Below, piece by piece: positions 1 to 64,000 of a stretch of DNA of 64,000 nt (its first letter is position 1; every line of letters begins with the position of its first letter). The stretch comes from an uncultured virus (IMG/VR IMGVR_UViG_3300011768_000001) (lineage: Duplodnaviria; Heunggongvirae; Uroviricota; Caudoviricetes), in IMG/VR virus record IMGVR_UViG_3300011768_000001, positions 1 through 64,000 of that record; one strand, given 5' to 3'. Both the position numbers and the translations under genes were made by a program. The notes beneath the pieces are model-generated. The model was not told where the DNA came from. It searched no databases and was given only the letters and a program-made list of their open reading frames with translations.

Positions 1-181
1 TTACAATACATTGCAACACTCCTTTGCAGTCTAGAATATTTCCTTTAAGCAAGGGAAAGAAAACTGACTCAATTAGCTTGTCTTTCTCGTTGATAAGCTG
101 GCGTGCGTAGTCTTGGCGATAATCGTGTAAATCAATTTCTGGTTTGTAGTCTGGTGGGAATGGTTTAAATGGCACAGTCAT
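1..181 (-). CDS. Hypothetical phage protein, partial (runs off left edge)
   Basis: Manual translation MTVPFKPFPPDYKPEIDLHDYRQDYARQLINEKDKLIES..., open to position 1; ATGA overlap with upstream ORF; GGAGG SD. Confidence 0.6.
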   Translation of the reverse strand, partial: MTVPFKPFPPDYKPEIDLHDYRQDYARQLINEKDKLIESVFFPLLKGNILDCKGVLQCIV

Positions 182-312
182 TCCTCCAAAGTTTCTAAAT
201 ACCTAGAAAATGCTTCTTTCGCCGTTTCCTCTGGTTGCCCATCAGTGATCCACGGGCGTGTGTCTTGGTGCAAGGTGGATAGGAATGAGGTGTATTGTTG
301 TTGGTAGGTCAT
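178..312 (-). CDS. Small hypothetical protein (44 aa)
   Basis: Manual translation MTYQQQYTSFLSTLHQDTRPWITDGQPEETAKEAFSRYLETLEE; coupled to next ORF by ATGA. Confidence 0.55.
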   Translation of the reverse strand: MTYQQQYTSFLSTLHQDTRPWITDGQPEETAKEAFSRYLETLEE

Positions 313-430
313 TTTAAACACTCATTTTACGTTGCATGATAGTCCCGTCTGCTTCTTTCCAAGCTGCTCCCACCGGAGCACGCAGTGTGGAATTGAAGCG
401 TTTTCTGTAGCAGAATCAAAGTCTAGACGA

Positions 431-454
431 AAGAAAAGCGCCCGTCAAGGCGCT
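431..454 (-). terminator. Rho-independent terminator
   Basis: Minus strand AGCGCCU-UGAC-GGGCGC followed by UUUUCUUU, overlapping the stop of 445..1419. Confidence 0.75.
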
Positions 455-1419
455 ATCTGTATATTTCTTTCTGTAAGGGAATCAAGCATTTGCACGATAG
501 GTAAGAAATCTGATAAAGAAGCTGTCTCTGTGTAACCATCCGGCATTTCTTGTTTTGAAATAACACCGCAAGGAAAATTATCTTTCAAGGCTTGCTCTGA
601 TCTACGACAGTCAAAGGTGGTTGTAAATTCCCAGACTGCGTAATTCTCAAGTCTTAGCGTATTCCTTTTGTTGAGCCCCTTAAGTCTAATGTTCCAATCA
701 TTAGCAATACCAAACTTTAAACCAACAGGTGTCTCCTCAGAATAAAGAATGTGTAAGTAAAGTTGTTTCTGTCTAAAGCTATTACACTCACAACCCCTAT
801 ATCCTTGAATGAGTGTCTTGTAGTTTGAAGTATAGGAAACATCACAATCAGGACAAAACACATTCCAAAACTCCCTGTGGCCGTTTTTAGCTTTCTTGTC
901 TGACCTAGTGAAGACTGTGTTATCAGCAAAGCCTTTGAAGTTTATTGTCGCTTGACCGTCGGGTTTTCTTGTTTTATATACCATTTTCTGAGAGTGACAT
1001 TCAGCACACAGTATGTCGTACCTTCTGCAATCATTAACACAGTTAGCATTCCAAGTAATATCATGGGTTTTACAATGCATAACAGTTTTAGTTTGTGAGC
1101 CTACGTAATCCGAAGACCAACCTAAGAACTCACAATTAAATAACAACGCTCTCCTGTTCAACAAAATATTATATTGCCACTCTTCCCACTGGGGAGCGAC
1201 AGAACAACCACAAGGCTTCATTCCATCTCTTAATGCTTTTGAATCAATATCAAATAAGCCTAATTTAAAAAGCTCTGCATCTTGTTTACATACCTTGCAC
1301 TCTACAACAAACCTAAGCTTATTATTTTCATTCCTGTACGAACCAATGATGCTGTAGTAATCAGATTTATACTTATCTACATTTGTATTTAATTCTTTAT
1401 TTTCTCTGTATATATTCAT
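445..1419 (-). CDS. Putative free-standing homing endonuclease, multi-Zn-ribbon plus C-terminal GIY-YIG-like (T5orf172-type) domain; paralog 1 of 3
   Basis: CxxC..DxELF..GLF, PCGCS, WxxxCPxC and CxC motifs; C-terminal LY..LKFG..R..N..E..GYTET pattern shared with 25076..26068 and 59370..60398. Confidence 0.6.
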   Translation of the reverse strand: MNIYRENKELNTNVDKYKSDYYSIIGSYRNENNKLRFVVECKVCKQDAELFKLGLFDIDSKALRDGMKPCGCSVAPQWEEWQYNILLNRRALLFNCEFLGWSSDYVGSQTKTVMHCKTHDITWNANCVNDCRRYDILCAECHSQKMVYKTRKPDGQATINFKGFADNTVFTRSDKKAKNGHREFWNVFCPDCDVSYTSNYKTLIQGYRGCECNSFRQKQLYLHILYSEETPVGLKFGIANDWNIRLKGLNKRNTLRLENYAVWEFTTTFDCRRSEQALKDNFPCGVISKQEMPDGYTETASLSDFLPIVQMLDSLTERNIQIAP

Positions 1420-1479
1420 TCTATCTCTTTATTGTTTACTATTAATATCTTATATATCCATTGTGTTAGATTAGAGTTT

Positions 1480-1890
1480 AGGAAAGATAGATTAATCCCA
1501 AGAAATGCCATACAAGAGAGTATCCTCCTGCCTAGACATAACTTTAATCTATCTTTCCCTATAACAGCTCATTGTGTTGAGTTGTCGCTTAGGCTGACAT
1601 TAGGTCAGAGCTATCAAGAATCTGATAACAAGATTGTTCATCATTCCACCCGAAGGCGTAATCGATCCGCTATAATGAACTTCGATTCAGCTTGGTCGAG
1701 GATCTTCCCTCTTCATAACCTTTAATACAGAGCCGGTGAGTGCGCCTAAATAGGCCGTTGACATTTCTCTCTCTGTACGAGCTTGTCTTTCCAAGCTGTC
1801 TTATTACTTTAAGCTCTGGCTGCCCGTTGCAGTTATCTCCGCCACCAGAACCGATTGACCTGAATTTGCTCTCGCTTAGACAGGCCAATA
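1480..1890 (-). ncRNA. Putative structured non-coding RNA (about 400 nt), function unknown
   Basis: No credible ORF. Minus-strand stems contain G-U pairs (UGGCCUG/CAGGUCA 1887-1856; GGUUCUGGU/GCCAGAGCU 1852-1812); cUUCGg tetraloop at 1647-1658; perfect 15-bp stem 1481-1495/1544-1558; promoter-like site directly upstream. Confidence 0.55.
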
Positions 1891-1895
1891 CAACC

Positions 1896-1924
1896 ATTTT
1901 GTCATGTTTACTTATATATTGCAA
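1896..1924 (-). promoter_or_regulatory. Sigma70-like promoter candidate
   Basis: TTGCAA-N17-CAAAAT with extended -10 TG. Confidence 0.45.
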
Positions 1925-1994
1925 GCTTTTTCACATGATATCTTTTTATCCAAAACATCTAAATGCATTCCTAAGTGGAATAGTACAATCATAA

Positions 1995-2207
1995 TCAAAA
2001 CCACCTACTATCAGGATCAACATCAAATGGCTCAAGATAGGCCAAGTATTTCCTCAAGTCTTGCTCATTCTCACAGACTTGCATAGGACGATCATCAACA
2101 ACCATAATTCCATCCTCCCACATTGTGTATTCTGAGAAGCTGTCGCTACAGCATCCACAGCCTTGTTCAACTACGCCATACCAATACTGGATTACTCGCG
2201 TCATCAC
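1995..2207 (-). CDS. Hypothetical protein
   Basis: 70-aa ORF overlapping upstream ORF by 4 nt; GAGG SD. Confidence 0.65.
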   Translation of the reverse strand: MMTRVIQYWYGVVEQGCGCCSDSFSEYTMWEDGIMVVDDRPMQVCENEQDLRKYLAYLEPFDVDPDSRWF

Positions 2208-2503
2208 AAATTTCCTCTTTTAGCTTTCATAAAATCTGAATAGTGAATACTATGTCCATTAAAGAAAACAGATTGCCCATCAAATGTCCATTTTTTATCA
2301 TTGTAGAAATAGTATTCATAGACAGCTTGTCGATAAGAAACAAACTCAGAAATACTCATAGTTCTATGTCCAACTTTCCTTGTCTTTTCTTTTACATCTT
2401 CTACATTATAAAGAAAATTTTCTACATCTGAATATTTTACATACTCTCCGTCAGAATTCTTTTCCATGCACCCGTCTGTGTAATCATAACGTGTTATGCT
2501 CAT
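2204..2503 (-). CDS. Hypothetical protein
   Basis: 99-aa ORF, AAGGA SD; DGEYVKYSD motif common in small phage proteins. Confidence 0.7.
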   Translation of the reverse strand: MSITRYDYTDGCMEKNSDGEYVKYSDVENFLYNVEDVKEKTRKVGHRTMSISEFVSYRQAVYEYYFYNDKKWTFDGQSVFFNGHSIHYSDFMKAKRGNL

Positions 2504-2633
2504 ATTCCTTACCGTTGCCCTTTGCTTAGTTGAAATGCTAGGTTTAGCTGTACAGCTAATGAATGATATTTAGCTAAGAATATAATTTTTCATCTCTATC
2601 TCCCAGCAGCCCTATGCCGCATCTGTGTAGCCA

Positions 2634-2662
2634 AGTATCAACTACCCTCAAACCTCTGTCAA
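2634..2662 (-). promoter_or_regulatory. Sigma70-like promoter (leftward, divergent pair)
   Basis: TTGACA-N17-GATACT. Confidence 0.6.
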
Positions 2663-2788
2663 GGGTTATTTTCGAACAACTACCCCTTCCCAACAACATT
2701 TTTCTGTGCTATATTCTAGCCGCCACATCCCGCAAGCGTGTGTAGGGAGTGTTCAGGATGTGCGGGGGAATACTTTTCTGAGCAGGGC

Positions 2789-2817
2789 TTGACATATGCT
2801 GATTGGGCGAGTAAATT
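2789..2817 (+). promoter_or_regulatory. Sigma70-like promoter (rightward, divergent pair)
   Basis: TTGACA-N17-TAAATT upstream of the + strand gene block. Confidence 0.6.
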
Positions 2818-2862
2818 GGCTCCAACGAAACACAAACGTGGACAAATAGAGGAAGGATTGAG

Positions 2863-3051
2863 ATGACTGTAAATGATTTGGTAAAACGACTTCAAGAGAT
2901 TCAAGAAAGTAATCCATCAAATGGTGAGCTTGAGGTGAAGGTGTATTTTCAAAACACAGGGTCGGCTAGGGATTTTGATTGTGTGGGAATCTATGGTCAA
3001 CCGGAAGGACTCAAACATGTTTGGCTGTCAGATTTAGGCAATGATGATTGA
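2863..3051 (+). CDS. Hypothetical protein
   Basis: 62-aa ORF with SD; MTVxDLxxxL start typical of small phage proteins. Confidence 0.7.
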   Translation: MTVNDLVKRLQEIQESNPSNGELEVKVYFQNTGSARDFDCVGIYGQPEGLKHVWLSDLGNDD

Positions 3052-3163
3052 CAAAACCTTCCCCAAGCCTCTATCGTGTGTGCTGTGGAGGGGTTGATTG
3101 GAAGAAATGTGTTGTTGAAAGATTGTGCTTGACAGATGTGGGTAGAGTGTTTTATTAAAATTA

Positions 3164-3547
3164 TTGGAGAATGAGATGAAACTAGCAAAAGTAGAATCGG
3201 CAACACTGGGAATCAAAGAACGTGGTATCCTGAATTTCTGGGTGTTTGTAAATTATGAAGAAGGTTGTTCACAAGGTGTTGGTGGGCTTGCATTGGACAC
3301 TTGGAATGAACGTCTTAAGCGCCGAGTAGGTACAGAATATGGCTGTGAAATGATCCGTCAATTGCTGCTGTTTTTCGGGGTAAATAACCTCAATGAAGCC
3401 AAAGGGCAGCTTGTGTATGTCTTGGGAGAGGGCGAAGGTTTGAGCTTTAAACCTTACGGATTTAAACACCTTTCTGTTGAGAAAAATGGTCGTCCAGAGT
3501 ATATTGATTTTCGGGAAATCCTAAAAGAGTTTGCAGAAGCAAAATGA
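3164..3547 (+). CDS. Hypothetical protein (likely start ATG 3176)
   Basis: ORF track; GGAG SD before ATG 3176. Confidence 0.75.
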   Translation: MENEMKLAKVESATLGIKERGILNFWVFVNYEEGCSQGVGGLALDTWNERLKRRVGTEYGCEMIRQLLLFFGVNNLNEAKGQLVYVLGEGEGLSFKPYGFKHLSVEKNGRPEYIDFREILKEFAEAK

Positions 3548-3801
3548 TTGTCTCAGAGTTCATCGAGTGGCTTAAGAAGCAAGATCAAGATGCTATGGTA
3601 GAAATCTTGTATCACACATCTGGTACAGGCTATTATGATCAAGGTGGAAATGTCACTACAGAAGAATTTGATCCCTCAAAACAATTGCATGGCTGCCCTG
3701 CCTGTTATGAATATACAGATTATCGCGGGAATCAGTTTGTAAAAGAAGATGCACCGTGGTATAACAAACGAATCTTACTTCTAGGGACAAAGGATAATTG
3801 A
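3544..3801 (+). CDS. Hypothetical protein
   Basis: ATGA-coupled ORF. Confidence 0.7.
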   Translation: MIVSEFIEWLKKQDQDAMVEILYHTSGTGYYDQGGNVTTEEFDPSKQLHGCPACYEYTDYRGNQFVKEDAPWYNKRILLLGTKDN

Positions 3802-3802
3802 T

Positions 3803-4099
3803 ATGGTCAACACCAAAGAATGTATTGAAGAAGAGTGTATCTATGCTGTTTTTCAAAAACAATATAAAAAACGGGAGATTTATAATATGTATGTGGGAAA
3901 ATGTGAAGATCTGCTCCACGCAGAAGCAGCTTACAATGCAGTGATCAGCTATATGCTTGGCAAAGGCTATTGTGAAGAACCCCTAGAATTTCTACGCTGC
4001 TGGAAGGAAGGTAATTTTGATGCTCTCCGTGAAGAGTGGCCTGATGCACCAGAAGAGATTTATTTGGCTGATCCACTTTATAAAGGAAATAAATTATGA
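3803..4099 (+). CDS. Hypothetical protein
   Basis: Tightly packed ORF, AAGGA SD. Confidence 0.7.
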   Translation: MVNTKECIEEECIYAVFQKQYKKREIYNMYVGKCEDLLHAEAAYNAVISYMLGKGYCEEPLEFLRCWKEGNFDALREEWPDAPEEIYLADPLYKGNKL

Positions 4100-4254
4100 C
4101 TAAATCAGAAGCCCTAGAAACAATTAAATCTTTGTTGGAAGACAGTCTAGATTACTTCGACTATTTTGATAAAGATCCAAATCAAGATGAACATGCTGAT
4201 ATCTATTGGGATATCAAAGATACAATTTCTAATATTGAGAAGAGACTTAAATGA
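4096..4254 (+). CDS. Small acidic hypothetical protein (52 aa; not in ORF track)
   Basis: MTKSEALETIKSLLEDSLDYFDYFDKD...; ATGA overlaps on both sides. Confidence 0.65.
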   Translation: MTKSEALETIKSLLEDSLDYFDYFDKDPNQDEHADIYWDIKDTISNIEKRLK

Positions 4255-4490
4255 TCATCAACGTAGAATTCGGCATTAGCCAATACACAGCAGAAGAGCT
4301 TGTAAACTATGATGTATATTGTCAAGGCTATTGCTTGTCTGAATTGGTTGACAAAATAGCCTCTTATACGAGCGTAGAGACACTTAATACGCACGAACAG
4401 GAGAAGGCTGAGGCATATCAAGAGGGCATTGATGTAGGCCGTTACAGGGCTATTTCTGAGGCTATTTCATTGATTGAGGAGATGAGATGA
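4251..4490 (+). CDS. Hypothetical protein
   Basis: ATGA-coupled ORF. Confidence 0.7.
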   Translation: MIINVEFGISQYTAEELVNYDVYCQGYCLSELVDKIASYTSVETLNTHEQEKAEAYQEGIDVGRYRAISEAISLIEEMR

Positions 4491-4663
4491 TGGATATTGT
4501 AGGGGCTTTTATTGCTGGCATAGTTTTAGCTTTTCTGCTAATACTTGGAACACCTACGCCGACACTTGATGCTGCCAAGAAAGCTATCAATGAATGTGAG
4601 AAGACGTTGCCTAGAAATGTTACGTGTGAATTGTATGCTAAACCTAAGAGTGAGGGATTGTGA
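4487..4663 (+). CDS. Small membrane protein (58 aa; not in ORF track)
   Basis: MMDIVGAFIAGIVLAFLLILG...CEKTLPRNVTC; GAGGAG SD; overlaps both neighbours. Confidence 0.65.
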   Translation: MMDIVGAFIAGIVLAFLLILGTPTPTLDAAKKAINECEKTLPRNVTCELYAKPKSEGL

Positions 4664-4998
4664 TGGCTATCGAAACTAAAGCAGTACAAGGAACTTTGGT
4701 AGGCCTGGTTATGGGCCTGATTATTGGTGGCGTCACAGCCTACCACTATAGTCAAAATCCAGAATTGAGTTATTCTACAAAAATTAATGCCGAAACTGGT
4801 AAGTCTCATGTGTCAGAGATATATTATAATGGTGAAAGCTGTTCAATTAAAATGACTAAATGGGATATGTTTGGATTTAAAGATTCAGATATTCGGCTAT
4901 ACAACAGATTCAGTTGCAGCAGCTTGAATTCTGTTAAAGAAGTTAACCAATTTAAGAAGGCTCTTGATAAAGCTGTAGAGCTTGGTTGGGTGGAATGA
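4660..4998 (+). CDS. Hypothetical membrane protein
   Basis: N-terminal hydrophobic helix. Confidence 0.65.
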   Translation: MMAIETKAVQGTLVGLVMGLIIGGVTAYHYSQNPELSYSTKINAETGKSHVSEIYYNGESCSIKMTKWDMFGFKDSDIRLYNRFSCSSLNSVKEVNQFKKALDKAVELGWVE

Positions 4999-5171
4999 CA
5001 ATTCCTGATGTCTGTAAATGCACGGGTAAAGACTGCCACAAGAAACACTCTTGCATTCGCTATCTGCATCCTGGCAAAGAGAAGTATCAAAGTTGGGTTG
5101 TGGAAATATTGCTGGACAAAAAGGATTGTAAGATGTATTGTGAGAGTTATGTTGGTATAACTGAAGGATAG
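4995..5171 (+). CDS. Small Cys-rich hypothetical protein
   Basis: CxCxxxxCxxxxxCxRY pattern; ATGA overlap at 4995. Confidence 0.6.
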   Translation: MTIPDVCKCTGKDCHKKHSCIRYLHPGKEKYQSWVVEILLDKKDCKMYCESYVGITEG

Positions 5172-5238
5172 GAGGGGTTGTGGCTGAATATGTTGTAGGT
5201 AACCTAATTATTGTGAATTTTAATAGGAATAAAAAATT

Positions 5239-5568
5239 ATGAATGAAGTAAAAATCAGCAAAAAACGTCTAGCCCAGCTTGAAAAGGCTGAATCCAAACT
5301 CCAAGCACTTGAGAGTGGTGGTGTAGATAACTGGGAGTGGTATGGGGAAGCGCTGAAATATTGGAATAAAGAAAATCAACTTGAAGAGATTATCCAAGAT
5401 TTTATTGAAAATGCTGCACAAATTCTTGCTGAATGTAACGAAGTGGATTATCCTGCGGGTCGTGAAGCTGGACCTTCAGTCAACCTTACATTGGAAGGGG
5501 AAGAAGGTTTGCGTTCAATGTTTAATATTTTTTTCAAAGAGTATAGGGAACTTGAAGAAAATCATTGA
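5239..5568 (+). CDS. Conserved phage hypothetical protein
   Basis: LxALExGGVDNWEWY motif recurrent in lytic phages. Confidence 0.75.
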   Translation: MNEVKISKKRLAQLEKAESKLQALESGGVDNWEWYGEALKYWNKENQLEEIIQDFIENAAQILAECNEVDYPAGREAGPSVNLTLEGEEGLRSMFNIFFKEYRELEENH

Positions 5569-5612
5569 TATTCTGCTTAGAATAATGCGGTTGAAGATAT
5601 TTAGGAGGGGTT

Positions 5613-7370
5613 GTGAGTAAACAAGAACGTCCAGATGGAGAGCTTCTTTATCACGCTGCTTGTATTGGGGATGACTGTTCATCTTCTGACGGGATGGCTG
5701 TGTATCAAAAGGAAGTTGATGGAGAAATCAAACATGATGCGTATTGTTTTGTTTGCACTAATTATTTTACTCATTACCAACTTGAAGAAGTTGGTGTGAA
5801 AATTAAAGAGGGGAAAAATCGAGTGAGTGAAGTAGTAGACTTTTCAAGTATTGAATCTATCCCCTTTCGTGGATGGAAAGAACGTGGAATTGGTCAACCA
5901 GTATCGGCAAAGTACGGGGTCCACACGGAAATTGTGAATGATTTTGATGTGGCTGCTCGTTACTATCCATCTACATCTGATGGTAAAGTCGTAGGATTTA
6001 AAAAACGAATTGCACCAAGTAAGGATTTTCTTGGCATTGGTAACACTAAAGCAACTAATGAGTTGTTTGGTCAATCAGTTTTTGAAGCCGGACAAAAATA
6101 TCTTGTAATTGTTACAGGAGAGGAAGATGCACTTGCCTTTGCACAAGCGCTTTATTCCAAGAAAGATAGCGCAGAATATTGGACGCCAGTCGTTAGTGTA
6201 ACTTGCGGTGATGGAAGTATCATCAAACAATTTAAAGCTAACTTTGAGTACATTAATTCTTTTGAGAAAGTTGTACTAGCATTTGATAACGATGAATCCG
6301 CACAAAAATATGTAGAGGAAGCTGCACGCCTCTTGTCTCCGGGTAAAGCGTTTATTGCCAAGTTCCCTAAAGGAATGAAAGATGCATCAGACATGGTTAA
6401 AGCTAATCGATCTGCTGAACTAAAACAGCTATTTTGGAAAGCGGCTCCATTTAGTCGAGTGGACGTGCTTCATTTGAGTCAGATGTGGGATGACTTTGAA
6501 AGCGAAGATAATAACGTTAAGATTCCATTCCCAAATTCTTGGGCTCACCTGAATGAAATGATGAATGGTGGTATGGAAAAGGGCGAAATTACAATTGTGG
6601 GTGCCTTGACAAGTATCGGTAAATCATCAATTATCAACAACGTAGTTTATTCACTTATTGAGAATACTAAATTCAAAGTGGGTGCGATGTATCTTGAAGG
6701 TACAAAGCGCGAAGTTGTACGCGACTTGCTTTCGCTTGATGCTGGGATGAATTTACGTACAGTTGATCGCTCTACTGTCGATATTAGCGCTTTGAAGAAT
6801 AGATTCTTTGATAACCTTGCAAAGAAAGATCAGTTTGTATATGTTGACCACCAAGGTAGTATTTCAACATCTGAAATTTTTGACAAACTTAGTTATCTTG
6901 CAAAAGCTGAGAACTGCGATGTTATTATCATCGATCCTGTTCAAGCTGGTGTAAATAGTAGCGACAACGGCGCAATCATTGAATTTATGGATACCCTACT
7001 CAAATTTGCAAAGGAAACAGATACTTGTGTGATCGCAGTAAGCCACATGAAAAAGCCATCTGAAGAGAATCCACATGCTGTAACTGAATATTCGCTCATG
7101 GGGTCCAGTTCTTTGAATCAAATTGCATTCAACACAATTCTTTTGAGTCGTGATAAAATGAACGAAGACCCAGTGAAAAAATCGGCCACCAAATTGCAGT
7201 TGGTAAAGTGTCGTCGTACCGGTAATACGGGGGAAGCTGGATGGTTGCGTTACGATCACAATACAACACACTTGTTCGCTACATCTGATCCTTATATTGA
7301 AGTCAGCTTGGAACATGAGCTACCTTCCGTAGAAAACTTGGAACCACCACCACACATGGTTGACTTTTAA
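5613..7370 (+). CDS. DNA primase-helicase (T7 gp4-like)
   Basis: N-terminal Zn finger (C..C.SSDG..CFVC), TOPRIM (GEEDA, FDND), DnaB-like Walker A GALTSIGKS, IIIDP, VSH, LVKCR. Confidence 0.95.
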   Translation: MSKQERPDGELLYHAACIGDDCSSSDGMAVYQKEVDGEIKHDAYCFVCTNYFTHYQLEEVGVKIKEGKNRVSEVVDFSSIESIPFRGWKERGIGQPVSAKYGVHTEIVNDFDVAARYYPSTSDGKVVGFKKRIAPSKDFLGIGNTKATNELFGQSVFEAGQKYLVIVTGEEDALAFAQALYSKKDSAEYWTPVVSVTCGDGSIIKQFKANFEYINSFEKVVLAFDNDESAQKYVEEAARLLSPGKAFIAKFPKGMKDASDMVKANRSAELKQLFWKAAPFSRVDVLHLSQMWDDFESEDNNVKIPFPNSWAHLNEMMNGGMEKGEITIVGALTSIGKSSIINNVVYSLIENTKFKVGAMYLEGTKREVVRDLLSLDAGMNLRTVDRSTVDISALKNRFFDNLAKKDQFVYVDHQGSISTSEIFDKLSYLAKAENCDVIIIDPVQAGVNSSDNGAIIEFMDTLLKFAKETDTCVIAVSHMKKPSEENPHAVTEYSLMGSSSLNQIAFNTILLSRDKMNEDPVKKSATKLQLVKCRRTGNTGEAGWLRYDHNTTHLFATSDPYIEVSLEHELPSVENLEPPPHMVDF

Positions 7371-7375
7371 TCAAA

Positions 7376-7415
7376 GGAGGGCTAAAATCCTCCGTTCAAT
7401 CAAGGAGATTTAGCC
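7376..7415 (+). promoter_or_regulatory. Alternative anti-SD / anti-anti-SD hairpins upstream of HNH gene
   Basis: GGAGG(7376-80)/CCUCC(7389-93) versus GGCUAAA..CUCC(7380-93)/GGAG.UUUAGCC(7404-15), which covers the SD. Confidence 0.5.
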
Positions 7416-7416
7416 T

Positions 7417-7995
7417 ATGAAAGCAAAAGATTACAATTTAGATTGGGGTAAATATTTTACTGTAGATGAAAACAGTCCAAGTGGTTTAGTCTGGAATGTA
7501 CCTCGTTATTTTAATGGTACTCCGAATTACTCGCGAGTGGGGCAGCCTGTTGGTTCTGTTGGTAAAACCAGAAGCAGAGAATACTGGAGTGTGGGGTTAT
7601 CTGAGGATTGGATTAGATCAACTTATTTGATTCATCGAATCATATGGGTTATGGTCAATGGTAGCGTTGATGATGAAAATGATGTTGATCATATCGACGG
7701 AAATGGCTTGAACAACAAAATTTCTAATCTCAGGGAGTGCAGTAAATCACTGAATAATAGAAACATGAAAAAGAGAACGGACAACACATCAGGCATATGT
7801 GGTATCTCATACCAGAAAACTCGCACATCAGAAGGCTGGAAAGCTAGCATAGTCGGAGTAGATGGTAAAAAGTACGGTAAATATTATTCAGTTTTAAAAT
7901 ACGGCGACTCTGCAAAAGATTTAGCCGTTGAATGGAGAATCAAGAAAATGTTAGAATTGGATAATGCTGGATACACTGAAACTCATGGTATTTAA
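7417..7995 (+). CDS. Free-standing HNH homing endonuclease with AP2-like C-terminal domain
   Basis: HRIIW..VDHIDGNGLNNKISNLR; NTSG..G; inserted between primase and polymerase. Confidence 0.9.
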   Translation: MKAKDYNLDWGKYFTVDENSPSGLVWNVPRYFNGTPNYSRVGQPVGSVGKTRSREYWSVGLSEDWIRSTYLIHRIIWVMVNGSVDDENDVDHIDGNGLNNKISNLRECSKSLNNRNMKKRTDNTSGICGISYQKTRTSEGWKASIVGVDGKKYGKYYSVLKYGDSAKDLAVEWRIKKMLELDNAGYTETHGI

Positions 7996-10178
7996 TGATG
8001 ACTAATTATTTTAAAACTGATTATTTATTTGACGTCGAGACTTTTCCGAATTGCTTCACATTTGCTGCTGTTTATGCTAATGGTAAAGGAATGCGAGCTT
8101 TTGAAATTAGCGATAGGAAGAATGAAACAGAAGAACTTTTAGAGTTTCTGCGCAAAGTGAAGGCTGGCGGATACAGACTAGTAGGTTTTAACAATTGCAA
8201 TTTCGATTATCCTATACTTCATCACATTTTGCAGAAAGCTCGTAAGGTTCACGGTACAGAGAAGAAGCTCAAGGTAACATCTAAAGAGTTGTTTGATATA
8301 GCACAGAAAACTATTGACTCGAACAAGGATAATAAGTTTGGATCTGCTATCAAAGAAAAGGATGTGATAATTCCACAAGTGGATTTGTTCAAGATTCATC
8401 ACTTTGATAACAAGGCTAGATCAACATCTTTGAAGATGCTTGAGTACAATATGCGATCTACCAATATCGAAGACTTACCTTATCCAGTAGGAGCCATATT
8501 GTCAGACGCTGAAAAAGATAATTTGATCAAATACAACAAACACGACGTCATGGAGACGCTTAAGTTTTATTGGTACTCTTATGAGAATCTAAAGCTTCGT
8601 GCAGACTTGACTGAGCAGTTTGGTTTTGATTGCACCAATTTCAATGACACTAAAATTGGTAAAGAGTTGTTTATTCGTACTCTAGAAAAGGAAGCTCCAG
8701 GTAGTTGTTATCTAAAAACCGAGTATGGTCGTGAAGTACGTCAGACTAAGCGTGATAAGATTATTATCAACGATTGTTTGTTTCCTTATATCAAGTTTGA
8801 TCGCCCTGAGTTCCAAGCTGTACACAAGTGGTTTCAGACCCAGGTCATAACTGAGACTAAAGGTGTATTCAGTGATTTGATGGAACATCAGCTTGGAGAT
8901 GTAGCCAAGTACGCTGAGATGGTCGTAAAGAAAAAGAAGCTATCTGATCCTGAAGATAAGAAAAACAAGCGATATGTACCTTCTGAGGCTGTAATTGCAG
9001 AAAGACGTAAAGAACAACCTTTAGGATGGCTTGAAGAAAAAGAGCTTAAGAGTCCGAAAGGAGCCAAGAGTTATTATTGGTGCTGGAATGTAGCTGAGAC
9101 ACTGAACGTTTTGATTAATGGTTTTCGATATGATTATGGTGTGGGCGGTATTCACGGAGCAACACAGGGAACCATTCGAAGCACCGATACTCGAAAAATA
9201 CGAACGCTCGACGTTGCCAGCTACTATCCAAACATGGCGATTGCTAATCAGATATACCCTAAACATCTAGGTAAAACCTTCTGTAAAGTGTATTCTGACT
9301 TGTATGAACAACGTAAAGCAACACCTAAAGGGTCAGCGGCAAATGCCGCTCTTAAGCTTGCTTTGAATGGTGTCTACGGTGATAGCAACAACGAGTTCAG
9401 TCCTTTACTTGACCCAGCTTATACAATGGCTATCACAATCGGCGGTCAGTTGTCGCTCTGCATGCTTATGGAAAAGCTCATTGATAATTGCAATGCTAGA
9501 ATTATTATGTGTAACACTGACGGTTTTGAATATGTAATTGATCAAGACCAGTTTGGTGAAGCGGATAAATGGGTTAAATGGTGGGAGGATTTGACTAAAC
9601 TTCAAATGGAAGGTGATTCATATAGTCAGATGTTCATACGTGATGTGAATAATTACATTAGCATTACAGAGTCAGGTAAGATCAAGCTTAAAGGAGCCTA
9701 TGAGTACATGGACTTTGATAAGCTTGGATGGCATAAAAATCATTCAGCTATGGTTATTCCAATGGCTGTGAAAGCACAATTGGTTGATGGAATTGATCAT
9801 GAAGAATTTATTCGTCTGCATGAGAACAAATTTGACTTTATGCTCAGAACAAAAGTGCCAAGGAGCAGTAGTTTAGTAATTGTTGAAGATGGCGAGGATG
9901 TGCCACAGCAGAATATTTGCCGCTATTATCCAGCCAAAGAAGGTGGTAAACTAATCAAGCTTATGCCACCACTGGTTGAAGGCGGAGAAGTTCGTAGGTT
10001 GGGTATTGATACGGATTGGAATGTAAAAACATGCAACAATATTAATGACTTCTCATGGGGGGTTGACTATAAATATTACATTGATCAGGCAGCTAAACTT
10101 ATTGAAGCTGTATCTGAAGATGTAACTGATAAAGAAGGTAAAAATTGTGAAAGAAGTATGGAAACCGATTATTCTTGA
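7995..10178 (+). CDS. polB: Family B DNA polymerase
   Basis: Exo motifs FDVET, GFN...FD, YNKHD; polymerase motifs DVASYYP, KLALNGVYG, NTDG (variant of DTDS). Confidence 0.9.
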   Translation: MMTNYFKTDYLFDVETFPNCFTFAAVYANGKGMRAFEISDRKNETEELLEFLRKVKAGGYRLVGFNNCNFDYPILHHILQKARKVHGTEKKLKVTSKELFDIAQKTIDSNKDNKFGSAIKEKDVIIPQVDLFKIHHFDNKARSTSLKMLEYNMRSTNIEDLPYPVGAILSDAEKDNLIKYNKHDVMETLKFYWYSYENLKLRADLTEQFGFDCTNFNDTKIGKELFIRTLEKEAPGSCYLKTEYGREVRQTKRDKIIINDCLFPYIKFDRPEFQAVHKWFQTQVITETKGVFSDLMEHQLGDVAKYAEMVVKKKKLSDPEDKKNKRYVPSEAVIAERRKEQPLGWLEEKELKSPKGAKSYYWCWNVAETLNVLINGFRYDYGVGGIHGATQGTIRSTDTRKIRTLDVASYYPNMAIANQIYPKHLGKTFCKVYSDLYEQRKATPKGSAANAALKLALNGVYGDSNNEFSPLLDPAYTMAITIGGQLSLCMLMEKLIDNCNARIIMCNTDGFEYVIDQDQFGEADKWVKWWEDLTKLQMEGDSYSQMFIRDVNNYISITESGKIKLKGAYEYMDFDKLGWHKNHSAMVIPMAVKAQLVDGIDHEEFIRLHENKFDFMLRTKVPRSSSLVIVEDGEDVPQQNICRYYPAKEGGKLIKLMPPLVEGGEVRRLGIDTDWNVKTCNNINDFSWGVDYKYYIDQAAKLIEAVSEDVTDKEGKNCERSMETDYS

Positions 10179-10683
10179 TGATATTCAAGAGCGCTATGCT
10201 GTAAGTAGTTTTGGAAAAGTGATTGACTTGAAGAATCAAAAGTATATGATATGGCATGACAACGGTGCTGGGTACATGAGTGTTGGCTTACAAGGTCCAA
10301 ATTCTAAAGTCCGTGTTCGCTATGTTCATCGTTTGGTAGCCATTACTTTTCTTGAGAACCCCGATAAACTACCTCAAGTTGGACATAAAGATCATACAAG
10401 AGCTAATAATTTTGTTGATAATTTGTACTGGACAACACAGAAACAAAATACTCGTGACGGTATTGATGCCGGGAGGATTAATGCTAATCGTCCAAAAACT
10501 AACCGAAAGGTTACAGATGAAATGATTTACAAAATTGCTGAACTTGAGTCAAAAGGGTACGGCGTAAACGAAATTGCCTTGACATTAGATTTCCCTCGCA
10601 CTACAATTTCCAGTGTGTTTAATGGGCGTAGTAACTGGAAACTTTTTGAGAAGGCTCGACAAGAAATTAAAAACAACCCTTGA
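10147..10683 (+). CDS. NUMOD4-HNH homing endonuclease with C-terminal HTH
   Basis: EVWKPI..YAVSSFGKV, VHRLVA..F, HKD..RANN...NL.W. Confidence 0.9.
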   Translation: MKEVWKPIILDDIQERYAVSSFGKVIDLKNQKYMIWHDNGAGYMSVGLQGPNSKVRVRYVHRLVAITFLENPDKLPQVGHKDHTRANNFVDNLYWTTQKQNTRDGIDAGRINANRPKTNRKVTDEMIYKIAELESKGYGVNEIALTLDFPRTTISSVFNGRSNWKLFEKARQEIKNNP

Positions 10684-10708
10684 CACACCACCCAACCCAT
10701 GCGACAAT
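10680..10708 (+). promoter_or_regulatory. Sigma70-like promoter
   Basis: TTGACA-N17-GACAAT with extended TG. Confidence 0.6.
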
Positions 10709-10751
10709 AGATGGGTCTTGAATAATCTAAGACGTAAATTATAGGAGAGAA

Positions 10752-11021
10752 ATGATGGGCATTTATTTGGAACGTAGTTTGAACGGCGGTAGCCAAGTAG
10801 TACACAAGTTTGACAATGGTTTCGGTGCAAGCGTAGTACAGCACGAATTTAGTTACGGAGGTGACGAGGGCCTGTTTGAATTGGGCGTGATTAAGTTTGA
10901 GAGTGAAGATGAATGGCACTTGAATTATTCTACTTCAGTCACTGATGATGTCATTGGACATCTTACTGAAGAAGATGTAGAAGATTTGTTGGCTAAAATT
11001 GAACAACTGGAGAGTAAATAA
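10752..11021 (+). CDS. Conserved phage hypothetical protein
   Basis: F.NG.GASV...SYGG..GLFE motif; AGGAGAG SD. Confidence 0.8.
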   Translation: MMGIYLERSLNGGSQVVHKFDNGFGASVVQHEFSYGGDEGLFELGVIKFESEDEWHLNYSTSVTDDVIGHLTEEDVEDLLAKIEQLESK

Positions 11022-11197
11022 TGAGCCGTATTAAATTTCAATACCGTGTAATTGATCGCAACACTGGCAAAACTATCAACATTCACCCTAACCGTGAGGA
11101 TGCTCGCGAAACGAAACGAGATTGGAAGGCAGAAGGATTTGATGTAACAATTGTACAGTCAAAATATGTTCATCTAATTGATCGTGAGGTGCGATAA
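11021..11197 (+). CDS. Small hypothetical protein (58 aa; not in ORF track)
   Basis: MSRIKFQYRVIDRNTGKTINIH...; TAATG coupling at both ends. Confidence 0.65.
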   Translation: MSRIKFQYRVIDRNTGKTINIHPNREDARETKRDWKAEGFDVTIVQSKYVHLIDREVR

Positions 11198-11448
11198 TGC
11201 CCTCAGTTAAAGTCACATCAACAGAGCTTCTTGGTGAAATGTCCTACACAACCACTTACGAGTTTTCATCGTTTGAGGATTTTCAAAAGTGGGAAAGTGA
11301 TAAACAACAAGCTCTTGTTAGCAATATCAGTAATATTTTCTCTGTGGGTCTTGGTGATGGGTTGCCAGATGATTTCTCAGAGAAGCTGAAAGAGTCATTT
11401 GAGTTTGAGGCTAAAGTTAAAAAGAAAGATAAGGGAGATTTGCATTGA
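11197..11448 (+). CDS. Hypothetical protein
   Basis: Coupled ORF with GAGG SD. Confidence 0.7.
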   Translation: MPSVKVTSTELLGEMSYTTTYEFSSFEDFQKWESDKQQALVSNISNIFSVGLGDGLPDDFSEKLKESFEFEAKVKKKDKGDLH

Positions 11449-11750
11449 AAGCACTATTGGTTGTTGGCGGAATTGTAGGTATTATACTTGCGCTTGCAGG
11501 ATTGGTTGTTTGGTGGGCTTATGCAGTGTCTGTGTTGTGGCTGTGGTTTGTTACACCATTTGGTATCCAAGCAATTAGTCTTGCTCATGCATATGGTCTG
11601 ACATTGGTTGTCAGTGGATTGATGTCAACTAGGGGGCTCGGCCTTGGTGTAAAGAAAGAGAAAGACAGCTGGATTACAGAGATTTCTGTTGCAGTGATTG
11701 CTCCAGCTATGCTACTATTCTTCGGCTGGATTGCTGTAGGATTTATGTAA
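11445..11750 (+). CDS. Hypothetical multi-pass membrane protein
   Basis: Three hydrophobic segments. Confidence 0.75.
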   Translation: MKALLVVGGIVGIILALAGLVVWWAYAVSVLWLWFVTPFGIQAISLAHAYGLTLVVSGLMSTRGLGLGVKKEKDSWITEISVAVIAPAMLLFFGWIAVGFM

Positions 11751-11848
11751 AGAATTCGCTAAAAACGAATAGGCAATAATGCCTGCAACAAATAGTCTCA
11801 ACAAATATTGTGACTGAACTTTATACACAACTTAATAGAGAAAATTAA

Positions 11849-12544
11849 ATGACTACTAAATCAGAAGTAATTGTTCGTAACCTTCCTAAATCTGGTGATT
11901 TGGAGACTGCACACGTCTACATTAAAAATGCCGTGGTGTTTTATGCAGCAGTACATGAGACAAAGCTTAAATATCAATCTGCAGAAAAAGAGTTTAGCGC
12001 AACAGTTTTTGTGGATGAAGAAGCCAAGGATCAATTGCTGGACGAGGTGATGGTTAACAAGAACTTTGCGCAAGTTGGTATTTCGAAAACTAGCAAGCCA
12101 CCTCGAAAAATTAAATACCCCCTGTCTACCCAGGTTGATGAAGGTAAGGCTAATTATGATTTGGTAGATGGTCTGTGGGGCTTCAATATTGCCAAGCCTG
12201 AGTTCAGTAAAAAAGGCGTACCTATGTCAGTCAATGTGATTGATACTGCCGGTAATGCATTCACCGAGAACGTGGGCAATGGTAGCGTGGTGAACCTCAA
12301 ACTGTTCGGATATAAAAATAAGGACGGTCAGTTGACTGTGACTCTGGACACGATGCAAGTTGTTGAGCATGTACCTTACGAACAAAAGGGGGCTTCTGGC
12401 GAAGTTGAAGATGATATTCTTGGTAGCTACAAAGTGAAAAAGGTCGAAGCTAAGCCTGTTGAGGAAGATGCACCAGCAGCCAAGCCTAAGCCAGCACCAA
12501 ATGTATGTGCTGATGATGAGCTGGAAAGCGAACTTCCATTCTGA
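11849..12544 (+). CDS. Single-stranded DNA-binding protein (T7 gp2.5-like)
   Basis: VGNGSVVN motif; acidic C-tail ending DDELESELPF; replication context. Confidence 0.75.
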   Translation: MTTKSEVIVRNLPKSGDLETAHVYIKNAVVFYAAVHETKLKYQSAEKEFSATVFVDEEAKDQLLDEVMVNKNFAQVGISKTSKPPRKIKYPLSTQVDEGKANYDLVDGLWGFNIAKPEFSKKGVPMSVNVIDTAGNAFTENVGNGSVVNLKLFGYKNKDGQLTVTLDTMQVVEHVPYEQKGASGEVEDDILGSYKVKKVEAKPVEEDAPAAKPKPAPNVCADDELESELPF

Positions 12545-12557
12545 TCTAATAAACAAC

Positions 12558-12573
12558 GAGGCAAGGACGCCTC
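12558..12573 (+). promoter_or_regulatory. Hairpin with ANGGAN hexaloop (RsmA/CsrA-type site candidate)
   Basis: GAGGC-AAGGAC-GCCUC. Confidence 0.45.
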
Positions 12574-12612
12574 ACATTATTTAAAACAAATTAACTTATT
12601 GGAGAGAAATAC

Positions 12613-12885
12613 ATGACTGATCAAATCGTATACACCGAAGAAAACCTGTTCCAACGTCTGACTAAGTTGCTAACTGATTTGGAAGTAATCAAAAATGACA
12701 TCAAGGCTATCAAGCAAGATTTTACATATGACTCTGAACTGAATGTAAAAGGGTTGAGCAAGGATGATGTGAAGCTGGTTGATAAAGCTGCCAAACTGTT
12801 CGTAGCGAGTAAGTTTGAAGAAGTTGAAGAGGATGCTTTGGCAGTGTTTACTAAGTATAAAACTCTGACAGGTTATTCTGAGTAA
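12613..12885 (+). CDS. Putative dsDNA-binding protein (T4 DsbA/GapR-like)
   Basis: Helical 90 aa, RL..L......I..DIKAIK...G..K..V pattern. Confidence 0.5.
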   Translation: MTDQIVYTEENLFQRLTKLLTDLEVIKNDIKAIKQDFTYDSELNVKGLSKDDVKLVDKAAKLFVASKFEEVEEDALAVFTKYKTLTGYSE

Positions 12886-12888
12886 AAT

Positions 12889-12911
12889 AGAGGGCCGAAA
12901 GGCCCTTTTCT
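12889..12911 (+). terminator. Rho-independent terminator
   Basis: AGGGCC-GAAA-GGCCCU followed by UUUCU. Confidence 0.85.
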
Positions 12912-12928
12912 GTAGGAGCAAGATATGA

Positions 12929-14008
12929 ATGAGTAAACAATACACAGCCATTATTGACGTTGATACGCTCATCATCCACGCTGCATTGGCTGGGCAACGT
13001 ACAAACATCAAAGCAACTGGCAAGAACACTGGTCGCTCTGTTACTTTTTCAAATAGAACGGAGTTGTGGGGAGGCTGGCAAAAGCGAGATGGTGGGTGGC
13101 TTGCTGAGACTAACGCCAAGCGAGCTGAAAAAGGACTTGAGCCAATTTCGCCCGATGTGTTTGAAATTGAAGATATTACAACTCTCGTTGATGATCAGAT
13201 TGCTGAAGATGGAACAGTAATTACTCCAGAGATTGTGGTGAAGGGAAGGTTCAAAGCTAAGATTGAAGCTATTACAAAGCAAGATTGGTGTAAGGACTTC
13301 AAGATTTGTTTTGGTACCGGAAAGAACTTTCGTTATGATATTGCACAGACACAGCCTTACAAATCTGAACGGGCACTGAAGCCTGTGTTGTACGATGTTG
13401 TAAAAGAGTATATGCTTTGTAAATACAAAGACAAAATGCTGATTGTTGATGGTGTTGAAACTGATGAGATAGTGACACAGGAAGTTTGGAAAGCTTGGGT
13501 GCGGTCAGGCAGAGATTTTAATAAACTTGACTCTGTGGCAGCATACATTGACAAGGATATTTCTCAGTTCCCGCTGATCCGCTATAACTTCGACAAACCC
13601 GAAGATGGACTGGTAAAGATCACACCTCTTGAGGCAATCAAGAATTTAGCAGTTCAGTGCCTCAGAGGTGATACTATTGATACAGTACCCGGCTTACCAG
13701 CACTACCAGACGACATGTATAAAGCCTATTCTCTGCGTAAAACGAAGGGTTTGGGAGAGGTTACAGCTAAAGGTGTAGTGTCATCAGCACAGACGCCTAA
13801 AGAAGTGTTTGAGCGTGTTGTAGAGGCTTACAAAGGGTATTACGGCGAGGATGTAAAGGAGTTTATAAGTTTTCGTGGGGAAGTAGGTGAACGTAACTGG
13901 TTAGACCATCTAAATGAGCAATTTAGGTTGCTTCGTATGCGAACGGATGTGACTAAAGATGTTGGTCACGTTAAAGACTTTTTAAAGGCAATGGAGATTG
14001 AAGTATGA
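12929..14008 (+). CDS. 5'-3' exonuclease (T7 gp6 / FEN-like)
   Basis: IDVD, NFR..IA...YK..R, ETDE, DKD, GDTIDTVPG. Confidence 0.9.
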   Translation: MSKQYTAIIDVDTLIIHAALAGQRTNIKATGKNTGRSVTFSNRTELWGGWQKRDGGWLAETNAKRAEKGLEPISPDVFEIEDITTLVDDQIAEDGTVITPEIVVKGRFKAKIEAITKQDWCKDFKICFGTGKNFRYDIAQTQPYKSERALKPVLYDVVKEYMLCKYKDKMLIVDGVETDEIVTQEVWKAWVRSGRDFNKLDSVAAYIDKDISQFPLIRYNFDKPEDGLVKITPLEAIKNLAVQCLRGDTIDTVPGLPALPDDMYKAYSLRKTKGLGEVTAKGVVSSAQTPKEVFERVVEAYKGYYGEDVKEFISFRGEVGERNWLDHLNEQFRLLRMRTDVTKDVGHVKDFLKAMEIEV

Positions 14009-14349
14009 AAAAGATTACAGAAGAGCAACTGTGGGAATACGTATCTGAAGTTGGTGAGTCTGAGAAAGAGTTTCGTAAATACTCTTCATTCTACATCATG
14101 ACTTCGCACACTATCCGTCAAGAAGACGTAGACTCTCTTGCTGAAGATGATTTGGATGCAAGTGACTTCTTGAATGTTTTGGTTAGTCGTAACGGGACTT
14201 GGGATGATAGTTGGGGAACTGAATGGGACAGTAAACCTGAATACTACAAAGTAGAGGATTATGATGAAGTAATTCCAGAGGTGGTTATTCCTGAGCACAC
14301 TGTTACTAAACAACGTTATGCAGAGTTTAAGCCTGAGTTTGTGGAATGA
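14005..14349 (+). CDS. Hypothetical acidic protein
   Basis: Coupled ORF. Confidence 0.75.
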   Translation: MKKITEEQLWEYVSEVGESEKEFRKYSSFYIMTSHTIRQEDVDSLAEDDLDASDFLNVLVSRNGTWDDSWGTEWDSKPEYYKVEDYDEVIPEVVIPEHTVTKQRYAEFKPEFVE

Positions 14350-14933
14350 CTGTCCCATCACAAGCTGACATAAAGAAACGTGAAGACAAACTTAAACAGT
14401 TTCTAAAGAAGCTCAATGAGGATGGCTCACCACAAGAGAAGCATGTTGTATCTGTTGTACGTTCTGCTATACGTCAAGCCTGGATGAAAAGTGATGTGAA
14501 GTTGGCATATCTGTACAGTAAAACTATCCCGGATATGGATGACAGCACACGCACAAAATGGCTCTGCCAGTGTGAAATTTGCGGTGGTATGTTCAAGCTA
14601 ACAGATATTGAAATCGACCATGTACACGTTGGTGGTAGCAGCTTCACAAAAGTTGAAGATTTTCCAATGTACTTTAACAACATCTTAATGGTGAATTTTG
14701 ATGGTTTGCAAATTCTGTGTAAAGAAGGCTGTCACCGCACAAAGACCTTAAGCGAGTCATTGGGTATAACTTTTGATGAGGCTGTCATTGAACGTAAAGT
14801 TATTGAAATCTGTAAGATGAAAGCAAAAGACATTGACATTTGGCTCAATGAGCGTAATATGGTGACAGCAAAGAATCCATTGGCTCGCAGGAATGCTGTA
14901 AGGGAGGTTTTAAAGAATGGCAACCGATTATGA
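14346..14933 (+). CDS. HNH-family nuclease (conserved replication-module type)
   Basis: RSAIR..W, CEIC, IDH, LQILC..CH..KT. Confidence 0.85.
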   Translation: MTVPSQADIKKREDKLKQFLKKLNEDGSPQEKHVVSVVRSAIRQAWMKSDVKLAYLYSKTIPDMDDSTRTKWLCQCEICGGMFKLTDIEIDHVHVGGSSFTKVEDFPMYFNNILMVNFDGLQILCKEGCHRTKTLSESLGITFDEAVIERKVIEICKMKAKDIDIWLNERNMVTAKNPLARRNAVREVLKNGNRL

Positions 14934-15084
14934 TTTTGTACAGTTGTATGTAAGATTAGAAAAGCTTGACAAAGAATTGAAAGAATTGCGAAACGAGGTT
15001 GGAGAAATTAAATCGGCTATCAAACCCAAAAAACAATGGGTTCCACAGTGGGAGGAAGACATCTTTGAAGACGACACTAAATAG
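14917..15084 (+). CDS. Small coiled-coil hypothetical protein (55 aa; not in ORF track)
   Basis: MATDYDFVQLYVRLEKLDKELKELRNEV...; GGAGG SD. Confidence 0.6.
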   Translation: MATDYDFVQLYVRLEKLDKELKELRNEVGEIKSAIKPKKQWVPQWEEDIFEDDTK

Positions 15085-15171
15085 CATCTATACCTACACA
15101 GCAACTCAGCTAGCCTATGAGCTTGGACATATTGCTCAATACTATACATTCTTTTATGTTGCGCTAAAACA

Positions 15172-15414
15172 GTGGGGATTGCTGTGATGACTAATGTAGT
15201 TATGTTTCCTAAGGCTGCTGTCTCAAATACATCTGCCAATATGTCTACAATGGATTTAGAATGGTGGAAAAGTAAGAATGAGAAAATCTCTGCTGAATTT
15301 AGCCTGTATGACGCACACAAGAAACAAGTGATTATGGATGAAGTGTTGAGTATGTCTGATACAATGTATGAGATGATTATTGATTTGCGCAAACAATTGG
15401 GGAAGAGTGTATGA
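15172..15414 (+). CDS. Hypothetical protein (likely start ATG 15187)
   Basis: ORF coupled to next gene. Confidence 0.6.
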   Translation: MGIAVMTNVVMFPKAAVSNTSANMSTMDLEWWKSKNEKISAEFSLYDAHKKQVIMDEVLSMSDTMYEMIIDLRKQLGKSV

Positions 15415-16304
15415 GTGAAGTAGAGTGGAAAGTACAAGCAATTGAGTTAGCAAGGACAGGTAAGAGTTGGAGAAAGATTTCCGAGGCCTTGGGTGTTGCC
15501 CGGAGCACTGTGAGTGATTACCTCCGTAAAGAGTTTAGTCAAGTGGTTGTGGATAATCGTAAGTCTTCAGACACCTATGCTGTTCGTAAAAGCGATAAAA
15601 TTGAACATGATAATAGTCGTATCTTGCTGATCAGTGATTTGCACATTCCCTATCATCATCAAGACTCTATTGCTTTCCTGAAACACCTTAAAGAAAAGTA
15701 TAACCCAACACGGGTAATCTGTTTAGGTGACGAGGTGGATGGTCACGCCCTGAGCTTTCATGACAGCGACCCTGACCTGCCAAGTGCAGGGGATGAAATC
15801 CGACAAGCATTGCCTGTGGTTGCTGAACTTTTTAAAATTTTTCCTAAAATGGATATATTGGAGAGTAATCATGGTTCTTTAGTGTGGCGTAAGGCTAAAG
15901 TCTTTGGTATCCCCAAACACTATATCAAAAGTTATAATGAGGTTCTTGGTGTTGACAGTGGTTGGAAGTGGAGCTTTGATTTAACCGTGGATCTACCTAA
16001 TGGTCAGAAGTGTTATATGCACCACGGCAAGACAAGCAACATTATCCAACTCAGCCAACAGATGGGTATGAATGCAGTTCAGGGCCACTATCACGAGACA
16101 TTCAAGATTGACTACTGGGGAAACAGTACAGGCCTTTATTGGGGTATGCAATGCGGTTGCTTAATTGATGATGACAAGCTTGCATTTAATTATAACAACG
16201 TTAATATTAAGCGTCCGATTATCGGGACTGGTTTGATTATTGACTCAATGCCTGTATTGGAGCCGATGCGGCTAAACTCGCATGGGAGGTGGGTTGGTGT
16301 TTGA
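15411..16304 (+). CDS. Calcineurin-like metallophosphoesterase with N-terminal HTH
   Basis: HTH SWRKISEALGVARSTVSDYL; DLH, GDEVD, SNH, HG, GHYH motifs. Confidence 0.9.
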   Translation: MSEVEWKVQAIELARTGKSWRKISEALGVARSTVSDYLRKEFSQVVVDNRKSSDTYAVRKSDKIEHDNSRILLISDLHIPYHHQDSIAFLKHLKEKYNPTRVICLGDEVDGHALSFHDSDPDLPSAGDEIRQALPVVAELFKIFPKMDILESNHGSLVWRKAKVFGIPKHYIKSYNEVLGVDSGWKWSFDLTVDLPNGQKCYMHHGKTSNIIQLSQQMGMNAVQGHYHETFKIDYWGNSTGLYWGMQCGCLIDDDKLAFNYNNVNIKRPIIGTGLIIDSMPVLEPMRLNSHGRWVGV

Positions 16305-16863
16305 GCTTACACAAGAAGTTCTACACGAAGCACTAGATTATGACAAAGAGTTGGGAGTTTTCACATGGAAAGTTGATAGGCCTTTGAACCACTTTAAAAA
16401 TTCTCATGCTAAAAATACCTATATGGACAGGTTTGCAGGTAAGAGGGCCGGATACGCTTCTAAATATGGTAAGAGGGGTTTATATTATCTACAAATTCGC
16501 ATCAAAGGAAAGATTTTCCTTGCTCATCGGCTGGCTTGGTTCTATGTGAACGGCGTTTGGCCCAGTGAATTTTTGGATCACAAGGACGGTGACGGGCTAA
16601 ACAATAAGTGGGTTAACTTACGGGAAGTTACAAGGACTATTAACGGGCGCAATTGTGGATTGTCTTTAAATAACACTTCAGGGGTTAATGGTGTTTATTG
16701 GAATAAGGCTAATCAGAAGTGGGTTGCCGAAGGGCACTACACTGAGAATGGAGTTAAGAAAAAGAAAAACTTAGGTTCCTATACCAACCTAGAAGATGCT
16801 AGGATTGCACGAGAATGTTGGCAAAAGGAGAAAGGTGATTTTACAGAACGTCATGGCAAGTAA
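16282..16863 (+). CDS. Free-standing HNH homing endonuclease with AP2-like domain (likely start GTG 16297)
   Basis: AHRLAW..LDHKDGDGLNNKWVNLR; NNTSGVNGV; LGSY. Confidence 0.9.
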   Translation: MGGGLVFELTQEVLHEALDYDKELGVFTWKVDRPLNHFKNSHAKNTYMDRFAGKRAGYASKYGKRGLYYLQIRIKGKIFLAHRLAWFYVNGVWPSEFLDHKDGDGLNNKWVNLREVTRTINGRNCGLSLNNTSGVNGVYWNKANQKWVAEGHYTENGVKKKKNLGSYTNLEDARIARECWQKEKGDFTERHGK

Positions 16864-16892
16864 TTGACACCACAGCAAGGAAGCTGTACACT
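16864..16892 (+). promoter_or_regulatory. Sigma70-like promoter
   Basis: TTGACA-N17-TACACT. Confidence 0.6.
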
Positions 16893-16915
16893 ACACAGAC
16901 TTTAACAGAAATGAT

Positions 16916-17386
16916 TTGGAGAAGATGATGTTTGAATTTAAAACAGGCGACAAAGTTTGGTGTAGTCACAAACCATATGAAGGGGAGTATTTCTATATAG
17001 GTAAAAGCTACATGAATCCAAGGATGGCCCTTGTTACAGATTCAAAAGGTTCTGAACACCAATATGATTATAGCGATTTGACTTTGATGATAAATCACGT
17101 TAAGGATACTGCCCAATATACAGGCGGCAGTTCAAATTACTATAAAGTATTTGTAAAAAACCCAACTACGTTAGCCACCTCTTATGAAGCTGAGTGCAAT
17201 GATATTATTGAAGCTTTAAAGATGACCTTTGCTGAAGGGAATGCTTTCAAGGCCATCTGGCGTAAAGCTAAAGCACGCCAAGGTGTTCAGAAAAAAGGTT
17301 ATGACAATGGTTTGTATGATAGTGAAAAGGTGGTATTCTTTGGTGAACGAATGGTAGTAGAAGCTAAATCTGGAGAAGACAAGTGA
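16916..17386 (+). CDS. DUF3310 / T7 gp1.7-like nucleotide kinase-family protein
   Basis: ECNDIIEAL.M.FAEGNAFKAIWR..KKG...D..K motif. Confidence 0.6.
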   Translation: MEKMMFEFKTGDKVWCSHKPYEGEYFYIGKSYMNPRMALVTDSKGSEHQYDYSDLTLMINHVKDTAQYTGGSSNYYKVFVKNPTTLATSYEAECNDIIEALKMTFAEGNAFKAIWRKAKARQGVQKKGYDNGLYDSEKVVFFGERMVVEAKSGEDK

Positions 17387-17748
17387 CAATATATGTAGCG
17401 TCCCCTTACTCAATCAATGCAGATGCACAGCTTAGGCAGGAGCGTTATGAATACGCATTGATGAAATCAATTGAATTTACGCTAAAAGGCTTGCCTGTGT
17501 TTTCGCCCATTGTACATTCTCATCCAATGTCTCTGGCCGCTAACATGCCTTGTACATTCGATTTCTGGAAAGATTTAGATTGCTTGTACATTGACAGTTG
17601 TGATCAAATGTATGTGCTGATGATGGAAGGTTGGAAAGAGTCTATCGGCGTGCAGTTTGAGATTAAGTATGCAAAAAGTAAAGGAATTCCAATCACATAT
17701 GTTGAGTGTTTAGACAGTCCTGTGTATAATGCTTTAGTTGCAGCATAA
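17383..17748 (+). CDS. DUF1937 / nucleoside deoxyribosyltransferase-fold protein
   Basis: IYVASPYS, FSPI.H.H, W...D, GW.ES.G...E. Confidence 0.75.
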   Translation: MTIYVASPYSINADAQLRQERYEYALMKSIEFTLKGLPVFSPIVHSHPMSLAANMPCTFDFWKDLDCLYIDSCDQMYVLMMEGWKESIGVQFEIKYAKSKGIPITYVECLDSPVYNALVAA

Positions 17749-17774
17749 ATTAAATAGAAAATTAGGAGAGTTAA

Positions 17775-18263
17775 GTGTCAAAGCGTGATTGCATCAAATT
17801 CGGATATGCCATCGGTAATGCACCTAGTATGGCTACCCATTATGAAGTGTTTAAACAAGTAAAGCAGCAATCAAAGCTTTTATTGGAAGAAGTAAATGAG
17901 TTAGAAGAAGGCTCAAATGAAGAGGACATGCAAGAGATTGTTGATGCGTGTATGGATATTAAGTTTTTAAATACATATCTTGAACACCTTCTTGAAGCTT
18001 ACGGTTGTAATACAAAGAAGGCTTGGGAAACTGTATGCGAAAATAACCTGCAGAAAACTACGAACAGTTACACATATGCACAGAGTAGTAAGGAACATCT
18101 TGAGAGCCGAGAAGATGGAGAATTCTACATTGATGAGCTTACTTTTGAGGGTGAATTGCTATATACTGTGAAGCGTACTTCAGACAATAAAGTAATGAAG
18201 TTGAAAAGTCATGTACGACCAGATTTGAGTGTATGTGTACCACAGGAGTTTAAGAATGTTTGA
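17775..18263 (+). CDS. MazG-like NTP pyrophosphohydrolase
   Basis: EEVNEL..EIVDA..D acidic motif; V..NN..K. Confidence 0.7.
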   Translation: MSKRDCIKFGYAIGNAPSMATHYEVFKQVKQQSKLLLEEVNELEEGSNEEDMQEIVDACMDIKFLNTYLEHLLEAYGCNTKKAWETVCENNLQKTTNSYTYAQSSKEHLESREDGEFYIDELTFEGELLYTVKRTSDNKVMKLKSHVRPDLSVCVPQEFKNV

Positions 18264-18933
18264 CTTTATTAAGGCACAAGTAATCGGTGTAACAACACCA
18301 GTTGTGGACTTCATTCCAACAGCAGAAGACCTTCCAGCCTTCTGTGCAAGAGTGAGCAATCCAGATAACCAGAAGAACTTTGATACAGCAGCAGGACTTC
18401 TTAAATATTGTATGCGGGTTGGTCATTGGTCTGTATTTGATATGTCCAATATTGTTGTAGAGATTGAAGCTCCACGAGACATCGCAAGGCAAGTGCTACG
18501 ACACTCAAGCATCAAGTTTCAAGAGTTCAGCCAGCGTTATGCAGTAGCTCAGAGCTTTGTTGTTCGTGAAGCTCGATTGCAAGATACAAAGAACCGTCAG
18601 AATAGTGTTGAACTTGATAAATTTAATGAAGATGATTTTAACCTTATTCTTGCTTGGGAGAACAAACAACAGGAGGTTATTAATCTAGTTAAAAAGAACT
18701 ATCAATGGGCTCTAGATAAAGGTATCGCTAAAGAGTGTGCTCGTGTTATCCTTCCTGAAGGTAATACAATGAGCTATATGTATGCTAACGGTACAGTACG
18801 TCAGTGGATTACTTATCTGAAGGTGCGTGATGATTTGGGCGTAACACAAAAAGAGCATGTAGATTTGGCACGCAAGATTAAACCTGCTATTATTGCTCAC
18901 TTCCCCTTCCTTGAAGATTTGATGGAGAAATAA
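18256..18933 (+). CDS. thyX: Flavin-dependent thymidylate synthase
   Basis: GHWSVF, RHSSIKFQEFSQRY (RHx7S.R), KECARVILP, TQKEH; AGGAG SD before ATG 18256. Confidence 0.95.
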   Translation: MFDFIKAQVIGVTTPVVDFIPTAEDLPAFCARVSNPDNQKNFDTAAGLLKYCMRVGHWSVFDMSNIVVEIEAPRDIARQVLRHSSIKFQEFSQRYAVAQSFVVREARLQDTKNRQNSVELDKFNEDDFNLILAWENKQQEVINLVKKNYQWALDKGIAKECARVILPEGNTMSYMYANGTVRQWITYLKVRDDLGVTQKEHVDLARKIKPAIIAHFPFLEDLMEK

Positions 18934-18934
18934 A

Positions 18935-19129
18935 ATGAATACAGTCAACATGACACGCGGTGAATACTTGAATGAACTTGTCCTACTCTACAAAGCCCGC
19001 ACAGATATGAATGGTGATCAGGCTCGTAAATATGTACTAGATGCTGCTGATGAATTTCTTGAAAGCTATGATATTGATGTAGGCGTACAAGAAGCTTTTA
19101 TTGAAGATACTATGACGTGGGTGAATTGA
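18935..19129 (+). CDS. Hypothetical protein
   Basis: GGAG SD, tight packing. Confidence 0.7.
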   Translation: MNTVNMTRGEYLNELVLLYKARTDMNGDQARKYVLDAADEFLESYDIDVGVQEAFIEDTMTWVN

Positions 19130-19130
19130 T

Positions 19131-19493
19131 ATGATTGGGCACACATTAAGTATTAGTGATCTTCTACTAATTGATAATTTTAAAACTGCTTTTGGCAACA
19201 ACGATAAGCCGACCATTGAGAAAATTCTTTTTGAGAACGGATTAGATGTTGCTGAACCGTATACATTGGAATATTCTAAGCATCGTAATCTTCGCGGTAA
19301 CATAGTTAGTTGTGAACGTTATGTAGGCGAGGAACGTCAAGATCGTAGTTGGCTGACCAGTGGGGCTGCATCATGGGAAGCTGTGGTAGAATCTTGTGAC
19401 TTAGACCTTCGAATTCAGCTTAAGACAATGGGTCGTAATTATAGTAATAGCGAGCATATTTGCTCTGAACTTCAGAAGCACGCAAATAAATAA
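19131..19493 (+). CDS. Hypothetical protein
   Basis: Tight packing. Confidence 0.7.
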   Translation: MIGHTLSISDLLLIDNFKTAFGNNDKPTIEKILFENGLDVAEPYTLEYSKHRNLRGNIVSCERYVGEERQDRSWLTSGAASWEAVVESCDLDLRIQLKTMGRNYSNSEHICSELQKHANK

Positions 19494-19503
19494 GGGGACT
19501 TAA

Positions 19504-21387
19504 GTGAGTATTAAAAAGTTTGAAGATCAGCCATCATATATTAATGATTTCTCAAATGCTTTGCTTGATGGTTTTTACCTCAAACAAGGGGAGACTTTCA
19601 ATGATGCAATTGCACGCGCTTCAGAAGCTTTCTGTTATGGTGACTATGAACTAGCACAACGTATCTACGAGGCTGCACACAAGGGCTGGTTTATGTTTGC
19701 AAGCCCAGTTCTAAGTAATGCACCAATAGGTAAATGGTTAGAAAAAGTTCATGATCGTGAGTGGCAAGACTTTGAAGATAATCCTTACCATAAGTCTGTT
19801 TCTGAAGGATATTGGGAAGGCGAAGTTTCCCCTGCCATGCCCATTAGTTGCTTCGCTCTTGAGGTTCCTGATAGTATTAAAGGTCAAATGGAGGCTAACG
19901 TAGAGCTTGCTGCCCTGTCTGTAGCTGGTGGTGGTGTAGGACTTCATAATAGTATCCGCGCAACTACTGACAAAGCACCAGGTCCAATTCCATATATGAA
20001 AACTATGGACGCCATTATTGGATACTACAAGCAAGGTAAGACACGTCGTGGTGCTTGTGCTTACTACATGGATGTGAGTCACCCTGATATTATTGAACAT
20101 ATTAAGTTCCGTATCCCGTCAGGTGGTGATAGCGCTCGTAAGGCAGACAACCGCGTTCAGTTTCACCATGCTGTAAACATCACAGATAAGTTCACACAAG
20201 CAGTCTTGGCGGATGATGATTTTGAATTGGTTTGTCCTCACACTAAAGAAGTAAAAGACGTTGTTAAAGCACGAATGATATGGGAAGAGATTCTTGAGGC
20301 TCGTGCCTTGCAGGGAGAGCCCTACCTATTCAAGATTGATGCTGCTAACCGCACGCTGCCACAAACACAGAAGGATAAAGGGCTTAAGATTCAAGGTTCA
20401 AACATTTGTATCGAAGTGTCGTTACCTACAAATGAAGAACGAACCTTTGTATGTTGCCTTAGTAGCCTAAACCTTGCTAAATACGATGCATGGAAAGATA
20501 CTAATTTAGTCGAGGATTTGACACGCTTCCTTGATAACGTACTGCAATATTTTATTGACAATGCACCAGAAGAATTAAAGAAAGCTGTCTACTCAGCTAA
20601 AATGGAACGGGCAATTGGAATTGGTACACTTTCCTGGCACTACTACCTTCAGTCTAAAGGTATCCCAATGGAAGGGGGTGGATTTGGCAGTGCCATCCAA
20701 GAGACTCACAGGATTTATAAGTTAATCAAAGATAAGGCTGTAGCAGAAAGTCGTAAGCTTGCAGTAGAACGTGGTGAACCTTCGGATATGATTGGTTCTG
20801 GTCTCCGCAACTCTGCTCTAATGGCTATTGCTCCTAACAGTAACAATGCTGTGATCTTAGGTGAAAGTCCAAGTATTGAACCTGTAAGCGGTAATGCCTA
20901 TAGCCACTCAACCCGTGCTGGGACATTCACTGTAAAGAATCCTCACTTGGGCAAGAAGTTAGTAGAGTATGCTGAGGTTTTGGGTATTGCAGAGGGTAAG
21001 GTTGAAGGTTGGGTAGAAGATCAGTGGAAGTTTATTGCTAAGGACAATGGTAGTGTGCAGAGTCTTGACTATATGTCTGATCAAGACAAGCTTGTGTTTA
21101 AGACAGGTGCCGAGATTGATCAGCATTGGATTATCGAGCAATCAGATGCCCGTGCCCAGTATATTTGTCAAAGTCAGAGCTTGAACACATTCTATCCTGC
21201 TGGCTGTGATCGAGGCTACTTTAACTCTGTACATCTGAAATTTTTGCTTGCACCGTACTCTAAAAGTATGTATTATGCTCGCATGGAACGTGGTATTAAT
21301 GCTGACGTTGCTAAAGAAATTGAACGCAAGGCTATCACAGACTGGACACCAGAGATTGGTGAGGAATGTGCAGCGTGCAGCGGCTGA
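19504..21387 (+). CDS. nrdA: Ribonucleotide reductase class I alpha subunit (no ATP cone)
   Basis: SPVLSN, PISCF, GGGVG, SNICIE (thiyl Cys), IAP...S, QSQSLN, YY, C-terminal CxxC. Confidence 0.95.
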   Translation: MSIKKFEDQPSYINDFSNALLDGFYLKQGETFNDAIARASEAFCYGDYELAQRIYEAAHKGWFMFASPVLSNAPIGKWLEKVHDREWQDFEDNPYHKSVSEGYWEGEVSPAMPISCFALEVPDSIKGQMEANVELAALSVAGGGVGLHNSIRATTDKAPGPIPYMKTMDAIIGYYKQGKTRRGACAYYMDVSHPDIIEHIKFRIPSGGDSARKADNRVQFHHAVNITDKFTQAVLADDDFELVCPHTKEVKDVVKARMIWEEILEARALQGEPYLFKIDAANRTLPQTQKDKGLKIQGSNICIEVSLPTNEERTFVCCLSSLNLAKYDAWKDTNLVEDLTRFLDNVLQYFIDNAPEELKKAVYSAKMERAIGIGTLSWHYYLQSKGIPMEGGGFGSAIQETHRIYKLIKDKAVAESRKLAVERGEPSDMIGSGLRNSALMAIAPNSNNAVILGESPSIEPVSGNAYSHSTRAGTFTVKNPHLGKKLVEYAEVLGIAEGKVEGWVEDQWKFIAKDNGSVQSLDYMSDQDKLVFKTGAEIDQHWIIEQSDARAQYICQSQSLNTFYPAGCDRGYFNSVHLKFLLAPYSKSMYYARMERGINADVAKEIERKAITDWTPEIGEECAACSG

Positions 21388-21404
21388 AACTTAATTAAGG
21401 AGAG

Positions 21405-22376
21405 ATGATGAGCCTCACAGAATACAGCGAGATTTATTCGCCTAAATACCACAGCTTGGTAGAGATTAATATCAAGCATGAAAAAGTACATTGGTATGAG
21501 CATGAAGCAAAGCTTAACACCGACGTGGAACAGTGGAAGAACGGTAAGATTTTGCCTGAAGAGAAGAACCTTACATCTAACATCTTCCGCTTGTTCACTC
21601 AATCAGATGTGAACGTTGGTCAAGGCTACTACGATAAAATTATTCCCTACATTAAGAATAACGAAGCTCGTGCAATGTTGGGTAGCTTTGCTGCAAGGGA
21701 GGGCACGCATACCCGAGCATATGCTTTATTCTCAGATACAATGGGGTTTGGACAAAGCTTTTACCATGAGTTTCTTGATTATGTAGAAATGAAAGAAAAG
21801 CATGAGTACATGATTGAGAATATTGGAAAGAGTCATACAGACTTTGCAAAGTATTTGGCCAAACAGACATTGATGGAGGGTGTCAGTTTATTTGCATCTT
21901 TTGCCATCTTGTTGAACTTTGATCGGTTGGGTAAGTTGCCGGGGATGTGTGATATTGTTCGGTGGAGCATGGTGGACGAGTCAATTCATGTGGAAGGTAA
22001 CACAGCACTGTTCCGTATCTTCTTGGATGAACATCCCCGCATCGTTACGGATGAGTTTAAAAAAGATATTTACTCTTCTGCACGAGAATTGGTAAAGCTT
22101 GAGGATGCATTTGTTGACCGTATCTTTAAGATGGGCGGGGTCAGCAATTTACTAAAAGAGGACGTTAAAAAGTATGTACGGTACGTAGCTGATTATCGTC
22201 TTCAGCAGTTGGGCTTCAAGAAAAACTGGAACGTAAAAGAGAACCCCCTGCCATGGATTGATGCAATGATGGGTAAGACCTTTGGTTCATTCTTTGAGCG
22301 AAGTATTGTTGAGTATGCCAAGGCTAACCTGGCAGGAAGTTTTTCAACAGCTTATGATATGTACCAACAAGCTTAA
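21405..22376 (+). CDS. nrdB: Ribonucleotide reductase class I beta subunit
   Basis: FTQSD, EGTH..AY, EG..LF.SF, DESIH. Confidence 0.95.
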   Translation: MMSLTEYSEIYSPKYHSLVEINIKHEKVHWYEHEAKLNTDVEQWKNGKILPEEKNLTSNIFRLFTQSDVNVGQGYYDKIIPYIKNNEARAMLGSFAAREGTHTRAYALFSDTMGFGQSFYHEFLDYVEMKEKHEYMIENIGKSHTDFAKYLAKQTLMEGVSLFASFAILLNFDRLGKLPGMCDIVRWSMVDESIHVEGNTALFRIFLDEHPRIVTDEFKKDIYSSARELVKLEDAFVDRIFKMGGVSNLLKEDVKKYVRYVADYRLQQLGFKKNWNVKENPLPWIDAMMGKTFGSFFERSIVEYAKANLAGSFSTAYDMYQQA

Positions 22377-22385
22377 AAATAAAAT

Positions 22386-22413
22386 TTGACATCCTTTTTG
22401 GGTGTGCTATCCT
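22386..22413 (+). promoter_or_regulatory. Sigma70-like promoter
   Basis: TTGACA-N16-TATCCT with extended TG. Confidence 0.5.
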
Positions 22414-22469
22414 AGGACACATGGGGCAGAGATGCTTCGGTGTCCTTTTCTTTACCTAGGAGAAACACA

Positions 22470-22622
22470 ATGAACATTAAAGAATTACTATCAACGGGAG
22501 AGTATCAATTCAAAGTTTATCGAGAACCAGTACGAGGAAGAAGCTTGCTTGTCCTTCAGAAGAAGGTTGGTGGTGTATGGTTTGACGTTCAACCAGAAGA
22601 TCTGATGAGTTTTACCCTATGA
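22470..22622 (+). CDS. Hypothetical protein
   Basis: AGGAG SD before ATG 22470. Confidence 0.65.
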   Translation: MNIKELLSTGEYQFKVYREPVRGRSLLVLQKKVGGVWFDVQPEDLMSFTL

Positions 22623-22690
22623 TCCTCTTACTCCTAATCCCAGCTTTCCTGTTATTCATCTTTATCCTCATTCACACTTGGGAGAAATAA
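22619..22690 (+). CDS. 23-aa single-helix hydrophobic peptide
   Basis: MILLLLIPAFLLFIFILIHTWEK; ATGA overlap with upstream stop; fills the gap to the next gene. Confidence 0.5.
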   Translation: MILLLLIPAFLLFIFILIHTWEK

Positions 22691-22935
22691 CCTTGACGAC
22701 CTCTCAGACCCTTGCTCACATCCGCATGAGCATCCGCCTTATTGAGCAATCCTTTAACCTCACCCACATGGACTTTCGCTACGGATACGCCCTAGGCCAA
22801 GCATCCTTTGCAGTGATGCAAGGAATTATTGGGCAAGATGATTACAAGGAGCTTCAAGACGAGGCTAAGAGTGTTGCTGATGCTTTCAAAGAAAAATTCA
22901 ACAAATCTCTTGACAGCAATCTGTCTGTAGCCTAA
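22678..22935 (+). CDS. Hypothetical protein (likely start TTG 22693)
   Basis: GGAG SD. Confidence 0.65.
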   Translation: MGEITLTTSQTLAHIRMSIRLIEQSFNLTHMDFRYGYALGQASFAVMQGIIGQDDYKELQDEAKSVADAFKEKFNKSLDSNLSVA

Positions 22936-22938
22936 TCT
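22910..22938 (+). promoter_or_regulatory. Sigma70-like promoter
   Basis: TTGACA-N17-TAATCT. Confidence 0.6.
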
Positions 22939-22971
22939 TGGTTTACACACAAACAAATTGGAGAAACAAAA

Positions 22972-23187
22972 ATGAAAACAACCCTTCGCGTAGACTATGG
23001 CCGCATGGACCCAACTGAACGTTTGGAGTTCTTGCGAAACGGTATTGTGGATGACAAATACGTGCTCAAAAGAACCTTGCAAGAGAAGATTCAGCCAAAT
23101 TCTTTGCTAGAACACATTGACAAGCTTGTGGAGGAATTCAATCAGTTTCCTGAAGATAAGCAAAAAGAATTGATGGCATCGCTATGA
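22972..23187 (+). CDS. Hypothetical protein
   Basis: GGAG SD. Confidence 0.7.
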   Translation: MKTTLRVDYGRMDPTERLEFLRNGIVDDKYVLKRTLQEKIQPNSLLEHIDKLVEEFNQFPEDKQKELMASL

Positions 23188-23393
23188 AATTCATTGATAT
23201 GCTGGCTGTATTATTCTTGCTCATTGTAGTGCTTGTCTTAGGTCATGCATGGATTTCTTACAAGACTGATAAAGAGGCTGATCTAAACGGGCAATATGAT
23301 TTGAGAACTAATGTTAAAAAAGATGTTGTTGACAAGAAGGCTCAGATTCAGTATAAACCTATATTTGAAAGTGCAGTTAAACACACGGAGTAA
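23184..23393 (+). CDS. Small membrane protein
   Basis: N-terminal TM helix. Confidence 0.65.
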   Translation: MKFIDMLAVLFLLIVVLVLGHAWISYKTDKEADLNGQYDLRTNVKKDVVDKKAQIQYKPIFESAVKHTE

Positions 23394-23398
23394 TTATC

Positions 23399-23785
23399 AT
23401 GGCTCGGCCTGAAGGAATGTCAGCTTCACAGTGGGATTGCTATGTGGCACGAAAGCTTAATGCTAAGGCTAACAACGCCAAAGACCGTGGTATTGAATTT
23501 AACCTCTCATTTCAAGCCATGAAGAATCTATTGTCAGCCAGTAAATGCTATTACACAGGTATTGTCCTCAGTAAACCAGACGCAGGTGCTCAGAAAGCTA
23601 ACGATTTGACTATTGATCGAATTGATTGCACAAAGGGATATGTTCGTGGTAATGTGGTAGCCTGCTCTTATGCTGCAAACCAACTTAAAGCCCAATTTGA
23701 GGCTGCTGGTATTGCTGGCCTTAAAGCAGGTGAGAATGTGTTCAAGAAGTCTATTAAGCGAATCAAGGAGATGAAAGGTGAGTAA
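23399..23785 (+). CDS. His-Me finger (HNH-like) endonuclease-family protein
   Basis: AK.RGIEF.L, CYYTG, TIDRID...GY..GNVV.C...N. Confidence 0.75.
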   Translation: MARPEGMSASQWDCYVARKLNAKANNAKDRGIEFNLSFQAMKNLLSASKCYYTGIVLSKPDAGAQKANDLTIDRIDCTKGYVRGNVVACSYAANQLKAQFEAAGIAGLKAGENVFKKSIKRIKEMKGE

Positions 23786-24170
23786 TTGGACAGCAGAAGT
23801 AATTGGTGTTAATATGAAAATAAACAAACTTAATCAATCTCTTTGCTACGATGTTCGCGAAGAAGTGCAGAAACAAAATGCTTTAGCGATTATGGAAATG
23901 AAGAAAAGATTTAATAATTACCTTACTAAAGATTCGAACATGTCTCTGTCAGAAGTCTTTGAGTTTGCAAGAGCTTTAGCAGAATTTCGAGAACATGTAA
24001 TTATAGGGGATGAAGAACATAACAGCGCTTGCTGCCATCTAGTATCAATTATTGATACTCAAGAAGATGGTATTGGCGAACAACCCCGTTATAAACTTAT
24101 TCTCAAGTATGAATGGGCTATGAAAAATTGTATTCGCGATTGGAAGAATCGCTATGAGATGGGGAGGTAA
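23778..24170 (+). CDS. Hypothetical protein
   Basis: Overlapping coupled ORF. Confidence 0.65.
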   Translation: MSNWTAEVIGVNMKINKLNQSLCYDVREEVQKQNALAIMEMKKRFNNYLTKDSNMSLSEVFEFARALAEFREHVIIGDEEHNSACCHLVSIIDTQEDGIGEQPRYKLILKYEWAMKNCIRDWKNRYEMGR

Positions 24171-24173
24171 TTA

Positions 24174-24638
24174 ATGCGTTATACAAAAGGTAAGTGGGTA
24201 GCATCTCGTAAAGACACATACTCAGTGGAGACTACCCTGAACAAGATTGTTCTTGCCCACCTAATTAAACTTTATGAGTGCTTAAAGAAGAACGAATGCC
24301 ATGGTATCCCCATGAGCTATGTAGAAAAACAAGCTCTGATTGATGGTACTGATCCTTATAGCGATAATGTAGATTTGGATAAGGCGGATGAACTTCGTTT
24401 CAATGACTTGGAAGAACTAATTTGGGTGTTTGGTGACAACGAACCTAAAATGGAAGATTATGACTTCACCTACAATTGGGATTTTGAACCCCTTGAAAAT
24501 GGTGCGTCTAAGTGCAATATTGAATGCACAAATGAAGCAGAGCGTAACCGCTATCACGAGGATATCAAAGATTATGTTGAGAGACGTGACAAGGCCTATA
24601 AGTTGTTCGGTGAAGTTTACGATAATTTGAGTTGGTGA
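24174..24638 (+). CDS. Conserved phage hypothetical protein
   Basis: GGAGG SD; C-terminal LFG..Y..L.W motif. Confidence 0.75.
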   Translation: MRYTKGKWVASRKDTYSVETTLNKIVLAHLIKLYECLKKNECHGIPMSYVEKQALIDGTDPYSDNVDLDKADELRFNDLEELIWVFGDNEPKMEDYDFTYNWDFEPLENGASKCNIECTNEAERNRYHEDIKDYVERRDKAYKLFGEVYDNLSW

Positions 24639-24639
24639 T

Positions 24640-24798
24640 ATGACACAATCAAAATTACAAATAATTGAAGAGTTTCTTCTCTGGCTTGATAATGAAACAT
24701 ATTACGAGGTAGGTGAGTACGTTGAATCTGGAGAACATTGTTTTTATAGCGTTTCTTATGAAACTTTGCTGAAAGAATATGAGGAAGCTGGTAAATGA
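24640..24798 (+). CDS. Small acidic hypothetical protein (52 aa; not in ORF track)
   Basis: MTQSKLQIIEEFLLWLDNETYYEVG...; ATGA overlap with next gene. Confidence 0.6.
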   Translation: MTQSKLQIIEEFLLWLDNETYYEVGEYVESGEHCFYSVSYETLLKEYEEAGK

Positions 24799-25001
24799 AT
24801 ATCTACAAAATGCTGTCAGACAAAGAACTTAATCGATCCACCGAACTTGAAGCCCTTGTTAGGAACGTAAAGGCTGCATCAGATCATGCGGGCTTTGATT
24901 ACTACTATAAAATATTGCCAGGCAGTATTGGTCAGAGTATTTACTTTGTATGTGACGAATTGCATATGGAAGTTGATATTACTGATCATGAAAGTTGGTG
25001 A
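24795..25001 (+). CDS. Hypothetical protein
   Basis: C-terminal DITDHESW motif. Confidence 0.7.
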   Translation: MNIYKMLSDKELNRSTELEALVRNVKAASDHAGFDYYYKILPGSIGQSIYFVCDELHMEVDITDHESW

Positions 25002-25024
25002 CGATACTTTAGTCTAAAATTAAT

Positions 25025-25048
25025 ATCCCCTTAACTGGGGATTTTTTG
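25025..25048 (+). terminator. Rho-independent terminator
   Basis: AUCCCC-UUAACU-GGGGAU followed by U-run. Confidence 0.8.
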
Positions 25049-25075
25049 TTCTATACAATACGGGAATAATAAATT

Positions 25076-26068
25076 TTGAAGTGGGAAGATTATGATAATT
25101 GCGGAAATGAGGGAATCTTGCAAGATAAGAGGACCGGTCTAAAATTTGGACCTCTGGCACAATTAACTGTAATGGGATATTACTCATCGATCAATACTAA
25201 AAAGATTAGATATATCCTTCAATGCTCAATTTGTAAGGAAGATCCTGAACTATTTGGTGATGGTCTGTTTGATATGCAATGGGGAAATATAAAGATGGGT
25301 AATATGCCGTGTGGCTGCTCTATATCCCCCAAATGGAGTGAAGATCAAATGAAGACACGTGCTATTCGTTTATGTAGGGAGAAAGGATATACCTTCATTG
25401 ACTGGAAAGGGGAGTACACAGCCAATACCACCAAAATATTACTCCTTGACGAGTACGGACAAAGTGATTCCATAGGGCTTGCGAACCTCCTGTCTGGACA
25501 AAATAGCTCAAACAATAGAAAAAGAATGACATCAATTTCCAAATCTAAGACGGATGGAGATATTATTCAAAGCTTCTTTAATACTGGGGTCTTTCACGAA
25601 GATACTAAGTTTTGGAAAGGTAATGAAATAGACTATAAAGGTCAAAGAACTATTTGGTATATGACCTGCCCTCTTTGTGGTGTCACGGCAGGATCTTACA
25701 GAAGTAATTTACAAAAAGGTAAACGTCCTTGTGGTTGTACCAAATTCAACGGTCAGAAGTTTATGTATATAAACGGTATACTGGATGGCGAACTATATTG
25801 TGCAATTAAATTTGGTAAGACTCACTACCCAACTAGGCGGCTAAAGGAGCAAAACAATAAGTGTGCTTTAGATATTGTCGGGATAGGTGTGTGGGAATTT
25901 AAAGATCCGTATAGCTCTACTCAGGCGGAATATTACTGTAAAACAACATTTGAATGTGGGATTATTTCATATGACATTATGCGAGATGGTTGGTCAGAGA
26001 CTACCTATGCCTATAACTACGATAAAATAGTTAAAATTTACGAAGACTGTGGAGGTATTAAACTGTAG
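25076..26068 (+). CDS. Putative free-standing homing endonuclease, Zn-ribbon plus GIY-YIG-like; paralog 2 of 3
   Basis: CSICKEDPELFGDGLF, PCGCS, CPLC, PCGC, IKFG..R..N, DGWSET. Confidence 0.6.
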   Translation: MKWEDYDNCGNEGILQDKRTGLKFGPLAQLTVMGYYSSINTKKIRYILQCSICKEDPELFGDGLFDMQWGNIKMGNMPCGCSISPKWSEDQMKTRAIRLCREKGYTFIDWKGEYTANTTKILLLDEYGQSDSIGLANLLSGQNSSNNRKRMTSISKSKTDGDIIQSFFNTGVFHEDTKFWKGNEIDYKGQRTIWYMTCPLCGVTAGSYRSNLQKGKRPCGCTKFNGQKFMYINGILDGELYCAIKFGKTHYPTRRLKEQNNKCALDIVGIGVWEFKDPYSSTQAEYYCKTTFECGIISYDIMRDGWSETTYAYNYDKIVKIYEDCGGIKL

Positions 26069-26072
26069 ACAC

Positions 26073-26108
26073 AAAAACGCCCGCTCTTCACAAAGAAGGC
26101 GGGCTTTA
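26073..26108. terminator. Bidirectional terminator at the convergence of the two gene blocks
   Basis: AAAAA-C-GCCCGC...GCGGGC-UUUA. Confidence 0.7.
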
Positions 26109-26179
26109 TAGTTTCTCTGAGAAGGCTAATGGCGTAGCCTAATTTCCCAATTTGGGTTTTTATTTTTATAAGGCTTTGT

Positions 26180-26539
26180 TTATTTATTTAAAGTAATAAC
26201 AGGGGAGGATATCATATTATTCAAATTAGTTTGAATAACTTTCTGGTTTGTTTTGTTAGTATCGACCAAGAGTTTTATTTGAGATTCCATAATAAGAAGA
26301 CGCCTATCAACTAATATTTGATAGTTGTCTTGCTGTTCTTGTAGTTTATTAATTCTCTTTTCAATGTAATCAATATTGTTGGCTCGTGTTTTCTGATTTT
26401 CTTCTTTGTATTGATTTAATTTACTTTCAAAGTTTAAAAAATCCTGTGAAGATTTATTATTTGTAAATATAATCGACAACATCACAATTAACAATACCAG
26501 AGTAAATAGGTGTACTACTTTTTCTATTACCACCCACAT
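26180..26539 (-). CDS. Membrane-anchored coiled-coil protein (lysis-module associated)
   Basis: N-terminal TM helix then heptad-rich region. Confidence 0.6.
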   Translation of the reverse strand: MWVVIEKVVHLFTLVLLIVMLSIIFTNNKSSQDFLNFESKLNQYKEENQKTRANNIDYIEKRINKLQEQQDNYQILVDRRLLIMESQIKLLVDTNKTNQKVIQTNLNNMISSPVITLNK

Positions 26540-26554
26540 AAGCCTGGATTCCCT

Positions 26555-26866
26555 TTATTTTTTATTTTTTAATGTACCAAAGTAGAGGTCCATCCTCCCC
26601 AATATATCAGCTTTGTTGGCGATAGAGTTTGCAGATAGTGTGGCACCCAGGGCTTCAATTTTTGTGTTTAGTCTAACTTCTGTATCTCTTAAATCTTCCT
26701 TGTTTACTTTTATCATCTGCAATTGGGTTATGCTTGCCTGCATATCTTTGTAGTCTGTTTTCATACCTTGGTAAAAAACAAATAAACATGCCACAATGAA
26801 GCTAAGTAAACCCAAAGCAACACGTTCCCAGATTGCATTAATACGGTTATTTGCTTCTACGCTCAT
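26555..26866 (-). CDS. Membrane-anchored coiled-coil protein (possible holin/antiholin)
   Basis: Single TM helix followed by a helical region. Confidence 0.6.
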   Translation of the reverse strand: MSVEANNRINAIWERVALGLLSFIVACLFVFYQGMKTDYKDMQASITQLQMIKVNKEDLRDTEVRLNTKIEALGATLSANSIANKADILGRMDLYFGTLKNKK

Positions 26867-27146
26867 AAGTTTTTTCCTTACTTTTTATATCTCTACGTAT
26901 CTTCTCTAATTGATTCTGATAAAGTTTAATACAGCTTACATTTTTATCGTAGTTTACAGCAAGTTCAATTAAAGCATCGCCTGGAGGAACAGCTTTACAT
27001 GGGTAATTCAAAAGTTTATCTTCCGGACTGATGACTTCAACCACCTTTTCCGCTTTTTGTTTTTCCCTGATATAGTGAACCTCCCTCTTAATGCCTGCAC
27101 AACCAATGATCAAAACAGACATTAGGAGAACAATGATTATTTTCAT
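26847..27146 (-). CDS. Second o-spanin-like lipoprotein
   Basis: Lipobox IIGC; LL..PC.A...G..L..LA..Y..N..CI..Y...L.K.R shared with 27158..27439. Confidence 0.65.
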   Translation of the reverse strand: MKIIIVLLMSVLIIGCAGIKREVHYIREKQKAEKVVEVISPEDKLLNYPCKAVPPGDALIELAVNYDKNVSCIKLYQNQLEKIRRDIKSKEKTYERRSK

Positions 27147-27157
27147 GTTTCCTACTC

Positions 27158-27439
27158 TTATTTAGATGGTTTATAAATCTCAGATTGACCAACATCCCAT
27201 TCACGCAACTTCTTAAGCCTAATAGAATATTCACCAATACATCCAGTGTTACTCACATACCCTTGAGCCAAACTTGACAGTGTTTCACCAGCCTCAATTG
27301 CTTGGCAAGGTTCACTTAGTAAATTGCTTGGTATCTTTACATAAACTGGCTTTTGAATTACAGTAGGCTGCGTCGAGCAAGCGCTTAAGATCATCAGAGA
27401 TAAAAATATCATCAGAGCTTTGATTGTTGAATTTAACAT
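27158..27439 (-). CDS. o-spanin (Rz1-like lipoprotein)
   Basis: Lipobox LSAC, IP..LL.PC; overlaps the i-spanin in another frame. Confidence 0.85.
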   Translation of the reverse strand: MLNSTIKALMIFLSLMILSACSTQPTVIQKPVYVKIPSNLLSEPCQAIEAGETLSSLAQGYVSNTGCIGEYSIRLKKLREWDVGQSEIYKPSK

Positions 27440-27752
27440 CTGAAGGGGTGCTCTTAGTGAGACGCTTGAGGGATGTGATTTGCTTACTTAAAACACTTAC
27501 CTCAGAACGAAGCTTTTCACGCTCTGTAGCGTCTTCTAAGGAGGTCTGAGAGTTAAGAGCTATGGCAGCATTCAGTCGAGTCTTATCGGCCTCTGAGGTG
27601 GCTAATTGCTCAGTTAAAGTGCTATTCTGAGCTTGTAATGAGCCCACTTCTTCTACCTTGTTGTTCAAGAGATAACCTGAAGCTAAAAGAGCTAATACTA
27701 ACCCTGCAATCAGGTAGTAGGTCCACGAGATGCCTGAAAGGAAAGATATCAT
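27312..27752 (-). CDS. i-spanin (Rz-like)
   Basis: N-terminal TM, coiled coil, C-terminal Cys; overlapped with o-spanin. Confidence 0.8.
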   Translation of the reverse strand: MISFLSGISWTYYLIAGLVLALLASGYLLNNKVEEVGSLQAQNSTLTEQLATSEADKTRLNAAIALNSQTSLEDATEREKLRSEVSVLSKQITSLKRLTKSTPSDVKFNNQSSDDIFISDDLKRLLDAAYCNSKASLCKDTKQFTK

Positions 27753-28066
27753 TCTCTTGGTTCCTCTGTGATCTTATATTCCCAGAGCTTGCGTTGCTTC
27801 ACAAATCTGGCAAGGAGACCAAGAGCGTTAAAAGAAAACATAAGTAGTGCATACGTTTGTGTTGTCATAGTTGGCTCAAGCATCCCTAATAGGGGCAGTA
27901 GCTGATCCACGAAGGTCAGAACTACAGAGCACATGTGTAGCCAAAATGACCAAGTGAGGAAGATTTTTTTCCAATTGCTGACTACAGAAACTTTACTAAC
28001 TTTCTCCTTTACAATCTCGGCACTCTGGGGTATAGTCAACTCTTCGGTGGGTTTTTCGTCTGCCAT
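27749..28066 (-). CDS. Putative holin
   Basis: Two TM helices; V.NWK....WS.W ... ARFVKQ pattern; lies between endolysin and spanins. Confidence 0.7.
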   Translation of the reverse strand: MADEKPTEELTIPQSAEIVKEKVSKVSVVSNWKKIFLTWSFWLHMCSVVLTFVDQLLPLLGMLEPTMTTQTYALLMFSFNALGLLARFVKQRKLWEYKITEEPRE

Positions 28067-28095
28067 AATTTAATATTCTTAATAAAGGTGATATA

Positions 28096-28704
28096 ATGAA
28101 GCTAGTCTATGGTGTGGGGATCAATGATGCTGATTACACCCTCACTAGGTATGAAAAATTTCTCAGTGCAGAGGGATTATTGAAGGTCCGTCAAGTATGG
28201 GTTTGTCCTTTTTATTCGAGATGGCAGTCCATGATTACTCGCTGTTACAGCAAGAATTTTCTTATAGAGAACCCATCCTACAAAGATTGTACCGTCTGTG
28301 AGGAATGGTTAACCTTCAGTAAATTTAAATCTTGGATGGAAACACAGAACTGGAATGGTAAGACCCTTGATAAAGATTTACTATGTAAAGGTAATAAAAT
28401 TTACTGTCCAGAATTTTGTGTTTTTGTTCATGCCAAAGTAAATCTCTTTATCATTGACCGTGCGAGTAAACGTGGTGAGTGGCCCATTGGTGTTCACTTT
28501 GAAGAGAGTTACCAAAAATATAAATCTACAATAACTTCTAATAATAAGACTATAAACTTAGGTAGATATGATACAGCTGAGCAAGCCCATCAAGCTTGGT
28601 TGGACTTTAAACTTAAGCAAGCTTATATCTTAGCTTTAGAGCAAGAAGATGATAGGGTAGCTAAAGCTCTCATAGAGAGATACAGAAACTATTCTCACAC
28701 CTAG
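28096..28704 (+). CDS. Free-standing HNH-like homing endonuclease, antisense within the lysis operon
   Basis: YSRWQSMI.RCY, W..FS.FK.W, LDKD, NKIY.P..C.FV...N; AP2-like tail LGRYDTAEQAH.AW. Confidence 0.85.
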   Translation: MKLVYGVGINDADYTLTRYEKFLSAEGLLKVRQVWVCPFYSRWQSMITRCYSKNFLIENPSYKDCTVCEEWLTFSKFKSWMETQNWNGKTLDKDLLCKGNKIYCPEFCVFVHAKVNLFIIDRASKRGEWPIGVHFEESYQKYKSTITSNNKTINLGRYDTAEQAHQAWLDFKLKQAYILALEQEDDRVAKALIERYRNYSHT

Positions 28705-28754
28705 GGTTTTTAAAGCTGTTATGTTGTTGTAACAGCTTTATTTTAACATTACCA

Positions 28755-29183
28755 TTAAGATAGGAACAACTTCTTCTCAGCTTCTCTTCGACGAGTAAGT
28801 CCTGCAAGAACTTTACCGCCAGCTTTATTCCACCTGGGAAATTCCAGAGCAGCACCAGCATAGTCTAAAGAGTTAAGCTTACGAAGAAGGGTTGAGGACT
28901 TAAGATTAGCAAGCCCAAGATTGAAGCTAAATGACACTAGAGCATCAAACTGATTTTGACTGAGGGGTACTTTTACAAGTTCTGTTACACCTCTCTCAAA
29001 TCGGGATACATCGGACAATAGGAGTGCTTCAGCTTGCTGTCGAGTGATGGTCATGCCAGCTTTAACATGGGGACCAGTTGAACCCCATCCCACAGTCAAG
29101 ATTCCAACAGCGTCTTTATAAGCTGTCAACTCAAGACCTTCAAAATCTTGGATAAGTTTTAAACCTTTTGCAGATATTTTCAT
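28755..29183 (-). CDS. Endolysin (GH24 phage lysozyme)
   Basis: FEG...AY.D.VG..TVGWG (E-D-T triad), NQFDALVSF.FN.G, GL.RRR.AE. Confidence 0.95.
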   Translation of the reverse strand: MKISAKGLKLIQDFEGLELTAYKDAVGILTVGWGSTGPHVKAGMTITRQQAEALLLSDVSRFERGVTELVKVPLSQNQFDALVSFSFNLGLANLKSSTLLRKLNSLDYAGAALEFPRWNKAGGKVLAGLTRRREAEKKLFLS

Positions 29184-29201
29184 AACTCATTTCCTATAAA
29201 C

Positions 29202-29221
29202 AAAGCACATCCTTGTGCTTT
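29202..29221 (-). promoter_or_regulatory. Hairpin with RsmA/CsrA consensus loop (also terminator-like) upstream of endolysin
   Basis: AAAGCAC-AAGGAU-GUGCUUU contains ACAAGGAUGU; followed by GUUUAU and an AGGA SD. Confidence 0.5.
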
Positions 29222-29227
29222 GAATTG

Positions 29228-30222
29228 TTAAAGCCACTCTATGATAAGAAGCCCCGGCGTACCATTACCTCCACCCGAGCCAACAGTGGCATTGCCATAT
29301 GATGCACCACCACCGCCACCACCTGTTCCGTAGCCAGAGCTATTAGATGGGCCTGATGTACCTGTAGAACCTTTGGCAATGCCACTGTTNNNNNNNNNNC
29401 TTTGGCTCGTCCACCACCACCACCTGTTCCGTATGGACCAGAACCACCAGAACCACCATCCCCGCCTTTGCCGCCAGCAATCCCATCAGTGCCCCAGGTG
29501 CCGCCCGAATCACCACCAGAACCACCCGCGCCTGTCCCAGCAAAACCCAGACCACCAGCCCGACCACCGTTTAGTGTGAGTATAGAACCAAGTCTTGTTG
29601 ATCCTCCGGCAGTACCGTTGTTACCAATAGCGTTTAATGCGCCACCAGCACCGCCTTGGCCAGCTTCACCAATAGAGACAGAAAGAACTTGACCTGGGGT
29701 TACTGTGATGGGAACTTTTACAATCGAGGCACCAGCACCGCCGCCGCCGCCGCCGCCAGAAGCACTGGGAGAAGTAGTTCTACCGCCACCACCACCGCCA
29801 CCACCACCTCCTCCACAACCCGACACGTAAATTACAGTTTTACCAGACGGCACTGTGAATGTCCCGTCTTCCGTAAATCTTTGCAATCCCGCTGATGTAA
29901 AGGCGGTTGTCCAGCTACCTGTCGTATCAGTCACAGGGTTTACATTAGAATTTGTAACAAGAGCACGATATACAGTGCCGTTACTGCCTTTAGAATAGCT
30001 AATATTTGCTTGGTATTCAGTTTTATTATCCCATACAGGAATACCGTGCTGATTAATGTGTGCATTAAATCTATCTTGACGATTATCAAGCCAGTTGAAA
30101 TACTCACGAGGAGGAATAATAGATTCCCATCCGTTAGCAACATAATCAGTAGACGGAGCCACAATGTCACCTGTGGCTGCCCATATAGTATTTACATCGT
30201 TCGGTTTAGAGATATTCGGCAT
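29228..30222 (-). CDS. Glycine-rich tail fibre protein (frame broken by N-gap at 29390-29399)
   Basis: N-terminal WA..GD..GW..PP...FNW tail-fibre motif; Gly-rich domain; joining at the duplicated GCCAAAG gives ...GRAKGSTG...GTPGLLIIEWL-stop at 29228. Confidence 0.8.
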
Positions 30223-30252
30223 TTAATTATCTCCTTTATTAAATGGCATAAG

Positions 30253-32172
30253 TTATAGAGCCTGTGACAAATGTGTTGTTGGCAATATTTGCTTGCCGTT
30301 AGCTGAAGATTGGCGAATCTCTAGCTTTGTCGTGTCTTGTACGCGCAAAGCTAGTGCGCCTGTAAGCCCAACAAAGTTTTGCGCGTAACCTATAGATCCG
30401 GAGTGACCATCAAGTGAGTTTCCTGCCGGGGGAAATGGTAGATTGCCGATGGTAATAGGTCCAGCTAGCGCTCCCTTGTTGGATAGCGAAATACGGAAGT
30501 TTAGAGTAAGCATACGCCCCACAAGCTGCCACACTCCATTTGTCGCGGTGTAGGTTATTCCCGTAGATGACCCACCAATCTGAAGAGCGGGAATCCACAA
30601 TGCAAGGTTTCTTTTAACAGAACTTATATAAACATTCTTTGATCCAGTATTATCAGTGACTGTGCTATCAAAGCTAAATACATCATTCACCTGACCCGAA
30701 GCCCAACCACTGCCCGCAAGAGTTAGGCTTGAACCGGCTTGCCAAGTATTTCCTGTAAATATTGCAACCCAATTATTTGCGGTTGGGGCAGTGAGGGTTG
30801 CAGTACAGGCAGTGAAACCACAAGCGCTGAATTTTAGGCCATTGACATAACGCGACCCAACTAAAATAGACGAGGCTGCGATGTCAGTGCCATTAAAAGT
30901 AACATCACCAAGTGTAGTCTCAGCGTCCACATCAAACAAAGGAACAGCCGTATTAAGGGTACCGCCGGTTAATTGCAGCTTCTGAATATATTTACTGTTA
31001 CTATAAGACTTGATGTATGCAAGTTTTACATTTTCTACATGACAGCCCAAGAATTCATAGCATACCTGATTTCCGGCACCTGCGGTGTTGTTGATGAATT
31101 CAAGGAAATAATCAGGCCCTAGTTGACCTTGGTTGAATTGATAGTTAACAAATACAATCGTATTGGGACCAGCCCCACCTGTGCCACCTTGGGGTGATGT
31201 GTAACGCACAAAACATTTGCCAGGCAGGTTTCCTGTACCGTTCATGCCTGAACGACCGCCCGTTACCCGCAATTCCGGCCAGGAATCAATTTCATAGTGT
31301 GCGTCAGAAATAGCCCCAGTGTATAAACGCAAAGCATTACATGCGAGGCCGCCCGACAAGGTAGGATCGGTACTGCTTCCTTTGCCGAGAAAACGGAAAC
31401 CTTTCGCGTGTCGATCGCTGAAGATGTCTTCAACAGTTGAGTTGGCAGCACCGCTGATGCGAACACCCTCGGAACCGACGGGAATATCCCCGCGACGAGT
31501 TACAATGAAACGACGGAAGCCCGGTGTGCCGCTACCATCTGTAGTGCCTACAGCGCCAGACACATGCACGCAAAGAGGCACGCCAGTAGCGAATATAAGC
31601 TTAGCGCCGACAGGTCCTGCACCTTGATAGTTCTCACAGAATATAGCATCGCCTTGTAGATCAGCGCCTCTGCGGATTACAAGGCCTGCACCCATAAAAT
31701 AACCTACGCAATTTGGTGCTCTAACCACGCCTCCCCCAGGCAGGGATGCAACGTAGTCGATTGCAGCTTGAATAGCGGGCTGGTCGTCTGTCACACCGTC
31801 CCCAACAGCACCAAAATCACGTACACTTACTGATTCTTTCAGCTTATCATATGCAGTTCGCACAACAGCTGCAAGTGCTGACAGACGGTAGCCCACCATT
31901 TCAGAACCTTGGCCTGAATTAGTGCCGTTAAGCTGAGTGGTTGAGACTTTACCATCAACAACTTGTGCCAATAGGTTTAAATTATTAGCATTGCTTTCAG
32001 TTTGTTGTTTTAACCATGCTGTACGGTTAGCCAATTGTAAGCCCTGAGCATTGGCGTGGCCTGCGCTTGGAACACCGTTGTCAATAACCGGAGCACCACC
32101 AAGAGGCGGGGTAAGTTTCTCTAGTTGGAAAATCCCTGATTCGTAAATAGGACTCTCAGTTAAGTTAGCCAT
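30253..32172 (-). CDS. Tail spike / fibre with pectate-lyase-like beta-helix (putative depolymerase)
   Basis: N-terminal AN.Q..QLANRT.WLK anchor; SVRDFGAVGDGVTDDQ.AIQAAID; beta-helix-like repeats. Confidence 0.85.
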   Translation of the reverse strand: MANLTESPIYESGIFQLEKLTPPLGGAPVIDNGVPSAGHANAQGLQLANRTAWLKQQTESNANNLNLLAQVVDGKVSTTQLNGTNSGQGSEMVGYRLSALAAVVRTAYDKLKESVSVRDFGAVGDGVTDDQPAIQAAIDYVASLPGGGVVRAPNCVGYFMGAGLVIRRGADLQGDAIFCENYQGAGPVGAKLIFATGVPLCVHVSGAVGTTDGSGTPGFRRFIVTRRGDIPVGSEGVRISGAANSTVEDIFSDRHAKGFRFLGKGSSTDPTLSGGLACNALRLYTGAISDAHYEIDSWPELRVTGGRSGMNGTGNLPGKCFVRYTSPQGGTGGAGPNTIVFVNYQFNQGQLGPDYFLEFINNTAGAGNQVCYEFLGCHVENVKLAYIKSYSNSKYIQKLQLTGGTLNTAVPLFDVDAETTLGDVTFNGTDIAASSILVGSRYVNGLKFSACGFTACTATLTAPTANNWVAIFTGNTWQAGSSLTLAGSGWASGQVNDVFSFDSTVTDNTGSKNVYISSVKRNLALWIPALQIGGSSTGITYTATNGVWQLVGRMLTLNFRISLSNKGALAGPITIGNLPFPPAGNSLDGHSGSIGYAQNFVGLTGALALRVQDTTKLEIRQSSANGKQILPTTHLSQAL

Positions 32173-32181
32173 AAACTTCCT

Positions 32182-32967
32182 TTAGTATAAAGTAATTTCG
32201 ATGTTTGATTCATCAAATTTATCAGCGTATGTAGGCACTGGGTTATAAGTGTACGGGACATTGTAGGCCCATGAACCGTCATTACTGTAAGTAAATGACC
32301 AACTAATAGGTGTATCTGTTCGTGTGTATTCTCCGTACCTTATTCCCACACCTATAGTCTTAGGAATTAGTCCTGATGGGTAGCCAGCACTAGAGTCTAC
32401 GTAAAGTAGAAGCCCTTTTTCAAAATCAGATAAAGGTCTATTAAACAGCACCATCACATTTGCAGAAGTGGTGTCTTCAATAGCAATAACATTGGTATCG
32501 CCAAATATAAGATTCACACTTCTGATAAATTCTTCTGAAGTAGATGCAGTGGTATTCTTTAAGATCTTGGCTCTTATAAACAGTCTGTAAGTTTCATCAT
32601 CAAGTTCAATGTTTCCACCTAATGGCTCACCCAAAGAATAGAATATGCTACCTACATTGGGATTAGATAACGTTCCCATTGAGCCTGCTTTTAAAGCCCC
32701 TTCAAAACCAAAGAAATTATAAAGGTCAGAATTTAACAGAACCCTATCTTGTCCAACAATTCTTCCGATAATATTTAACTGCTCGCCTGTTGCCGTGTCT
32801 AATGAACGGAGCTGCATAAGGTTTTTGAAAGTTTTCTGAATCTCGATTTGAGCCGTTAAAAGAAGTTGCAAATACTTATCAAAAATAACCTTATCTTTAA
32901 ATTGCTCTGTTACTCTGGTTCGAGCAACTTCTAAATACTGTTCCTCAAAAAAGGGGGTGATAGCCAT
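32182..32967 (-). CDS. Baseplate wedge protein (DUF2612-like)
   Basis: LDTATGEQL.IIG.IVG, LDDETYR.FI.AKI. Confidence 0.85.
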   Translation of the reverse strand: MAITPFFEEQYLEVARTRVTEQFKDKVIFDKYLQLLLTAQIEIQKTFKNLMQLRSLDTATGEQLNIIGRIVGQDRVLLNSDLYNFFGFEGALKAGSMGTLSNPNVGSIFYSLGEPLGGNIELDDETYRLFIRAKILKNTTASTSEEFIRSVNLIFGDTNVIAIEDTTSANVMVLFNRPLSDFEKGLLLYVDSSAGYPSGLIPKTIGVGIRYGEYTRTDTPISWSFTYSNDGSWAYNVPYTYNPVPTYADKFDESNIEITLY

Positions 32968-32978
32968 ATTCTCACTCC

Positions 32979-34436
32979 TTAGTTAATTACAATATTTGCG
33001 CTTGAAATAGTAGCAATTTGGTCAAAATCAATAGCAACATTTGTCATTCCCGTAGGATTAGGAGATGTTCCTATTTTTAAACTGTTCACAAAATGTTCTG
33101 GCACTGTGTTGATTGGCGTATAGAGACGGCTGTAGACCACATCATCACCAATACCTTGATTGTCTTCAAAAAACTGAATAACAGCGTTTCTGATATCATC
33201 ATCGCCTGAGCCGGGGTATGTAGCTTCTTTAGTAAGATTTAGTGTAATATAGATAGGGACAGGCTCTGGTCGTTTAAAAGCAATGTTGTGTGCAAAGCCT
33301 TGAGTATCATAAATTACGATAACCGTATCACCAAAACTTCTGATACCCATGGGTTTGTTTTCCCATATCGCCTGAGCAATCTCTTCAGACAGTCCACCTA
33401 GTACAATTGGCATAAAGCTGTGTGCAGGAATACCTTTATCGTCTGTGGTATCAGTGTCATTCTCGTATACAACTACTTGTTCAACAGTTGAGAGATCAAT
33501 CAAAGCTGAATAAATACTATCTACGGTTGATGCGGCTCGTTCAAACTTTGTTTCACGAAATCTTGAACGAAGCTCTTCATCTGTTTCAACATTTCGCCCA
33601 CCTGACGCTGGAAGTGGGTTTGTTACAGAATCAAAACCAAGTTGGGGAGTTAAAATATTTGTGATAGTATTTACTTCAGAGCTTACAGGGCCAGGATTGA
33701 CAGCCCTAACCTCTCCTACTTTCTGAGATTTTGTCTGTCCAATATTTGCTGATGTAGTGATATTAACTGTGCTAAAAGGGTCAACTCTTGAGATGGTCAA
33801 CACCCCGCCATTGATGCTTGAGCTAAAAGATGGATGACTCAAAGTAACAACAGATGCCATACCAGCAACAACACTTGAAGCCGTAGCGCCTGTTCCTGAT
33901 GTATAGCTTATGGTATTAGATGTGGTGTTTGTTTCATATGTGATTGAATAGACAGTGTTGTCAGCAACCACCAAAGGTGTAAAAGAGCCGCCGCTTACGC
34001 CAACTGAGTTCAAAGTTACGGGAGCATTTAAAGTCCACTGAGAACTACTTACAGAACTGCCTACCGTAGCTCCTAGAACAACCGTAGTGCCTGTATCACC
34101 TGTTAAGATAACCTGGGCTACAGCAAAAGTCTGCTCTTGCCTAATAATGCCCCCTAGGGCCACCAGATTGTCTAAAGCAACACCTGTTGCAGTGTTGGGA
34201 TCGAATGCTGCATAATTTTGTTGGGCAGCTTCCCACAAATCAACCATACTTGGTGTGACAAGAGCTATCAATCGTCCTAATGCTGAACTGTCTGATACGT
34301 CCACTACATCGCCGGGACTAACTTGATCTTGGAAAAGAGTGACTGCTTCAGCCCTCAATCCGGCAANNNNNNNNNNTCCGGCAAGAATCTCAGTCATCCT
34401 TTTAATTTCAAATCCTGCGCTAGTTACTCCTGCCAT
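32979..34436 (-). CDS. Baseplate J-like wedge protein (N-gap at 34367-34376)
   Basis: ATGVALD, GG..VETDEELR.R, IAQAIW. Confidence 0.9.
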   Translation of the reverse strand: MAGVTSAGFEIKRMTEILAGXXXXAGLRAEAVTLFQDQVSPGDVVDVSDSSALGRLIALVTPSMVDLWEAAQQNYAAFDPNTATGVALDNLVALGGIIRQEQTFAVAQVILTGDTGTTVVLGATVGSSVSSSQWTLNAPVTLNSVGVSGGSFTPLVVADNTVYSITYETNTTSNTISYTSGTGATASSVVAGMASVVTLSHPSFSSSINGGVLTISRVDPFSTVNITTSANIGQTKSQKVGEVRAVNPGPVSSEVNTITNILTPQLGFDSVTNPLPASGGRNVETDEELRSRFRETKFERAASTVDSIYSALIDLSTVEQVVVYENDTDTTDDKGIPAHSFMPIVLGGLSEEIAQAIWENKPMGIRSFGDTVIVIYDTQGFAHNIAFKRPEPVPIYITLNLTKEATYPGSGDDDIRNAVIQFFEDNQGIGDDVVYSRLYTPINTVPEHFVNSLKIGTSPNPTGMTNVAIDFDQIATISSANIVIN

Positions 34437-34438
34437 TT

Positions 34439-34804
34439 TTAAATTCCTATATTGTCAAGAGTCACTGTTGCATTAGTATTATCAGTGCATCTAACTTTGA
34501 ATGTTAAAGAATAAGTTCTTTTAGAATCAAGGGTTGAAGAAAAACTTAATATTTCAGCTACACCTTCCTCGGCAAGAATGTTCTCTTGCATAATCTGATC
34601 TACTACTTCCTTTGGAACCTTTTTTGCAATTATTCTTTGAAAATAAGGAACCCCATAACTGACATTGAAAAACCATTCATTTAAAAAAGTAAGCAAACGT
34701 ATTTTCAATCTTTGAATAACCACGTCAACACGTTCTTGTGTAACTGGGCACTCACCATTAATGAATACACAGTCATGTGTAATTGGATCAAGTAATAAAT
34801 CCAT
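34439..34804 (-). CDS. Baseplate wedge / sheath initiator (gp25-like)
   Basis: QRLKIRL....EWF....GVPY. Confidence 0.8.
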   Translation of the reverse strand: MDLLLDPITHDCVFINGECPVTQERVDVVIQRLKIRLLTFLNEWFFNVSYGVPYFQRIIAKKVPKEVVDQIMQENILAEEGVAEILSFSSTLDSKRTYSLTFKVRCTDNTNATVTLDNIGI

Positions 34805-34813
34805 ACGAAACCC

Positions 34814-35551
34814 TTAGTTTGATGGTGGTGGAGAAGTGCCGTGTTTGTGTGTAGAGAAAATCACACCGTTGAACGTTTGAACACCAACACCTGTGTAATT
34901 ACCCGTGTGGTTGATATTCCCGATCCAAGTTGATTGAGCAGCATCTATAACTAATGAGGGTGCATTCAAATTAATACTTTCAGCGGCATTTACCGTAATC
35001 GCTTTACCTTGAATCTCTATATCTTCAGAGGTTCTCATCTGTATACGACCATCAGACTTGAGCCTAAATTCACATTCAGAGCCACCCCCAATATTATGCA
35101 CCATTACCATATCTTGTATGTCATGATCCCAAACCCTTTTTGACGGGTTATTAATAGATCTACTTACAGGCCATGGTGCAGGGATAGCGAAAGCATCTGA
35201 TAGGTCAAACTTTCTAAAATCTGTTGGTGTAGTTGGATAGCCAGACCCACCCCTGAAATTATCAATACCTCTCATGGAGAATACGATAAGAACAGGATCA
35301 CCTTTTGTAAGGGGGAATGTAACTGCGCTTGTAGAGCTTGAAGGGAATATAATCGGAGTGTTAGGAAGGGTAGGCCATTCTTGTATCTGACCGTCTTTGA
35401 ACTTCATATTAATGGTAGGCTGTACAGTGACAAGCATGTTTTCTAGGCTGTCTACTGAGACTATAACACCTGGGATACAAGTATTAATTCCAGCCATTTG
35501 ATGTTCAAAGGAGGATGTTAATAGCTCTTGTAGTGATAATTCTCTTGCCAT
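34814..35551 (-). CDS. Baseplate central spike (Gp138/gpV-like)
   Basis: PG.I...V.VQP, FP..GD.VL.VF..R, C-terminal HxH. Confidence 0.85.
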   Translation of the reverse strand: MARELSLQELLTSSFEHQMAGINTCIPGVIVSVDSLENMLVTVQPTINMKFKDGQIQEWPTLPNTPIIFPSSSTSAVTFPLTKGDPVLIVFSMRGIDNFRGGSGYPTTPTDFRKFDLSDAFAIPAPWPVSRSINNPSKRVWDHDIQDMVMVHNIGGGSECEFRLKSDGRIQMRTSEDIEIQGKAITVNAAESINLNAPSLVIDAAQSTWIGNINHTGNYTGVGVQTFNGVIFSTHKHGTSPPPSN

Positions 35552-36435
35552 TAAGTCTTAACCTTCTCAGAACAAAACACTTCGCTATACCATTCATTAT
35601 CTCTGAATGAGCCTGAATGTCTAACAGAGTCCACTTTATAGTAGGCAGACAAATCTTCAAACTCTACCTTGACAATTTCGCCTGGATTCACTTCACCATT
35701 AAGAAGCATCTTCCACTGAACACCTTTCTTTTTCACTTTATCATTCTTGGAGCGAGTCTTATCACCACTTACAAGATACTTAAAAGGTCTATCTACAAGG
35801 CCAGTGTCTTCAGATATAATGTAAACTTCGTTCAGATTAGTTGAGATTGAACCATCCATATCATTAACATATAAAGCACCATCCACTACACGCCACTCAG
35901 TTTGACTTGCTTCAGAAAGCTTATTAAGCATTCTTTTAGGCTCCCCCATTAATGGGTATCCATTTACTATCTGGCTGTTTAGATTGGTTCCAACATAGGC
36001 ACCTTTGGCTAGACCAAGGGATGTTCGAACTTCTTCATACACATCCTCATAGGTCTTACCGGGGGGAACTAGTTTACTTATAATTGAGTGGTTAAGTTCA
36101 GTGTAACCGCTACCCATTTTTATTTGGGTTATGATGTCAGGGCCTTGTTGGCGTGTGGAGCAATCAATAATTTGCCCTGCAAATAGGCGGTTAACACCTA
36201 TATCAACATAACCTGCACTAAATACACAAGCTATGTACTCTCGATTGAGAAGGGCAATTACATCTTCATCAACGTTGTAGACTTCGATCGTAGCGGAGTT
36301 TGTTTTATCTTTATTTGAGCTTGACTTTGAAATATCAAACTTACATTGGAAGTCCTCTAACACCAACGCATCATCAGTCTTATGGTAGTCACCAATGATA
36401 AGCTCATAAGCTCTGTTCTTTTGAATGACTGCCAT
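35551..36435 (-). CDS. Baseplate hub protein
   Basis: F.I.K...N.A.I.VYN, AGY...LF.G, H.G....W. Confidence 0.8.
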   Translation of the reverse strand: MAVIQKNRAYELIIGDYHKTDDALVLEDFQCKFDISKSSSNKDKTNSATIEVYNVDEDVIALLNREYIACVFSAGYVDIGVNRLFAGQIIDCSTRQQGPDIITQIKMGSGYTELNHSIISKLVPPGKTYEDVYEEVRTSLGLAKGAYVGTNLNSQIVNGYPLMGEPKRMLNKLSEASQTEWRVVDGALYVNDMDGSISTNLNEVYIISEDTGLVDRPFKYLVSGDKTRSKNDKVKKKGVQWKMLLNGEVNPGEIVKVEFEDLSAYYKVDSVRHSGSFRDNEWYSEVFCSEKVKT

Positions 36436-36443
36436 AATATTCC

Positions 36444-36773
36444 TTACTCATCATAAATATAGAAAAACCTATAATACTGCCTAAGTTTATCTGGGTATTG
36501 TTTGTACTGCTCTGTGTTAATGTCTGGAATATTCTCAAGCCAGAAATAACCAGTTAATGGATATATAGCGTAGTCCAATGCGATAGGATAGGTTGGTACA
36601 AGCCCGACGCCTTTGAACACGCTGACAGTTTCATCAACATCTAAGTCAATGAACCACTGTTTCATTCGTTCATTGTACTTTACAGAAATGGCATAGGTAC
36701 TGCCTTGCAAAGCAATGGTGTAGGAATACTCGTAGTCATCAAACAAAGGTAGTGATACATATTTTAAAGTCAT
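36444..36773 (-). CDS. Baseplate plug-like protein
   Basis: L.G..Y....YN.R...W; synteny. Confidence 0.7.
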   Translation of the reverse strand: MTLKYVSLPLFDDYEYSYTIALQGSTYAISVKYNERMKQWFIDLDVDETVSVFKGVGLVPTYPIALDYAIYPLTGYFWLENIPDINTEQYKQYPDKLRQYYRFFYIYDE

Positions 36774-36783
36774 CTATAAACCT

Positions 36784-37614
36784 TTATTGAAGTGTCTCGC
36801 CTAAACCATAACCAGACTGAGGAGTAACCCTGATTGGACTTGAGTTTCTACCTGTTAACGTTGTAGAGTCGTCTGTGTTAACATCCACTGTACCTACAGT
36901 GCTATCTTGAGAACCCTTCTTCTGCTTGGGTGTTGCTGCCTTCTTCAAGCTGCTCTGCACATCTTTTGGTAGCTTACCCTTTTTCAAAGTAGCAAAAGTT
37001 ACTTGCTCAAGCTGCATATCAAAGAACAAAGAGCTTCCTGTCTTGGCATCCTCTCTGAATCTAATAGTCGTAACCACAAGATTAGATGTGATGTTGTTTA
37101 TTACAGTACCCTTAAACTCGTACAAATCTACAAGTTGTATGTTAGATTCAAACTTTTGTTTTGATTGATTATACACCAAACCAGACATTAGATTTATCAA
37201 AGAGTTTTCAACACCCTCCGTGACATCAGTCCTTGACATATCTAGCTCAACACCAGCTTCATCAGGAGTAAAGAACTGACCTATTACATCCGGTAAAAGT
37301 TTGAAAAGGTCTGATTCTGACGAGTTAATGCTGACAGGAATTGAGTTGTCATAGACATTGTAAGGTATGTTTAAGTCAATATCCCTAATCAAGTCTGTAA
37401 AGGTACTCAGATCAGTTCCTGATATAATACCAGAAAGATTTATAGTATCATTATCTTTGATAAAATGATCTGATATGCTATTACCTGATGCCACAGGGTG
37501 CTTAGTAACACGGCCTTTATAGTCGCGTGTAAACAAAGAGATGGCATCAAAGTAAATAAAGCCTGAAGGTTTTTCAGGCTCATTCTTATTGCCCCATGAA
37601 AGTGCCAGCGTCAT
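36784..37614 (-). CDS. Dit-like baseplate / tube-initiator protein
   Basis: FDA.......T.HPV..G..ISDH; position after the tape measure gene. Confidence 0.75.
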   Translation of the reverse strand: MTLALSWGNKNEPEKPSGFIYFDAISLFTRDYKGRVTKHPVASGNSISDHFIKDNDTINLSGIISGTDLSTFTDLIRDIDLNIPYNVYDNSIPVSINSSESDLFKLLPDVIGQFFTPDEAGVELDMSRTDVTEGVENSLINLMSGLVYNQSKQKFESNIQLVDLYEFKGTVINNITSNLVVTTIRFREDAKTGSSLFFDMQLEQVTFATLKKGKLPKDVQSSLKKAATPKQKKGSQDSTVGTVDVNTDDSTTLTGRNSSPIRVTPQSGYGLGETLQ

Positions 37615-37623
37615 AATTATTCC

Positions 37624-38934
37624 TTATTGATTATTAGGCATATTTGTGATAGCTGTGCCCATCTCTTCTCTAAACCACCTTCCAAACACTTCATTCAACT
37701 CGCCAGCTTGCTGCTCTGTAGTCCCAGCAGGCATTTGAAAAGTTGCTTCAAAGTTGAAAGTGTTACTCGTGTTGTTGTTACTATTACTTGTCACTGTGTT
37801 GGCAGCTTGTGTGAGCAGTTGATCACGTGTTGCAGCAGAAGGTTTACCTGAAACAGCCGGGTCTTCTGGAGTGGGTGGCGTATAGAGCAGGTTATCTCGT
37901 ACAAACTGCTGAGAAATTGCACCTTTATTTACACCATTCTCATAGCGGCCTGCAAGGAGTGGGTCAAGAGTTACAGAATAATTAGGGTTATCAAAGGCTT
38001 TGTTAATTTGATTACCGGTGATAGTTTCACCAGCTTCCGTTACAGTACCCCTTTCAGCCATCCAAGTATCAGAGTTAGTTCCTGAAGAGAGCCTTGCAAG
38101 CCAATCTGACGCCAATGTCCTGTACCTCTTCACCACGCCGTTGGGGTCAGATTTATCTGGGGCAAGCCATCCAGAAATACCTCCAGCAGCAGCCCTTCCT
38201 GGTGCAGTAACAGAATCTAAAGCCCCACCAGCGGCATTTGTTACAGCTTCACCAGCACCCTGCCAGTCACCATTACCAGCCTTAAGAACTGCTTGTAACC
38301 CTTGGTTGAGGCTAGCAAGCGGCCTACCGAAGAACTGCAGCCCTTGGTTTTCACTCATTAACTCAAAAAGCTGTTTCCAACCACCATAAGATAGCTCACC
38401 AAGATCTTTAATATTCTTGAAGACATCTCGAATCTCAAACATGTTAGCTAAGGTTTCTTCGCCTTGCTTACCCTGCCCCCAAAGCCAATCAGAGATAACA
38501 CTATCTTTACCTGCCATCAGTCGTTGAAAGTCTTGGGGAATTAGTAAGAGATAAGATGCATACTTAGTTGCATTATTAAAAGATTGGGCTAAGCTTTCAA
38601 CCATCCCAGATGACTCATCAATTCCCTCTGAGAGAGTTTTGAATATTCTGGCAAAAGCTTCTTCTACCCCAGCAGCTGAGGCGATTATAGCCATGTCGTT
38701 TACTGAGTTAGAAAGCCTTTCTTCCTGTGCTTGCGAAGAATTTGAAGCTTTCTCAACACCCGAAGCTGCGGTCTCAGAGGCAATATCTCCAGCAAAGGTT
38801 AGAATATCACCCCTAACATTCCCTTTCTTCATTGCAGCAAGAAGTGTTTTAATAGCCTCAGAGCCAGTTTGTGTGCCACCTGTTTGTCGCTGATATGCAC
38901 GGGCAAATAAGGATACTGCACCGGGGAGAGATTC
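37624..38934 (-). CDS. Tape measure protein, exon 3 (436 aa)
   Basis: Begins GAA TCT CTC CCC GGT (ESLPG) directly after the intron omega-G at 38935. Confidence 0.85.
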   Translation of the reverse strand, partial: ESLPGAVSLFARAYQRQTGGTQTGSEAIKTLLAAMKKGNVRGDILTFAGDIASETAASGVEKASNSSQAQEERLSNSVNDMAIIASAAGVEEAFARIFKTLSEGIDESSGMVESLAQSFNNATKYASYLLLIPQDFQRLMAGKDSVISDWLWGQGKQGEETLANMFEIRDVFKNIKDLGELSYGGWKQLFELMSENQGLQFFGRPLASLNQGLQAVLKAGNGDWQGAGEAVTNAAGGALDSVTAPGRAAAGGISGWLAPDKSDPNGVVKRYRTLASDWLARLSSGTNSDTWMAERGTVTEAGETITGNQINKAFDNPNYSVTLDPLLAGRYENGVNKGAISQQFVRDNLLYTPPTPEDPAVSGKPSAATRDQLLTQAANTVTSNSNNNTSNTFNFEATFQMPAGTTEQQAGELNEVFGRWFREEMGTAITNMPNNQ

Positions 38935-39940
38935 CAATTATGTTCAAGAGAAAACGCTACTCTTCCCTCAGCGACATTACTCGCATCTATATGTCACCAT
39001 ATAGTTCTGACTATATCATAATCTCCAAAAGAGATTCCTACCATTTCCACTGTCAATCGCTTACAGTGTACTCTACTCGCTTCCACTCTAAAGGTGTGCT
39101 TTCGATAGTCGATGAACCTTTCTTTACCAATTATAAAGCGACGTAATGTGGTTAAAACCTTTTCGACGTTTTAAGTCATAAACAAGATCAACAGAAATTT
39201 CGAGTTCATTCGCGATTGGTGTTGGTTTAAATCCAAGCTCAATCATCTTACATGCTTCGTGAACTTTATCTTCTGATTGCTTTTCTGTTTTAGGTTTGAT
39301 ATCAATCACTGGTAAATCTTCAGTGATGTGAGTCCACTTTTTACGCCTTTTAATATTTCCAATGGTTGTTTGCTCAACTCCGTAAAGTTTTGCTAAAACT
39401 ATGGCATTTTCTCCGGCTAACAAACTCAAATAAATTACTTTAACTTGGTCTTCAGTCAGAATTGCTCTTCCATTGTCTACCCCAACCGTGCTGGCTAAAA
39501 GATTGTTAGCAACCGCATGGTCAACATTTTCTTGTCTTGTTACCCATTCAAGATTAGAAACAACGCAATTAAGTTTATTTCCGTCTTTGTGGTTTACAAA
39601 GGGTTTGTTTTCAGGATTATCAATAAAGGTAATAGCTAACAGCCTGTGAGTGTGGATATGCTTTCGCTCCCCATTCACCCATAGCTTAACTGCCCAATAT
39701 TTTCTTTGTACTGACTGAGAAAGCTCTTTTATGGAGCCACGTTTAGATGAGAAAACTTTACCATCTTCAGTTACAAAGTAATCCTCAAAACCTTCAATAT
39801 TAATTTGCTTCATTTACCACCCCCAATAAGTTGAAGGCGTATGTTAAAGACTTGGCTGCTGATTGTCAAGAAATATTCTTGGGTTCCCAGCAATTAAATA
39901 GGTTATTCAATGCAACTCACGCTGCAAGGGGCCAAATTCT
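38935..39940 (-). mobile_element. Group I intron TMP-I2 (1006 nt) carrying an HNH ORF in the P6 region
   Basis: P AAUUGCUGGGAA, Q AAUCAGCAGCC, R GUUCAUCGACUA, S AUGAUAUAGUC; P1 GGCU/GGCC with U-G; terminal G. Confidence 0.9.
39124..39813 (-). CDS. Intron-encoded HNH homing endonuclease
   Basis: HRLLA..F..NPENKP.VNHKDGNKLN..VSNLEW; two C-terminal HTH-like repeats; lies between intron Q and R elements. Confidence 0.9.
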   Translation of the reverse strand: MKQINIEGFEDYFVTEDGKVFSSKRGSIKELSQSVQRKYWAVKLWVNGERKHIHTHRLLAITFIDNPENKPFVNHKDGNKLNCVVSNLEWVTRQENVDHAVANNLLASTVGVDNGRAILTEDQVKVIYLSLLAGENAIVLAKLYGVEQTTIGNIKRRKKWTHITEDLPVIDIKPKTEKQSEDKVHEACKMIELGFKPTPIANELEISVDLVYDLKRRKGFNHITSLYNW

Positions 39941-39956
39941 AGCCAATTGTCCTGTA
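39941..39956 (-). CDS. Tape measure protein, exon 2 (16-nt micro-exon)
   Basis: T ACA GGA CAA TTG GCT; joins exon 1 GAG CT and exon 3 GAA to give MSEELTGQLAESLPGA. Confidence 0.85.
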
Positions 39957-40215
39957 CCTAATCTTCAGAAGGTTTCGTTAAGTCCTTCCCGCATAAAACG
40001 ATGCTGCTGCATATTGCTATGCAGATGAGACTATCTCTTATACTTCACCTTTACGTGGTCAGTACCCCACCACTTCCACTCACTTGAGTGTACGCCTCTC
40101 GGCTAGTCGTTACACGTTCCCTTCCGGGCTTCGCTCGGTATTGTCCACTTGGGAGTTTCACCGACTTCGATGGGTTTATTCTTCAACGTATTTCTACGAA
40201 GCGAGCCTACATTCA
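39957..40215 (-). ncRNA. Group I intron TMP-I1 (259 nt, no ORF)
   Basis: P1 GAGCU/GGCUC with U-G; P10 UGUA/UACA; P AAGUCGGUGAA, Q AAUACCGAGC, R GUGUAACGACUA, S AAGAGAUAGUC; terminal G 39957. Confidence 0.9.
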
Positions 40216-41123
40216 AGCTCTTCTGACATCAGTTTGTCCTTTCCCGCCACTTGACTAAGTGCACGAAAGATACGATTTTGAGAAGCTTTGTCTACATGGT
40301 TAACACGAGCAAGTTCAGAGAATCCTTTAAAAATCCCCTTACCCTGATCTACAGACATACCCGCACCAGTTACGCCGGAAAGCAGCTTGTTGAAGTCTGG
40401 TGCTGCATCAAGGTATGAAAAACCCACCCTGTTTGCCTGTGCTCTTAACCAATCATAAGACTGAACACCTTGCTGCCTTGACCCACCCGCTTGTTCTACA
40501 ACTGCTTGTGTAGTAAGCTGTGAGGCCACAATTTGCTGATTACGCTCATTAAGCTGTGATAGTCCATACCCACCTAACCCTAATGCTAACGCAGGAGCAT
40601 ACAGCCTTGCAGCACTCCCTGCGACGCCCCCACCAGCCATTGCATCGCGTCTTGATAGCCGACTTGAAGTAGACCTTACGTTAGCAGATTCTCGCCTCAT
40701 ACGGGCTTCCTCCTGCATTACAATACGGCGTCTATTCCACTCGTTTGTAGTTTCTCTTTGTCTTCGGTCCCACTCTTTAGAGCTGAGTTGACCGCCAACA
40801 AGACTTGTACCAAGGCTACCTTTACGACCTACCGATCTACTTGCCCTAAGCAGTGCAGCTTGCAGGGAGCGTTCATTTACAGCGAATCTTGATACATCAA
40901 ACACAAGTGTTTTGGATGCACTATCTAAAGCATTACCAAGCACCTGTTTAAGTTTTGTTTCGTTAACGGAGAACTTAGTGATCCCAACATTCAGGTTATC
41001 AAATTTCTTACGGTACTTCGTAAACTTTGTTTCTAATGCTTGTAGGTATAAGTCAACTTTCCTCAATTGGGAATTATTGACCGATACGCCGACTTCCGCG
41101 AAGTATCTTGCAATGCCTGTCAT
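40216..41123 (-). CDS. Tape measure protein, exon 1 (spliced product about 744 aa)
   Basis: Tape-measure N-domain motif RALSQV.GK.KLMSEEL; follows the tail chaperones. Confidence 0.85.
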
Positions 41124-41404
41124 TTATTGTTTTTCCTTGATGCTTGTTCTGCTTTCTGTCTTTGCACGTCTTGCTCTTGCAAAGCTTCTGTAGTGTCAAT
41201 AAGCTCAAGAAAGTCTAACAAATCAGATAAGCAGTATTTTGTCTTAAGATCATAAAGATCACAGAGTTTAGGTTTATTGTACATAACAACCCGCAACACC
41301 CTAGGATCTTGAGAAAAATCATTTGATATCTGTGTATCCAACCTAGTTTTTACTTGCGACTCACCCGGCTTTACAGGTCTGACGAATCGCTTTCTTCCAA
41401 AGGG
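41120..41404 (-). CDS. Tail assembly chaperone, -1 frameshift extension (GT-like)
   Basis: -1 frame open from the slippery site C CCT TTG (41404-41398) into ORF 41120..41341. Confidence 0.75.
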   Translation of the reverse strand, partial: PFGRKRFVRPVKPGESQVKTRLDTQISNDFSQDPRVLRVVMYNKPKLCDLYDLKTKYCLSDLLDFLELIDTTEALQEQDVQRQKAEQASRKNNK

Positions 41405-41670
41405 TCATCAAAATTAAACATGATAACCTCCTGATAAAGCTTCATCAAGTGGGGAATTTTACCAGCAAACAGTTGTTCAAACTTCTTAGCGTCAATGTGG
41501 ACAGAATCTTTTGAAACACCCTTCATGATCATATTCTGAATCAATGTTGGTGTTGGATTAGACAGTTGAAACTGGTAAGTCAGGGCATCCATTGCAGGGA
41601 AGGCTGTGATTTTATAATCAACACCATCGATGGTAACAACTTTATTGGGCCGTACATAAATCTCAGTCAT
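41371..41670 (-). CDS. Tail assembly chaperone (G-like)
   Basis: V.IDG..Y.I..F.A...; position between tube genes and tape measure. Confidence 0.8.
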   Translation of the reverse strand: MTEIYVRPNKVVTIDGVDYKITAFPAMDALTYQFQLSNPTPTLIQNMIMKGVSKDSVHIDAKKFEQLFAGKIPHLMKLYQEVIMFNFDDPLEESDSSDL

Positions 41671-41679
41671 TTAATTCTC

Positions 41680-42162
41680 CTAAAATAAATCGGTAATGTA
41701 GTTAGTGATATTGTCAAGAAGTTTTGTAGTAGGTCGAGTATTACCGCCCACTGTCCACTCTGTAGTGGTTTGACACTGAATATTCCATACCCTGTATTCA
41801 CTGTCTGCACCAAAGCCTGCTGTGGGGTAGGCTAAGATATACGCCTCATTGCTACCAAATAAACTCATACCTGAGTTGTCTTTAAGGGTAATGATGAGCC
41901 TACCAGTACCATAAATTAAATCTTGTTTGTGTACAGCACTTAGAACGCTATTAACAGGGCATGTTGATAACACGGATAGAGACAGTGTTGCAGCCGTACT
42001 TTCATTTTTGTCACGACTGTCTTTGCCACGAATGCCCTTGAAAGGGGTGAATCCGGGGTTATTTCTTGTTATTGTAATTCTATCCCAGCCTGAAACTTTA
42101 TACCCAGAAATAATTAGCACTATGTCGTCAGGACTGTATGTATTTACAGTAAAATCACTCAT
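41680..42162 (-). CDS. Tail tube-like protein (DUF3277-like), paralog 3
   Basis: TYSPDDI...R.W.I.C motif. Confidence 0.75.
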   Translation of the reverse strand: MSDFTVNTYSPDDIVLIISGYKVSGWDRITITRNNPGFTPFKGIRGKDSRDKNESTAATLSLSVLSTCPVNSVLSAVHKQDLIYGTGRLIITLKDNSGMSLFGSNEAYILAYPTAGFGADSEYRVWNIQCQTTTEWTVGGNTRPTTKLLDNITNYITDLF

Positions 42163-42665
42163 GACAGAAGCCCTGAAATAGTTGGAGACGCAGCTACAAG
42201 AGTACGTGTAAGGTTTTCCAACAGCTCAGATTCACCATCATTACCACCAATACTCATAATAGCTTGACTGCAACGGATGACCCAGCGTCTTTCTGTTATG
42301 CTTGTCGCGTACTCCATATCAGCCGGGGTTTCAATCCAAGACGTAGCTGAGTAGAAAAAGCTATTACCAAGCTGATCTTTAATGATCAGGGGGAATTTAC
42401 CAGCTTGTGTTATTTCATCCCACTTCAACAATGCATCAAGAACTTCATTTGAGGCACTAAGATTGTGAAGGGTGATACTTACTGTATAGCTCTGACTATT
42501 TCTATAAGTTCTTGAAAACACCCCATCACTTGTTGTTTTTGATGAGAAGGGGTTAATATCTTTTCGAAGTGTAAGGAAAGAACCGTCGATATATCCATCA
42601 ATCGGCACTACACCAGCCACCAAGATAGTAATATCTTCGGGGGAGTAAGTTAATAAATTACTCAT
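42159..42665 (-). CDS. Tail tube-like protein (DUF3277-like), paralog 2
   Basis: TYSPEDI..GY.DG.F..R.W.I.C. Confidence 0.75.
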   Translation of the reverse strand: MSNLLTYSPEDITILVAGVVPIDGYIDGSFLTLRKDINPFSSKTTSDGVFSRTYRNSQSYTVSITLHNLSASNEVLDALLKWDEITQAGKFPLIIKDQLGNSFFYSATSWIETPADMEYATSITERRWVIRCSQAIMSIGGNDGESELLENLTRTLVAASPTISGLLS

Positions 42666-42710
42666 TTAACTCTCCTTTAAAATTTGTTGAGGGGCTTTCA
42701 CCCCTCTTAA

Positions 42711-43238
42711 TTACTGCTGTGGTGCCCAACGAGCATCCACTGTACCGCCAAGAGCTGCATAATCTGAGGCAGTTGCTGGGGTGAACTCAGCGTTACCACC
42801 TTGAACCTGCTCAAGTTTAACACAGTGGATAGCCCAATCACGACCTTCAATACCAGTTGAGAAGGTACTGTCAGGGTTCTGACCAATATAGCACTGACGA
42901 CTAAAGTACAGGGAACGACCTGAGTTGTCTTTGATTGTCATGCTGAAAAGATTCGTGCTATCACGGGTAGTCTCATCATTACGAAGAAGCTGCCCTAGGA
43001 TGTCATTACTTTCGCTGTATTGACCAAGGGTCAAAGTAACGGTCGCGTTCTTATTAGCACGAACAACTCGTGCATTAGATACATCAGCGCCGCTGTACGG
43101 ATCAGAGGCTGCAACGAGACGTGTGATAGATAGGAAGGTGCCATCCACATAACCACTGACGCTGTGGCTAATACCACCGCCTGCAATAATTACGTTCACA
43201 TCCTCTGGGGAATAACTTGCTAATAGATCGTTTGCCAT
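42711..43238 (-). CDS. Tail tube protein (DUF3277-like)
   Basis: SYSPEDV..GYVDGTF..IKDNSG..RDW.I.C; directly after sheath. Confidence 0.85.
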   Translation of the reverse strand: MANDLLASYSPEDVNVIIAGGGISHSVSGYVDGTFLSITRLVAASDPYSGADVSNARVVRANKNATVTLTLGQYSESNDILGQLLRNDETTRDSTNLFSMTIKDNSGRSLYFSRQCYIGQNPDSTFSTGIEGRDWAIHCVKLEQVQGGNAEFTPATASDYAALGGTVDARWAPQQ

Positions 43239-43256
43239 TTAATAATTATTCCTATT

Positions 43257-44546
43257 TTAGACGGATGCGGTAGCGCGAATGATGACCTTACGCAAACTTC
43301 CCGCAAGGCGGAAGGTACAAAGGAAGTCTCCAAGAACTCGCTGGGCACGAAGAGTTGGGCTAACCTTAAGTGGGTCTGGGGCTGTCACAGTATATGCTGG
43401 AGCATCTGCAATACCACCATTCGTAACACCAAGAGCCATCACCCCGCGAATATCGTTCTCAATAATAGTTGCACCAACACGAGTGTAAGGTACTTTCTTA
43501 CTATTGATAAAGCGGAACACTACAGCTTCCTGCCAACGAGCACGCAACCAGTCAAGGAAAATAATTTCATCGATAGGGGTGCCGTCAGCCATATTGCCAT
43601 ATTGGAATACATCAACACCAGCACGCGTGGTGTATACATTACCATTCTTAGCAACAACGTTGGCCTTAGCTGTTGGACTCAAGTTGCTTACAGTTACACC
43701 AGATGCTTGCTTCATATCCCAATCATTGCTACCCGGAGTTTCTGGAAGCTGTGTGCTAATCCAAGCAGCTTCTGGATAGTCAGTGTCAGCTTCTGCTGTG
43801 TAAACAGCGAAGGTGCGACCCAAGCTATCTGCTGACAGAAGACTCAGGATATCGGTAGTGCCGGTAGTCAAAGCAACAGGATCTTGGGTAGAAGTACCGT
43901 AGATTTTATACATTGACTGGATGGCAGTAGCAAGTTCAAGTTGTTCTGCGGTGACATGTGTGGCTGCCACAAGGGCATACCAGCTACTGTTTTCCATATC
44001 TACAGCATTGAGTGCAGCCGTCCAAGTTTCGGTTGGGGCGTCATCAACAGCTGTTAGATTGGAGCTAACACGAACACTCCAAGGAGTACCGGGAGTAGTT
44101 GGAGCCACTTCAAAAGTACCTACACCATCTGTAACCGTAACACCTTGCACACTGCCGATGGACGCAATAAGACCATCAACAATTTCTTCTGCTGTAGCTG
44201 AAGCATCTGATGTATAGGAATGAGCAACACCATTCACTGTAACCACATAAGTGCTGTTGTTAGCCACAACTGGAGTAATAGTGCTGCCGTCTACTTGACG
44301 ACGACCAACTACGATGCTGGAAGGCTTTACACTCTCGCCTGAAAACAGTTTTTGTGCAATGATGTATACACTAGATGTAGTAGCAAAGTCAGCACCAACA
44401 GAAGTAATATCGGTATATACTCGACTACGTTCTGAGAAGTTAGTAAAACCATCCAGAATCATGGGGATGCTGAAGCTGGCTGTATCAATAGCAGTAGACT
44501 CACGTGAGATGAATACCTCGACGATATCTGACAGGTTGTCCGCCAT
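43257..44546 (-). CDS. Tail sheath protein (DUF3383-like)
   Basis: DIV.V.ISR, PGS..W..K, IDE...DWL, KVPYT..G. Confidence 0.9.
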   Translation of the reverse strand: MADNLSDIVEVFISRESTAIDTASFSIPMILDGFTNFSERSRVYTDITSVGADFATTSSVYIIAQKLFSGESVKPSSIVVGRRQVDGSTITPVVANNSTYVVTVNGVAHSYTSDASATAEEIVDGLIASIGSVQGVTVTDGVGTFEVAPTTPGTPWSVRVSSNLTAVDDAPTETWTAALNAVDMENSSWYALVAATHVTAEQLELATAIQSMYKIYGTSTQDPVALTTGTTDILSLLSADSLGRTFAVYTAEADTDYPEAAWISTQLPETPGSNDWDMKQASGVTVSNLSPTAKANVVAKNGNVYTTRAGVDVFQYGNMADGTPIDEIIFLDWLRARWQEAVVFRFINSKKVPYTRVGATIIENDIRGVMALGVTNGGIADAPAYTVTAPDPLKVSPTLRAQRVLGDFLCTFRLAGSLRKVIIRATASV

Positions 44547-44566
44547 ATATTTATTTCCTATTTTAT

Positions 44567-45127
44567 TTAATTTGTAAGGGGTGGAATATACAGCGTTTCT
44601 TCTGTATCAGGGTTTCCATCATCTTTGTAGACAATTCTTATATGCTCAACAATATCTACTTTCTGGGTTGTCTTAACCGCATAGGTGAAAGTAACGTCAA
44701 GGTTTTGGTACTCAATCCATTTAGTCTCACGTAACGCAGGGACACGTCGTAGTGTACTTTTACGAATTGGAGCAAGGTTAAGTTTTTGAAAAGCTTCCCA
44801 CATCACTACGTTATTTGACATAGCATTCTGAAAATCAAAAGCCATGTCCCCAGCAAGACTTCCGACAAAGCTAAACTGAACCATAATTTCGTAGTGATTG
44901 ATAATGGTGAGGTTTTCTTGTGAGTCAGCAAATGTAGAATAGGATGTCCTATCAACTTGTTTAACTGAACCCATTTGTATCACTACATAAGGTTTACTTG
45001 ATTCCGTACCGTTAGTGTGTGAGTAGATAATTCCTGCATTCTTTTCAGCGACAGTTGGAAAGTAATCGTTCAGGACAACAAGAGTTCCTTGACGTAATGC
45101 GGTTCGGACATCTGAGAAAATGGACAT
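44567..45127 (-). CDS. Neck / tail terminator protein
   Basis: Synteny; D.TF.Y motif. Confidence 0.7.
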   Translation of the reverse strand: MSIFSDVRTALRQGTLVVLNDYFPTVAEKNAGIIYSHTNGTESSKPYVVIQMGSVKQVDRTSYSTFADSQENLTIINHYEIMVQFSFVGSLAGDMAFDFQNAMSNNVVMWEAFQKLNLAPIRKSTLRRVPALRETKWIEYQNLDVTFTYAVKTTQKVDIVEHIRIVYKDDGNPDTEETLYIPPLTN

Positions 45128-45600
45128 TAACTAACTCCCTTTGAGCCTATTTGCCACTCAACAGAATTTAGCATAGTGTCACTATCCCTAAGAGGATCAT
45201 CTTTACCCTTAAGAGCAATAGTCAGAGGAGCATTTCGTGGAGTGGAAAAATTGAGAATTTCCTGTTGCATTGATTTGGCTAGTTCTGGCCCTATAGAAGC
45301 AAGTAATTGACTCATATTCATTTTACCTTCCGCTACAAGCCCCAGTTTATATAAAACCGTAACATCAAATAAAGCGGAATTTTGAATATTTTCTATAAAA
45401 CCTTCTCTTATAAATGAACGTTTAGGGATACCCTCACCCTCTTCGTTCCACATAGCTACAGTTGCAACAGGTAGGTTATCGTTTTCAGGTCCATAGTATT
45501 TATCAAAGAACCCAACTTGAAGTTCAGTGTTATCTACTTTCCTTAAGTTGACTTTCATCCTATTCCAAACACTCTTATCAACTTTAAGCTTGAAAGACAT
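45127..45600 (-). CDS. Tail completion / neck protein
   Basis: VGF..VA.WNE.G..IP.RSF, NAP.TI..KG...PL.D. Confidence 0.75.
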   Translation of the reverse strand: MSFKLKVDKSVWNRMKVNLRKVDNTELQVGFFDKYYGPENDNLPVATVAMWNEEGEGIPKRSFIREGFIENIQNSALFDVTVLYKLGLVAEGKMNMSQLLASIGPELAKSMQQEILNFSTPRNAPLTIALKGKDDPLRDSDTMLNSVEWQIGSKGVS

Positions 45601-45610
45601 GATAAGATTC

Positions 45611-45985
45611 CTAGTTTGGTGTAAGTTCTACACGTGTGGCGTATGCCTTGCAATGCTCTAGAATTGACATACCATTTGTCCAATCATCAAGCTTCATAAT
45701 CTTGTAGCGATCATTTTTCCAAATGAACTCATCAGCATCCCAGCCGTTAGGTCCTTCTTTCTCCGTACGAAACTGATCAGCAGAATAAACTTTCCACCAA
45801 ACACGAGTCCGCTCAGATTCGGGTAGTTGTAAAATCTCATAACCTTTTAAAGGTTGAATATTAACTTGTACGGCAATTTCTTCGACTTCTCCTTCAACCC
45901 AGTCACCGTCAACAAAACTTCCTGCTGATCTTCGGTAGATAGTTAGAGGAATCTTATGAGTTAAAAGGAATTGAGGTTTTAACAT
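45611..45985 (-). CDS. Head closure protein
   Basis: IQP....L..LPE..R, D...W....Y. Confidence 0.75.
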   Translation of the reverse strand: MLKPQFLLTHKIPLTIYRRSAGSFVDGDWVEGEVEEIAVQVNIQPLKGYEILQLPESERTRVWWKVYSADQFRTEKEGPNGWDADEFIWKNDRYKIMKLDDWTNGMSILEHCKAYATRVELTPN

Positions 45986-45994
45986 ATCAACTCC

Positions 45995-46438
45995 TTAAAT
46001 AATGGGATACTGAAACTCAGGCCCATGGGCACGACAACCACTGCAATCACACCCTATTTCACAACATTCAATTTCTCGGCAATTATCACCGTCACACACT
46101 TCAATACTCATGAGCTTACTTGGGCACTTGTTAGCTGACCAAGGCATAAGACCCATTGGCATGAGGGTGGATGGATTGTTAATAAAGTTACCAAGAGCCG
46201 TGAGATAGTTTTTAGAGTAGTCGTTCCAAACCTCAATATCGCCAGTACGCTCTCTTGTATTATATCCCGCAATAGCAAATGATGCCGAAATAGCAGCCAT
46301 CTTTGCAGCGGCATAAACATTCTGATTATTCAGATCAAGAAATTGTTGTATCTCTTCATCTGAGAAAATAGGATAGAATGGATTTGAAGGTACATTCATA
46401 ATCAGCAGATTTACTTGCTGAACTGGGGTAAGAGCCAT
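45995..46438 (-). CDS. Head-tail adaptor protein with Cys-rich C-terminal tail
   Basis: FSDEEI..FL motif; synteny. Confidence 0.7.
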   Translation of the reverse strand: MALTPVQQVNLLIMNVPSNPFYPIFSDEEIQQFLDLNNQNVYAAAKMAAISASFAIAGYNTRERTGDIEVWNDYSKNYLTALGNFINNPSTLMPMGLMPWSANKCPSKLMSIEVCDGDNCREIECCEIGCDCSGCRAHGPEFQYPII

Positions 46439-46478
46439 AGCCTCTCCTTAAAGGAGGGCAGACAAGCTGCCCAGATTT

Positions 46479-46691
46479 TTATGCTACAATGCCAGCAGTC
46501 TTAAGCTTGGCAAGGAATGCGTTCAGCTCTACAAGAAGAGCAGCAGTGTCAGCACCAGCAAAATTAGCTTGCGTGGTAGCTTTCTTTACAACACCAGCTT
46601 TGGTAGTAGTTGCAGCAGAAGTAGCAGAAGCTACAACAGCTTCAAGTTCACGAGTTGCTTCAATCCAGCCAGCTTTGGTTTCAACAGCCAT
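46479..46691 (-). CDS. Head fibre / decoration-like protein
   Basis: AATTTKAGVVKKA...N..L.KL..AGI motif. Confidence 0.7.
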   Translation of the reverse strand: MAVETKAGWIEATRELEAVVASATSAATTTKAGVVKKATTQANFAGADTAALLVELNAFLAKLKTAGIVA

Positions 46692-46738
46692 ATCTTAATT
46701 CCTTAAAATTGGGGCTATATTTCAAGCCCCTTATTTAA

Positions 46739-47809
46739 TTAAACGTCGAGGAACAGACGGATAATAGCAGCAGGATTCAGCAGGGCATTCAGGAAGTTCT
46801 GTTCGGTCATAATCTCAATGATGTCATCTTTTTCATTGAGGTATTCGAACCAGTAGCTACCTTGTGCTGCACGGTTGATCGAGCCAAAACGGTTAGCCGG
46901 GGCGTAGTAGGTTTTGAACAGATCACGAACACCAACAGGCATCATGTAAGCGTCACCTTCTGGAATGAAGGGTACAAACACACCAGCAGCATTCTCATAG
47001 CCAGCAGCACCAGCGTTGATGAAGGTGATACCGAACAGTGACATCTGCTCAAAACGTGCGTCGAGACCGGCTACATCAGCACCACCACGACCCAGAAGGA
47101 TATTGAGTGCTTGACCTTGATCAACATATTTGAATGCATCAGTTACGAAAGCATTCTGTTGCAGAGCCATGTAGAATGAGTCAGAGCAAAGAACTACAAA
47201 CGAACGTACAGTACCAGCTTGACCGTCGCGAAGACCATTACGAACCAGCTTCTTAGCGGCATTGAAAGCTGCACGGGGGTCAGAGGCACCAGCCAGATCA
47301 ACACCAAGCTCTTCACGAGTAATGCCAAACTCGGTGTAGTAGTTGGTAACTACAGTGCCACGAGGGGCATAGGCAGTACCTGTGGTGATCAATTGCATAC
47401 GAGCCGCTTCAAGGGTGAGAGCGTGAGTTTCACGCATGTCAATCATCTTATCAGCACGAACACTTGCAACAGTTTCCAGTTCAGCAAACTCAGCAAGCGA
47501 GCCAGCCACAGCAATCCCATCGACATCATTAGGGGTGATTGCATCATCAGCTGGGAAGTGTGGGATCTTCAGCAGCAGGGAATCGTGGCTGCGGCCAGCA
47601 ATAGTCTGATTCCGTTCGTCCCAGTTACGATCTTCCAGCAAAGTGTTGCGACGAGTACTACGAACAATTTCAATGTTCTTTTGGGTGCTGTAAGTTGGAG
47701 TAAACAGACCCAGGGCGTTAGTAATACCAACGGTGTTTGGGATAACAATCAGAGAATCGGTACGATCTACAACCTTACCGGGATTGTTGCGGTCAAGTAC
47801 AATGGCCAT
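46739..47809 (-). CDS. Major capsid protein (lambda E-like)
   Basis: IPHF..DD.I.P.D, H..TLE..R, FGI; follows decoration protein. Confidence 0.9.
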   Translation of the reverse strand: MAIVLDRNNPGKVVDRTDSLIVIPNTVGITNALGLFTPTYSTQKNIEIVRSTRRNTLLEDRNWDERNQTIAGRSHDSLLLKIPHFPADDAITPNDVDGIAVAGSLAEFAELETVASVRADKMIDMRETHALTLEAARMQLITTGTAYAPRGTVVTNYYTEFGITREELGVDLAGASDPRAAFNAAKKLVRNGLRDGQAGTVRSFVVLCSDSFYMALQQNAFVTDAFKYVDQGQALNILLGRGGADVAGLDARFEQMSLFGITFINAGAAGYENAAGVFVPFIPEGDAYMMPVGVRDLFKTYYAPANRFGSINRAAQGSYWFEYLNEKDDIIEIMTEQNFLNALLNPAAIIRLFLDV

Positions 47810-47829
47810 ATTATTTATAATTCCTTAGA

Positions 47830-48294
47830 TTAAACAGTTTCGAGAACTTGGATGCCTTGCTGTTCAAGCAGACCCTTAAGGGTTTCAACTTGAGCGTCGG
47901 TCAGAGCAGCACCGCCAACGTTTACAGCAGACTGAGCTACTTGTTTGATGTAGTATTCTTTGAGTTGCAGAGCACCCGAAGTACCAACAAAACCAACAGC
48001 GTTGTAACGACCAGCTGCAATTGCACGAGCAACAAACGATGGGTTGAAGCTAAAATGATCGCCGTAAACAACGGCAAATTCATTGGTCAGAACCAGAGGA
48101 GTAGCAGAGGCCAGTACAGTCCAAGGTGCAGTCAGATCAGCTGATTTAGCACGATAAACAACAGTACCAAGCTGAATAGGGGCAGCAATAGGTGTTACGT
48201 TAAGGTCACGACGGCTATAACCAACTGATGGGTCCATTTCATGAACCACGAGGTCAGAGAAGCGTTTTACAAAGGTTTGAGCAACGAAAGGCAT
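47830..48294 (-). CDS. Head decoration protein
   Basis: SDLV.HE...GYSR; position between protease and capsid. Confidence 0.8.
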   Translation of the reverse strand: MPFVAQTFVKRFSDLVVHEMDPSVGYSRRDLNVTPIAAPIQLGTVVYRAKSADLTAPWTVLASATPLVLTNEFAVVYGDHFSFNPSFVARAIAAGRYNAVGFVGTSGALQLKEYYIKQVAQSAVNVGGAALTDAQVETLKGLLEQQGIQVLETV

Positions 48295-48321
48295 AATTGT
48301 TTCCTTTATTATTTTCTAGAC

Positions 48322-49683
48322 TTAAGCCAAGCCAAGTTTTTGTTTAATTTTATCTTCGGTAGAAGTTTTAGCTTTCGAGGTAGTCTCTACAACGGCTTCA
48401 GTACCTTGGTCGCCAATCTCTGTAAACATCTCAGATGCTTCAAGAGCTTGTTTCTGTGCAGCAAAACCACTCAGAACAGTTTCAAATGCTGCATCATCAA
48501 GGCTGGACAGAGAGGCGCTAACACCCTCTACTTTCTCAGAACTCATAACAGCAGCAAGCTTGGACTTACGCGCGTCCATTTTTACAGCTACAGCGGCAGC
48601 TTCAGCAGAGGCCACAGCTTGTTTCATTTGTGCAACTTCTGAAAGCGCAGAAGCCAATGCAGTTTCTTTTTCACTGAGAAGTGAAGAAGCAGCTTCTAGT
48701 TTAGAGGTAAGTTCAGAAACACTCAATTGAGCGCCCTGAAGTTGTTCTTGCAGTTCGGCAAGTTGAGTCATTTCTAGAGTTTCCTCAGTTTTATTAAATT
48801 GGGTAAACAGTTTGTTTTTTAGCATACCACCTTCTTGTTTTTGAGCTGTATCAGCCAAATGTGTGTAAAACTCTTCAAGAGTCATAACACGGTCAGCTAG
48901 TCCAAGCTCAATAGCTTCTTTTGGTAAGAAGGTACGCGCCTGTGTGGACTTCACTGCTTCTACTGACAAGTTGCGATGTTCTGCAACAAACCCAGTAAAC
49001 TCTTCGTAAAGTGTGTCAACTTTACCTTGAATATCTTCCAAGAACTCTTTACGGAAATTACCATCAGCGTCAAATGGAATCTTGTCGTCACCGGCAGATA
49101 TGAAGGTACGTTCATAACCTTCTTTTTCAAGTGCCTTTGAATCATTCATCAATCGAACAAGAACACCAACACTACCAACTTCACTTGACGGTGCCATAAT
49201 CAATTCGTCAGCAATTACAGAAAGACCATAAGCTGCGGAAGCTGACAGACCGTCTACATAAGTGATAATACGAACATCATTTTCATGAGCTAACTTACGC
49301 ATGTAGTTTGCAGTTGGCATCATTTGAAATGCTTCGCCACCACCACTAGAGACGCTGAATGCAACAGTCTTTGCACCACTATCTACAAGGTAGGTGAAGT
49401 CTTCTTTAATCTGCTGGTATGATGCACCACCGCAATCAAAGCCCATAATTGTTACAGGCTTATAACTTAGAGGTCCATCGATGTTTAGAACAGCAACTCC
49501 GATATCTTTGTTATAAGAATATCGGGAATTAGCTTCACGAGAATCTTCCATACTAGAATCTAGTTTGAAATCTTCTGAGTTGCGTTGATTAAGATAAGAG
49601 ATAACAGTTTCAAATGATGCGGGATGCATTAGGTGAGGTGTGTTACAGATCTTTTCTTTCAGGCGTAAAAGTTGGTGAGACAT
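48322..49683 (-). CDS. Prohead protease (S49) with C-terminal scaffold
   Basis: SGGG, SASAAY, VGSVGV; long Ala/Glu coiled-coil C-terminus; AAGGAG SD before ATG 49683. Confidence 0.9.
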   Translation of the reverse strand: MSHQLLRLKEKICNTPHLMHPASFETVISYLNQRNSEDFKLDSSMEDSREANSRYSYNKDIGVAVLNIDGPLSYKPVTIMGFDCGGASYQQIKEDFTYLVDSGAKTVAFSVSSGGGEAFQMMPTANYMRKLAHENDVRIITYVDGLSASAAYGLSVIADELIMAPSSEVGSVGVLVRLMNDSKALEKEGYERTFISAGDDKIPFDADGNFRKEFLEDIQGKVDTLYEEFTGFVAEHRNLSVEAVKSTQARTFLPKEAIELGLADRVMTLEEFYTHLADTAQKQEGGMLKNKLFTQFNKTEETLEMTQLAELQEQLQGAQLSVSELTSKLEAASSLLSEKETALASALSEVAQMKQAVASAEAAAVAVKMDARKSKLAAVMSSEKVEGVSASLSSLDDAAFETVLSGFAAQKQALEASEMFTEIGDQGTEAVVETTSKAKTSTEDKIKQKLGLA

Positions 49684-49692
49684 CCTCACTCC

Positions 49693-51186
49693 TTATGTAT
49701 TTTCTGAGTTAGAAGTTGAGGAATCTCCACTGGAACCATTAGAACTTCCTGTCCCATTAGGCATTCCTTCCGCCATTCCAGCACCACTATTTGATGTCTC
49801 TGGAGTCAGCTCTTCAGCTAGTTCTGTAGCTGTAAGGTTATTGTCAACACGGTATGGAATGTCAGCTTGCTTCATAATCCAATTTACTACTTCTGGAGAC
49901 TTAGGCAGCATACCAACAGCAGCAACACGCTGTACAAACTTACCAAGTTCATCCAAAGATTCAGCACTTACAGCACCGTAGTCGAGAACAGGTAAAACAT
50001 CTGTATCCCAACCATTTAACTCGAACAGCTGCTTAATAAGATCATGGTTAAGTTGTGATTTGATTTCATCAAGCTTCGCTTGAATAGCCATTTCAACAAC
50101 GCTGATCTTAGACTCTGCAAGAGAGAAGCTACCACTGCCGTTGCTACCAAGAGAAAGGAAGTCAGCAAATAAGGCTGTTAGAATCTCTGATGTGTAGCGA
50201 TTAATAATAGCGTTTGTGTCGTAAGATTTCTGCCCTGTAATAGACTGAAACTCAAGTTCAAACATCTTATTACCATTACCATCTACCAACAACGGTAGAA
50301 TGATACCTGACTGTTTGGCTTGATGCATATTGGCAAGAATTTTCTTGTATTCTTCAAAAGCAGCTTTCTTGTCTTCTGAAGCATCTGCCACCATGTATTC
50401 AGGCGGAAGATAAAGAACTTTGAATCCATTAGAATCCTGTGCTACAGCGATAGCTTCACTCTCTTGGTAGGCTTGTTTATATTTCCAAGCTTGCCATGCA
50501 CCGTTAAGCGGCGAAGTACCAACAGGACTATCTTTAAGTGGGTTGTTTCGAAACAAAAGAAACTTCTTACGAGGAATCTTCTTTTCCATTGTTTGAGCGC
50601 TGGTTGTAGATACGAAATCCCAACCATTAGAGCTTTCAGTACCCGGCACCATTACATTTTGAATACAACCCGCAAGTTCACGACCGTTGTTCTTCCAATA
50701 CCACCGAGAAATACTATCTTGAGAGCGGATGGGAAGCTTCTTAATACCAATCAAACCATCGTTATATTTACTGCCATTCTCTTTCAAACGATAGCGAAAG
50801 ACTTTCTCGTGTACAGAGAAACCATAACGATTATAGGACACAACTTGTTTAATAAAGCTTTGGAAGTCAGTATCCATATCTTCAATACATTGACGTACAA
50901 AGTTAGCTTTATCTTTAAGCTTATCTTCATAACCTTCGGGAATCTTTACAGTCCAAGGCACACGAGCAATCATCATCTCGACAAGTTCGAGGGCTGGGGC
51001 AATAGCACCATCTTTAGCCATACGTTTGTAAGTGTTGATCGCTTCGGGCCAACGAAGTTCGTGAGAGCATTCTTCGAGGATTTGGCCACCTAGGGTTAGA
51101 AGACCACCATAAGCAGTTTCCCCCATGGTAATTGTAGGGGTTTCATTTTCCCCAGCCTCAAGGGAGACTTCAGTGTCTACAGCCAT
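49693..51186 (-). CDS. Portal protein (DUF935-like)
   Basis: Y..M..D..I, YGFS..E, GS.SL.E; position after terminase. Confidence 0.9.
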   Translation of the reverse strand: MAVDTEVSLEAGENETPTITMGETAYGGLLTLGGQILEECSHELRWPEAINTYKRMAKDGAIAPALELVEMMIARVPWTVKIPEGYEDKLKDKANFVRQCIEDMDTDFQSFIKQVVSYNRYGFSVHEKVFRYRLKENGSKYNDGLIGIKKLPIRSQDSISRWYWKNNGRELAGCIQNVMVPGTESSNGWDFVSTTSAQTMEKKIPRKKFLLFRNNPLKDSPVGTSPLNGAWQAWKYKQAYQESEAIAVAQDSNGFKVLYLPPEYMVADASEDKKAAFEEYKKILANMHQAKQSGIILPLLVDGNGNKMFELEFQSITGQKSYDTNAIINRYTSEILTALFADFLSLGSNGSGSFSLAESKISVVEMAIQAKLDEIKSQLNHDLIKQLFELNGWDTDVLPVLDYGAVSAESLDELGKFVQRVAAVGMLPKSPEVVNWIMKQADIPYRVDNNLTATELAEELTPETSNSGAGMAEGMPNGTGSSNGSSGDSSTSNSENT

Positions 51187-51197
51187 GTAATCTCCTA

Positions 51198-51311
51198 TTA
51201 GGTGAAGAGGTTTGGTCTAGTCAAGTTTGCTGAGACTAGGCCAGAGGTGAAGTTTGGAATTTGAATCTTTTGAGCTAGTGTAATAAAAGCATCACTAGTT
51301 GCGTCAACCTG
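51198..51311 (-). CDS. terL: Terminase large subunit, exon 3
   Basis: QVDATSDAFITLAQKIQIPNF...; completes the nuclease motif DD-QVDA. Confidence 0.9.
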   Translation of the reverse strand, partial: QVDATSDAFITLAQKIQIPNFTSGLVSANLTRPNLFT

Positions 51312-51549
51312 CATAATCTTAAATAAGATTCGTTATATCTTACCCAGCCGGGAAAGGCTGCTATATATCACTATATAGAGGAGACTATATCTTCAAACAA
51401 TTTTGTTTGCCCACCGCTTCGGGTCACTTGACCCTACTCCATTTCTGGATAGTCGTTACACGTTCTAGATTTCTCTAGCTTCGCTCGGTATTGTCTCTTA
51501 AGAGAGGTCCACCGAATTCAATGGGTTTATAGACGACCAAGGTTAGTAA
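51312..51549 (-). ncRNA. Group I intron TerL-I2 (238 nt, no ORF)
   Basis: P1 GACGAU/GUCGUC with U-G; P10 AACCU/AGGUU; P AAUUCGGUGGA, Q AAUACCGAGC, R GUGUAACGACUA, S AAGAUAUAGUC; terminal G 51312. Confidence 0.92.
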
Positions 51550-52767
51550 ATCGTCTTTATTTTTTCGACTTCCGTCAAACTGCTCTAATTCGTCGAAATA
51601 AATATCATTCCAAGCATCTTCTACGTAGTCAATAAGACCTGCCTCAGCTGCTGCTGCAAAAGGTTGGAATCGAACTACTTTAGACTTGTTAGTTGGACGC
51701 ATACGGGCATAAAATCCTTCTTCAAGGAGCTCTTTGATCATCATCTGACCCGCTGCTTTTCCGGCTTGGCCTGGCTCCTGCGGCAGTAGAATCTGAGTAC
51801 CTTCAGGATCTGACTTGGCGGTTTCAATGATACGTTGCATGACCTCACCAAACCTAGCTTTAAACCTAACCACATCTACAACAATATATCTTCCAGATTT
51901 TGTCTTCGCTATCAAAACACCAGCTGTTGCATCAGGATTTGGCATTGCCTCTGATGGTAAACTACCAGCGATATCCCACGCACGACAGTAAGAAATAATA
52001 TTCTGTTCGTGTAGTTTTACAGGAGTACAGAATTCTTTCTTAAAGAAGCCGCTTGTAGATTCTTTAGCATACCATGAACCGAGGTAAAGACGCTCCATCT
52101 CCACGCGCGGCATGTTCATAAGTTTGTGGGCGTAGGATGGGTCACGGCGAAGTAAAACTGGATTATCATGACAGTTTGCAGGTAGGAAAACGAATGACAT
52201 AGGACCACAGTTTTCACCATAGGTCGCAAGCAACTCTTCTTTTGATTCATTCCAAACCATCTGGTTGTCTATACGGATGAACCACATACGTTTACCGTCA
52301 CGGTCTTTACGAGGAAGGCCACGCTCATCCAAGTACCCTGCATCTTCTAGCCACTTACGAAGGTAGCTGTTGTAATCAGGGTTGGCTGTCATCATCATCA
52401 CAGGCTTCATTGGTGCTGCTGTACGCATCCTTGAGATGAAGTAAAGCACTTGACTTTCTTCAAATTGCTGAGCTTCGTCCACCAGAAATGCACTTACTTG
52501 CCAGCCTTGGAAGTTATGTTTATCTTTCTCTTGCTCACACCCCTTACAAACAATAGTGGCTTTATTAGGAAAAATAAATTTACTATCCTTGACTTTAAAT
52601 TGAGCGCCGAACTTTTGATAAATTTCTTGTCCAGTTTCTGCTGGACCGCCTGGGCCAGTCACCTGAACCATTGTTCTTCGTAGGATAACCCCGCGAAACT
52701 TTTCCATGACAGGATCTTGCGCCCATTGCAGAAAAGCCATGACACCTAAATAACTTTTACCACTACC
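51550..52767 (-). CDS. terL: Terminase large subunit, exon 2
   Basis: GSGKS, Walker B FLVDEA, TANP, RAWDIA; spliced product 476 aa. Confidence 0.95.
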
Positions 52768-53001
52768 CAAATACTTATGAAGTTCGTTAGACTTCCTTTC
52801 ATTACTGAAAGAATCGGACTATATCTTCAACCTTTCGGTTGCCCCCCGTTTCGATTGCACTTGCAACCTACTCTACTAAGTTCCGTATAAATACGTCTTT
52901 TCGATAGTCTCTGAACGTTACTTATTTCTAAGTCTTCGCTGCTGATTGTCTCTTTTGAGAGTTCCAGCAATTAGAGGGGTTTAACGCGACCCATAGTGTT
53001 A
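52768..53001 (-). ncRNA. Group I intron TerL-I1 (234 nt, no ORF)
   Basis: P1 GCGGCU/GGUCGC with U-G; P10 CACUAU/GUAGUG; P AAUUGCUGGAA, Q AAUCAGCAGC, R GUUCAGAGACUA, S AAGAUAUAGUCC; terminal G 52768. Confidence 0.92.
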
Positions 53002-53100
53002 AGCCGCGCCTCCGAAGAGGACTATATCATTTTCTGAAACCGCCTTAAGGAAGGCGGCTTGCTTGGGCGAGGCTGGAGCAATAATATTATCTTCAGACAT
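53002..53100 (-). CDS. terL: Terminase large subunit, exon 1
   Basis: MSEDNIIAPASPKQAAFLKAVSENDIVLFGGAA (Q-motif plus first half of Walker A). Confidence 0.9.
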
Positions 53101-53848
53101 ATCTGCCGTTTACCTTATCTAATGCACGAGCATTAACTGCACCTGCTGACTTATTTTCATACTCAGTCACAAACATGCAAAGCTCTCGTGAGTACACTTT
53201 GTTATCTGAAACTTTTAAATCTTTATCAAGATTGTATTTAAGTCCTGTCTCACTGGCATTAAGCCACATTTCAAAGTTTTCAAGTTTTGAAATATCTGTG
53301 AGAAAGTTTGCAAAACAGTGCCAACGGGCATCAACAAAGCAACGACCAAAATATCCCATATAATCTTTCGGGTTGTAGCAACGCTTCATCATATTAGACC
53401 AGAGCTGTTTAGCTTGTTTCCAATAAGGAAGGTGTTCATACTCACCTATATACCCAATATCTAGGAATGTTTTACTATAAGGATCTGAAATCTTACCTTT
53501 ACGTACATTATGAATTTCAACAGTAGTTGTATATCCAGTTTCGTTAAACTGAACAATACATTTGTTGGCTTTCTTGCTGATGATTTTACCGCTGAACCCA
53601 GCATTATTGGTAAAGTCTTCATCCCAGGGTTGCCAATCATGTGTGTTTACTCGGGGTAAACTAAAATCCCTTACCTTTCCAGCAAGCACATTACCCGCTT
53701 CGGCAATTGTTTCGTACCCGGTGTTAACAAACCTAACACGCAGCTTCTTACTTTCCTCAGCCCGTCCCAGCACCTCAAGTGTACCATAGCCATTTGACTC
53801 ATAGAACTGATCATAAGTTTTTCGATAACTTCCAACTTTGTTAGCCAT
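53093..53848 (-). CDS. Free-standing HNH-like homing endonuclease overlapping the terL start
   Basis: Two N-terminal repeats (V.F..TGY......NV..GK..D), WSNMMKRCY, W..F.NF, LDKD, NKVYS...C.FV...N. Confidence 0.8.
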   Translation of the reverse strand: MANKVGSYRKTYDQFYESNGYGTLEVLGRAEESKKLRVRFVNTGYETIAEAGNVLAGKVRDFSLPRVNTHDWQPWDEDFTNNAGFSGKIISKKANKCIVQFNETGYTTTVEIHNVRKGKISDPYSKTFLDIGYIGEYEHLPYWKQAKQLWSNMMKRCYNPKDYMGYFGRCFVDARWHCFANFLTDISKLENFEMWLNASETGLKYNLDKDLKVSDNKVYSRELCMFVTEYENKSAGAVNARALDKVNGRYV

Positions 53849-53887
53849 GTGAATTCTCCCATGCTACTTTAATTAAATTTTATTTGC

Positions 53888-54259
53888 TTACTTCACATCA
53901 TCTTTAACTTGAGGATCATCGCCACCAAAGGCAGCTTTCAGATACTGACTTGTCATAACACTGCGGTCACGTCCACCAATCCCGTGCTTCTTCTTTACTA
54001 CGGCTTTGAACTCGGACCACTCCATAGCATCAAGCTGTTCTTTAGTAAAGTTTTCTTGCATGATCTGAAACTGAAATCCAGGTTTATTTTCCATCAAGTC
54101 TTTTGTCTTGAGATACATCCAAGCTGAGTGAGGAAACCTCAGACCTGGAACTTTATCTTCTTCAAGAACAGCGCCTTTATTAGCTAGCTCTACGACGTTC
54201 TTGATGAAGCTATATCCGATGGAGTCATTACCTGTAACTAGAACTTTATATTCATTCAT
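53888..54259 (-). CDS. Hypothetical protein
   Basis: GGAGAG SD; own promoter upstream. Confidence 0.75.
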   Translation of the reverse strand: MNEYKVLVTGNDSIGYSFIKNVVELANKGAVLEEDKVPGLRFPHSAWMYLKTKDLMENKPGFQFQIMQENFTKEQLDAMEWSEFKAVVKKKHGIGGRDRSVMTSQYLKAAFGGDDPQVKDDVK

Positions 54260-54294
54260 TTAATCTCTCCGATGTTTCTTGTCTTAATGAGAGA

Positions 54295-54323
54295 AGAATA
54301 CCAAATAAAATTTTCAAAGTCAA
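54295..54323 (-). promoter_or_regulatory. Sigma70-like promoter
   Basis: TTGACT-N17-TATTCT with extended TG. Confidence 0.55.
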
Positions 54324-54398
54324 TAGTTTTAATAAATATTTTCAACTATTTTAATAGATTCATTGTATAGCTCTATATTTCAAGAGCTATATGTCAAT

Positions 54399-56723
54399 CT
54401 ACTTACCTTCAACCCTAACCCTCACAATTGTTGTTGGAACAAGCGCTAATGTATTGGCGCCCAAACCAATCAAAACAGTTGTGAGTACATTATTACCGTA
54501 AGTTACACCAGAAACGCTTGTTGATGTTGAAGTATAACTATTTAGACTTGCACTTCTGACACCAACTACAGTATTGGCCATACTTACAGGTTGAACCTGG
54601 ACATCCAAAATTTCAGTAAAGTCTGATCCAGTATTAACTGTCCAGACAGCATTTGCATCACTAGTTGCAGTATAATATTTCACTTTAACTGGTGCTGCTA
54701 CAATACTATTATCAATCCTACGATAAATAGGTAAAGCAGAAGTTGTAATATAACCTGTATCGTTGTTAAATGCCGAAATATTAGTTGGTATGACGGGTAA
54801 AGTTGCAAGAGAACCATCGCCGCGAATATACTGTGAAGTTGTGCCTGCTGGTGTTGTAAGTTTTGCATTCAAAGCCACTTGCAAACCTGTTACATCAGAT
54901 ATTACATGAGTGTGTGCAGATGGGGCGAATGTTGTAGGTTTGTTTAGAATCTGACTTACACCAGAGACAGCGTTCCAATCACTATTGACTTGTGCAGCAG
55001 GGATACTTGGAAATGTAGCAACACTACCGTCACCTCTAAGATATTGAGCAGCGGTGCCTGTTGGAATATTGTACTTACCCGACAAGCCTGTATTCAAAGC
55101 ACCTGTTGTGGCATATCCAGACAATGCACTTGTAGAAGCTTTACCGTCTAGTACGGCTTGTAGGCCATTGACCTCAGATATAAGATGAGTATGTCCAAAG
55201 GCTGCTGCACCTACGTCTGTTGCATTCAATACCACCGCACCAGTCTTAGAATTTACACTAGCTACTGGTATAGCCGGAAAAGGAGCGGTTGTACCATCAC
55301 CACGAATATAATCTGTAGTATTAGCATTAGGTTTATCTAGTTTAAGAGACAGACCATTACTTACAGAAATAGCGGTTGCATAATTTGAAAGAGAAGCAGC
55401 TTGTGCCTTACTATCAAGACTTGCCTGAAGCCCTGCAATATCACTAATAGGATGACTGTGGGCTAAACTTGCAGCCCCAACATCACCAGAAGTAAGTACA
55501 ACACTACCAGTTTTCCCATTAACGGACGTTACAGGAACAATCACTTCGGTAAGAAAACCGCTGTCGTTAGTAAGCTGAGATGTGTTTGTAACTGCTTGTG
55601 GAATAACTGGCGGGTTTGTAATCTGAGTGTAATCAATTCCTTGACCAACCCCAATTGCCCCAACATCCTCTGCCGTTAGTACAACATCACCAGTCTTTGT
55701 ATTAACAGAATTTACAGGGTAGTTTACAGTTGGAATTATAGGCTTATTAATCAGATCATCATAATCTGCTGTTCTAGCCACTTGCGCAAGGTCTTCAATC
55801 TCCCCACTAGCAGATTCAATATTGTCTGCTAAGGCAAGTAGATTATCCTCAAGACCATCTACGTCAGATATTGAATGTGTATGGGCACTTGGAGAAAAGC
55901 TTGTAGGGATATTTTCAAGGTCTTGATAATCGCCTGAGAATCCGTTATTCAAAGATTCAATCTGGTCTTGGATACTCAGTAAATCACTTGCATCAGCTAC
56001 GCCAACAAATACACCCTCTTGAACCATTGCCGCAAACTTAGGAATGTCGTTACTACCAGATAACGCAATATTGTCAGCGGAAATATCAAAAACAATATTA
56101 GTGTTAGCTTGAAAGATTAAAGCGGTGTCTTGAAAGTCTAGGGTGTTATCGCCGACTTCTAAAGTTGTACCACCTACGCCATCAACCCATGAAGATTTAC
56201 TTGGGAAGTATTTTACAGCTACACCAGAGTTCTTATCTGTAATACGCAAGCGAACGTTGGTCATTCGCTCTGTTGCTTTAAAGATGATTGAGTTTGTACG
56301 TGCAGTAAGGGTTGTTGTGTATTCAAAACTTAAAGGGTTTGTCCTAACTACTGAATCGCCTTGAGTATTAAGAGCCTTTCTTTCGGATTCAATCAACTTA
56401 AAATAGAAAGGCTTTGATGAAGGCTGTGTGCGAGGAACTGCATAATCAAGAAGTTGATATTTGCTTTTATCAACCATATTTTCAAATGCAAGGAACCCTG
56501 CTGACTCAGATAACCTTAGTACATCACCAAAATCAACAGAACCTGATTCTACTGCAAACCCTACAGGTGCAAGTAAGCTGCCAGACGAAAGCATACGGAG
56601 ACCAGAGCTTTGTATAGTTCCATCTTCTGCTTTGTAAGGAATCATCCCTGCGGGCCATTGAGACAGGTCGTTGCCTTCACCTTCGATGATCGTTACTTTA
56701 TTCTTTGACGGGATAATTGACAT
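54399..56723 (-). CDS. Fibre-like virion protein with repeated modules
   Basis: Four H.H.IS.V.GL, three V.SVN.KTG.VVL and three YI/LRGDG repeats. Confidence 0.75.
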   Translation of the reverse strand: MSIIPSKNKVTIIEGEGNDLSQWPAGMIPYKAEDGTIQSSGLRMLSSGSLLAPVGFAVESGSVDFGDVLRLSESAGFLAFENMVDKSKYQLLDYAVPRTQPSSKPFYFKLIESERKALNTQGDSVVRTNPLSFEYTTTLTARTNSIIFKATERMTNVRLRITDKNSGVAVKYFPSKSSWVDGVGGTTLEVGDNTLDFQDTALIFQANTNIVFDISADNIALSGSNDIPKFAAMVQEGVFVGVADASDLLSIQDQIESLNNGFSGDYQDLENIPTSFSPSAHTHSISDVDGLEDNLLALADNIESASGEIEDLAQVARTADYDDLINKPIIPTVNYPVNSVNTKTGDVVLTAEDVGAIGVGQGIDYTQITNPPVIPQAVTNTSQLTNDSGFLTEVIVPVTSVNGKTGSVVLTSGDVGAASLAHSHPISDIAGLQASLDSKAQAASLSNYATAISVSNGLSLKLDKPNANTTDYIRGDGTTAPFPAIPVASVNSKTGAVVLNATDVGAAAFGHTHLISEVNGLQAVLDGKASTSALSGYATTGALNTGLSGKYNIPTGTAAQYLRGDGSVATFPSIPAAQVNSDWNAVSGVSQILNKPTTFAPSAHTHVISDVTGLQVALNAKLTTPAGTTSQYIRGDGSLATLPVIPTNISAFNNDTGYITTSALPIYRRIDNSIVAAPVKVKYYTATSDANAVWTVNTGSDFTEILDVQVQPVSMANTVVGVRSASLNSYTSTSTSVSGVTYGNNVLTTVLIGLGANTLALVPTTIVRVRVEGK

Positions 56724-56732
56724 ATTCTGCCC

Positions 56733-57029
56733 TCAATCAAAAAGTTGAATGAAGATTTTGCCAGTACCACGCATCCAAACTCTACTGCCAGCGGGAACCT
56801 TAGTAATGGTTGTCCAATCTCCACCGAGAGATGATCCTAGTGGATTCAAAGGCCAACCATCAGTATTAGTCACAGGTGTAGATGCTCTAACTTGTATATA
56901 AGCAACAGATGTGCTTTTGTTCTTAATGATCAAATCACTCTGTGGGGCAATACCAGATGCTGTATAAACATCTGTCCACACTCCACTAACTAGTGTAATA
57001 TCGGGCTGTGTGTCACTCATGACTAACAT
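56733..57029 (-). CDS. Hypothetical (probable virion accessory) protein
   Basis: Co-oriented, tightly linked to the fibre gene. Confidence 0.65.
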   Translation of the reverse strand: MLVMSDTQPDITLVSGVWTDVYTASGIAPQSDLIIKNKSTSVAYIQVRASTPVTNTDGWPLNPLGSSLGGDWTTITKVPAGSRVWMRGTGKIFIQLFD

Positions 57030-57240
57030 TCCTATTCTATTTATTTTTATTTAGGTAATGTCATTTTCAAAAGGGATTTTATAGCCACAGACAGACAAAC
57101 AATGGCTTTTAGTTGAACAGCCCTTTCATCTGCTTAAAATTAGGGGAGGGTTTACAGCAGTTGGTTTACTGTTCCCTCCAAGGAACCTAGGCAAAGTCCC
57201 AATACCAAGCCTTGCAGCTTGATTCTTTTCTCTGATATTA

Positions 57241-58989
57241 TCAGAGCACTTCTTTTACAGTCCAGTTATCAATTGTACCAGAGAATGTAGCATTACGTGC
57301 TTCCAAACCTAGCCACGTACCTGTAGCAACAAATGTGCCTGTCAAGTGACCGTTCACAACAGCCCAACGGATACGACCTGTCTCATCAGAGCCTGGACTT
57401 GTTGTAATAAGTCTGACCTCAGCCCCAGAAGTAAATGTCATATCAAGTTCAACCTTGTAGGTTTTGCCTGCTGTCAACACACCCTCTCGGAAGATCATAT
57501 TACCGCCATTTATAGCTGTAATTTTAGTTCCGCTAACAGTTACGCCAGAAGTCTTAGTCCAAGCTGCTGTATCAAGTCCCATCACCCTTTCAGGGCCGTA
57601 GGCTACAGACACCATAGGTGCTCCGTAAACTTTACGAACCATAATTGTAGCAGCACCAATTGCCACAGAAACTGTGCCTGTAGCTCCAATACCACTAAGC
57701 TGTGGAACCAATGTTAGTGTGTTTGCGCCTACAGTGATCCTACCAGTCAAATGTCCTAGCAAGGGTGTGCTGACAATAGAAGCTGTGCCGGCAGCATTCA
57801 TTGAAGTGTTAGCCGACAAAGAGCCAATTCTAAAAGCTGCTGTACCTGGGGCTGCTTGTTGAACTTTGTAGTCAAGCTGAACATTACTCAAGCCTGTATT
57901 GTTTGGAAAGCTAAACTTTACAGAAGCTGCTGTGTTATCAGTTTGAAAAATCACTCTGTAATCAATTTCATACACACCACCAGCTTCTAATACCAATGCC
58001 GGGAATGTAGTTGCCCAAGATGCTGCTGTTGAGCTTGTATAGGACAATGCTGTACTATTACTTTGGTATTGTGTAGTAAGGGGTGTTGCAAACTCTGTGG
58101 CGACAACTGAGGAGCTTGTAACTGTAACGTTAACTGTATCTCCAGCATAAGCTGTAGCAATTCGTGATGCATTACTTCGTACAACACGACCAGCAATTTC
58201 AAATACTATTTGACCAACGCCAATTTGCCAAGCAGTGATGCTAAAACCATCTGTTAGTGTCTGAGGGAATGTAAGGGTTGTGGTATTAGCCGAATCTACT
58301 AGGACAAGCTTCTTGTGGTCAGCATCTGTGAAGGTGTAAGGGCCTGTGAGGACCAATGCACCATTGGGTGCTGAACTACCCGCTGGTCCAGTAGGACCCT
58401 GTGGACCTGTAGCGCCCGTATCACCTTTAACTCCCTGTGGTCCCTGAACACCTTGCAACCCTTGAATACCCTGATTACCGGTATCTCCTTTAGGCCCTGT
58501 AAGTCCGATTGGGCCTTGGGCACCTGTGTCACCTTTTGGTCCTACAGCGCCGTCAGATCCTGCTGGCCCAGTTAGTCCTTGAATACCTTGAGGACCAGCA
58601 ACACCCTGTGCTCCACTATCGCCCTTAGCCCCAGTTAGACCAGTATCTCCTTTAGGACCTTGGACTCCTTGTGGTCCAGTCAAACCAATTGGACCTTGTA
58701 ATCCATCGTCACCTTTGGGTCCAACTTCACCAGCAATCCCTTGAGGACCCTGCTCACCACGAGGACCTGTTGCCCCGTTTGTACCAGGAACTCCGTCCTC
58801 ACCCTGAATGCCTTGGGGGCCTTGTAGTCCATTTTGACCGGCAGGACCTTGGGGACCAACTAGCCCTTGAATACCCTGTGGGCCAATAGGGCCTGTATCA
58901 CCCTTCTCGCCTTTAATGGAATTTGTGATAGTTGGGGCGGGAAATGGAGTATTAGTATTTTTAAAACTGATTGGTATTGTCTCACTCAT
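57241..58989 (-). CDS. Collagen-like fibre protein
   Basis: About 60 uninterrupted Gly-X-Y triplets (58372-58911) followed by beta-rich domains. Confidence 0.85.
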   Translation of the reverse strand: MSETIPISFKNTNTPFPAPTITNSIKGEKGDTGPIGPQGIQGLVGPQGPAGQNGLQGPQGIQGEDGVPGTNGATGPRGEQGPQGIAGEVGPKGDDGLQGPIGLTGPQGVQGPKGDTGLTGAKGDSGAQGVAGPQGIQGLTGPAGSDGAVGPKGDTGAQGPIGLTGPKGDTGNQGIQGLQGVQGPQGVKGDTGATGPQGPTGPAGSSAPNGALVLTGPYTFTDADHKKLVLVDSANTTTLTFPQTLTDGFSITAWQIGVGQIVFEIAGRVVRSNASRIATAYAGDTVNVTVTSSSVVATEFATPLTTQYQSNSTALSYTSSTAASWATTFPALVLEAGGVYEIDYRVIFQTDNTAASVKFSFPNNTGLSNVQLDYKVQQAAPGTAAFRIGSLSANTSMNAAGTASIVSTPLLGHLTGRITVGANTLTLVPQLSGIGATGTVSVAIGAATIMVRKVYGAPMVSVAYGPERVMGLDTAAWTKTSGVTVSGTKITAINGGNMIFREGVLTAGKTYKVELDMTFTSGAEVRLITTSPGSDETGRIRWAVVNGHLTGTFVATGTWLGLEARNATFSGTIDNWTVKEVL

Positions 58990-59299
58990 CTTTAGTCACA
59001 TCTCTTACAATTGAAATGAGTAAAGTATCTGAGCTTTGAACAAAGCCATCAGAAATACGAGTAAACTGAATATCATTTTCAGCTTCACCAACAGGAAAGC
59101 TTTTAGTGTCCAGACAGGTCAGTAAAAGTTCTCGTGTGGTGGTAGGATCTACCCACTCACAGATAAGGTTTGCAATAAGCTGGCCATACTGAGCAGTACG
59201 AATTTGTGATGAAACTTCATACCCTACGAAATAGCCATCAGCAAATGTTTCAGGAATTGGTGCTAACCAGCTAATGCTGTCTCCCCTTTTGTGTTGCAT
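58982..59299 (-). CDS. Putative fibre adaptor (BppU/LtfC-like)
   Basis: KRGDS, SQIR, DIQF....SSDT..I.I...VT; overlaps the collagen gene start. Confidence 0.55.
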   Translation of the reverse strand: MQHKRGDSISWLAPIPETFADGYFVGYEVSSQIRTAQYGQLIANLICEWVDPTTTRELLLTCLDTKSFPVGEAENDIQFTRISDGFVQSSDTLLISIVRDVTKDE

Positions 59300-59369
59300 A
59301 GTGAATTCTCTCTTTATGCGTTTGGGCCGTGTTGCACCATATTCTTATTAAATTCTTGATAGGTGCTTG

Positions 59370-60398
59370 TCAATTAAATTGATCTAACAAAACTTCTTCG
59401 CCGCCAAAGTTTCGATATATTTGTTCCACAGTTTCAATATTTGATAATTTGGTTGTTTCGGTATAACCACAGCCAATATCATTTTTCGATACTACATGGC
59501 AGAGCAAATTTTCTTTACAATACCTTTCCGCATCAAGGCAAGACTTCCTATCTTTAAATACAAAAAGTTTATATAATTTCAGTTTTAAAGGTGTCTTTTT
59601 ATAATTAATATTTGCAATCCTGTTTTTATAATTTTTACTTATACCAAACTTTATTGCCACAGGAAAGTCGCCGTCCATCACAATATTTATATAAGCCTGT
59701 ACTTGCCCGGATAAATAAGAACAACTACAGGAGCATCTGCCGTTCTTAAGTGAATCTGATTGTGCTACTGCTAAAGTCTCACATACTGGACAGTCCACCT
59801 GCCAATATACTGTTCTACTCTTACGCCCTTTTTCATACTTTATAGGACCAAGTCTTGTGAACTGTGTATCGGGATGATATTTACCGGTAGCAAAGAAATC
59901 TTCCTCTGTTACAGGGTTTGAATAATGCCTTTTGATGCCTGTAGATTCTTCTTGACATTTAGGGCAATAAATTCTATTTTTGTGTATTACAGAAAGTCGA
60001 GGGGATTCCCAATTTCCATGTTCTTTACAGCAAAAAATTGATCTCGTATCACTCCCCCGAAAATCCCCGAACCAACCACTGAAAGAAAATCCATTTTCAG
60101 CCGCTTTTCTAGCTGAAATTATCTCCCATTGGTTCTCGTTGTAAGTAGCTTTTTTAGAGCAACCACAGCACATTCTGGCTGATACATGACCAGCCCTGGC
60201 TATAAAAAGACCTTCGCCATAAAGTTCTGGATCGCGAGCACAAACGGAGCAGTAAAATACTATCGATAAATTATGTCCCTTTCTTTGCCCTTCTTTTTCT
60301 GGGACATGCCCGCGGTATTCAACATCTTCTCTGCAAAACTTACTGATATCATAATTTTGTTTAAAAATTAAGTCTTCTACTAAACCTTCATAGACCAT
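59370..60398 (-). CDS. Putative free-standing homing endonuclease, Zn-ribbon plus GIY-YIG-like; paralog 3 of 3
   Basis: CSVCARDPELYGEGLF, CCGCS, CPVC, CSC, IKFGI...R, GYTET. Confidence 0.6.
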   Translation of the reverse strand: MVYEGLVEDLIFKQNYDISKFCREDVEYRGHVPEKEGQRKGHNLSIVFYCSVCARDPELYGEGLFIARAGHVSARMCCGCSKKATYNENQWEIISARKAAENGFSFSGWFGDFRGSDTRSIFCCKEHGNWESPRLSVIHKNRIYCPKCQEESTGIKRHYSNPVTEEDFFATGKYHPDTQFTRLGPIKYEKGRKSRTVYWQVDCPVCETLAVAQSDSLKNGRCSCSCSYLSGQVQAYINIVMDGDFPVAIKFGISKNYKNRIANINYKKTPLKLKLYKLFVFKDRKSCLDAERYCKENLLCHVVSKNDIGCGYTETTKLSNIETVEQIYRNFGGEEVLLDQFN

Positions 60399-60401
60399 CT
60401 A

Positions 60402-60520
60402 AAACCTCTATAGTCAAGCTTCTCAATGTCTGCAACAGGGACATTGTAACAAACCCTTCATCAAGGAGCTTGCTATAAAGGTCTTGCTGTTACAATGTTT
60501 TAATCCGTTGCAGCGGATTA
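60402..60520 (-). promoter_or_regulatory. Bistable RNA leader controlling the SD of 59370..60398
   Basis: Mutually exclusive stems: AGACCUUUAUAG/CUAUAGAGGUUU (covers GAGG) versus ACAUUGUAACA/UGUUACAAUGU; loop CUGCAA complementary to UUGCAG. Confidence 0.55.
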
Positions 60521-60535
60521 GTTCTTAAAAGACTA

Positions 60536-60925
60536 TTAATCGTCTTCTGGATCTTCTTTAAAAACTAAGCTAAGGCGCGGGCGTGCCTCTTTAGCAAGAT
60601 CTGCCGGAGTTTGATCACCTTCAAGTGAATCTTTCACTTCAAACTTAAGTTTGTTGTAAGAAATCTCTTCAGCGTTGCTTGCTTTGGACACAGTTACAAT
60701 GCTATTAACGAGCCATTTACTCGAATTTAACTGATCTGGGTCAGTAGCTTCACCATTGATACTTTTCTTGATGTTCTCAAGGGCTTTATCTTTCATCTCA
60801 AGAAGCTGCTCTTCAAGAATTCGAAGTTTGCTTTTAGTGATACGCTTTGAGTTACCGCCCGTGTTTTTACGGTTAGACTTGCTGCCGTTAAATCTTGTAT
60901 CTGGATTTGGTGACTTATTTGACAT
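60536..60925 (-). CDS. Putative terminase small subunit
   Basis: 129 aa; basic N-terminus (TRF.G..SN...GG), helical core, acidic tail; upstream of terL on the same strand. Confidence 0.45.
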   Translation of the reverse strand: MSNKSPNPDTRFNGSKSNRKNTGGNSKRITKSKLRILEEQLLEMKDKALENIKKSINGEATDPDQLNSSKWLVNSIVTVSKASNAEEISYNKLKFEVKDSLEGDQTPADLAKEARPRLSLVFKEDPEDD

Positions 60926-60949
60926 TATTAGTTCCTATATTTTCAAGAG

Positions 60950-61945
60950 CGCACTTTAGGTAGCGTATCACCTGAATATTTTCTTAAAGCCTATCAGCAA
61001 TAATTGCAGTTCGTTAATAAACGGTAATAGGACTTAAGAAAATGACTTCAATGCTAGTAGGAGAGATATAGCGCCAAAGTCAATAAACCAGTTCGCAGGA
61101 GAGAGGGACGAACAGCTTTAATTGCCGAGAGGAGAATGTACATCGTGTACTGATCGGCGGGAGACACCACAATTTCTGAGGAGAGGTTTTACTTAGTTTG
61201 TGGCGGTGAAACTTTACATTAGCTATAATCAGTAAATTAGCTGTTCAGCTAATCAAAGTATAGTAGCTAAGAAACCTCTTGGTGCGCTTCAGTGATAGGC
61301 GTAGAGGTTATGGTTATTCGTTGCACCTCAGAAAAGTCATATCAAAGGGTTTGTAAAGAGAGAAAACTTTGACTGTTTCTTTCTGAGACGACTTTATCAG
61401 AACTCACCAGCTCTAATCACTAACCGAGGGCCAAAATTAGCTTTCAAGCCGAACATCCTCACGGGTAGTTCGCATTCTGACTTTTTAAACTAAAGATAAT
61501 TAAAACCCTTTACCCGCACACCGGCTGGACCATCTTACTGGTAGGGAAGACAACCTAATAAATTAGGGATCAGAAGTCTTTTTAAAAATGCCCCGCGATT
61601 GCCTCTATGACAATTCTCCCGAGGACTTTACCGTCACAGTTCACGGCAATGAGACAAGAATCTTCACTCTTGAATGTTGGAACACCAACCTTTACAACAG
61701 GGGCTCAAAGGCCAATACACTTGCACAGGAAACGGGCAGCTAATAAATTAACATCCCATGTCGCCGAGGTAGAGTCCTGCTCTCTTTGCTCGACCATTTT
61801 TAACACGAAAACAGGCTTCTAGTTATGAAGCAACGTCTCGGAAGTGACGCTGTAAAGTCGCTGTCATACTATTTCCGTCGTTCTCACCCTACCAACAAGC
61901 ATATGGAAATTGATAGGGTTGCTCCATACAGCCAACGGGAATTCT
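60950..61945 (-). ncRNA. Putative large structured non-coding RNA(s), about 1 kb
   Basis: No credible ORF; nested long-range helices (61860-61853/61396-61389; 61803-61795/61590-61582) and many hairpins with minus-strand G-U pairs; 3' array of CU-rich-loop hairpins. Confidence 0.6.
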
Positions 61946-62218
61946 TTAACAAGTGATTGTGTAAGGTGGTCCGAAGTCTGTTGGCTCGTAATGCTTGCCA
62001 ATGAAATCTGAAGCCTTCTTAAAATCGAACGGAGCTTGTACATCAGAAACTTTGAATGTAAAAGGTTGGGAGCTTACGTTATTATGATCAGGGGTCTCTT
62101 TATCAAAGACAAGCTTCAAATGATCCTTGATCACCAACCACTGCTTTTCTGAAATTACATCAGAATCTTGCAGTTCAACAAAACCTTGCAGCCAATAACA
62201 GAAATCTTTCTCATTCAT
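61946..62218 (-). CDS. Conserved phage hypothetical protein
   Basis: FCYWLQGF.E...QW..IKDHL.LVF.K.TP motif. Confidence 0.8.
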   Translation of the reverse strand: MNEKDFCYWLQGFVELQDSDVISEKQWLVIKDHLKLVFDKETPDHNNVSSQPFTFKVSDVQAPFDFKKASDFIGKHYEPTDFGPPYTITC

Positions 62219-62242
62219 AATACTTTCCCTTATTCATATAAT

Positions 62243-62271
62243 AGTTTATAGATTAATATTCATATTGTCAA
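62243..62271 (-). promoter_or_regulatory. Sigma70-like promoter
   Basis: TTGACA-N17-TAAACT. Confidence 0.6.
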
Positions 62272-62275
62272 GCAT

Positions 62276-62455
62276 TTATTCATACTCAGGCCAAATATCT
62301 TTATATTGTGTAGGATGAAGGCTAATCTTTTCCATCGCATATTCAAAGCGAAAGCTTTTACCACCCTCTTCAAGAATAACAACGTCTGGAAATTCTTGAT
62401 CTTCTATGATTTCTTGCAACTGGCTCCCAAACAGAGAGCTTTGATTCTCTTCCAT
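62276..62455 (-). CDS. Small acidic hypothetical protein (59 aa; not in ORF track)
   Basis: MEENQSSLFGSQLQEIIEDQEFPDVVILEEGGKSFRFEYAM...; GAGG SD. Confidence 0.6.
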   Translation of the reverse strand: MEENQSSLFGSQLQEIIEDQEFPDVVILEEGGKSFRFEYAMEKISLHPTQYKDIWPEYE

Positions 62456-62485
62456 TTAAAGAGCCTCTTGGTGTATTGAAAATAG

Positions 62486-62514
62486 AGAATAACAAATAGT
62501 TTATCAGATGTCAA
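62486..62514 (-). promoter_or_regulatory. Sigma70-like promoter
   Basis: TTGACA-N17-TATTCT with extended TG. Confidence 0.6.
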
Positions 62515-62527
62515 TAGTTAATAGAAT

Positions 62528-62647
62528 TTAATTATGTTTCTTCAAAGAATATTCCTCAATTGGTGTTAGTGGCTGAACAGGTCGTAAGATTAAACCTACG
62601 GTTAGGAATATGCCAAGGATTGCTGTTAGGATGATTAGGGATTTCAT
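62528..62647 (-). CDS. Small membrane peptide (39 aa)
   Basis: MKSLIILTAILGIFLTVGLILRP...; AGGA SD; starts 2 nt after the upstream stop. Confidence 0.55.
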   Translation of the reverse strand: MKSLIILTAILGIFLTVGLILRPVQPLTPIEEYSLKKHN

Positions 62648-62648
62648 T

Positions 62649-63089
62649 TTAAATATTCCTATCAAATACATAATACCTGTCAGTTGCCACCAACGGTGTA
62701 ACTTGTTTTGCAGAACTGTTATAGTAAGTTCTGAACATATTCTTAGCTCGGGTCTTATCAAACCTTGATTTGAGAAATCGTTTAGAATATTTCCAAGCCA
62801 TATATTCTTCTTTCAAAATACAACTAGTATTCTGATCAAACATTAACCTTCGAGTATCATCCGTACCAAGTGTTGCTTGGTGTATCTTTTCCCACCTACG
62901 TAAATGACCTATCTCGTGCACAAAACTATCTATAAATTTTGGATAGAAAGGATTTATAATCACTACACTTATACCACGACCAAACCGATATAAACACTCA
63001 GCATTATTTAAGTGATGAAAGGGGTTCCACTTTATATTGTACTTTTTGCATATTGCAATGGCCATTAGCCAATCGTTTATTAATTTCAT
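62649..63089 (-). CDS. Zn metallopeptidase-like protein (HExxH, IrrE/ImmA-like)
   Basis: FVHEIGHL ... EEYMAW. Confidence 0.6.
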   Translation of the reverse strand: MKLINDWLMAIAICKKYNIKWNPFHHLNNAECLYRFGRGISVVIINPFYPKFIDSFVHEIGHLRRWEKIHQATLGTDDTRRLMFDQNTSCILKEEYMAWKYSKRFLKSRFDKTRAKNMFRTYYNSSAKQVTPLVATDRYYVFDRNI

Positions 63090-64000
63090 TTCTTATCTAC
63101 CTTACAAAATGTTTTGTCTCCAAGAACAGCTTCCCAAGCTGAATACATAGCTTCCCACAAATCTTTCTCAGCGCTTGCTTTAACAAGGCAGCTATCGTGA
63201 TAAGCTAGAACAGAATGACCTTTAGCCCCCATTGCGCCAACGATACGCATCATGATCTTGCTATCAATACTTTGCAACATGATCCCTGCATCAGAAAAGA
63301 AGCTATCACTAATGAAATCGTTATGTTGCTGTACAGCAATCAATACACTAGAATAATCTGTCTGCCCAACCAAAGCATAAAATTCCTGATCTTCAATTGG
63401 TTTACTTCGATCAAGCTTCACCTTGTTACCAAGTGTCCATGCTGCGCTATTCACGTCATTCGAATTCATACCAATCAAAATAGCCAGTTTGGCTAATTGC
63501 CGCACAGGGTTATGTGTTTTACCTGTCCTCTTTTCCCATTCTCTTTTAAGCTTACCGTCTACTTTCAAAAATGACAAATCAGCATCATAAGGAGAGAAGT
63601 CTTTGCCCATCACATCATATATGCTAAATCCATCTGTGTTGTACATAAGTTGGTAGCAGATGTTGGGGTGAATGCACGAGTAATCAAGCTCAATTACAGG
63701 CTCGCCATCAATCTTAAGGGAAGATGCTCGAATGTTCTGAGGAAGCAACTGAACCCCACCGCCTAGAGTATACAACCGTCCACCACTTTNNNNNNNNNNG
63801 ATCACCACTAAAAATACGACGGTACGCTACATCTGCAATTGGTTTGCCATCAAATGTAATCTCACACCCCGATAGTAATTCATTCATACTTTTAACCTCA
63901 CTTTTGATGCTCTTAAATCCTTTGTGCCCACGACTAGGCAGCAATTCTTTTGTTTCTCTGTTTCGAATAATGGCTAGATCATTATCCTCAAGATCTTTCC
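63086..64000 (-). CDS. A-family / T7-RNAP-like polymerase-palm protein, partial (N-gap at 63790-63799)
   Basis: YRRIF..GGRLY, ELDYSCIHP (motif A), RQLAK (motif B), LQ..DS, YHDS (motif C); frame open to the window edge. Confidence 0.65.

Follow-up and report, generated by a model that had tools for sequence, protein, structure and literature searches.

The question raised by this locus is whether two open reading frames (ORFs) of an uncultured tailed phage, each annotated as hypothetical, are the two ends of a single tape measure protein (TMP) gene interrupted by group I introns. We analysed a stretch of 64,000 nt (IMGVR_UViG_3300011768_000001:1-64000, hereafter the window) from this phage, whose 88-kb record is rated 100% complete. 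An initial annotation, made before any database comparison, had proposed that two introns lie back to back within the gene and are separated by an exon of 16 nt. The results presented below make it very probable that this is a double-intron TMP gene with a frame-critical 16-nt micro-exon, from which each of two different IA-type introns would be spliced out.

Anatomy of the interrupted gene

The features of the locus are given in Table 1. On direct reading of the minus strand the exon and intron coordinates proposed in the initial annotation are exact, exon 1 ending with GAG CT at 40216. Joining the three exons from the window sequence yields 2235 nt, a length divisible by 3 that encodes 744 aa with no internal stop. 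Skipping of the 16 nt had been predicted to shift the frame; when the exons were joined computationally with these 16 nt omitted, the frame was indeed shifted and a stop was reached 34 codons past the junction. It had also been anticipated that gene callers would report two unrelated fragments, and this is how the locus is annotated. The upstream ORF (41123..40194, 309 codons) enters intron 1 by 7 codons and ends at TAG, and exon 3 is called as a separate 437-aa ORF (38937..37624) with a TTG start codon at 38937. Both the 309-aa and the 437-aa products are labelled 'hypothetical' and belong to separate database clusters. The last seven codons of the upstream ORF have a foreign look.

Table 1. 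Features of the interrupted TMP gene (window coordinates).
Feature	Position	Strand	Description
TMP exon 1	41123-40216	minus	302 codons + CT, the first two bases of a Leu codon
Intron 1	40215-39957	minus	259 nt, ORF-less group I intron; 'site B', GAGCT|T; terminal G
Intron 1 guide	40211-40203	minus	UGUA (P10 partner, 40211-40208) + GGCUC (P1 partner, 40207-40203)
Micro-exon TACAGGACAATTGGCT	39956-39941	minus	16 nt; third base of the Leu codon + codons for T-G-Q-L-A
Intron 2	39940-38935	minus	1006 nt, group I intron with ORF in the P6 loop; 'site C', GGCT|G; terminal G
Intron 2 guide	39937-39930	minus	AUUU (P10 partner, 39937-39934) + GGCC (P1 partner, 39933-39930)
HNH ORF in intron 2	39813-39124	minus	229 aa, 690 nt; I-HmuI-like
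TMP exon 3	38934-37624	minus	436 codons + stop; begins GAA TCT CTC

Identity of the tape measure protein and of the junction residues

Exon 1 alone matches the Pfam family TMP_3 (PF20155) over profile positions 13-110 of 192, with a score of 40.7 bits (E 2.7e-10). This is just below the cut-off of 41, the match being truncated by the intron; the uninterrupted homologs bear PF20155. Tail-length tape measure families of PHROG match both exons, exon 3 matching two of the families found with exon 1 (5255 and 28779). In PHROG 5255 the match of exon 1 extends to profile position 425 and that of exon 3 begins at position 432. The corresponding positions in PHROG 28779 are 322 and, by projection, 329. 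The gap in both profiles is thus exactly 6 positions, which are those of the split Leu codon and of T-G-Q-L-A. Moreover, the TMPs of Pseudomonas phages vB_PseuGesM_254 and vB_PsaM_M1, which are uninterrupted, could be aligned over the junction free of gaps.

Alignment with intron-less homologs had been suggested as a check of the model, and the T-G-Q-L-A segment was found in 56 of the 70 exon-3 homologs present in the protein database. These 56 proteins are uninterrupted, 600-760 aa long, and carry the same motif, the junction residues being identical in many of them. The claim that splicing restores the tape measure motif and a 744-aa ORF is borne out to this extent: the joined exons are open, and their junction motif is that of the 56 uninterrupted homologs. 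In seven exon-3 ORFs (P0002, P0005, P0009, P0032, P0034 and P0062 among them) the start coincides with the 3' end of intron 2.

Two group I ribozyme cores

Three group I introns are detected in the window by Rfam at gathering thresholds, intron 1 among them. The match of intron 1 to RF00028 extends from 40225 to 40007 and covers the full model (1-253) with 62 bits (gathering score 50, E 2.6e-13). The Rfam model stops at P9, and the last 50 nt of intron 1, to 39957, form two more hairpins that are present in all relatives. As a single match, intron 2 is below the RF00028 gathering score (30.5 vs 50 bits). A permissive scan of 38700-40400 recovered it as two sub-threshold halves because the 690-nt ORF splits it: the 3' half (39240-38987) scored 30.5 bits (E 1.9e-5) and the P4-P6 half (39892-39807) 16.9 bits (E 0.22). 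The assignment of intron 2 to group I therefore rests on its homology and covariation with introns that pass the threshold.

Covariation was analysed on the aligned 3' halves of 10 introns, namely both window introns, both introns of the metagenome contig L088 described below, and six introns from IMG/VR relatives. RNAalifold returned P7, P7.1, P7.2, P8, P9 and a distal hairpin (P9.2), with 31 consensus pairs, 20 of which show compensatory changes. Paired cells amounted to 94.2% compared to 75.7% in shuffles, none of the 500 shuffles reaching as high a value. When partners were slid, 33-47% of cells were paired, a control whose contrast is inflated because the consensus structure under test came from the same alignment. 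In the 5' halves of 11 introns, compensatory changes were found in 5 of the 10 pairs of P4/P5. Helices P1, P2, P3 and P6 of intron 2 were identified visually and in the Rfam alignments. Thus covariation supports two ribozyme cores, and both introns are predicted to self-splice in vivo.

In both window introns the hairpins P7.1 and P7.2 separate P7 from the 3' strand of P3 and extra hairpins follow P9, and we take both introns to be IA2-like by common subgroup criteria. Over their aligned cores the two introns are 45.3% identical in the 5' halves and 50.6% in the 3' halves. In both, direct reading shows a U.G pair at the 5' splice site as well as a terminal G of the intron, and relatives use the same sites.

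Pairing of the micro-exon with both introns

According to the initial annotation, the first 4 nt of the micro-exon belong to P10 of intron 1 and its last 4 nt to P1 of intron 2. Direct reading reveals both pairings. P1 of intron 1 is formed by the exon sequence GAGCU (40220-40216) and the guide segment GGCUC, with a U.G pair at the splice site, and is also present in the Rfam alignment; its P10 pairs UACA (39956-39953) with UGUA. In intron 2, GGCU (39944-39941) pairs with GGCC to form P1, again with U.G at the splice site, and GAAU (38934-38931) pairs with AUUU to form a P10 that includes one G.U pair. P1 of intron 2 and both P10 helices are 4 bp each, a length at which such pairings alone could have arisen by chance. 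The intron 2 guide aligns column for column with the guides of introns found at site B.

The endonuclease ORF of intron 2

The initial annotation had placed an HNH ORF in intron 2, and this assignment agrees with profile and structure database searches. The ORF matches Pfam HNH_3 (34.7 bits, cut-off 24.8, E 1.4e-8), PHROG 59 (E 8e-53) and, weakly, NUMOD4. A purine-rich stretch, GGGGGTGG, lies upstream of this 229-aa ORF. Its only PDB sequence match, over residues 5-106, is 1U3E ('HNH homing endonuclease', E 1.6e-13), which we take to be I-HmuI of Bacillus phage SPO1. As in I-HmuI, an HNH_3 domain is encoded by an ORF within a phage group I intron. However, the similarity is confined to the N-terminal catalytic half, and nicking of a specific target site by the window protein is putative. 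The window ORF is 89% identical to that of L088, 36% to the ORF of introns at a third insertion site (site A, see below) and about 31% to those of site-B introns. The identities of 31-36% point to three diverged lineages of one endonuclease family at three neighbouring sites.

Single-intron, empty and double alleles in related phages

Relatives of the locus were retrieved from IMG/VR with an alignment query, which gave 74 loci; single-exon protein queries of viral contigs gave none. Both exon flanks were matched in 71 of the 74, and exactly 18 nt separate the flanks in 62 of these 71. Two others (L026 and L060) project to 15 nt between the flanks, and the remaining seven have insertions. The three loci outside this set are L010, which is continuous, L019, which has an insertion, and L080, which is uninformative. 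Five of the eight insertions (L013, L043, L063, L074 and L078) are at GAGCT|T, the site of intron 1. The introns of L013, L043 and L063 are about 1100 nt long and encode a 240-aa HNH ORF, and those of L074 and L078 are about 735 nt long with a different, Cys-rich ORF; in all five loci the 3' exon starts with [T/A]ACAGG. The other three insertions (L018, L076 and L019) occupy site A, ATGTCT|, located 8 nt upstream of site B. No intron was found at the intron 2 site among the 74 IMG/VR loci. Searches of viral contigs with DNA patterns for site-C introns returned 0 matches, then 7, all in unrelated sequence.

Occupancy of the same sites is also visible in protein databases. Among the 87 homologs of exon-1 length, the window's own included, 81 end in intron read-through tails. 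These tails are of the site-B type in 49 homologs (again with that of the window) and of the site-A type in 11. The 21 others read through T-G-Q-L/I-A into an intron 2-type tail, as expected of site-C-only alleles, and one of the 21 tails is identical to the window's read-through. Of the homologs without tails, three read through and three do not contain the motif. Relatives thus have the upstream or the downstream intron alone at these positions, which gives independent support to each of the four splice sites.

A search of metagenome contigs for the double-intron pattern gave three matches. One of them, L088, is real; L089 and L090 were rejected as chance matches in unrelated DNA. L088 is a 1478-nt contig that comprises the 3' 216 nt of intron 1, an identical micro-exon, an intron 2 of 1011 nt encoding a 229-aa HNH ORF, and exon 3. 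Identities with the window are 184/216 for intron 1, 864/1012 for intron 2 and 181/235 for exon 3, so that the introns are 85% identical and exon 3 is 77% identical. Compensatory changes between the two sequences are located in P7.1, P7.2 and P9.1 of intron 1 and in P8 of intron 2.

Contigs of four public sequencing runs, none of them on record as RNA, were compared with the locus. In run X2, a 276-nt contig connects 38934 and 40215 through 15 letters plus a shared T, both introns being absent. The intervening letters are those of a micro-exon homolog with one synonymous change, and the flanks differ from the window at 3/113 and 12/148 positions, as in a relative that is about 94% identical. 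Run X2 bears the guessed label 'DNA?': the contig is an intron-less homing-site allele if it derives from DNA, or the spliced message of a relative if it derives from RNA. Either origin confirms the outer junctions and the 16 nt. Run X1 contains a relative that is about 88-90% identical, of which a 142-nt contig covers the 3' end of intron 1, the micro-exon and the 5' start of intron 2, and a 2753-nt contig covers exon 3 and the 3' end of intron 2. The single contig of run X3 (guessed to be RNA), 196 nt long, lies inside exon 1 and is uninformative on splicing. Finally, megablast found no cultured phage closely related in DNA; its only match, 81% identical over 123 nt of the intron 2 core, was to Bacillus phage vB_BpuM-BpSp, at 5 places.

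Alternative explanations

One or both introns could be splicing-dead, the TMP having been inactivated by selfish insertions in a defective phage or in an assembly of dead DNA. Splicing is itself deduced from sequence, no ORF is left in intron 1, and the best single match of intron 2 stays below the Rfam gathering score. However, the helices have been kept by compensatory changes, both between the window and L088 and across the 10 aligned introns, and the introns are better conserved than the flanking exon. Moreover, at least two other, divergent sequences show this arrangement, the phage record is rated complete, and exon 3 is open for 436 codons in the frame that splicing predicts. Inactivation of the gene is thus very unlikely. 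Another possibility is that the whole region is removed as one unit, as a composite intron or by routine exon skipping, which would place the 16 nt outside the functional mRNA. Skipping between tandem group I introns is known from Twort Orf142, with an exon of 23 nt, and from Coxiella 23S rRNA, with one of 34 nt, as the portion of PMC10136302 considered here reports. At the present locus, however, skipping would shift the frame and lead to the stop after 34 codons, homologs require exactly six residues at the junction, and the intron-less allele retains the 16 nt. The two introns are just 45-51% identical and their guides differ, and differentiation of this kind favours inclusion according to the same portion of PMC10136302. 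Removal as one unit is very unlikely as well.

The inner boundaries might also be shifted, for example by one base at the shared T (40215/39956), giving an exon of 15 or 17 nt. The first base is T in both intron 1 and the micro-exon, and for this reason the empty-site contig places no cut to the base. The protein does not depend on such a shift because the mRNA would be identical. Nevertheless, only the boundaries of Table 1 provide, in both introns, a U before the 5' cut for the U.G pair of P1 together with a terminal G, and a shifted boundary is exceedingly improbable. Three other candidates were rejected: neither an intein nor a programmed frameshift found support, and removal of a single 1281-nt intron leaves the frame shifted and the six residues required by homologs missing. 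A sequence in exon 3 (38111-38127) that nearly repeats the micro-exon was likewise set aside; its gapped score of 38 exceeds the shuffle mean of 15.8, yet its blastn-short E value within the window is 0.11. The double-intron gene with an included micro-exon is therefore the reading that we retain. The model first proposed is correct in all its structural particulars, with splicing as its predicted step.

A model for splicing and intron spread

We propose that two dissimilar IA-type introns occupy homing sites 16 nt apart, within the DNA for the most conserved TMP motif. Intron 1 would be transcribed and would fold first. Its segment GGCUC would pair with the end of exon 1, and the 4-bp P10 would help to join exon 1 to the micro-exon. 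Being short (259 nt) and the first of the two to be transcribed, intron 1 probably also splices first. In intron 2, GGCC would base-pair with the final four nucleotides of the micro-exon, which would then be joined to exon 3. The 744-aa TMP frame would be regained only upon accurate splicing of both introns, and tail assembly would in turn depend on splicing. Skipping is less to be expected than in Twort, since the two introns are 45-51% identical and use different guides. Translation that enters the introns meets in-frame stops after 7 and 8 codons, which may keep ribosomes off the ribozyme cores. The I-HmuI-like HNH protein of intron 2 presumably drives homing into intron-less alleles, and intron 1, which lies 16 nt away and is ORF-less, may therefore be co-converted with it.

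A broader interpretation can be put forward tentatively, and we hold it to be possible rather than probable. The S-E-E-L-T-G-Q-L-A-E-coding 24 nt may be a battleground of three insertion sites, on which the double B+C allele was selected and is not an accident. Sites A, B and C, 8 and 16 nt apart, would be contested by related IA introns that carry one of three HNH lineages or are ORF-less. The ORF-less intron 1 would spread by co-conversion through the endonuclease of intron 2, and would shield the genome against site-B endonucleases of co-infecting relatives. Its P10 might have been lengthened to 4 bp to enforce inclusion of the micro-exon; by eye, P10 is 0-2 bp in the five site-B-only relatives. 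On the same interpretation, no internal exon shorter than these 16 nt would have been reported between group I introns in a phage protein gene.

The annotation of the locus has consequences beyond this phage. An essential tail gene is recorded as two 'hypothetical' ORFs, at least 81 further public exon-1 fragments share the same cause, and recognition of the three insertion sites would mend many TMP annotations in this phage group. The locus would also provide a natural pre-mRNA in which one ribozyme needs a 16-nt exon for its P10 and the following ribozyme needs it for its P1. Alleles with one intron, with both and with none exist in nature, and therefore constitute a ready comparison set for inclusion versus skipping between tandem group I introns. 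Finally, intron competition and co-conversion could be examined in a structural gene that has three neighbouring homing sites and diverged endonucleases.

Comparison with known systems

The view of the initial annotation that introns are unusual in a tape measure gene did not hold. Tourasse and Kolsto (2008; PMC2504315, in the section covered here) describe group I introns at three sites (TMP-IVS1/2/3) in TMP genes of Bacillus cereus-group prophages, and 81 of the 87 exon-1 homologs counted above have intron tails. TMP introns are thus already published, and they are common in the present phage group. According to the same section, the B. cereus-group introns belong to classes IA1 and IA2, some prophages contain two of them, and related introns have been fitted to different sites through changes in P1, with conserved sequence as the target. 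However, those introns reside at unrelated sites in another TMP family (over 1200 aa), in siphovirus prophages of Gram-positive hosts, and that section of PMC2504315 mentions no micro-exon between introns. Introns in phage terminase and other structural genes have likewise been published, as seen in the portions of PMC4299906, PMC8541194 and PMC3706429 considered here.

The closest precedent for the short exon is Orf142 of Staphylococcus phage Twort, which has three group I introns and a 23-nt exon between introns 2 and 3 (PMC10136302, as far as the portion considered extends). This precedent, invoked in the initial annotation, holds for a multi-intron gene with a short internal exon: several IA-type introns are present in a phage protein gene, and a tiny exon serves both neighbouring ribozymes. 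It does not hold for the relationship between the introns, which are described as highly similar in Twort, a similarity that would allow a hybrid ribozyme and exon skipping. The window introns do not have this similarity (45.3% and 50.6% identity over the two halves), and their P1 and P10 guides differ. The present locus further differs from Twort in its 16-nt exon, in the tape measure host gene and in the HNH gene carried by one intron. In the portion of PMC10136302 considered, exon inclusion is favoured when splice-site recognition elements are made different, inclusion versus skipping having so far been studied in Twort and in engineered Tetrahymena constructs, for which tandem introns were placed in a lacZ-alpha reporter in E. 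coli; the exon between group I introns of Coxiella 23S rRNA, at 34 nt, is longer than either phage exon. Smaller exons still have been reported in mitochondria (PMC12308204, in part). Our literature search, which reached its sources in part and is no proof of absence, returned no report of a phage TMP gene in which a 16-nt exon separates group I introns. What the present locus adds to these systems is modest: an internal exon that is very short and on which the frame depends, and an insertion hot spot of three sites at which natural alleles vary abundantly.

Introns at neighbouring sites of the tape measure gene

Relatives drawn from IMG/VR carry introns in the same conserved motif of the tape measure gene, at two of its three insertion sites, A and B, which lie 8 nt apart. 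Site A is occupied in L018, L076 and L019 and site B in L013, L043, L063, L074 and L078, while occupancy of the third site, C, is seen in protein tails. The site-B introns of L074 and L078 contain a different, Cys-rich ORF in their 3′ part. Since the longest ATG-initiated ORF in the L078 intron is only 31 aa long, this Cys-rich ORF may be decaying there.

The P10 guide of intron 1, the window's own site-B intron (positions 40208-40211), pairs with four bases of the micro-exon; in the five site-B relatives, which have a single intron, the corresponding guide was judged by eye to pair with only 0-2 bases. The longer pairing in the window may have arisen as an adaptation to the context of the micro-exon, or by chance.

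A near-copy of the micro-exon

A pattern search for the micro-exon returned two matches only, the micro-exon itself and a near-copy in exon 3 of the tape measure gene, and two matches were obtained in none of 100 shuffles. Gapped local alignment of the near-copy gave a score of 38, compared to a shuffle mean of 15.8; with blastn-short the E value was only 0.11. The near-copy is read in a different frame from the micro-exon, and the closest relative has other sequence in place of the segment that holds it. The resemblance is possibly due to chance.

Features of the terminase region and of tape measure exon 3
Feature	Position	Strand	Remark
Group I intron, terminase large subunit gene	51361-51610	-	Rfam 76.5 bits
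Group I intron, terminase large subunit gene	52795-53063	-	Rfam 92.6 bits
ORF, 251 aa	53093-53848	-	directly upstream of terminase start
ORF, 123 aa	53888-54259	-	directly upstream of terminase start
Near-copy of micro-exon plus left flank, GGTACAGGACA-TTGGC	38111-38127	-	inside tape measure exon 3

Other group I introns of the phage

Like the tape measure gene, the gene for the terminase large subunit is interrupted by a pair of group I introns. The upstream one lies within the sequence that codes for Walker A, where exon 1 ends in ...GGCGCGGCT and exon 2 starts with GGTAGTGGTAAAAGT, encoding G-S-G-K-S. Terminase_6N and Terminase_6C both fall on the middle exon. This brings the group I introns of the phage to at least four, each in a late structural or packaging gene. 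Of the two ORFs upstream of the terminase, neither had a match in a Pfam search, and the end of the 251-aa ORF reaches 4 nt into the region of the terminase start codon.

Five places in the 255 kb genome of Bacillus phage vB_BpuM-BpSp match the 3′ core of intron 2 (39000-39122, minus strand) with 81% identity across 123 nt. These five matches suggest that vB_BpuM-BpSp harbours several introns belonging to the ribozyme family of intron 2.

What the first reader, a model, noticed from the sequence alone, without database searches (positions are those of the whole stretch)
61040..61390. Tandem hairpin array with anti-Shine-Dalgarno (CUCUCCU) loops: candidate phage translation-control RNA system
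Seen: on the + strand, AGGAGA recurs four times within about 130 nt (near 61058, 61098, 61130 and 61179), each copy inside a different stem-loop (GCTA..TAGC, GTTCG..CGAAC, GCCGA..TCGGC, CCACAA..TTGTGG). A fifth loop has AAGAGAGA (61357). The stems differ in sequence while the loop motif is kept, and none of the copies precedes a credible ORF. AGGAGA(G) is the SD this phage uses (e.g. before 10752, 17775, 21405). Inference A, favoured because the flanking genes and the upstream RNA domain are minus-strand: the RNA displays single-stranded CUCUCCU loops that could pair with ribosome-binding sites of host or early phage mRNAs, like C-rich-loop sRNAs, perhaps after processing into separate hairpin sRNAs. 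Inference B: a plus-strand transcript with GGA loops would be an RsmA/CsrA sponge like RsmY/RsmZ; a few G-U pairs fit the plus strand. I do not recognise this array as a described family.
Basis: partly seen in the sequence, partly recalled or inferred. Interest (0 to 1): 0.8.

Follow-up and report, generated by a model that had tools for sequence, protein, structure and literature searches.

The report
Phage RNA with anti-ribosome-site hairpin loops
An uncultured Felix-O1-like phage and at least 16 relatives keep, just ahead of their structural genes, a folded RNA whose hairpin loops show the mirror image of the phage's commonest ribosome-binding site, so it probably damps translation, though nothing has been tested at the bench.

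Summary
AGGAGA occurs four times on the + strand in 126 nt (61059-61184), each inside a hairpin, against a chance expectation of 0.03.

It is one copy of a conserved module of about 175 nt, best read on the minus (gene) strand:
- leader AAGUUUCACC;
- hairpin H0;
- three hairpins (H1-H3) with pyrimidine loops, core CUCUCCU;
- a long forked hairpin, H4;
- a conserved 129-aa basic protein gene.

A covariance model built from two relatives finds the module full-length in 17 distinct phage contigs. Of 43 modelled pairs, 37 show compensatory changes, and 97.8% of cells pair against 63% in shuffles. In relatives, tRNA genes abut the leader on the same strand.

No Rfam family matches. The closest known kind is the cuckoo/CcsR (ar14) small RNAs of Alphaproteobacteria, but the membership tests fail.

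The most likely function, untested, is that the loops occlude GGAG(A)-type Shine-Dalgarno sites. These are commoner in non-structural genes (36/110) than in structural genes (7/48). A role as a Rho- or protein-binding leader is not excluded. The CsrA-sponge reading is not supported.

Earlier reports of this scan described the same family in related phages.

The parts
61041..61214 (-). Whole conserved RNA module (leader, H0, H1, H2, H3)
   Evidence: Full-length match (model positions 1-162 of 162), 44.3 bits, E 4.7e-8, to covariance model R1 built only from L003 and L007. It is the only match in the window.
61205..61214 (-). Conserved single-stranded leader AAGUUUCACC. In relatives it starts a few bases after a tRNA 3' end.
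   Evidence: near-invariant columns. The tRNAs abut it in L003, L007 and L138. A role as an RNase E site is inference only.
61167..61203 (-). Hairpin H0 (stem CCACAA/UUGUGG). In this phage its loop also carries CCUCUCCUC.
   Evidence: In helix 1 of the model, 8 of 8 pairs show changes on both sides.
61124..61158 (-). Hairpin H1 (stem GCCGA/UCGGC), with UUCUCCUCUC in an internal loop beside a small inner hairpin
   Evidence: On a plain MAFFT alignment H1 is 92.9% paired against 77.4% in shuffles (0/500), and 4 of 6 pairs show changes on both sides.
61084..61120 (-). Hairpin H2 (core GUUCG(U)/(G)CGAAC), loop CCCUCUCUCCU
   Evidence: In model helix 4, 12 of 12 pairs show changes on both sides. 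Non-cognate arms pair as well as cognate arms in 0 of 208 comparisons.
61044..61081 (-). Hairpin H3 (outer GACUUUGG/UUGAAGUC, inner GCUA/UAGC), loop UAUCUCUCCUAC
   Evidence: In model helices 5 and 6, 13 of 14 pairs show changes on both sides. The cross-pairing control gives 9 of 208.
60978..61043 (-). Long forked hairpin H4 (outer stem UUUCUUAAG/CUUAAGAAA), just before the ribosome site of the first gene. Candidate processing site.
   Evidence: Present with covarying outer stems in 13 of 13 genomes examined and in L064 and L160. It appears in Rfam only as a spurious palindromic miRNA hit on both strands. The function is inferred.
60536..60925 (-). Conserved 129-aa protein gene that follows the module
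   Evidence: It directly follows the module in 14 of 17 contigs, down to 48-50% identity. There is no Pfam, PHROG or PDB match. The AF2 model has a disordered basic N-terminus plus a helical hairpin, mean pLDDT 70.5.
61325..61390 (-).
   Evidence: It folds. It lies outside the model match and has no BLAST counterpart in relatives.

Best explanation
The array is a conserved structured RNA module of about 175 nt, read on the minus strand, the strand of all neighbouring genes.

Its parts, in order:
- a single-stranded leader, AAGUUUCACC;
- hairpin H0;
- three hairpins, H1-H3, whose stems differ freely between phages but whose loops are pyrimidine-only with the core CUCUCCU;
- a long forked hairpin, H4;
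- the first gene of the structural (late) gene block, which encodes a 129-aa basic protein.

Shown here: the structure, its conservation, its position, and its lack of any Rfam match.

Inferred:
1. The module is transcribed with the upstream tRNA/leader region and the late block.
2. It may be released by cuts at the A/U-rich leader and at H4.
3. Its exposed loops pair with GGAG(A)(G) Shine-Dalgarno sites, which this phage uses mainly in replication and small-gene blocks. Pairing occludes these sites and shifts translation toward the weaker-SD structural genes, or away from host messages. This is how the cuckoo/CcsR, sX13 and RNAIII C-rich loops are thought to work.
4. The linked 129-aa protein may be its RNA-binding partner.

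My odds: conserved minus-strand structured RNA about 0.85; anti-SD pairing as its mechanism about 0.45.
For: Clustering:
- Four motif copies lie in 126 nt, against 0.027 expected.

Conservation:
- BLAST does not align the array to the ten loci, yet 3-4 TCTCCT copies sit 100-250 nt before the 129-aa gene in 7 of those 10 loci (L003-L009). L001 carries the cluster about 2 kb upstream. L002's array was found by eye, and L010 is cut off.
- Model R1, built from 2 sequences, finds full-length matches in 15 of 15 arrays already recognised, plus L064 and L160.
- R1 finds no match in L025, none in the first 50 kb of Pseudomonas phage vB_PsaM_M1, and none elsewhere in the window.
- Among the 239 loci from the pattern scans, 11 match. 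All are family members or duplicates.

Covariation:
- 97.8% of 591 cells pair, against 63.4% in shuffles (0/500) and 34.5-45.7% when partners are slid.
- 37 of 43 pairs change on both sides.
- On an alignment not fitted to the model, H1 is 92.9% paired against 77.4%.
- Non-cognate arms pair as well as cognate arms in 6/178, 0/208 and 9/208 comparisons.

Strand:
- tRNA genes end 0-8 nt before the leader in L003, L007 and L138.
- Single mismatches in Watson-Crick helices are G-U 12 times and A-C twice.
- Motif positions are unpaired with probability 0.93 on this strand against 0.67 on the other.
- A weak full-length ar14 (RF02344) match falls on the gene strand in L023: 17.4 bits, E 3.6.

Target logic:
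- 13 of 22 strong SDs are AGGAGA.
- GGAGA-type SDs occur in 7/48 structural-block genes against 36/110 in other blocks (Fisher p 0.02). Any GGAG occurs in 12/48 against 60/110 (p 0.0009).

Precedent (passages read):
- Cuckoo RNAs have 2-4 adjacent hairpins, each loop carrying an anti-SD-like motif, with highly variable stems (PMC4615179).
- CcsR RNAs lie in the 3' or 5' UTR of a small RNA-binding protein gene and are cut out by RNase E next to U residues (PMC8034643).
Against: - No transcript has been seen.
- The energy comparison between strands is a tie: the gene strand is more stable in 8 of 15, and H1 alone is slightly better on the other strand in 11 of 15.
- The alignment behind one search was fitted to the model, and the structure was derived from two of its own rows.
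- The 17 sequences are related, so the counts are not independent events.
- No promoter or terminator bounds the module. The scan finds no more sites than shuffles do, so release as a separate sRNA is conjecture.
- A 5-7 nt complement to GGAG is generic. It predicts no specific target and would also hit the phage's own late genes that carry GGAGA (7 of 48).
- The SD-class contrast rests on heuristic gene calls and start choices.
- The host, and hence its 16S tail, Hfq and RNase E, are unknown.
- A C/G ratio of 1.6-2.4 fits a Rho-binding reading equally well.
Confidence: 0.45

Rival explanations
1. The same minus-strand RNA acts as a cis-acting leader that controls transcription into the structural gene block. 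Either its C-rich, G-poor loops load Rho and stop read-through from the tRNA/early region until a phage factor overrides it, or the loops are nut/put-like sites bound by a protein (possibly the 129-aa basic protein) that modifies RNA polymerase.
For: - The position is fixed at the boundary between the tRNA region and a structural block of about 35 kb.
- The module stays at the head of the operon even where other ORFs are inserted before the 129-aa gene, as in L001 and L002.
- C/G is 1.6-2.4 on the gene strand in 15 of 15.
- The module is tightly linked to a small protein with a conserved basic, disordered N-terminus.
- No promoter is detectable between the module and the gene.
Against: - Rho sites are degenerate and largely unstructured. 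Here an exact 7-mer is kept and most of the RNA is helical.
- No boxA/boxB-like words were seen.
- The protein has no detectable relation to any antiterminator or RNA-binding family.
Confidence: 0.2
2. The hairpins are processing and stability elements of a tRNA/late-operon precursor. They would serve as trailer structures that block exonucleases and guide RNase E/III cuts, with the pyrimidine loops carrying no regulatory function of their own.
For: - The module directly follows tRNA 3' ends in relatives.
- The A/U-rich leader and the long H4 hairpin look like RNase E and RNase III substrates (inference).
- RNase E cuts next to U residues release CcsR RNAs (PMC8034643, passages read).
Against: - This phage has no tRNA gene at all yet keeps the module.
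- Simple protective hairpins do not need an invariant loop word kept across stems that have turned over completely.
Confidence: 0.1
3. A plus-strand transcript displays AGGAGAG/GGA loops and titrates CsrA/RsmA, or 30S subunits.
For: - The hairpins form on either strand.
- Whole-region folding energies do not separate the strands: 8 of 15 favour the gene strand.
- H1 is slightly more stable on the plus strand in 11 of 15.
- GGA-containing loops would be exposed with mean unpaired probability 0.67.
Against: - All flanking genes and the abutting tRNAs are on the other strand.
- No plus-strand promoter or terminator brackets the array.
- The G-U versus A-C asymmetry is 12:2 in favour of the gene strand.
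- There is no CsrB/RsmY/RsmZ match, even at E<=10.
- An antisense RNA would run into antisense tRNA sequence in relatives.
Confidence: 0.06
4. The element works as DNA. Hairpins extruded from single-stranded or supercoiled DNA would serve as an origin, a priming signal, a packaging site or an unusual promoter cluster.
For: - Compensatory stem changes would also preserve DNA hairpins.
- G-T pairs are tolerated in DNA.
- There is one copy per genome, at a fixed map position.
Against: - The module is continuous with tRNA genes and an operon leader on one strand.
- It is 7 kb from the large terminase gene, and a different small ORF (53888-54259) sits next to that gene.
- No replication or packaging protein is linked to it.
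Confidence: 0.05

Closest known systems
Cuckoo / CcsR (RSs0680, ar14; Rfam RF02344) small RNAs of Alphaproteobacteria
   Same: - 2-4 adjacent hairpins of 24-50 nt.
- Each loop carries the same C/U-rich anti-SD-like word.
- Stems are highly variable through compensatory change.
- The RNAs lie in the 5' or 3' UTR of a small RNA-binding protein gene and are released by RNase E next to U residues (PMC4615179 and PMC8034643, passages read).
- In the present family there are three (here four) such hairpins, loops are 8-19 nt, and a small basic protein gene is linked.
   Different: - The loop word is CUCUCCU, not CCUCCUCCC.
- There is no RF02344 match in the window at E<=10. The best relative scores 17.4 bits against a gathering score of 58.8.
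- The element is encoded by a phage, after tRNA genes and before structural genes.
- The linked protein has no DUF1127 or other Pfam domain.
- It has extra conserved parts: the leader, H0 and H4.
- No expression or target data exist.
Other C-rich-loop regulators: sX13 (Xanthomonas), 6C (Actinobacteria), RNAIII hairpins 7/13/14 (Staphylococcus)
   Same: Several stem-loops expose C-rich loops that pair with G-rich or SD regions of many mRNAs. For sX13 and 6C I saw only search listings and abstracts; they are also mentioned in PMC4615179. RNAIII is from my own knowledge.
   Different: There is no sequence or model similarity. Those are cellular, promoter- and terminator-bounded sRNAs, with loop words CCCC/UCCC rather than CUCUCCU.
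CsrB / RsmY / RsmZ protein sponges
   Same: A tandem hairpin array with one short motif repeated in the loops and variable stems.
   Different: Their motif is GGA on the transcribed strand. Here GGA would appear only on the unsupported plus strand. No Rfam match and no own promoter or terminator.
Phage leader RNA sites (lambda nut boxB, HK022 put) and T4 tRNA-cluster stable RNAs (species 1 and 2)
   Same: These are hairpins with conserved loops in the leader of a phage operon next to a small basic protein gene, and non-tRNA stable RNAs co-transcribed with phage tRNAs. Both resemblances come from my own knowledge and were not tested here.
   Different: - Loop words and hairpin number differ.
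- No antiterminator homology is detected in the 129-aa protein.
- No similarity search against those RNAs was possible beyond Rfam.

Membership tests
Cuckoo / ar14 (RF02344) | 2-4 adjacent hairpins (24-50 nt) with variable, covarying stems | tested here: met
   H1-H3 are 23-57 nt in 15 genomes. 37 of 43 pairs show changes on both sides.
Cuckoo / ar14 (RF02344) | Loop motif CCUCCUCCC | tested here: not met
   The loops carry (C)CUCUCCU. Only some contain CCUCC.
Cuckoo / ar14 (RF02344) | Match to the Rfam covariance model at its gathering score | tested here: not met
   No match at E<=10 over 60300-62400. None at gathering score in 9 relatives. The best is 17.4 bits against 58.8 in L023.
Cuckoo / ar14 (RF02344) | Alphaproteobacterial locus linked to a DUF1127 protein gene | tested here: not met
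   The genome is a phage. The neighbouring 129-aa protein has no Pfam domain.
Cuckoo / ar14 (RF02344) | Expressed and processed sRNA that represses targets through its loops | not testable with these tools
   No RNA run holds the stretch. No host is known.
CsrB/RsmY/RsmZ-type sponge | GGA motifs in loops of the transcribed strand, with own promoter and terminator | tested here: not met
   GGA appears only on the + strand. No + strand promoter or terminator flanks the array. No Rfam match. The strand evidence favours the minus strand.
Rho utilisation (rut) site | C-rich, G-poor RNA | tested here: met
   C 0.27 and G 0.15 on average; C/G is 1.6-2.4 in 15 of 15.
Rho utilisation (rut) site | About 80 nt of largely unstructured RNA with no fixed sequence | tested here: not met
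   Most of the module is helical and one 7-mer is conserved. Non-motif positions are unpaired with probability 0.40.
tRNA / tmRNA | Cloverleaf recognised by ARAGORN or Rfam RF00005 | tested here: not met
   No tRNA is found in the window or in the whole 88-kb genome.
lambda nut / HK022 put leader sites | boxA/boxB or put stem-loop consensus, and a cognate antiterminator | not tested
   The resemblance is only in position. No model of these sites was run. The 129-aa protein has no detectable family.

The most novel reading that the evidence does not exclude
The phage makes a trans-acting anti-Shine-Dalgarno RNA, co-expressed with its structural genes. The RNA masks GGAG(A)G-type ribosome-binding sites of host and early/middle phage messages and so acts as an RNA-based early-to-late (or host shut-off) translation switch. 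The adjacent 129-aa basic protein would serve as its dedicated chaperone or maturation factor.
Probability: 0.3. Interest if true: 0.8.

Novelty: new variant of a known kind. Interest (0 to 1): 0.6.

Why it matters
Few phage-encoded regulatory RNAs are known, and none that I could find in print has this architecture. Searches returned no phage report.

If the loops do occlude ribosome-binding sites, this would be an RNA means for a virulent phage to re-allocate ribosomes between gene classes or away from the host. It would also show that the cuckoo-type design (many hairpins, one anti-SD loop word, free stems) arose independently in a virus.

The module is small (about 175 nt), well defined and rich in natural covariation. 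It is therefore directly testable in vitro even without a cultured host.

Tried and rejected
**Similarity searches**
- BLAST of 60300-62400 against 50,697 phage records found only a 50-nt hit inside the 90-aa gene.
- tblastn of the 129-aa protein against the same records found no match.
- The 90-aa neighbour gave no related viral loci.

**Alignment and pattern scans**
- A MAFFT alignment with RNAalifold recovered only H1, because the other stems were out of register. I therefore used a covariance model.
Only 11 of 239 loci match the model. The family size is therefore a lower bound.

**Expression and transcription signals**
- Sequencing runs: no RNA holder is listed. The DNA contigs laid cover only parts of the stretch.
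- The promoter/terminator scan found no more sites than shuffles do, and none bracketing the array.

**Strand**
- Whole-region folding energy does not tell the strands apart (8 of 15).

**Function of the 129-aa protein**
- Pfam, PHROGs, the word-index homologue search, the Atlas and a PDB profile search named no family.
- The AF2 model is a simple helical hairpin, so I ran no fold search.

**Other checks**
- Only the first 50 kb of the cultured relative vB_PsaM_M1 was scanned. It has the tRNA-then-structural-genes layout but no array.
- Rejected: the AGGAGA copies as real ribosome sites of small ORFs. No start codon lies at a workable distance.
- Rejected: the module as degenerate tRNAs.
- A look-up of earlier findings by place returned nothing.

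Full report
**The observation**

The plus strand carries AGGAGA at 61059, 61097, 61130 and 61179. The hexamer is not enriched in the window overall: 31 matches against 29.8 in shuffles. Four copies on one strand within 126 nt, however, are far from chance. A span of that size expects 0.027 copies, giving P 2.3e-8, or about 2e-5 after correcting for the number of spans.

Folding is more distinctive on the minus strand (z -2.69, 1 of 100 shuffles as good) than on the plus strand (z -1.35).

No credible plus-strand ORF follows any copy. AGGAGA is the commonest strong ribosome-site form of this phage, at 13 of 22.

**Setting**

The window belongs to an 88,237-bp virus record. Its portal protein is 54% identical to that of Pseudomonas phage vB_PsaM_M1, an Ounavirinae member.

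The array lies in a 1-kb ORF-free gap (60926-61945) between two minus-strand genes. Downstream on that strand lie:
- a 129-aa protein gene;
- a homing-endonuclease-like ORF;
- tail-fibre-like genes;
- the large terminase, portal, protease, major capsid, sheath-like and baseplate genes.

The plus-strand block at 3-26 kb encodes primase-helicase and ribonucleotide reductase. The array therefore sits at the head of the structural block.

**Relatives**

The 129-aa protein retrieved ten viral loci and two further metagenome loci. BLAST aligns the protein gene but not the array.

Even so, 3-4 copies of TCTCCT sit 100-250 nt upstream of the gene, in hairpin loops with unrelated stems, in L003-L009 and L023. 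In L001 and L002 the array lies about 2-3 kb upstream, before inserted ORFs. Pattern scans added L072, L121, L138 and L220.

All share one architecture on the gene strand:
- leader AAGUUUCACC;
- H0, with a small inner hairpin;
- H1;
- a linker, CUUAAAGA, that runs into H2;
- H3;
- a forked long hairpin, H4;
- the ribosome site of the first gene.

A covariance model built from only L003 and L007 with my structure matched all 15 arrays then known over its full length. E-values ranged from 3e-45 to 5e-4; the window match is 61041-61214 on the minus strand, at 44.3 bits. It matched nothing in L025, in the first 50 kb of vB_PsaM_M1, or elsewhere in the window.

Among the 239 pattern-scan loci it matched 11, all of them family members or duplicates. 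Two were new: L064 and L160. There the module is again followed by H4 and a homologue of the protein, now only 48-50% identical. That makes 17 distinct contigs, which is a lower bound.

**Structure is under selection**

| Test | Result |
|---|---|
| Model-fitted alignment: cells paired | 97.8% of 591 |
| Same, shuffled | 63.4% (0/500 as high) |
| Same, partners slid | 34.5-45.7% |
| Pairs changed on both sides | 37 of 43 |
| H1 on a plain MAFFT alignment | 92.9% paired vs 77.4% shuffled (0/500); 4 of 6 pairs compensatory |
| Non-cognate arms pairing as well as cognate | 6/178 (H1), 0/208 (H2), 9/208 (H3) |

Three caveats apply to the model-fitted figures. The alignment leans toward the model. 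The structure came from two of its own rows. The sequences are related to one another.

The loops remain pyrimidine-only with the core CUCUCCU.

**Strand**

For the minus strand:
- tRNA genes on that strand end 0-8 nt before the leader in L003, L007 and L138, and lie close by in L006 and L072.
- All neighbouring genes share that strand.
- In helices defined by Watson-Crick pairs only, single mismatches are G-U 12 times, A-C twice and other 10 times.
- Motif positions are unpaired with probability 0.93, against 0.67 on the other strand.

Against, or neutral:
- Whole-region energy favours the gene strand in only 8 of 15.
- H1 alone is slightly more stable on the other strand in 11 of 15.
- No transcript data exist.

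This phage has no tRNA gene at all yet keeps the module. Its role therefore does not depend on tRNA maturation.

**What it resembles**

Rfam has no family for it. The nearest is a sub-threshold, full-length ar14/cuckoo match in L023, at 17.4 bits against a gathering score of 58.8.

Cuckoo (CcsR) RNAs are defined by 2-4 adjacent hairpins, each loop carrying CCUCCUCCC, with stems dominated by compensatory change (PMC4615179, passages read). They lie in the 3' or 5' UTR of a small RNA-binding DUF1127 protein gene and are released by RNase E next to U residues (PMC8034643, passages read).

The phage module has the same design and is likewise tied to a small basic protein gene. It fails the motif, model and context tests, so it is an analogue and not a member.

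**Mechanism**

I favour occlusion of GGAG(A)-type ribosome sites by the loops. By a heuristic gene call, GGAGA-type sites precede 7 of 48 structural-block genes against 36 of 110 genes in the other blocks (p 0.02). Any GGAG precedes 12/48 against 60/110 (p 0.0009). An RNA made with the structural genes would therefore mainly hit non-structural messages.

This is inference. The complement is short and generic, and no promoter, terminator or processing site has been shown.

A cis role in transcription control cannot be excluded. The module is C-rich and G-poor (C/G 1.6-2.4), stays at the operon head when genes are inserted behind it, and travels with a protein whose model shows a disordered basic N-terminus and a helical hairpin.

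The CsrA-sponge reading on the plus strand, and DNA-level readings, have little support.

**Prior notes of this scan**

After I had reached the cuckoo comparison, a look-up showed that earlier agents described the same family in three related genomes with the same reading. One of those notes prompted my test of ribosome-site classes. These are not independent evidence.

I found no paper describing it. The phiPMW genome paper was read in passages and does not mention such an element.

Noticed in passing
window 40007-40225, 51361-51610, 52795-53063 (minus strand): There are three group I introns above the Rfam gathering score. Two flank or interrupt the large-terminase region (ORF 51475-52770), and an HNH-endonuclease-like ORF lies at 53093-53848. 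A related locus, L007, also has one.
   Followed up: no
window 61215-61945; whole genome G000: This phage has no tRNA gene, whereas relatives carry 1-7 in the syntenic gap. The 730-nt ORF-free stretch upstream of the module is only patchily similar to relatives: 61870-61935 matches L001/L006/L008, and 61486-61630 matches L007:1207-1407. It folds unremarkably (z -1.4). It may be the remains of a lost tRNA region, or it may hold other small RNAs.
   Followed up: partly
window 59370-60398 (minus) and 60399-60535: A CapR-domain/endonuclease ORF (PF21817, phrog_681) sits where relatives have a tRNA-Met gene after the 129-aa gene. A second CapR-domain ORF lies at 25076-26068.
   Followed up: no
window 61111-61164 versus a contig of run X2: A DNA contig from another sample is identical over hairpin H1 but runs into unlike sequence on both sides, and those flanks again contain the purine motif (tables 7 and 8). 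This suggests the hairpins are exchanged as modules between strains.
   Followed up: no
L007:1824-3320 and L007:1207-1407: One relative encodes a 498-aa DUF2828/DUF7788 protein upstream of its tRNA cluster. A non-coding block about 400 nt before it is 87% identical to window 61486-61584, although the window lacks that gene nearby.
   Followed up: no
whole genome G000, by gene block: Structural-block genes use markedly weaker ribosome sites (GGAG in 12 of 48) than the replication and small-gene blocks (60 of 110). The gene calls are heuristic.
   Followed up: partly
window 61273-61308 (minus): A weak abiF-RNA-like hairpin match (21.6 bits against a gathering score of 37, E 0.96). Probably chance.
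   Followed up: no
window 57241-58989 (minus): A 582-aa tail-fibre-like protein with collagen triple-helix repeats (PF01391, E 8e-29).
   Followed up: no
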